Notes: a model not told the origin generated them from the letters alone. Numbered from the stretch's first letter, positions 1 to 12,865 are shown. The stretch: 12,865 bases of DNA from a virus (IMGVR_UViG_3300013105_000004:77973-90837), one strand, 5' to 3'. Translations and numbers: made by a program.

Positions 1-1001
1 CCTACGATAACTGGTGTACCATTTCCCGGAATCTGCAACTGAATCAACCGGAGCTGGCCAAGGCGAGACATAACCAGTTGAGCCCCAACGCTTGCAGCGA
101 TGGATTGGCATAGTTCCAGAACATTCGTTCTACCGTCCGCGTAAATACCAACAGGTTGCGGATAAGATAGGTGGAATGCATTCAGGTTATCCATGTCAAG
201 ATCAGCAGCAGTGAAACGACTATCCGCTTGGCCGTAGCTTGTCACGATACGTTGGATCAGTTTTGAAATCGTATTTCGGTACGTTCCGTCACCCTTATCT
301 CCTTGCACGGAAACGGTAATGTCTCCCGCCGAAGAACGGGTAAGCAGGAATGTCCCAGTCGATGCGTCTACCGACGCGCTCACTGGCAGTCCGTTGTCTC
401 GGATTTCGATGATACCTTCGATAGCTGTATCATGTACTTGGTACTTCAATTGTGCCGCGTCTTTCAATTGCGGCGTAACGTTATGAACTTCACCGAACGT
501 GAGGCTGATAATATCGTCTTTATTCTGTCCCGTTCCGCCGATTGTTTTATCGGTGATGGGCGTGTTCAAATATTGAAGCTTATCACGGAGCGACAGATTA
601 AGCACTTCGCGTGACTTGCTTCCAAGGGTAGCTACTACCCCGTTAAAAATCATCTGAAAGTCGGAGCGAGCCCAACGTGGGTCTCCAATCCAAGCCTTCA
701 ACGTATGGTTATCCCAAACGTCATCCAGCCAGCTATCACGCTCGCCGTTGTAGTTTGCGATTTCGATGTCACCGACTGACAGGCCACCTTCGCCGTCGAT
801 GTCAAGTTGTTCTGTGAAACTGAACCCGGTAGTGACGATTGGTTCGTAGTATTGGTTAGCTGGGCTGTCCGTTGGAGCTGTGACATAAGGACGGGTAGAC
901 AAATAGCGGGTTGTTTCCAACCCGCCCACTTGCACTCCTACCTCGATCAGCACCACACGGACAGCAGCCGGGTCTTTCAACCAAGCTGCGTAGTCGATCA
1001 T
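1..1001 (-). CDS. Tail tip / baseplate hub-like protein immediately after the tape measure gene; 3' end truncated by the window edge (333 codons visible)
   Basis: Hand-translated from ATG at 1001-999: MIDYAAWLKDPAAVRVVLIEVGVQVGGLETTRYLSTRPYV...GDIEIANYNGERDSWLDDVWDNHTLKAWIGDPRWARSDFQMIFNGVV...LTFGEVHNVTPQL...RLIQLQIPGNGTPVIV, with no stop down to base 3. It is absent from the ORF track, apparently because it has no stop in the window. SD-like AAAGGT overlaps the tape measure stop (GAA AGG TAA TAC ATG). Function is inferred from position and beta-rich character. Confidence 0.75.
   Translation of the reverse strand, partial: MIDYAAWLKDPAAVRVVLIEVGVQVGGLETTRYLSTRPYVTAPTDSPANQYYEPIVTTGFSFTEQLDIDGEGGLSVGDIEIANYNGERDSWLDDVWDNHTLKAWIGDPRWARSDFQMIFNGVVATLGSKSREVLNLSLRDKLQYLNTPITDKTIGGTGQNKDDIISLTFGEVHNVTPQLKDAAQLKYQVHDTAIEGIIEIRDNGLPVSASVDASTGTFLLTRSSAGDITVSVQGDKGDGTYRNTISKLIQRIVTSYGQADSRFTAADLDMDNLNAFHLSYPQPVGIYADGRTNVLELCQSIAASVGAQLVMSRLGQLRLIQLQIPGNGTPVIV
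899..925 (-). terminator. Intrinsic terminator-like hairpin inside the 5' part of the tail-tip gene
   Basis: The minus strand reads GCGGGTTG-GAAA-CAACCCGC-TATTTGT: a perfect 8-bp stem (906-913/918-925), a GNRA tetraloop and a U-rich tail. It lies in coding sequence, so function is uncertain. Confidence 0.4.
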
Positions 1002-1004
1002 GTA

Positions 1005-4000
1005 TTACCTTTCTGTGTTGAGATTCTTCAGCGTTTGCTGCACGTACGCGGTTGTCGTTGCAGTGCTCTTAACAGCGTCAGAGATTGTTGCCGCTCCCTG
1101 TGCTTCTGCTACGAACAAAGCCTCCGTCAACTTAGCGATAGCTGCGTCATTCGCTTCTTTGTTATCGGCCAATTGCTGCTTCAGCTCTTTGACCTGAGCT
1201 TCCAGCGCAGACGTGTCGATTACCACGGCTCCGTTAGAGGACACAGGCAGTTGCGGAGCATTAGCCAGCGTTGTAAGGTCTGATGCCATGTCAGCGGACG
1301 ATTTGGACATCGTACCGATCGTGATAGACATGTCTTGCAGAGCTGCCAATTGCTTTTCAGCATTAGACAGTTGCGAGTCAGTGCTAGCACCCATCGCGTC
1401 GATATCTTTCATCACCTGATTGTACGTGTCGGTGTAGCCTTGCGAGCTAGCATTCACGACCCGCGAAGCTTCAAGATAGGCTTGAGCCATTCCCGATACG
1501 TTGCCTTGGGCTGTAGCATCTCCGGCTTTCGCTTTCGATACCGTATCTTCGTATTGGCGCTTAGCTTCTAGGAACTTCTGCATCGGCGTCAGAGGCGACA
1601 AATCACCCAGAGCTAGAGCGTTCTTCAAGCTGGTCAACGTATCCTTGAATTTCTTCAGGCCGTCGATTGTGTCGTTCAGTGCGTCGATTGCCGTTTTATT
1701 GGCTTCGGTTGCAGACGCCGCCAGCTTGTCGTAGTCCCCTGCCAGTGCCAGCAGTTGTCCCGACAGGATCGGGTTGCTAACACTAGTTTGCTCGATAAGA
1801 GCACGAAGAGCTGACTTTGTAGTTGGAAGTGCTTGACCAAGTTTTTTGAACTCAGCCGTCACAGATTTCAACATTATAGCAGACTTCTCTTCATCTGTAA
1901 AGTATTTGTCTTGGTACGTATTCAGTGCTGATTGCAGTTGCGATGCTCCGCCTGCACCCTTCACCATGTCCAGATTCAAACCAGTACCATTCAATCCGAT
2001 AAGGTTCATCTGGTTACGAATATCGTCCAGTGCCTTATACGCTGTCGTTAGATCATCAATCGTGCCAGTCATGTTTTTCAACATGTCAGCGATTCCGCTC
2101 ATACCCTCAGTTGCAAGGATACTTTGCTTCGTGATTTCGAATGCCACGTCCCCTTGCTTGTTAATCACGTCGGCATAGTTGACGGCAGTGATACCAAACT
2201 TTTCTAGAGAGACGTTAGCTTGTTCAACGCCAGTCGCCACACGGACAACGGTTTGAGCATAGCCTTCCCCTACTCGCTGGAACGCCTCCATCTGCGGGTA
2301 AGCAGCTTTAGCGATTTGGTCCATAGCAGCAGACAGCACGTTGTTGATAGCGTCTGTCAGGTCTTGGCCTTTCAGGTCTTTCAACGAAATCTTCGTGGTT
2401 TGCAACACTACGTTGTCAATCGCTTTACCGACTGCATCGCTGTTCGAACCAAGGGCTCCAGCAGCACCTTTCAACGCGTCTTCGAGCCCCGTAAATACCA
2501 GCCCGAATTGACGAGAAATTTCATCCCCTGCGCCCATTGTTTTAACGGATGAGCTGCTGTTTTTCACGAGGCCGAACCAGCTTGAGGACGACTGCTTAAT
2601 AGCCGCGTACTGGTCGATCCCTTTACCAGCTTCAAGATCAGAAACCTTTCCACCGAATTGAAGTCCAGAGTCTGTAATTTCTTGCGTCGTTTTGCCCCAC
2701 AGATTGTTGATAGCTGCCGCAACTTTGCTGCCAAGGATCGGCCCGATAACCGCTTGAGTAAGTTGGGTCATAACCTTAGAGACAATATCTGTAGCACTGC
2801 CACTCGCGTTCAACTGCCCGGTTTGGATGTTGAAGTTCGAACCATCGCTTACCCCGCTTTGGACAGCCAGTTTTGCCAGTCCTTGCATCGACGCTTCAAT
2901 GTTCTTCAGCGAGTTCAGCATTCCCTGTGTCAGCGGAAGCATCATATCGGAGTTAGACTTCAACTCGTCAATCGCATCAGTGATCGACTTCGACTTGGCG
3001 TCAGCGTCTCCCAGAATCGTACCCGTACCTTGATGCTTCTGTACGTAGTCGGCGTCCTGTGTTGCGTCAGCACCGTGAGCACTTGCACCAGACATCCCAA
3101 ACCCGAGTGCTGCCATAGTGACGCCCATCGCTGCAATTGCGGGCCATGCGTACGGGCCAAGCCACTTGAACATGGCACTTGCGCCAGCCATAACGTTAGC
3201 AGCGGTAGCTTGAGTTGCACGCGCCATTTCAGCTACGTGGAACACTTGTGCGATACCGTTCAACACGCGGTAGCCCTTCGATTGTTTGTCGAAGAATCCG
3301 CTAGCGGCCTGAGCCATATCCCCGTATTGCTTCATGCGATCTTCTGCTGTAGCGTTTTCGGTATTCTGGTATGCGATTGTCGCCTTGTACAGTCCCCCAA
3401 GAGCTTCACCAGCAGTTCCGAATGCATCTCCCAGTGAGCGAGTGATCGTTTCACCGACCTCTTGCCACATGGCTTTCTGCTTATCTGCGACTGCCAGCAT
3501 GCGCTTGTTTGCGTCTTCGTACTTCTTCAGCCCTTCAGGCGAGTTGTGGGAGTCGGCTTCAAGCTTGAGGCTTTCCGCCTTCGCTTTAGCAAGTTCCTTC
3601 TCGAAAGCCTTCGACTGCTTGGTAGCTTCATCAAAGATTCCTCCGATGCTCTTACCGAACGATCCAGACTTGAACCCTTTCAGCGTTCCCTCTACACGCA
3701 GCATAGCCGTGTCGAAAGCGAGCGAATCTTGCTTGAGCTGGGCGGCATCCGTCGCTGCTTTTTGGATTTCTCCTTGAGCTGCTAGGAACTGCTTCGCCAC
3801 CGCATTACCTGTAGCTGCTGCGTCTGCTGCTGCTTGCATCCAGACAGTCTTGCCATCCGTGCTCCACTTCAGGTTTGCAGCTTCTACGAACTTCCCTTGA
3901 TCTTCTAGCGACTTGATCTTCAAGCTGGTAATCAGTGTTTGCATTTCACGCTCTGCTGCTAGCGTGTTAGCCTTACGCATCTTATCAGCTTGCTCTGCGG

Positions 4001-6485
4001 CCTCATCGGCCCGCTCTGCGGCATCTTTGTAGCGTTCAACGTCAGCCGTTTTATCGTACTTGCCGTCCTTGTCTACGTGACGCGCAGCAATAAGCATTTG
4101 CTCACGAGATGCTTGCGCTACCTTCTTGGCTGTCTCGATTTCCTTATCCGCTACCTCATTAATCAGTTGCAGACGGCCGATCTCTCCAGCTTTGAATTTG
4201 GCGTCTTCCTGTTCACGGTAGTTCGAAAGCTCTTGATTAGCAGCCTTGATCTGACCTTGGAATACCGCTAGCTGTGCAGCGTAACGATCCGCATCTGATC
4301 CACCTTTAACAGACAGTTGCCCGTCTCCCGGCGAAAGGATACGATTCTTTTTGGCGTTCTCATCTGACCAGTCAGCGTTCAAACCTGTAACTCTGATAAG
4401 CGCTTCGGTAGCGTTCTTTGCACGCTCAGTTTGAATAGCTACATTCTTCTGAGAGTCGGCGTAGGAACGGGCTGCTGTGATGTAGTTAGAGAGGTTATCG
4501 AACAGTCCTTGCTGACCGAAAAACTTACGCTTTTCCAATGCGGCTTTTTGTCCGTCCTCGTCCAGCGACATGATAGCTTTCGCTTTCGCTTTCTCGCTAT
4601 CCTTCAGCTTGTCCCAGTACTCATCACGCACGCCTTGCAGTTTAGTCAAACCTGCTTTCGCGTCGTCCACTACTTTCTGCGATGCTTCCTTACGCTCTTT
4701 GGCTTCTTGAGCGCGTTGTGCAGCAGCGTCCGAGCCGTACTTAACACGGAGGTTGTACAGGCTTACTTGCTTCTCAGTTTCCTTTTGGATTTCAGCTACG
4801 TAGTCCGTCAGATTACCTTCGGCGTCCTTGTTGCTAAGTGCACGGTCCTTAGCGGCTTTGTACATCGTCCATGCGAATGTCAGTCCAGTGATGACAACGG
4901 CAATCGGTCCCAATGCTGCTTGGAACGTTGCTGCTGCACCGGCTGCGGCACGGATGCCTGTTGCCATTTCCAAGAACTTCGCTCCAGCTACGCCGAGGGC
5001 TACGTCACGAAGCACACCGACGTTATCGATCAGCACTTTCGTGAAATCGACCAACAGTGCGATGACAGTCTTCAGGCCGTTCTTGAAGTCTTCCGATGCA
5101 AAGGCTTCTCGTAGTGCTCGTGCGATAGCTCCGATTTGCGGCTGAATCTCAGTGAACACTTTGCTGAACGTCGTTTCAAGCGTGTTCTTCACAGACTTGA
5201 ATTGGTTCTCCGTCGTTTGAGCCATCGCGATTGCAGCGAGCTTAGCTGTTGCGGCGGACTCTTTGATCTGGTCTTGAAGCTCTACCAGCTTGTTGTGAGT
5301 GCTATCGACCTTAGTGCCGTACCTTTCGGTATCATCTGCCGCTTGGTGAAGCAGAGCAAGCAGCGCTGCACCTTCACGCAGACCTTGTTGTCCGAACATC
5401 TTCACCATCGCCATGTTGCGGGCTTTGGTATCGAGCGTATTCATCCCCGCATCTAGCTTCTGGATTACTTCGACCAGCGGAAGCATGAACCCTTGGGCAT
5501 CACGGAAGCTGCTGATAGACATCTTCATGTCCTTCAACGTGTTCGTTACCTTCTGCGTCGATGCGGACAAGTCTTTGTACAGGTTCTTCAGGGCCGTACC
5601 GGCTGCTGTGCCTTGAATGCCAAGGTTAGCCACAGCGGCAAGACCGACAGCGATATCCTGCAACGAAGCACCGTACGTAGTACCCACAGCAGCGGCCGAT
5701 TTGAACGCTCCCGAAATACTATCAACGCTCGACATAGACGCAGCGGCCGTTTTCACGATAACGTCGGAAACGTGATCGAAACTCTCTGCTGTGTATCCCA
5801 ATGCCGAGCCGACTTGGACGAGGGTTTCTGCCGATTTCTCGATAGAGACTTCACCCCCGATTGCAAGGTTAAGTGCAGCGTTCACGCCCTTCAGCGATTG
5901 CTCTGCATTCAGGCCAGCCAATGTCAGCGTCTTCAGGGCTTCAGCAACTTCTTTCGGGCCGCTAACACCAGTGCCAAGGTCGTTGACGGCTTGGGTCATC
6001 TTTGCCATCTCGGCTGTCGTTGCTCCGCCTAGGACACGAATCCCTTCCAGCGTTTGCTCGACATCCTTACCAACGCCGATAACGCCCTTCAGGGACGCAC
6101 CGAGGGCAATACCGACGCTCATCCCGGCCAGATTGCCATACGTAACCCACAGTGCACCCAGCGATCCGGACAGACCGCGAGCAAGGGCGTGAGCTTCAGC
6201 CATTGCTTCGTTGTTTGCACGGGACGTAGCGGTAGCACGTACTTGGCTGTTAGACATCTGGTTGATGACGACGGTTAGGGACGTGATAGCACTGATAAGG
6301 GCCGTGGTCTGAGCCACACCCCCTGTCATCATGCCATTCACGCCTACCACAGCCGTGCCAAGTTTCTTGACAGCGGTTTCGGCCTTGTCAGCGGCAGACG
6401 CCAATTTATCCAACTGATTTGCGGCAGTCTGGATACCTTGGCTCTTCACATCGACAACAAGTTGGCTAATATCTTGTGTTGCCAT
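1005..6485 (-). CDS. Tail tape measure protein, TP901-family core, 1826 aa
   Basis: Very long Ala/Lys/Gln-rich helical ORF after the chaperone genes. The N-terminal region (EVAEALKTLTLAGLNAEQSLKGVNAALNLA...LAAVANLGIQGTAAGTALKNL) matches the TP901-1-type TMP core as I recognise it. It has several hydrophobic segments (e.g. ALGPIAVVITGLTFAWTMY, WLGPYAWPAIAAMGVTMAALGFGM). SD TAAGGA lies upstream of ATG 6485. Confidence 0.96.
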   Translation of the reverse strand: MATQDISQLVVDVKSQGIQTAANQLDKLASAADKAETAVKKLGTAVVGVNGMMTGGVAQTTALISAITSLTVVINQMSNSQVRATATSRANNEAMAEAHALARGLSGSLGALWVTYGNLAGMSVGIALGASLKGVIGVGKDVEQTLEGIRVLGGATTAEMAKMTQAVNDLGTGVSGPKEVAEALKTLTLAGLNAEQSLKGVNAALNLAIGGEVSIEKSAETLVQVGSALGYTAESFDHVSDVIVKTAAASMSSVDSISGAFKSAAAVGTTYGASLQDIAVGLAAVANLGIQGTAAGTALKNLYKDLSASTQKVTNTLKDMKMSISSFRDAQGFMLPLVEVIQKLDAGMNTLDTKARNMAMVKMFGQQGLREGAALLALLHQAADDTERYGTKVDSTHNKLVELQDQIKESAATAKLAAIAMAQTTENQFKSVKNTLETTFSKVFTEIQPQIGAIARALREAFASEDFKNGLKTVIALLVDFTKVLIDNVGVLRDVALGVAGAKFLEMATGIRAAAGAAATFQAALGPIAVVITGLTFAWTMYKAAKDRALSNKDAEGNLTDYVAEIQKETEKQVSLYNLRVKYGSDAAAQRAQEAKERKEASQKVVDDAKAGLTKLQGVRDEYWDKLKDSEKAKAKAIMSLDEDGQKAALEKRKFFGQQGLFDNLSNYITAARSYADSQKNVAIQTERAKNATEALIRVTGLNADWSDENAKKNRILSPGDGQLSVKGGSDADRYAAQLAVFQGQIKAANQELSNYREQEDAKFKAGEIGRLQLINEVADKEIETAKKVAQASREQMLIAARHVDKDGKYDKTADVERYKDAAERADEAAEQADKMRKANTLAAEREMQTLITSLKIKSLEDQGKFVEAANLKWSTDGKTVWMQAAADAAATGNAVAKQFLAAQGEIQKAATDAAQLKQDSLAFDTAMLRVEGTLKGFKSGSFGKSIGGIFDEATKQSKAFEKELAKAKAESLKLEADSHNSPEGLKKYEDANKRMLAVADKQKAMWQEVGETITRSLGDAFGTAGEALGGLYKATIAYQNTENATAEDRMKQYGDMAQAASGFFDKQSKGYRVLNGIAQVFHVAEMARATQATAANVMAGASAMFKWLGPYAWPAIAAMGVTMAALGFGMSGASAHGADATQDADYVQKHQGTGTILGDADAKSKSITDAIDELKSNSDMMLPLTQGMLNSLKNIEASMQGLAKLAVQSGVSDGSNFNIQTGQLNASGSATDIVSKVMTQLTQAVIGPILGSKVAAAINNLWGKTTQEITDSGLQFGGKVSDLEAGKGIDQYAAIKQSSSSWFGLVKNSSSSVKTMGAGDEISRQFGLVFTGLEDALKGAAGALGSNSDAVGKAIDNVVLQTTKISLKDLKGQDLTDAINNVLSAAMDQIAKAAYPQMEAFQRVGEGYAQTVVRVATGVEQANVSLEKFGITAVNYADVINKQGDVAFEITKQSILATEGMSGIADMLKNMTGTIDDLTTAYKALDDIRNQMNLIGLNGTGLNLDMVKGAGGASQLQSALNTYQDKYFTDEEKSAIMLKSVTAEFKKLGQALPTTKSALRALIEQTSVSNPILSGQLLALAGDYDKLAASATEANKTAIDALNDTIDGLKKFKDTLTSLKNALALGDLSPLTPMQKFLEAKRQYEDTVSKAKAGDATAQGNVSGMAQAYLEASRVVNASSQGYTDTYNQVMKDIDAMGASTDSQLSNAEKQLAALQDMSITIGTMSKSSADMASDLTTLANAPQLPVSSNGAVVIDTSALEAQVKELKQQLADNKEANDAAIAKLTEALFVAEAQGAATISDAVKSTATTTAYVQQTLKNLNTER

Positions 6486-6503
6486 TCCCGTTCCTTATAA
6501 AAA

Positions 6504-7082
6504 TCAATCTCGTTTTTGTGCCATGAGCATCGAAGCGAACACGTCCTCCACTTTCGTTTCAACCATACTACGCACGACCTCATCTTTTGCTTCTACTGGC
6601 TTAACGTACGGAGGCTTTGCGCCTTTCTTCGAAGCGGCTGCATGTTCCGCTACGTACGCTCTGCTAAGGCTGTAGACCGCCCGCAACTCTTTCGGGCTCA
6701 GAATCCCGACCATATCATTACAGCGTGCCCACGCTTCAATTTCCTGCCATGACAATCCAGCCAATCCCATTCCCGTTACGCCTGCTACACCGGCAGAATG
6801 CAAAAGAGCCACGAGATACCCCGCTGCTTCCGAAATCTCGGGCATTGGAATCTCTCGTAGCTCCTGTACTGATACATCAAGCGTGTCGGGGATGGAACCA
6901 TCATCTTCTTCATCCCCGGAGTCGTCCGGCGAGACAACACTACCTAGCGTTGCTCGCTTTATTTGCTCCGCTCGGCTGACCTTCTGACCGTCCGGGATAG
7001 CGTTGTAATACGCTTCCTGTCGAACATAAAGTTCAGCCTCATCGACTGTTACTTGAAAAGCTCGATAGTACCCAGTGCTTCG
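6504..7082 (-). CDS. Tail assembly chaperone C-terminal extension (lambda gpT-like), probably made as a -1 frameshift fusion with 7049..7459
   Basis: The track ORF 6504..6845 stays open a further 79 codons upstream, to 7082 (the preceding in-frame stop is TGA 7085-7083), with no ATG/GTG/TTG in that stretch. It overlaps the end of the chaperone gene in the -1 frame and sits directly before the TMP, the canonical G/GT position. Confidence 0.75.
   Translation of the reverse strand, partial: RSTGYYRAFQVTVDEAELYVRQEAYYNAIPDGQKVSRAEQIKRATLGSVVSPDDSGDEEDDGSIPDTLDVSVQELREIPMPEISEAAGYLVALLHSAGVAGVTGMGLAGLSWQEIEAWARCNDMVGILSPKELRAVYSLSRAYVAEHAAASKKGAKPPYVKPVEAKDEVVRSMVETKVEDVFASMLMAQKRD
7049..7082 (-). 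other. Window in which a programmed -1 ribosomal frameshift must occur; best candidate slip is CTT TTC AAG
   Basis: This is the only overlap between the chaperone frame and the open -1 frame. TTC can re-pair on TTT in CTTTTC. There is no canonical X XXY YYZ heptamer. Confidence 0.55.
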
Positions 7083-7459
7083 TCAATCTGCGCCTTGATG
7101 AAACCAATGGAATCATCGCTCAGCATTGCACGGAATTGCGAATCCGTTTTGACCGGCTCACCGTCATACGACAGGTTTTCCGAATCGAGGCAGCAAGCTA
7201 CCAGCAGTTCGACACCTTCCGCCTTTTGTTCTTCGGCGTTCAGTTTCTTGTTGCCGCGTTTGATGCTGCGGTTAATCATTGCGTTCACAGCAAGACGGTA
7301 CTCACGCGAACCAGTCGAAGCGACGGTAACGGTGACAGGGTTCTTGCCCTTAGCGTCCAGCTCGCCCTTGTCGTTCACGAACAGGAAGTCGTCGGTGAAC
7401 GGGTTCTTCAGGTGCAGAACGGTAGATTCTTTGATTGCTAGCGATTTTACGTCAAACAT
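7049..7459 (-). CDS. Tail assembly chaperone (lambda gpG-like), 136 aa
   Basis: Lies between the tail tube and TMP genes, with the size and charged, helical character typical of TACs. SD AAAGGA lies upstream of ATG 7459; the gene ends GAG CTT TTC AAG TAA. Confidence 0.85.
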   Translation of the reverse strand: MFDVKSLAIKESTVLHLKNPFTDDFLFVNDKGELDAKGKNPVTVTVASTGSREYRLAVNAMINRSIKRGNKKLNAEEQKAEGVELLVACCLDSENLSYDGEPVKTDSQFRAMLSDDSIGFIKAQIDEALGTIELFK

Positions 7460-7503
7460 GGTATATTCCTTTACATGGTAGGTTGCGGCATTTATTGCCT
7501 GTG

Positions 7504-7609
7504 TTTTTACTAACGTAGTTTTGCCTACGTAGACACCATCGATTGTACACTACGTACCACATTTTGTCAAATTTTGGTAGTGTTCCGTACAAAACTATGT
7601 TAGTAAAAA
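7504..7609. repeat. 20-bp inverted repeat (19/20) enclosing a 66-bp segment that contains a promoter
   Basis: 7504-7523 TTTTTACTAACGTAGTTTTG versus the reverse complement of 7590-7609, TTTTTACTAACATAGTTTTG. Irregular inner pairing continues (TACG 7526-7529 with CGTA 7586-7589; ACAC 7533-7536 with GTGT 7580-7583). Confidence 0.92.
7542..7570 (-). promoter_or_regulatory. sigma70-type promoter directed at the chaperone / tape measure / tail-tip genes
   Basis: Minus strand TTGACA (7570-7565), a 17-nt spacer, then TACAAT (7547-7542): perfect -35, 5/6 -10, optimal spacing. It lies just downstream of a terminator, about 80 nt before the chaperone start. Confidence 0.72.
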
Positions 7610-7627
7610 GCCCCGCCGAAGCGGGGC
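7605..7627 (-). terminator. Rho-independent terminator after the tail tube gene
   Basis: Minus strand GCCCCGC-TTCG-GCGGGGC-TTTTT, a few bases after the tandem TAA TGA stops; cUUCGg tetraloop. Confidence 0.92.
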
Positions 7628-7633
7628 AATTCA

Positions 7634-8122
7634 TTACGCCGTAGCGTTAGCAACAACGATGTCGTTGTCGATTTCCACGTCAGCAGTCAGACCTGTGATC
7701 TGGTCAACCGAACCGACTTCCAGCGTCCAGCCCATCACCTGAGCGGTGAAGTAGTAGATAGTGCCCGATTGGGTCACGACCTTGAAGGCGTACGAGATGT
7801 CTTGGTCAGCAGCAGCTTTCAGGGCGATCTGGCCCGGATTGGTAACAGAGTCACCCAGCTTCAGTTGCAGAGTACCGTTGTTGTACGAACCACGGCGCTT
7901 GACGGTCTTACGGTCGCTCAGCGGGTTGAACGTTACAAGGTTGTACTTCTTACCGAACGAGCCTAGGTCGGTCAGTTCACCGATCTGGATGTAGCTTGCG
8001 CCCGCGAATGTCGTAGCGTCATACGTGGTTGCCAGTCCAGCCGGTGCAGCAGCCGGAGCTGAGCCAGTGCCAGAGATAAACAGTTGTGTACCAGCACTGG
8101 TACGTACATTAGAAACAGCCAT
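7634..8122 (-). CDS. Major tail (tube) protein, siphovirus type, 162 aa
   Basis: The motifs IGELTDLGSFGKKYNLVTFNPLSDRKTVKRRGSYNNGTLQL and FKVVTQSGTIYYFTAQV are typical of tail tube proteins. Strong SD AAAGGAG; followed by a terminator, as expected for a high-copy protein; lies upstream of TAC and TMP. Confidence 0.9.
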   Translation of the reverse strand: MAVSNVRTSAGTQLFISGTGSAPAAAPAGLATTYDATTFAGASYIQIGELTDLGSFGKKYNLVTFNPLSDRKTVKRRGSYNNGTLQLKLGDSVTNPGQIALKAAADQDISYAFKVVTQSGTIYYFTAQVMGWTLEVGSVDQITGLTADVEIDNDIVVANATA

Positions 8123-8129
8123 TATTTAC

Positions 8130-8149
8130 TCCTTTGAGAGATTAGTTGG
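8130..8149 (-). repeat. Gene-junction direct repeat, copy 1 (CCAACTAATCTCTCAAAGGA)
   Basis: Matches 11776-11794 at 19 of 20 positions (one-base gap). It spans the upstream stop codon and the SD of the tail tube gene. Confidence 0.75.
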
Positions 8150-8495
8150 TCAGAAGCGTTACGATTGCAGCAGTAGCACCAGCCACAGTTACAGTCCCGT
8201 TACCCGCGAGGTACGGGGCAATGGAGTCGAGCGCTACGTGGTATGTAGTGTTTGTTGCAATCGTCAGTGACAGGCCGGAAGTCAGGTTGGTAGTCAAACC
8301 AGCGACACCGGGTACAGGGTATGCAGCAGACGGAGCCGATCCCTTGATTGTCACAGTCAGCGGCCCTGCCGTGTTATTGTGAATCTCAAGCACTTGGCTT
8401 GTATTCGGCACGTAAGTAAACGTGTCAGACGCGGTAGCAGTGGTACGACTTACCGGAGTTACGCCAGCACGTACTGTCGAGTTAATAGTTCCCAT
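8142..8495 (-). CDS. Hypothetical Thr/Ala/Gly-rich beta-strand protein, probably a virion structural protein, 117 aa
   Basis: Own SD (AAGGA) and TAA stop, fitted between the tail terminator and tail tube genes. About one residue in five is Thr and only six residues are D/E/K/R. Confidence 0.7.
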   Translation of the reverse strand: MGTINSTVRAGVTPVSRTTATASDTFTYVPNTSQVLEIHNNTAGPLTVTIKGSAPSAAYPVPGVAGLTTNLTSGLSLTIATNTTYHVALDSIAPYLAGNGTVTVAGATAAIVTLLTN

Positions 8496-8519
8496 TTATT
8501 TTCCTTCGAAGAAAAGTTG

Positions 8520-8912
8520 TTATGATTCAATTCTGTAGTTGCCACGAACCGGGACGAATGTGAACCCGTCGATTACGCTACCACTTGACCAACTCAAGGG
8601 CTGTTCAATACTGACGGCCCCCGTTTTTGGTAGTACCGGGAATAGTGCTACGATAGACTCCGCCATCGCTTCCACGCCTCCCATTCCTTTTCCAGCGGGT
8701 GTGTAACAGTTGACTTGGAACATTCCATATTCCCTTACACCATCCGCTGCGACGTTCCTCAACTTGCTGTCCGATCCGAGCATGAATACCTCTAGGTACG
8801 GACCGCTTGTTGGTTTTGTAAAACTCACACCTTCGAACGCTACTGGGACCGGAGGCGTTTGCGCTTTCGCCCAGTTAGTGATTCGTGTTTCGATTTCTGA
8901 TCGAGCTGTCAT
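8520..8912 (-). CDS. Tail terminator protein (DUF4128 / lambda gpU-like position), 130 aa
   Basis: The pattern PVAFEGVSFTKP...YLEVFML...GMFQVNCYTPAGKGMG..EAMAESIVALFP resembles DUF4128-type tail terminators; it is the last of the neck genes before the tube. Confidence 0.78.
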   Translation of the reverse strand: MTARSEIETRITNWAKAQTPPVPVAFEGVSFTKPTSGPYLEVFMLGSDSKLRNVAADGVREYGMFQVNCYTPAGKGMGGVEAMAESIVALFPVLPKTGAVSIEQPLSWSSGSVIDGFTFVPVRGNYRIES

Positions 8913-9328
8913 TACGGCCTCTTATATTTCGGAACAACTTTGATAAAGGCTTTAGCGATCATTGCGTACGGTCCGACACGTCCAGACCATGTAGGCGTCG
9001 GCCAACCAGCGTATTCAGCACGGAAGCCGTACGGAGTCGAATTGGACAAACTGACGCTACTGTCACGGCCTACGAAGCCTTTATAGACCCGTAGAGACGC
9101 GATCTGCGTGAGGCTGGACATTCCGTCCTTGCTGGCAGAGTTTTCGTTGTAGGAGCCGTTATACGTGCGTCCTGTGCCTGCGTACCAGTTGTTCTTCAGT
9201 ATTCCCTTGTCCACCGGAGTGTTTTCAACAATCTCCGCGAATAGCTCTGTGGCGATTGCGACGATCTTGTCGTTAACCTGCTCCTTGACCTTCGCGTTGT
9301 GAATCCGGATCGAGTCAGCGAAGCCCAT
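8912..9328 (-). CDS. Tail completion / neck protein, HK97 gp10-like, 138 aa
   Basis: ELFAEIVENTPVDKGILKNNW...LSNSTPYGFRAEY pattern (TPVDxG motif); position between head closure and tail terminator; TAATG overlaps at both ends. Confidence 0.82.
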   Translation of the reverse strand: MGFADSIRIHNAKVKEQVNDKIVAIATELFAEIVENTPVDKGILKNNWYAGTGRTYNGSYNENSASKDGMSSLTQIASLRVYKGFVGRDSSVSLSNSTPYGFRAEYAGWPTPTWSGRVGPYAMIAKAFIKVVPKYKRP

Positions 9329-9705
9329 TATGCCCTCGCGTAAATCTCGTACAGGTAACTCTTAGTGCCTGATGGGTTGTGGTCCTTAACAACTTTCACC
9401 GACCAACGCTTACCTTCGAACAGCAAGTAGTCAACTTCAGCTCGCGGTAGCGGTGTGTTGTCACTAGGCTGAACGAAAATCCACTTATCACCTGTTTGGA
9501 TCGCCGTTCCAGCCTTTGTCAGCAAGCCGAGCGACCGCTGAATGTAGTCCTGTGCAATGATGCGGACAGGGTACTCAGTAGTTGACGATGTTGTCGTGGA
9601 GGTTTCTGGATCATATGTTGCCTCCCCAGACTCCACTACCAACGTCGCATCTCCGCCGAATCTTCCCATCATCATGACAACGGTTCTGATAAGCGGATCA
9701 ACCAT
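9328..9705 (-). CDS. Head-closure (stopper) protein, SPP1 gp16-like, 125 aa
   Basis: YDPETSTT near the N-terminus and a C-terminal EGKRWSVKVVKDHNP...YLYEIYAR beta pattern; second gene after the MCP. Confidence 0.72.
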   Translation of the reverse strand: MVDPLIRTVVMMMGRFGGDATLVVESGEATYDPETSTTTSSTTEYPVRIIAQDYIQRSLGLLTKAGTAIQTGDKWIFVQPSDNTPLPRAEVDYLLFEGKRWSVKVVKDHNPSGTKSYLYEIYARA

Positions 9706-10181
9706 TAGAAGTAGCCCCCGATTGTATTGAACGGATCGTTAGGGACCGTGCTTGGCGGCAGAGCCATCAAATGCATATCCTGCGATTGCGTCGTCGTGAT
9801 GTAGTTGCTGTTCCAATCCTTCTGGAATTGAACCAGAGGCATTTCCACCACTTGTCCGAATTCGTTCTTAACCTGCGCTACGTACGGCATCGGAGTGATG
9901 TCCATGAAGTTCGGGTTAAGGATCGTAGCTTTAACGAATGCAAGGTAGTTGTTGAACCACTCTGCACCGAACACTTCGATCTGTGCTAGCTTCTGGTGCG
10001 TCTGTGAAGTCAACATCGCAAGGATGTACTGAGCAACGAGGACACTAGCTTTCGGGACGTTGTTGTTGCAATCCGTAAGAGCTGACAAATACACTGAGTC
10101 AGGCATTAGCGGAAGATCGGAGAAATCACCTACACGTAGGCGCATCTTGCCAATTGGTTGTGTTGGATCGAGAAGTGCCAT
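9705..10181 (-). CDS. Head-tail adaptor (head completion) protein, SPP1 gp15-like, 158 aa
   Basis: First gene after the MCP terminator. Helical N-terminus with KMRLRVGD...PDSVYLSAL...ASVLVAQYILAML, as seen in adaptor proteins; SD AAAGGA. Confidence 0.72.
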   Translation of the reverse strand: MALLDPTQPIGKMRLRVGDFSDLPLMPDSVYLSALTDCNNNVPKASVLVAQYILAMLTSQTHQKLAQIEVFGAEWFNNYLAFVKATILNPNFMDITPMPYVAQVKNEFGQVVEMPLVQFQKDWNSNYITTTQSQDMHLMALPPSTVPNDPFNTIGGYF

Positions 10182-10192
10182 TGTTTGTCCTT

Positions 10193-10262
10193 TCTGTTAT
10201 TTATGAAGACTAGGTACGGAATTAACCGTTTGACATGGGACGTAATCTTCATAAATAACAGA
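10193..10262. repeat. Perfect 17-bp inverted repeat enclosing 36 bp, between the MCP terminator and the adaptor RBS
   Basis: 10193-10209 TCTGTTATTTATGAAGA is the exact reverse complement of 10246-10262 TCTTCATAAATAACAGA. Confidence 0.93.
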
Positions 10263-10277
10263 CCCCGAAGGGTCTGT
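10251..10277 (-). terminator. Rho-independent terminator after the major capsid gene
   Basis: Minus strand ACAGACCC-TTCG-GGGTCTGT-TATTTAT, about 10 nt after the MCP stop. cUUCGg loop; the imperfect U-tract suggests partial read-through. Confidence 0.88.
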
Positions 10278-10286
10278 ATTCAAGCA

Positions 10287-11315
10287 TTAGTTGCTTGTCG
10301 TGCCTTTAACTACCAGCAACGGCTTCAGCAGCGCGTTGATGAAGTTCGACTCACTCTCGATGGTGTACGCGGTTCCGTTAGGAGCCATCGTTTCGAACAC
10401 GTACAGTTGTTCACCTTGCGTGTTCACCAGACCGAAACGGTTAGCTGGCGAGAAGTAGGTCTTGAAGAACTCAGTACCAGTCGGTACGAAGTACGCATCG
10501 TTCACCGGGATCAGGCGTTGTCCGTTGTAGGAGTCACGCATTTCGATGAAGGTCACGCCCATGAATTCCCACGTACGACGCATTCCAACTGCGCTACCAT
10601 TTTCCGACTGACGACGACGCAGCGGTTCGCTTGTCGAAGTGTAGTACTGGTAGGCTTGCTTAACTACCGGGTGGGTAATCAGCTTTTGGAAGAACGTAGT
10701 ACCGCACAGAGCCACGACGCCGCTGTAGTTCACCGATCCGCTGTTATCCTGAATCTGTGCCAGAACGGTTTCGATGACTGTCGAGATTTCCGTGCCCGGA
10801 GTACCCAGCAGGAAGTCAACAGCAGCAGGGCGAGCTGCGCCGGTCATTTCCTGATACCAGTCTTGCGACACAGTACCGTTAGGAGCGTACACAGTACCAG
10901 CCGTGATAGCTTGTGCACGAGCTGCTTCCAGCGTCCATGCGTGGTTCTGACGCAGACGGGCCAGCTTACGGGCACGCACGAGGTCCAGCGTTTCAGCTTC
11001 CGAAGCCGATCCGTAGGCGCGTTTGCCTTGGATGTCTTGCGGATAGATCGCATCTTCCAGAGGGAAGTGCGGAACGGTGAACGAGTGCATCTTGCGTTGT
11101 TGGTCGCGGCCCACGCTTGAGCGGTCGCCACGAACACGGTCAACGATCAGTGCACCGTCTTTGATGATTTCTTCGAACACAACCACGTGCTCGGCAACCG
11201 ATTCCTCTTGGAAGATGCCCAGTTGGCCTAGCAGACCCCACTGGTTAGGAATGGTGTTTACTTCTTCTGTCCAGTCAACGACGCTAAAGCCGTTACCAAA
11301 ATCGCGAACGATCAT
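10287..11315 (-). CDS. Major capsid protein, lambda gpE-like family, 342 aa
   Basis: FTVPHFPLEDAIYPQDIQGKRAYG, RARKLARLRQNHAWTLEAARAQAI and ESNFINALLKPLLVV motifs match the phage cap_E-type capsid family as I recognise it. Follows protease-scaffold-decoration; strong SD AAAGGA; followed by a terminator. Confidence 0.95.
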   Translation of the reverse strand: MIVRDFGNGFSVVDWTEEVNTIPNQWGLLGQLGIFQEESVAEHVVVFEEIIKDGALIVDRVRGDRSSVGRDQQRKMHSFTVPHFPLEDAIYPQDIQGKRAYGSASEAETLDLVRARKLARLRQNHAWTLEAARAQAITAGTVYAPNGTVSQDWYQEMTGAARPAAVDFLLGTPGTEISTVIETVLAQIQDNSGSVNYSGVVALCGTTFFQKLITHPVVKQAYQYYTSTSEPLRRRQSENGSAVGMRRTWEFMGVTFIEMRDSYNGQRLIPVNDAYFVPTGTEFFKTYFSPANRFGLVNTQGEQLYVFETMAPNGTAYTIESESNFINALLKPLLVVKGTTSN

Positions 11316-11336
11316 TTGTATTCCTTTACTTGTTAA

Positions 11337-11768
11337 TTAGAACGAGGCTTCAACGATGATGCCAACGGATTTCAGGGAGTCGTATGCAGCCTGCTTCTGT
11401 GCAGCAGTACCGAACGATGCGTCAAGCTTCAGAGCCTCTTTAGCGACGATTACTTTGCCGCGTGTCAGGGCCAGAGCCGGAGTGTCGGTTGCAGCTACCA
11501 GAGTGGTATCTACGATTGCGCCCATCTTGCCGTCACCCAGATAAATAGCGGCAGGGTTTTGCGAGCCATCAGCGGCGTTTTGGACCGAAATTTTGAATTT
11601 GCCGCTGGCCGTTACTTTGCCCAGAACCGTACCCAGAGTGTAGGTAGGAGTACCGGCTTCGTTAGCGGTTACGACATCAGTGTGGAACTCGAAACGTTCC
11701 GGTGTGTCGCTCATCTTAACAAGCGAACCGAAGCGAGAGAATTGGCCTTCTGTTGCGAAAACTGGCAT
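11337..11768 (-). CDS. Head decoration (cementing) protein, lambda gpD-like, 143 aa
   Basis: LGTVLGKVTASGKFK...AADGSQNPAAIYLGD motif of the gpD/HDPD family; directly upstream of the MCP gene. Confidence 0.87.
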   Translation of the reverse strand: MPVFATEGQFSRFGSLVKMSDTPERFEFHTDVVTANEAGTPTYTLGTVLGKVTASGKFKISVQNAADGSQNPAAIYLGDGKMGAIVDTTLVAATDTPALALTRGKVIVAKEALKLDASFGTAAQKQAAYDSLKSVGIIVEASF

Positions 11769-11775
11769 GTTACAT

Positions 11776-11794
11776 TCCTTTAGAGATTAGTTGG
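11776..11794 (-). repeat. Gene-junction direct repeat, copy 2 (CCAACTAATCTCTAAAGGA)
   Basis: Matches 8130-8149; spans the scaffold stop codon and the SD of the decoration gene. Confidence 0.75.
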
Positions 11795-12353
11795 ATTGGT
11801 TATCGTGTTTGATGGTTTTGAGATAATCCATCACACGGGAGCCGCTGGCGTCAGCCACAAGCTTTACGGCGTCGGTTGAACCTTCAACGCCGACTTCTTT
11901 GAAAGCCGCAGATGTTTCTTCGGTTTTCATTTTGTTCGACATAGCACCTACGGCTACATCAAACGCTGCGTCGTCCAGAGAGGCCAGCGCTGCTTGCAGG
12001 CTGGTAGCTTGCTCTGTGCCGACTACTTCTGCCAGTTTTGCAGTACGTGCTACAACCTTTGCTTCGGCTGCTGCTTTTTCCTGCGCAGCTTTAAATTCGG
12101 TAGCTGCATCGACCAGAGCGGTCAATTCAGCGATCTTCGAATCCTTGCTCGCCAGTTCTGCAACCTTGCCGTTCAGTTGATCCGTCAGAGCGGTAACAGT
12201 GGCTTGGAGCGCTACTACTTGGTCTGTAAGACTAGCACCTGCGCTAGCCACTTCAGTTACGGCGTCTGCCATCGGTTCGATTCCTTCTTGTGTGGTTTCT
12301 GCTTGCGCAGTGTCGGGTTTCGCCCCGAACATACGTTTGAGTACATCTTTCAA
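11787..12353 (-). CDS. Capsid scaffolding protein, 188 aa (TTG start; alternative ATG at 12272)
   Basis: Ala/Lys/Glu-rich heptad pattern (LTDQVVALQATVTALTDQLNGKVAELASKDSKIAELTALV) between the protease and decoration genes; TAAGGAG upstream of TTG 12353. Confidence 0.8.
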   Translation of the reverse strand: MKDVLKRMFGAKPDTAQAETTQEGIEPMADAVTEVASAGASLTDQVVALQATVTALTDQLNGKVAELASKDSKIAELTALVDAATEFKAAQEKAAAEAKVVARTAKLAEVVGTEQATSLQAALASLDDAAFDVAVGAMSNKMKTEETSAAFKEVGVEGSTDAVKLVADASGSRVMDYLKTIKHDNQSN

Positions 12354-12362
12354 AATGGCTCC

Positions 12363-12865
12363 TTATTGCGATAGATATTCAGCGAACTGTTCGTTGTTCA
12401 TGATCGAATTAATCAGTCCCATCGACAGAGCTTTATTAGCCCGGAACATCGAAGCCTCTGTGGACCTGATATCCGCTTCCGAAAGACCCGTGTATTTCGA
12501 TACGTGGGCTACGAATTCCCCGTACAATTCATTCACGCTCTCTTGGAGCGATTCAATAAACTCGTCCCGGAACTCGCCGTTGGCATCGAATGGAATCTTG
12601 TTGGCTCCAGCCGTAACAAACGTGCGTGTGATTCCTGCTTGTTCAAGCTGCTTGCTGTTGTTCATCAGGGCGATTAGAACGCCGATGCTGCCGACTTGGC
12701 CTTGCGGATGGCACACAACCTCGTCCGACAAAACGCACAAGGCGTATGCGGCGGATGCTGCGCAATCCTGTACGTAAGAAATCAGGTAGACTTCATTATC
12801 GTCAGCCATTTTGCGGATAGCGTCTGCGGTTTGGAAACAGTTGAATGCTTCTCCACCGCCAGAGC
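12363..12865 (-). CDS. Prohead maturation protease, S49 (SppA / lambda gpC-like) family; 5' end outside the window
   Basis: The frame stays open beyond the track ATG (12809) to the window edge: SGGGEAFNCFQTADAIRKMADD... It carries the S49 motifs SGGG, AASAAY (catalytic Ser), GSIGV and AGANK (candidate catalytic Lys). Confidence 0.92.
   Translation of the reverse strand, partial: SGGGEAFNCFQTADAIRKMADDNEVYLISYVQDCAASAAYALCVLSDEVVCHPQGQVGSIGVLIALMNNSKQLEQAGITRTFVTAGANKIPFDANGEFRDEFIESLQESVNELYGEFVAHVSKYTGLSEADIRSTEASMFRANKALSMGLINSIMNNEQFAEYLSQ

Follow-up and report, generated by a model that had tools for sequence, protein, structure and literature searches.

Results

In this work we have analysed a window of 12,865 nucleotides, the whole stretch of DNA under study, from the 90,837-bp (91-kb) genome of an uncultured phage. 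All genes in the window lie on the minus strand, and the features described below are on that strand unless stated otherwise. The major capsid protein gene (10287–11315, 342 aa) matches the phrog_29 major head protein with an E value of 1.4e-55, and annotated major capsid proteins were matched by tblastn at 46–50% identity. The major tail (tail tube) protein gene (7634–8122, 162 aa) matches the phrog_158 major tail protein (E 2e-20). Both genes are followed by predicted intrinsic terminators of the cUUCGg type, which were found by a terminator scan and by folding and in which a GC-rich stem-loop leads into a U-tract 3' of the stop codon. Terminator A, behind the capsid gene (10258–10277), has an 8-bp stem, a UUCG loop and the imperfect U-tract UAUUUAU, and is kept in all relatives; terminator B, behind the tail tube gene (7610–7627), has a 7-bp all-GC stem, a UUCG loop and the tract UUUUUAC, and is likewise kept in relatives. 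The terminator stems covary among relatives at both sites.

Each terminator runs into a long inverted repeat, and at both sites the terminator-proximal arm starts inside the U-tract. At site A (10193–10262) the 5' arm comprises the U-tract and the next bases (10240–10262), the loop lies at 10216–10239, and the 3' arm (10193–10215) directly abuts the Shine-Dalgarno sequence AAGGA (10188–10192) of the next gene, which starts with an ATG at 10179–10181 and encodes a protein of 158 aa (phrog_1732; initiation region 10179–10192). At site B (7504–7609) the 5' arm, again drawn from the U-tract, lies at 7590–7609 and the 3' arm at 7504–7523, with a weaker extended pairing of approximately 7576–7589 with 7524–7537. 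Here about 31 nt of conserved 5' UTR separate the distal arm from the Shine-Dalgarno sequence; the invariant alignment columns of this leader (7457–7499) comprise a hairpin GGCA-AUAAA-UGCC at 7487–7499, GCAACCUACCA, the Shine-Dalgarno sequence AAAGGAA at 7466–7472 and the ATG at 7457–7459. This order of terminator, repeat arm within the U-tract, spacer, second arm and ribosome-binding site had been proposed for both places in a preliminary description of the locus, and it is a real and selected feature at both of them. No other inverted repeat in the whole genome is as long as A and B. Just three repeats in it have arms of at least 14 nt and a gap of 10–150 nt, and A and B are the sole long repeats of this kind behind terminators. 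When the genome was block-shuffled 60 times, a best repeat of 19 matched bases was obtained a single time and one of 21 never. A search of the region 7300–10500 with the Rfam 15 covariance models gave no match at gathering score and two at chance level (E 0.5–0.8).

Repeat A consists of 23-nt arms, matched at 21 of 23 positions, around a 24-nt spacer, and its minimum free energy fold has an uninterrupted stem of 17 bp (z -4.5). The arrangement of terminator, zero-gap long hairpin and Shine-Dalgarno sequence is kept by approximately 16 distinct IMG/VR relatives, including phages whose tail tube protein is just 55–67% identical. Among these relatives the stem sequences differ and the loops are unrelated, the loop being wholly different in most of them. 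An alignment of 13 sequences contains compensatory double changes at 12 of the 18 stem pairs, a result matched by none of 500 shuffles, and 94% of its cells pair, compared with 41–52% when the partner is slid. Hairpin A predates the loop sequence that it now carries. In 12 sequences the extracted fold consisted of nothing but the long hairpin, and in 11 of these the basal stem runs uninterrupted for 14–21 bp; on the transcribed strand, hairpin A thus has the form of a double-stranded RNA stem roughly two helical turns long that compensatory changes have preserved. The aligned stem holds 15 G.U cells that pair only in the sense strand against 4 A.C cells for the antisense strand only, and 12 of 15 sequences fold more stably in the sense strand (mean difference -4.2 kcal/mol, Wilcoxon p 0.005). 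This better folding of the mRNA-sense strand points to an RNA structure. The 3' arm stops 0–5 nt before a GAAAGGA motif that is conserved among relatives in front of the gene downstream of the capsid gene, and no fold sequesters the Shine-Dalgarno sequence. In more distant relatives, which do not have hairpin A, the Shine-Dalgarno sequence stands directly behind the terminator.

Repeat B has 20-nt arms (19 of 20 matched), a 66-nt spacer and a fold z of -4.2. In an alignment of six relatives double changes occur at 7 of the 20 pairs, and 91% of cells pair versus 31–39% with the partner slid. The outer nine pairs never vary, whereas the inner arm segments covary freely (UUUUG/CAAAAC, CUCUCU/AGAGAG and CUAUCUA/UAGAUAG). 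No preference for the sense strand was seen here: in 6 of 7 sequences the antisense fold is at least as good as that of the sense strand, and a conserved A.C mismatch of the sense arm is a G.U pair on the other strand. Hairpin B is restricted to a closer subclade and is missing from several relatives that keep the terminator and the promoter described below; it is therefore dispensable in those phages. A third long hairpin with a U-tract lies elsewhere, in the frameshift extension of the chaperone gene.

The apical part of B contains a predicted sigma-70-type promoter, TTGACA-17-TACAAT (7542–7570), which points with the operon and agrees with the consensus at 11 of 12 positions. The pattern TTGACA-17-TAnnnT is kept in all 16 distinct relatives, always in the direction of the operon; both hexamers and the 17-nt spacing are constant, and the spacer sequence diverges in distant relatives. 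As far as can be read from this distribution, the promoter is older than the arms that now surround it. It belongs to a genome-wide class in which GTACGTAGTG abuts the -10 box, an arrangement found at five TTGACA promoters of the genome. The hexamer TACGTA occurs 68 times in the genome against about 13 in shuffles, a 5-fold over-representation, and several TACGTAG-like boxes lie within B. Two further terminator-plus-promoter composites, differing in sequence, are present elsewhere in the genome.

The preliminary description had also noted three ordered words common to the two spacers in opposite orientation, GTACGGAA, TTTGACA and ACGTA, and had read the two sites as related elements facing opposite ways. 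The words do lie at 10214–10244 on the plus strand, antisense to the operon, and at 7551–7590 on the minus strand, and a genome-wide search for GTACGGAA-N(3-20)-TTTGACA returned these two places only. At site A, however, no relatives other than the nearest ones share them with the window. At site B, TTTGACA represents the -35 box, ACGTA falls within the promoter-class spacer GTACGTAGTG, and GTACGGAA is a degenerate copy of a TACGTAG-type box. The 8-mer is not common to both sites in the nearest relatives, whose site B reads GTACGTAG. Of 40,000 dinucleotide shuffles, 366 (about 0.9%) contain two colinear words of at least 7 nt, and the full 20-nt chain of words arises in 42 of 5000, both being post hoc counts, so the resemblance is present and ordered but only marginally above chance (approximately 1% of shuffles) and is lost in relatives. 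We conclude that the shared words are coincidental: a -35 hexamer, a TACGTA-type box and one 8-mer that is unshared in relatives. The arms of A and B, for which a common core had been suggested, are unrelated in sequence. Neither strand of the loop of hairpin A holds a conserved promoter. For the antisense strand, TTGACA is found only in the window and its nearest relatives, and there the best -10 candidates have no T at position 6, a usable -10 being defined by A at position 2 and T at position 6, 16–18 nt from the -35; the other relatives have no candidate at all. Orientation polymorphism and base-pair covariation had been set against each other as the expected outcomes among relatives, and it was covariation that we found, in the numbers of pairs given above for A and B. 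The idea of paired stems has therefore held, with pairing kept through compensatory changes in relatives, and that of related modules in opposite orientation is rejected.

Discussion

What could be the role of a long hairpin that begins in the U-tract of a terminator? At both sites the terminator U-tract itself provides the proximal arm, and the distal arm follows 24–66 nt past the termination point, so the duplex can form only after read-through. We consider it most likely, with a probability of roughly 0.55, that the two hairpins are places at which late mRNA that has passed the terminator is cut or stabilised, and we hold with the same modest confidence that A and B are independent post-terminator structures of the late mRNA rather than copies of one module, acting in read-through transcripts as sites of RNase III cleavage or as barriers to decay. 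According to this model, the capsid and tail tube genes would each end in a leaky intrinsic terminator, and transcripts stopping there would carry no distal arm. Read-through would add the distal arm, which can pair with the U-tract and with the bases next to it, and the read-through RNA would then form a stem of about 15–21 bp stacked directly on the terminator hairpin. Such a duplex may serve as an mRNA boundary element in one of two ways. It may be cut by host RNase III, a possibility favoured by the stem length of about two helical turns, or it may be a strong obstacle to exonucleases and RNase E and mask the RNA from them. In either case the abundant upstream message would end in a stable hairpin and its fate would be uncoupled from that of the low-copy downstream genes. 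At site B, the much older sigma-70 promoter in the apical part would restart transcription of the chaperone, tape-measure and tip genes, and its transcripts, holding the distal arm only, would escape the structure. Both the processing or stabilisation of the RNA and the enzyme responsible for it are what we infer from this arrangement; a search of the phage genome revealed no encoded RNase III and no dsRNA-binding domain. Against our explanation it can be said that protection of the upstream message could already be given by the terminator hairpin without any further structure.

Several known systems resemble parts of this arrangement. Lambda int is retroregulated by sib/tI, where an RNase III site is completed only when the terminator is read through (Plunkett and Echols 1989, as cited in PMC5371410); in that case it is the stem of the terminator that the additional sequence lengthens, and the upstream message is degraded as a result. 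The likeness lies in a duplex that overlaps with an intrinsic terminator and that only transcripts running past it contain, so that terminated and read-through transcripts have different fates, whereas the phage studied here is predicted to form a separate hairpin of about 20 bp, built from the U-tract and stacked beside the terminator, within a late structural operon. The R sites of T7 and T3 are RNase III processing signals of polycistronic mRNAs that leave a protective 3' stem on the upstream message. They too are intercistronic hairpins of phage mRNA of about two helical turns, but the T7 sites have a characteristic internal bubble and are not built on a terminator U-tract, as the hairpins found here are, and the latter have no Rfam match. 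RNase III of E. coli cleaves pflB-pflA transcripts that have passed the terminator between the two genes, cutting behind it and next to the pflA promoter, and it also cuts between ahpC and ahpF, with stabilisation of the upstream message in both cases (PMC5371410). These sites share with ours the position behind a rho-independent terminator that separates an abundant upstream gene from a downstream gene, and pflB-pflA has the same layout as site B, with the downstream gene's own promoter adjacent; they differ in being host genes with measured cleavage, the phage hairpins being likened to them by layout alone (PMC5371410).

Could the two sites nevertheless be related cassettes, one of them flipped, as invertible or independently inserted promoter modules, with site B working as a phase-variable switch run by a recombinase? 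Besides the three ordered words, a promoter boxed by 19/20 inverted arms is what such a reading would expect, and invertible promoter switches of the fimS or Hin type likewise have inverted repeats flanking a promoter. The genome also encodes a serine-recombinase-like protein (Resolvase and partial Recombinase domains), although no tyrosine recombinase was found in it. Yet this gene is present in all five complete relatives, two of which do not have repeat B, so its presence does not track the repeat. All 16 relatives have the promoter at B in one and the same orientation, the arms covary, unlike conserved recombinase sites, and the loop at site A is neither conserved beyond the nearest relatives nor provided with a promoter. 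To our knowledge, spacers of 24 and 66 bp are also far shorter than known invertible segments. An inverton was rejected on these grounds, and we regard the flipped-cassette reading as extremely improbable. Mobile elements of other kinds were considered as well. The PeSLs of T4-like phages, many dispersed and sequence-similar copies at indel hot spots of the early region, resemble site B in having a stem-loop terminator directly followed by a sigma-70 promoter, but they have no long repeat bracketing the promoter, and site B is a single conserved site in a late operon (PMC4122927, PMC2839356). Since the word pair and the arm motif have no further occurrence in the genome, instead of the many similar copies of a PeSL-type cassette, this candidate was discarded. 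A very unlikely explanation is that the hairpins have no function of their own and are palindromic insertions, selfish or neutral, such as MITEs or Correia elements, or else arose by inverted duplication of the U-tract, and that they are tolerated only while folded. The distant relatives in which the Shine-Dalgarno sequence directly follows the terminator do make A look like an insertion between the U-tract and that sequence, and hairpin B is present or absent among relatives. The Correia repeat-enclosed elements of Neisseria, which are about 100 bp long, multicopy and mobile, similarly have terminal inverted repeats, can carry promoters and fold when transcribed into hairpins that are bound or cut by RNase III (PMC2649163). 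Their terminal repeats are conserved, however, whereas the phage has two single-copy elements with unrelated and covarying arms (PMC2649163). A MITE- or Correia-like element was rejected for this reason and for the fixed positions in all relatives; moreover, pairing persists across deep divergence although inverted repeats delete easily, and the promoter at site B is older than the arms.

Two other explanations concern how the sites might work. Repeat B could be a DNA-level element whose arms and TACGTA-type boxes bind a dimeric or looping phage regulator of the internal promoter, the RNA fold being a by-product. The invariant outer nine pairs and the lack of a sense-strand preference would suit a regulator, as would the excess of TACGTA, the presence of GTACGTAGTG at the -10 of five TTGACA promoters and the boxes inside B. 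We nonetheless find it unlikely, because the arm motif ACTAYGTTAGTA occurs at B only in the whole genome, the free covariation of the inner segments fits pairing rather than recognition by a protein, and hairpin A, with its sense-strand bias and no promoter, would be left unexplained. Alternatively, the hairpin may act in translation, bringing the upstream stop codon and terminator beside the downstream Shine-Dalgarno sequence or giving the latter a stable 5' flanking helix, and so setting the efficiency of re-initiation or translation. The distance of 0–5 nt to GAAAGGA in all relatives agrees with this, and folding would restore the geometry of the hairpin-less relatives, with the Shine-Dalgarno sequence a few nucleotides past the terminator. 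A loose parallel is offered by Cluster K mycobacteriophages, in which inverted repeats of 17 bp lie just 5' of start-associated sequences (PMC3203893). At site B, however, the separate conserved UTR stands between the arm and the Shine-Dalgarno sequence. The Shine-Dalgarno sequence is left unsequestered in every fold, and a translational role is in our opinion distinctly unlikely.

A further and more tentative possibility, which goes beyond cutting or stabilisation as such, is that the hairpins are a dedicated sensor of read-through: failure of the terminator would create the duplex, host RNase III would cut it in a sib-like manner, and the stoichiometry of virion proteins would be set in this way. 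Terminated and read-through messages of the capsid or tail tube gene would then all end in one and the same stable hairpin, and the low-copy downstream genes would receive a separately tuned message. Such a sensor would appear to have evolved independently at two sites of one late operon.

How tailed phages establish the large differences in expression between the capsid or tail tube genes and their low-copy neighbours has been worked out in only a handful of model phages. The precise architecture described here has been kept, through compensatory changes, across an entire clade of uncultured phages of about 90 kb; in it, the terminator U-tract is predicted to be used a second time, as one of the two strands of a duplex of about 20 bp found in read-through RNA only. 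The reading of the locus as mirrored or invertible promoter modules is removed, as the data do not support it. If the hairpins are indeed signals of processing or stability, they would provide a simple, testable rule for the control of stoichiometry in late operons, and perhaps also a compact part for the design of synthetic operons.

Results

The window forms the final 12.9 kb of the 90,837-bp IMG/VR virus record, which has direct terminal repeats, and the minus strand carries every gene in it. In the direction of transcription these encode the head decoration protein, the major capsid protein (10287-11315), a 158-aa protein, the head closure, neck and tail terminator proteins, the major tail (tube) protein (7634-8122), a chaperone pair of the G/GT type and a tape measure protein of 1826 aa. 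Near and distant search modes gave no DNA-level match to the GenBank phage collection, and the capsid protein shares no more than 50% identity with any annotated counterpart.

The preliminary description placed a terminator, an inverted repeat and a ribosome-binding site after both the capsid and the tail tube gene, and on the minus strand this layout is as stated. At site A, behind the capsid gene (10193-10262), the stop codon is followed by a predicted terminator (10258-10277) with an 8-bp stem and a UUCG loop. An arm of 23 nt starts in its U-tract, a spacer of 24 nt separates this arm from its complement (21/23 matched), and AAGGA and an ATG at 10181 come next. At site B, behind the tail tube gene (7504-7609), a predicted terminator (7610-7627) again follows the stop codon, and a 20-nt arm from its U-tract is separated by 66 nt from its complement (19/20 matched), after which come a conserved 5' UTR and an ATG at 7459. 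The two intergenic regions fold far more stably than shuffles, with z-scores of -4.5 and -4.2. Only three inverted repeats with arms of at least 14 nt and gaps of 10-150 nt exist in the genome, two of them being A and B, and block shuffling of the genome (60 replicates) gave a best repeat of 19 matched bases a single time and never one of 21. The genome-wide check for long inverted repeats after terminators returned sites A and B only, with no comparable repeat found behind any other terminator-like hairpin. An Rfam search gave chance-level matches only. The third long repeat, a set of GTCTTATATAAGAC-type palindromes in a gene-free region (record positions 27303-27364), looks like an operator. 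Hairpins with a GCTGATTAGC motif were also located and are an element distinct from hairpins A and B.

We compared relatives at more than 40 loci, drawn from IMG/VR and one metagenome scan, with identities from 93% to about 30% for the capsid protein and from 87% to 45% for the tail tube protein. All relatives down to 63% capsid identity, and three more distant ones found via the tail tube gene, keep the same order at site A: terminator, zero gap, a long hairpin with the U-tract as its 5' strand, GAAAGGA and the start codon. The stem sequences differ widely and the loops are unrelated, and RNAalifold recovered the stem from a 13-sequence alignment with changes on both sides in 12 of 18 pairs. 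Pairing was found in 94% of the alignment cells, compared with 41-52% for slid partners, and the observed values were reached in none of 500 shuffles. Fifteen cells pair in the sense strand only, through G.U, against four that pair only on the other strand. When both strands were folded, the mRNA sense was the more stable in 12 of 15 sequences, by a mean of 4.2 kcal/mol (Wilcoxon p 0.005, indicative only because the sequences are related). In 12 sequences the extracted fold consisted of the long hairpin alone, and 11 of these have an uninterrupted basal stem of 14-21 bp. These patterns argue strongly that the pairing of hairpin A is under selection. In more distant relatives and in Nankokuvirus phages, which have a related capsid protein, the Shine-Dalgarno sequence stands directly behind the terminator, and hairpin A is therefore an addition specific to its clade, placed between the U-tract and this sequence. 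A "putative antisense RNA" is listed in Nankokuvirus records over the 3' half of the related capsid gene and the intergenic region behind it (ON524867.1, 30834-31516; locus L054); this intergenic region is a plain terminator with a Shine-Dalgarno sequence and lacks the long hairpin. On neither strand does the loop of A contain a convincing promoter in any relative, and an antisense promoter there was rejected as a conserved feature.

At site B, all 16 distinct sequences have the terminator followed by a TTGACA-17-TAnnnT promoter in the same orientation, and the promoter spacer varies freely in distant relatives, a good phylogenetic footprint of what appears to be a real promoter. The repeat flanking this promoter is confined to the window and six other distinct sequences of a closer subclade. 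Here 91% of the alignment cells pair (31-39% for slid partners), with double changes in 7 of 20 pairs, for example UUUUG/CAAAAC vs CUCUCU/AGAGAG vs CUAUCUA/UAGAUAG; the nine outer pairs are invariant. From this covariation we judge that the pairing of hairpin B, too, is under selection.

Further features lie downstream. In a G/GT-type arrangement, the 136-aa ORF 7049-7459 shares its last part (7049-7082) with the open frame 6504-7082, which reads in the -1 frame, so the "113-aa ORF" starting at 6845 is probably a frameshift extension and no separate gene. Within this extension of the tail chaperone lies a third long hairpin of the operon (6804-6866, minus strand), with about 13+5 bp in its stem and UUUUG behind it. 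It is kept with compensatory changes, distant relatives included (CUACGAGA/UCUCGUAG vs CGACAAGA/UCUUGUCG vs AGACAAGA/UCUUGUCU), and looks like an attenuator or terminator preceding the tape measure gene. The 5' UTR of the chaperone gene contains an invariant block (7476-7499, minus strand), a small GGCA-AUAAA-UGCC hairpin followed by GCAACCUACCA, kept in nearly all relatives having the promoter-class spacer.

Discussion

Are the two elements related? This had been proposed from three words shared by their spacers, the 8-mer GTACGGAA, TTTGACA and ACGTA. The words are exactly at the positions reported, and GTACGGAA-N(3-20)-TTTGACA occurs in the genome at sites A and B only. They carry little weight: two colinear shared words of at least 7 nt arose in 0.9% of dinucleotide shuffles of both spacers and the full chain in 0.8%, and the comparison was picked post hoc. 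The TTTGACA of site B supplies the -35 box to a promoter (TTGACA-17-TACAAT, 7542-7570) oriented with the operon. ACGTA is there part of GTACGTAGTG, a motif lying directly against the -10 hexamer in five TTGACA promoters of the genome. The 8-mer at B is this box in degenerate form, and close relatives have GTACGTAGTG or CTACGTAGTG in its place. At site A the words are limited to the window and its nearest relatives, and we regard the shared inner motif as coincidental. TACGTA itself occurs 68 times in the genome vs about 13 times in shuffles. The promoter class TTGACA-N8-9-(G/C)TACGTAGTG-TAnnAT is found at record positions 2143(-), 12193(-), 38070(+), 47438(+) and 85542(-), the last being window 7570, and its TACGTA may be a phage regulator site or an extended promoter element. 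Two further composites, at record positions 74247(-) and 39935(+), place a sigma-70 promoter immediately behind a terminator, the U-tract running into the -35 box; both are without a long flanking repeat.

Could A and B nevertheless be invertible promoter modules, one facing with the operon and one against it? When relatives were compared for orientation polymorphism versus covariation, as had been suggested, covariation was seen and orientation polymorphism was absent: orientation is invariant, and the arms change by covariation, unlike fixed recombinase sites. Site A holds no promoter to flip, and the spacers of 24 and 66 nt are too short to make inversion likely. No tyrosine recombinase was found in the genome. 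A 235-aa product (record positions 13419-14126, plus strand; 1447-2154 of locus L043, the region of its gene) does combine the Resolvase N-terminal domain (E 7e-25) with part of a Recombinase domain. The gene does not track repeat B, for it is found in 5/5 complete relatives, two of them without the repeat. The protein is 70-89% identical in these five relatives, its gene lies opposite a longer ORF without Pfam matches, and the phage is seemingly lytic. As far as sequence data reach, the mirrored, invertible arrangement is refuted, and we consider the interpretation of A and B as related, inverting elements to be wrong.

What A and B share is design and not sequence: the proximal strand is the terminator U-tract and the distal strand lies past the termination point. 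A duplex would therefore be impossible in terminated transcripts and obligatory in read-through transcripts. It would span about two helical turns, stacked on the terminator hairpin, and we favour the view that it acts as an mRNA boundary element of read-through RNA. Host RNase III might cut it; alternatively, it might shield the AU-rich tract from exonucleases and RNase E as a strong barrier or mask. A genome search found no phage-encoded RNase III or dsRNA-binding protein. Transcripts from the internal promoter of site B would be without the proximal arm. For site B, a DNA-level role, with regulator sites around the promoter, is a serious rival. The strand test gave no support for the mRNA sense at B, the antisense fold being equal or better in 6 of 7 sequences, and a conserved A.C mismatch in the mRNA sense is G.U on the opposite strand. 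The B arms as a recurring operator were rejected, as the arm motif was found nowhere else in the genome.

The boundary-element reading is favoured because of this U-tract and read-through design and because of its two closest analogies. One is retroregulation by sib/tI of phage lambda. The other is provided by two mapped RNase III sites of E. coli: the first follows the terminator in the pflB-pflA interval, next to the pflA promoter, and the second lies between ahpC and ahpF. Cleavage at these sites stabilises the upstream message and separates the two RNAs (PMC5371410). T4-like phages carry PeSL cassettes that combine terminator and promoter as at B, but these are multicopy and have no bracketing repeat (PMC4122927, PMC2839356). 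Correia elements have terminal repeats, promoters and an interaction with RNase III in common with our sites and differ in being multicopy mobile elements (PMC2649163). In Cluster K mycobacteriophages, ribosome-binding sites are preceded by extended start-associated sequences of unknown function, inverted repeats of 17 bp with a common consensus (PMC3203893). A and B are best seen as a variant of intercistronic processing or stability hairpins and of terminator-promoter composites, one whose design would operate in read-through RNA only.
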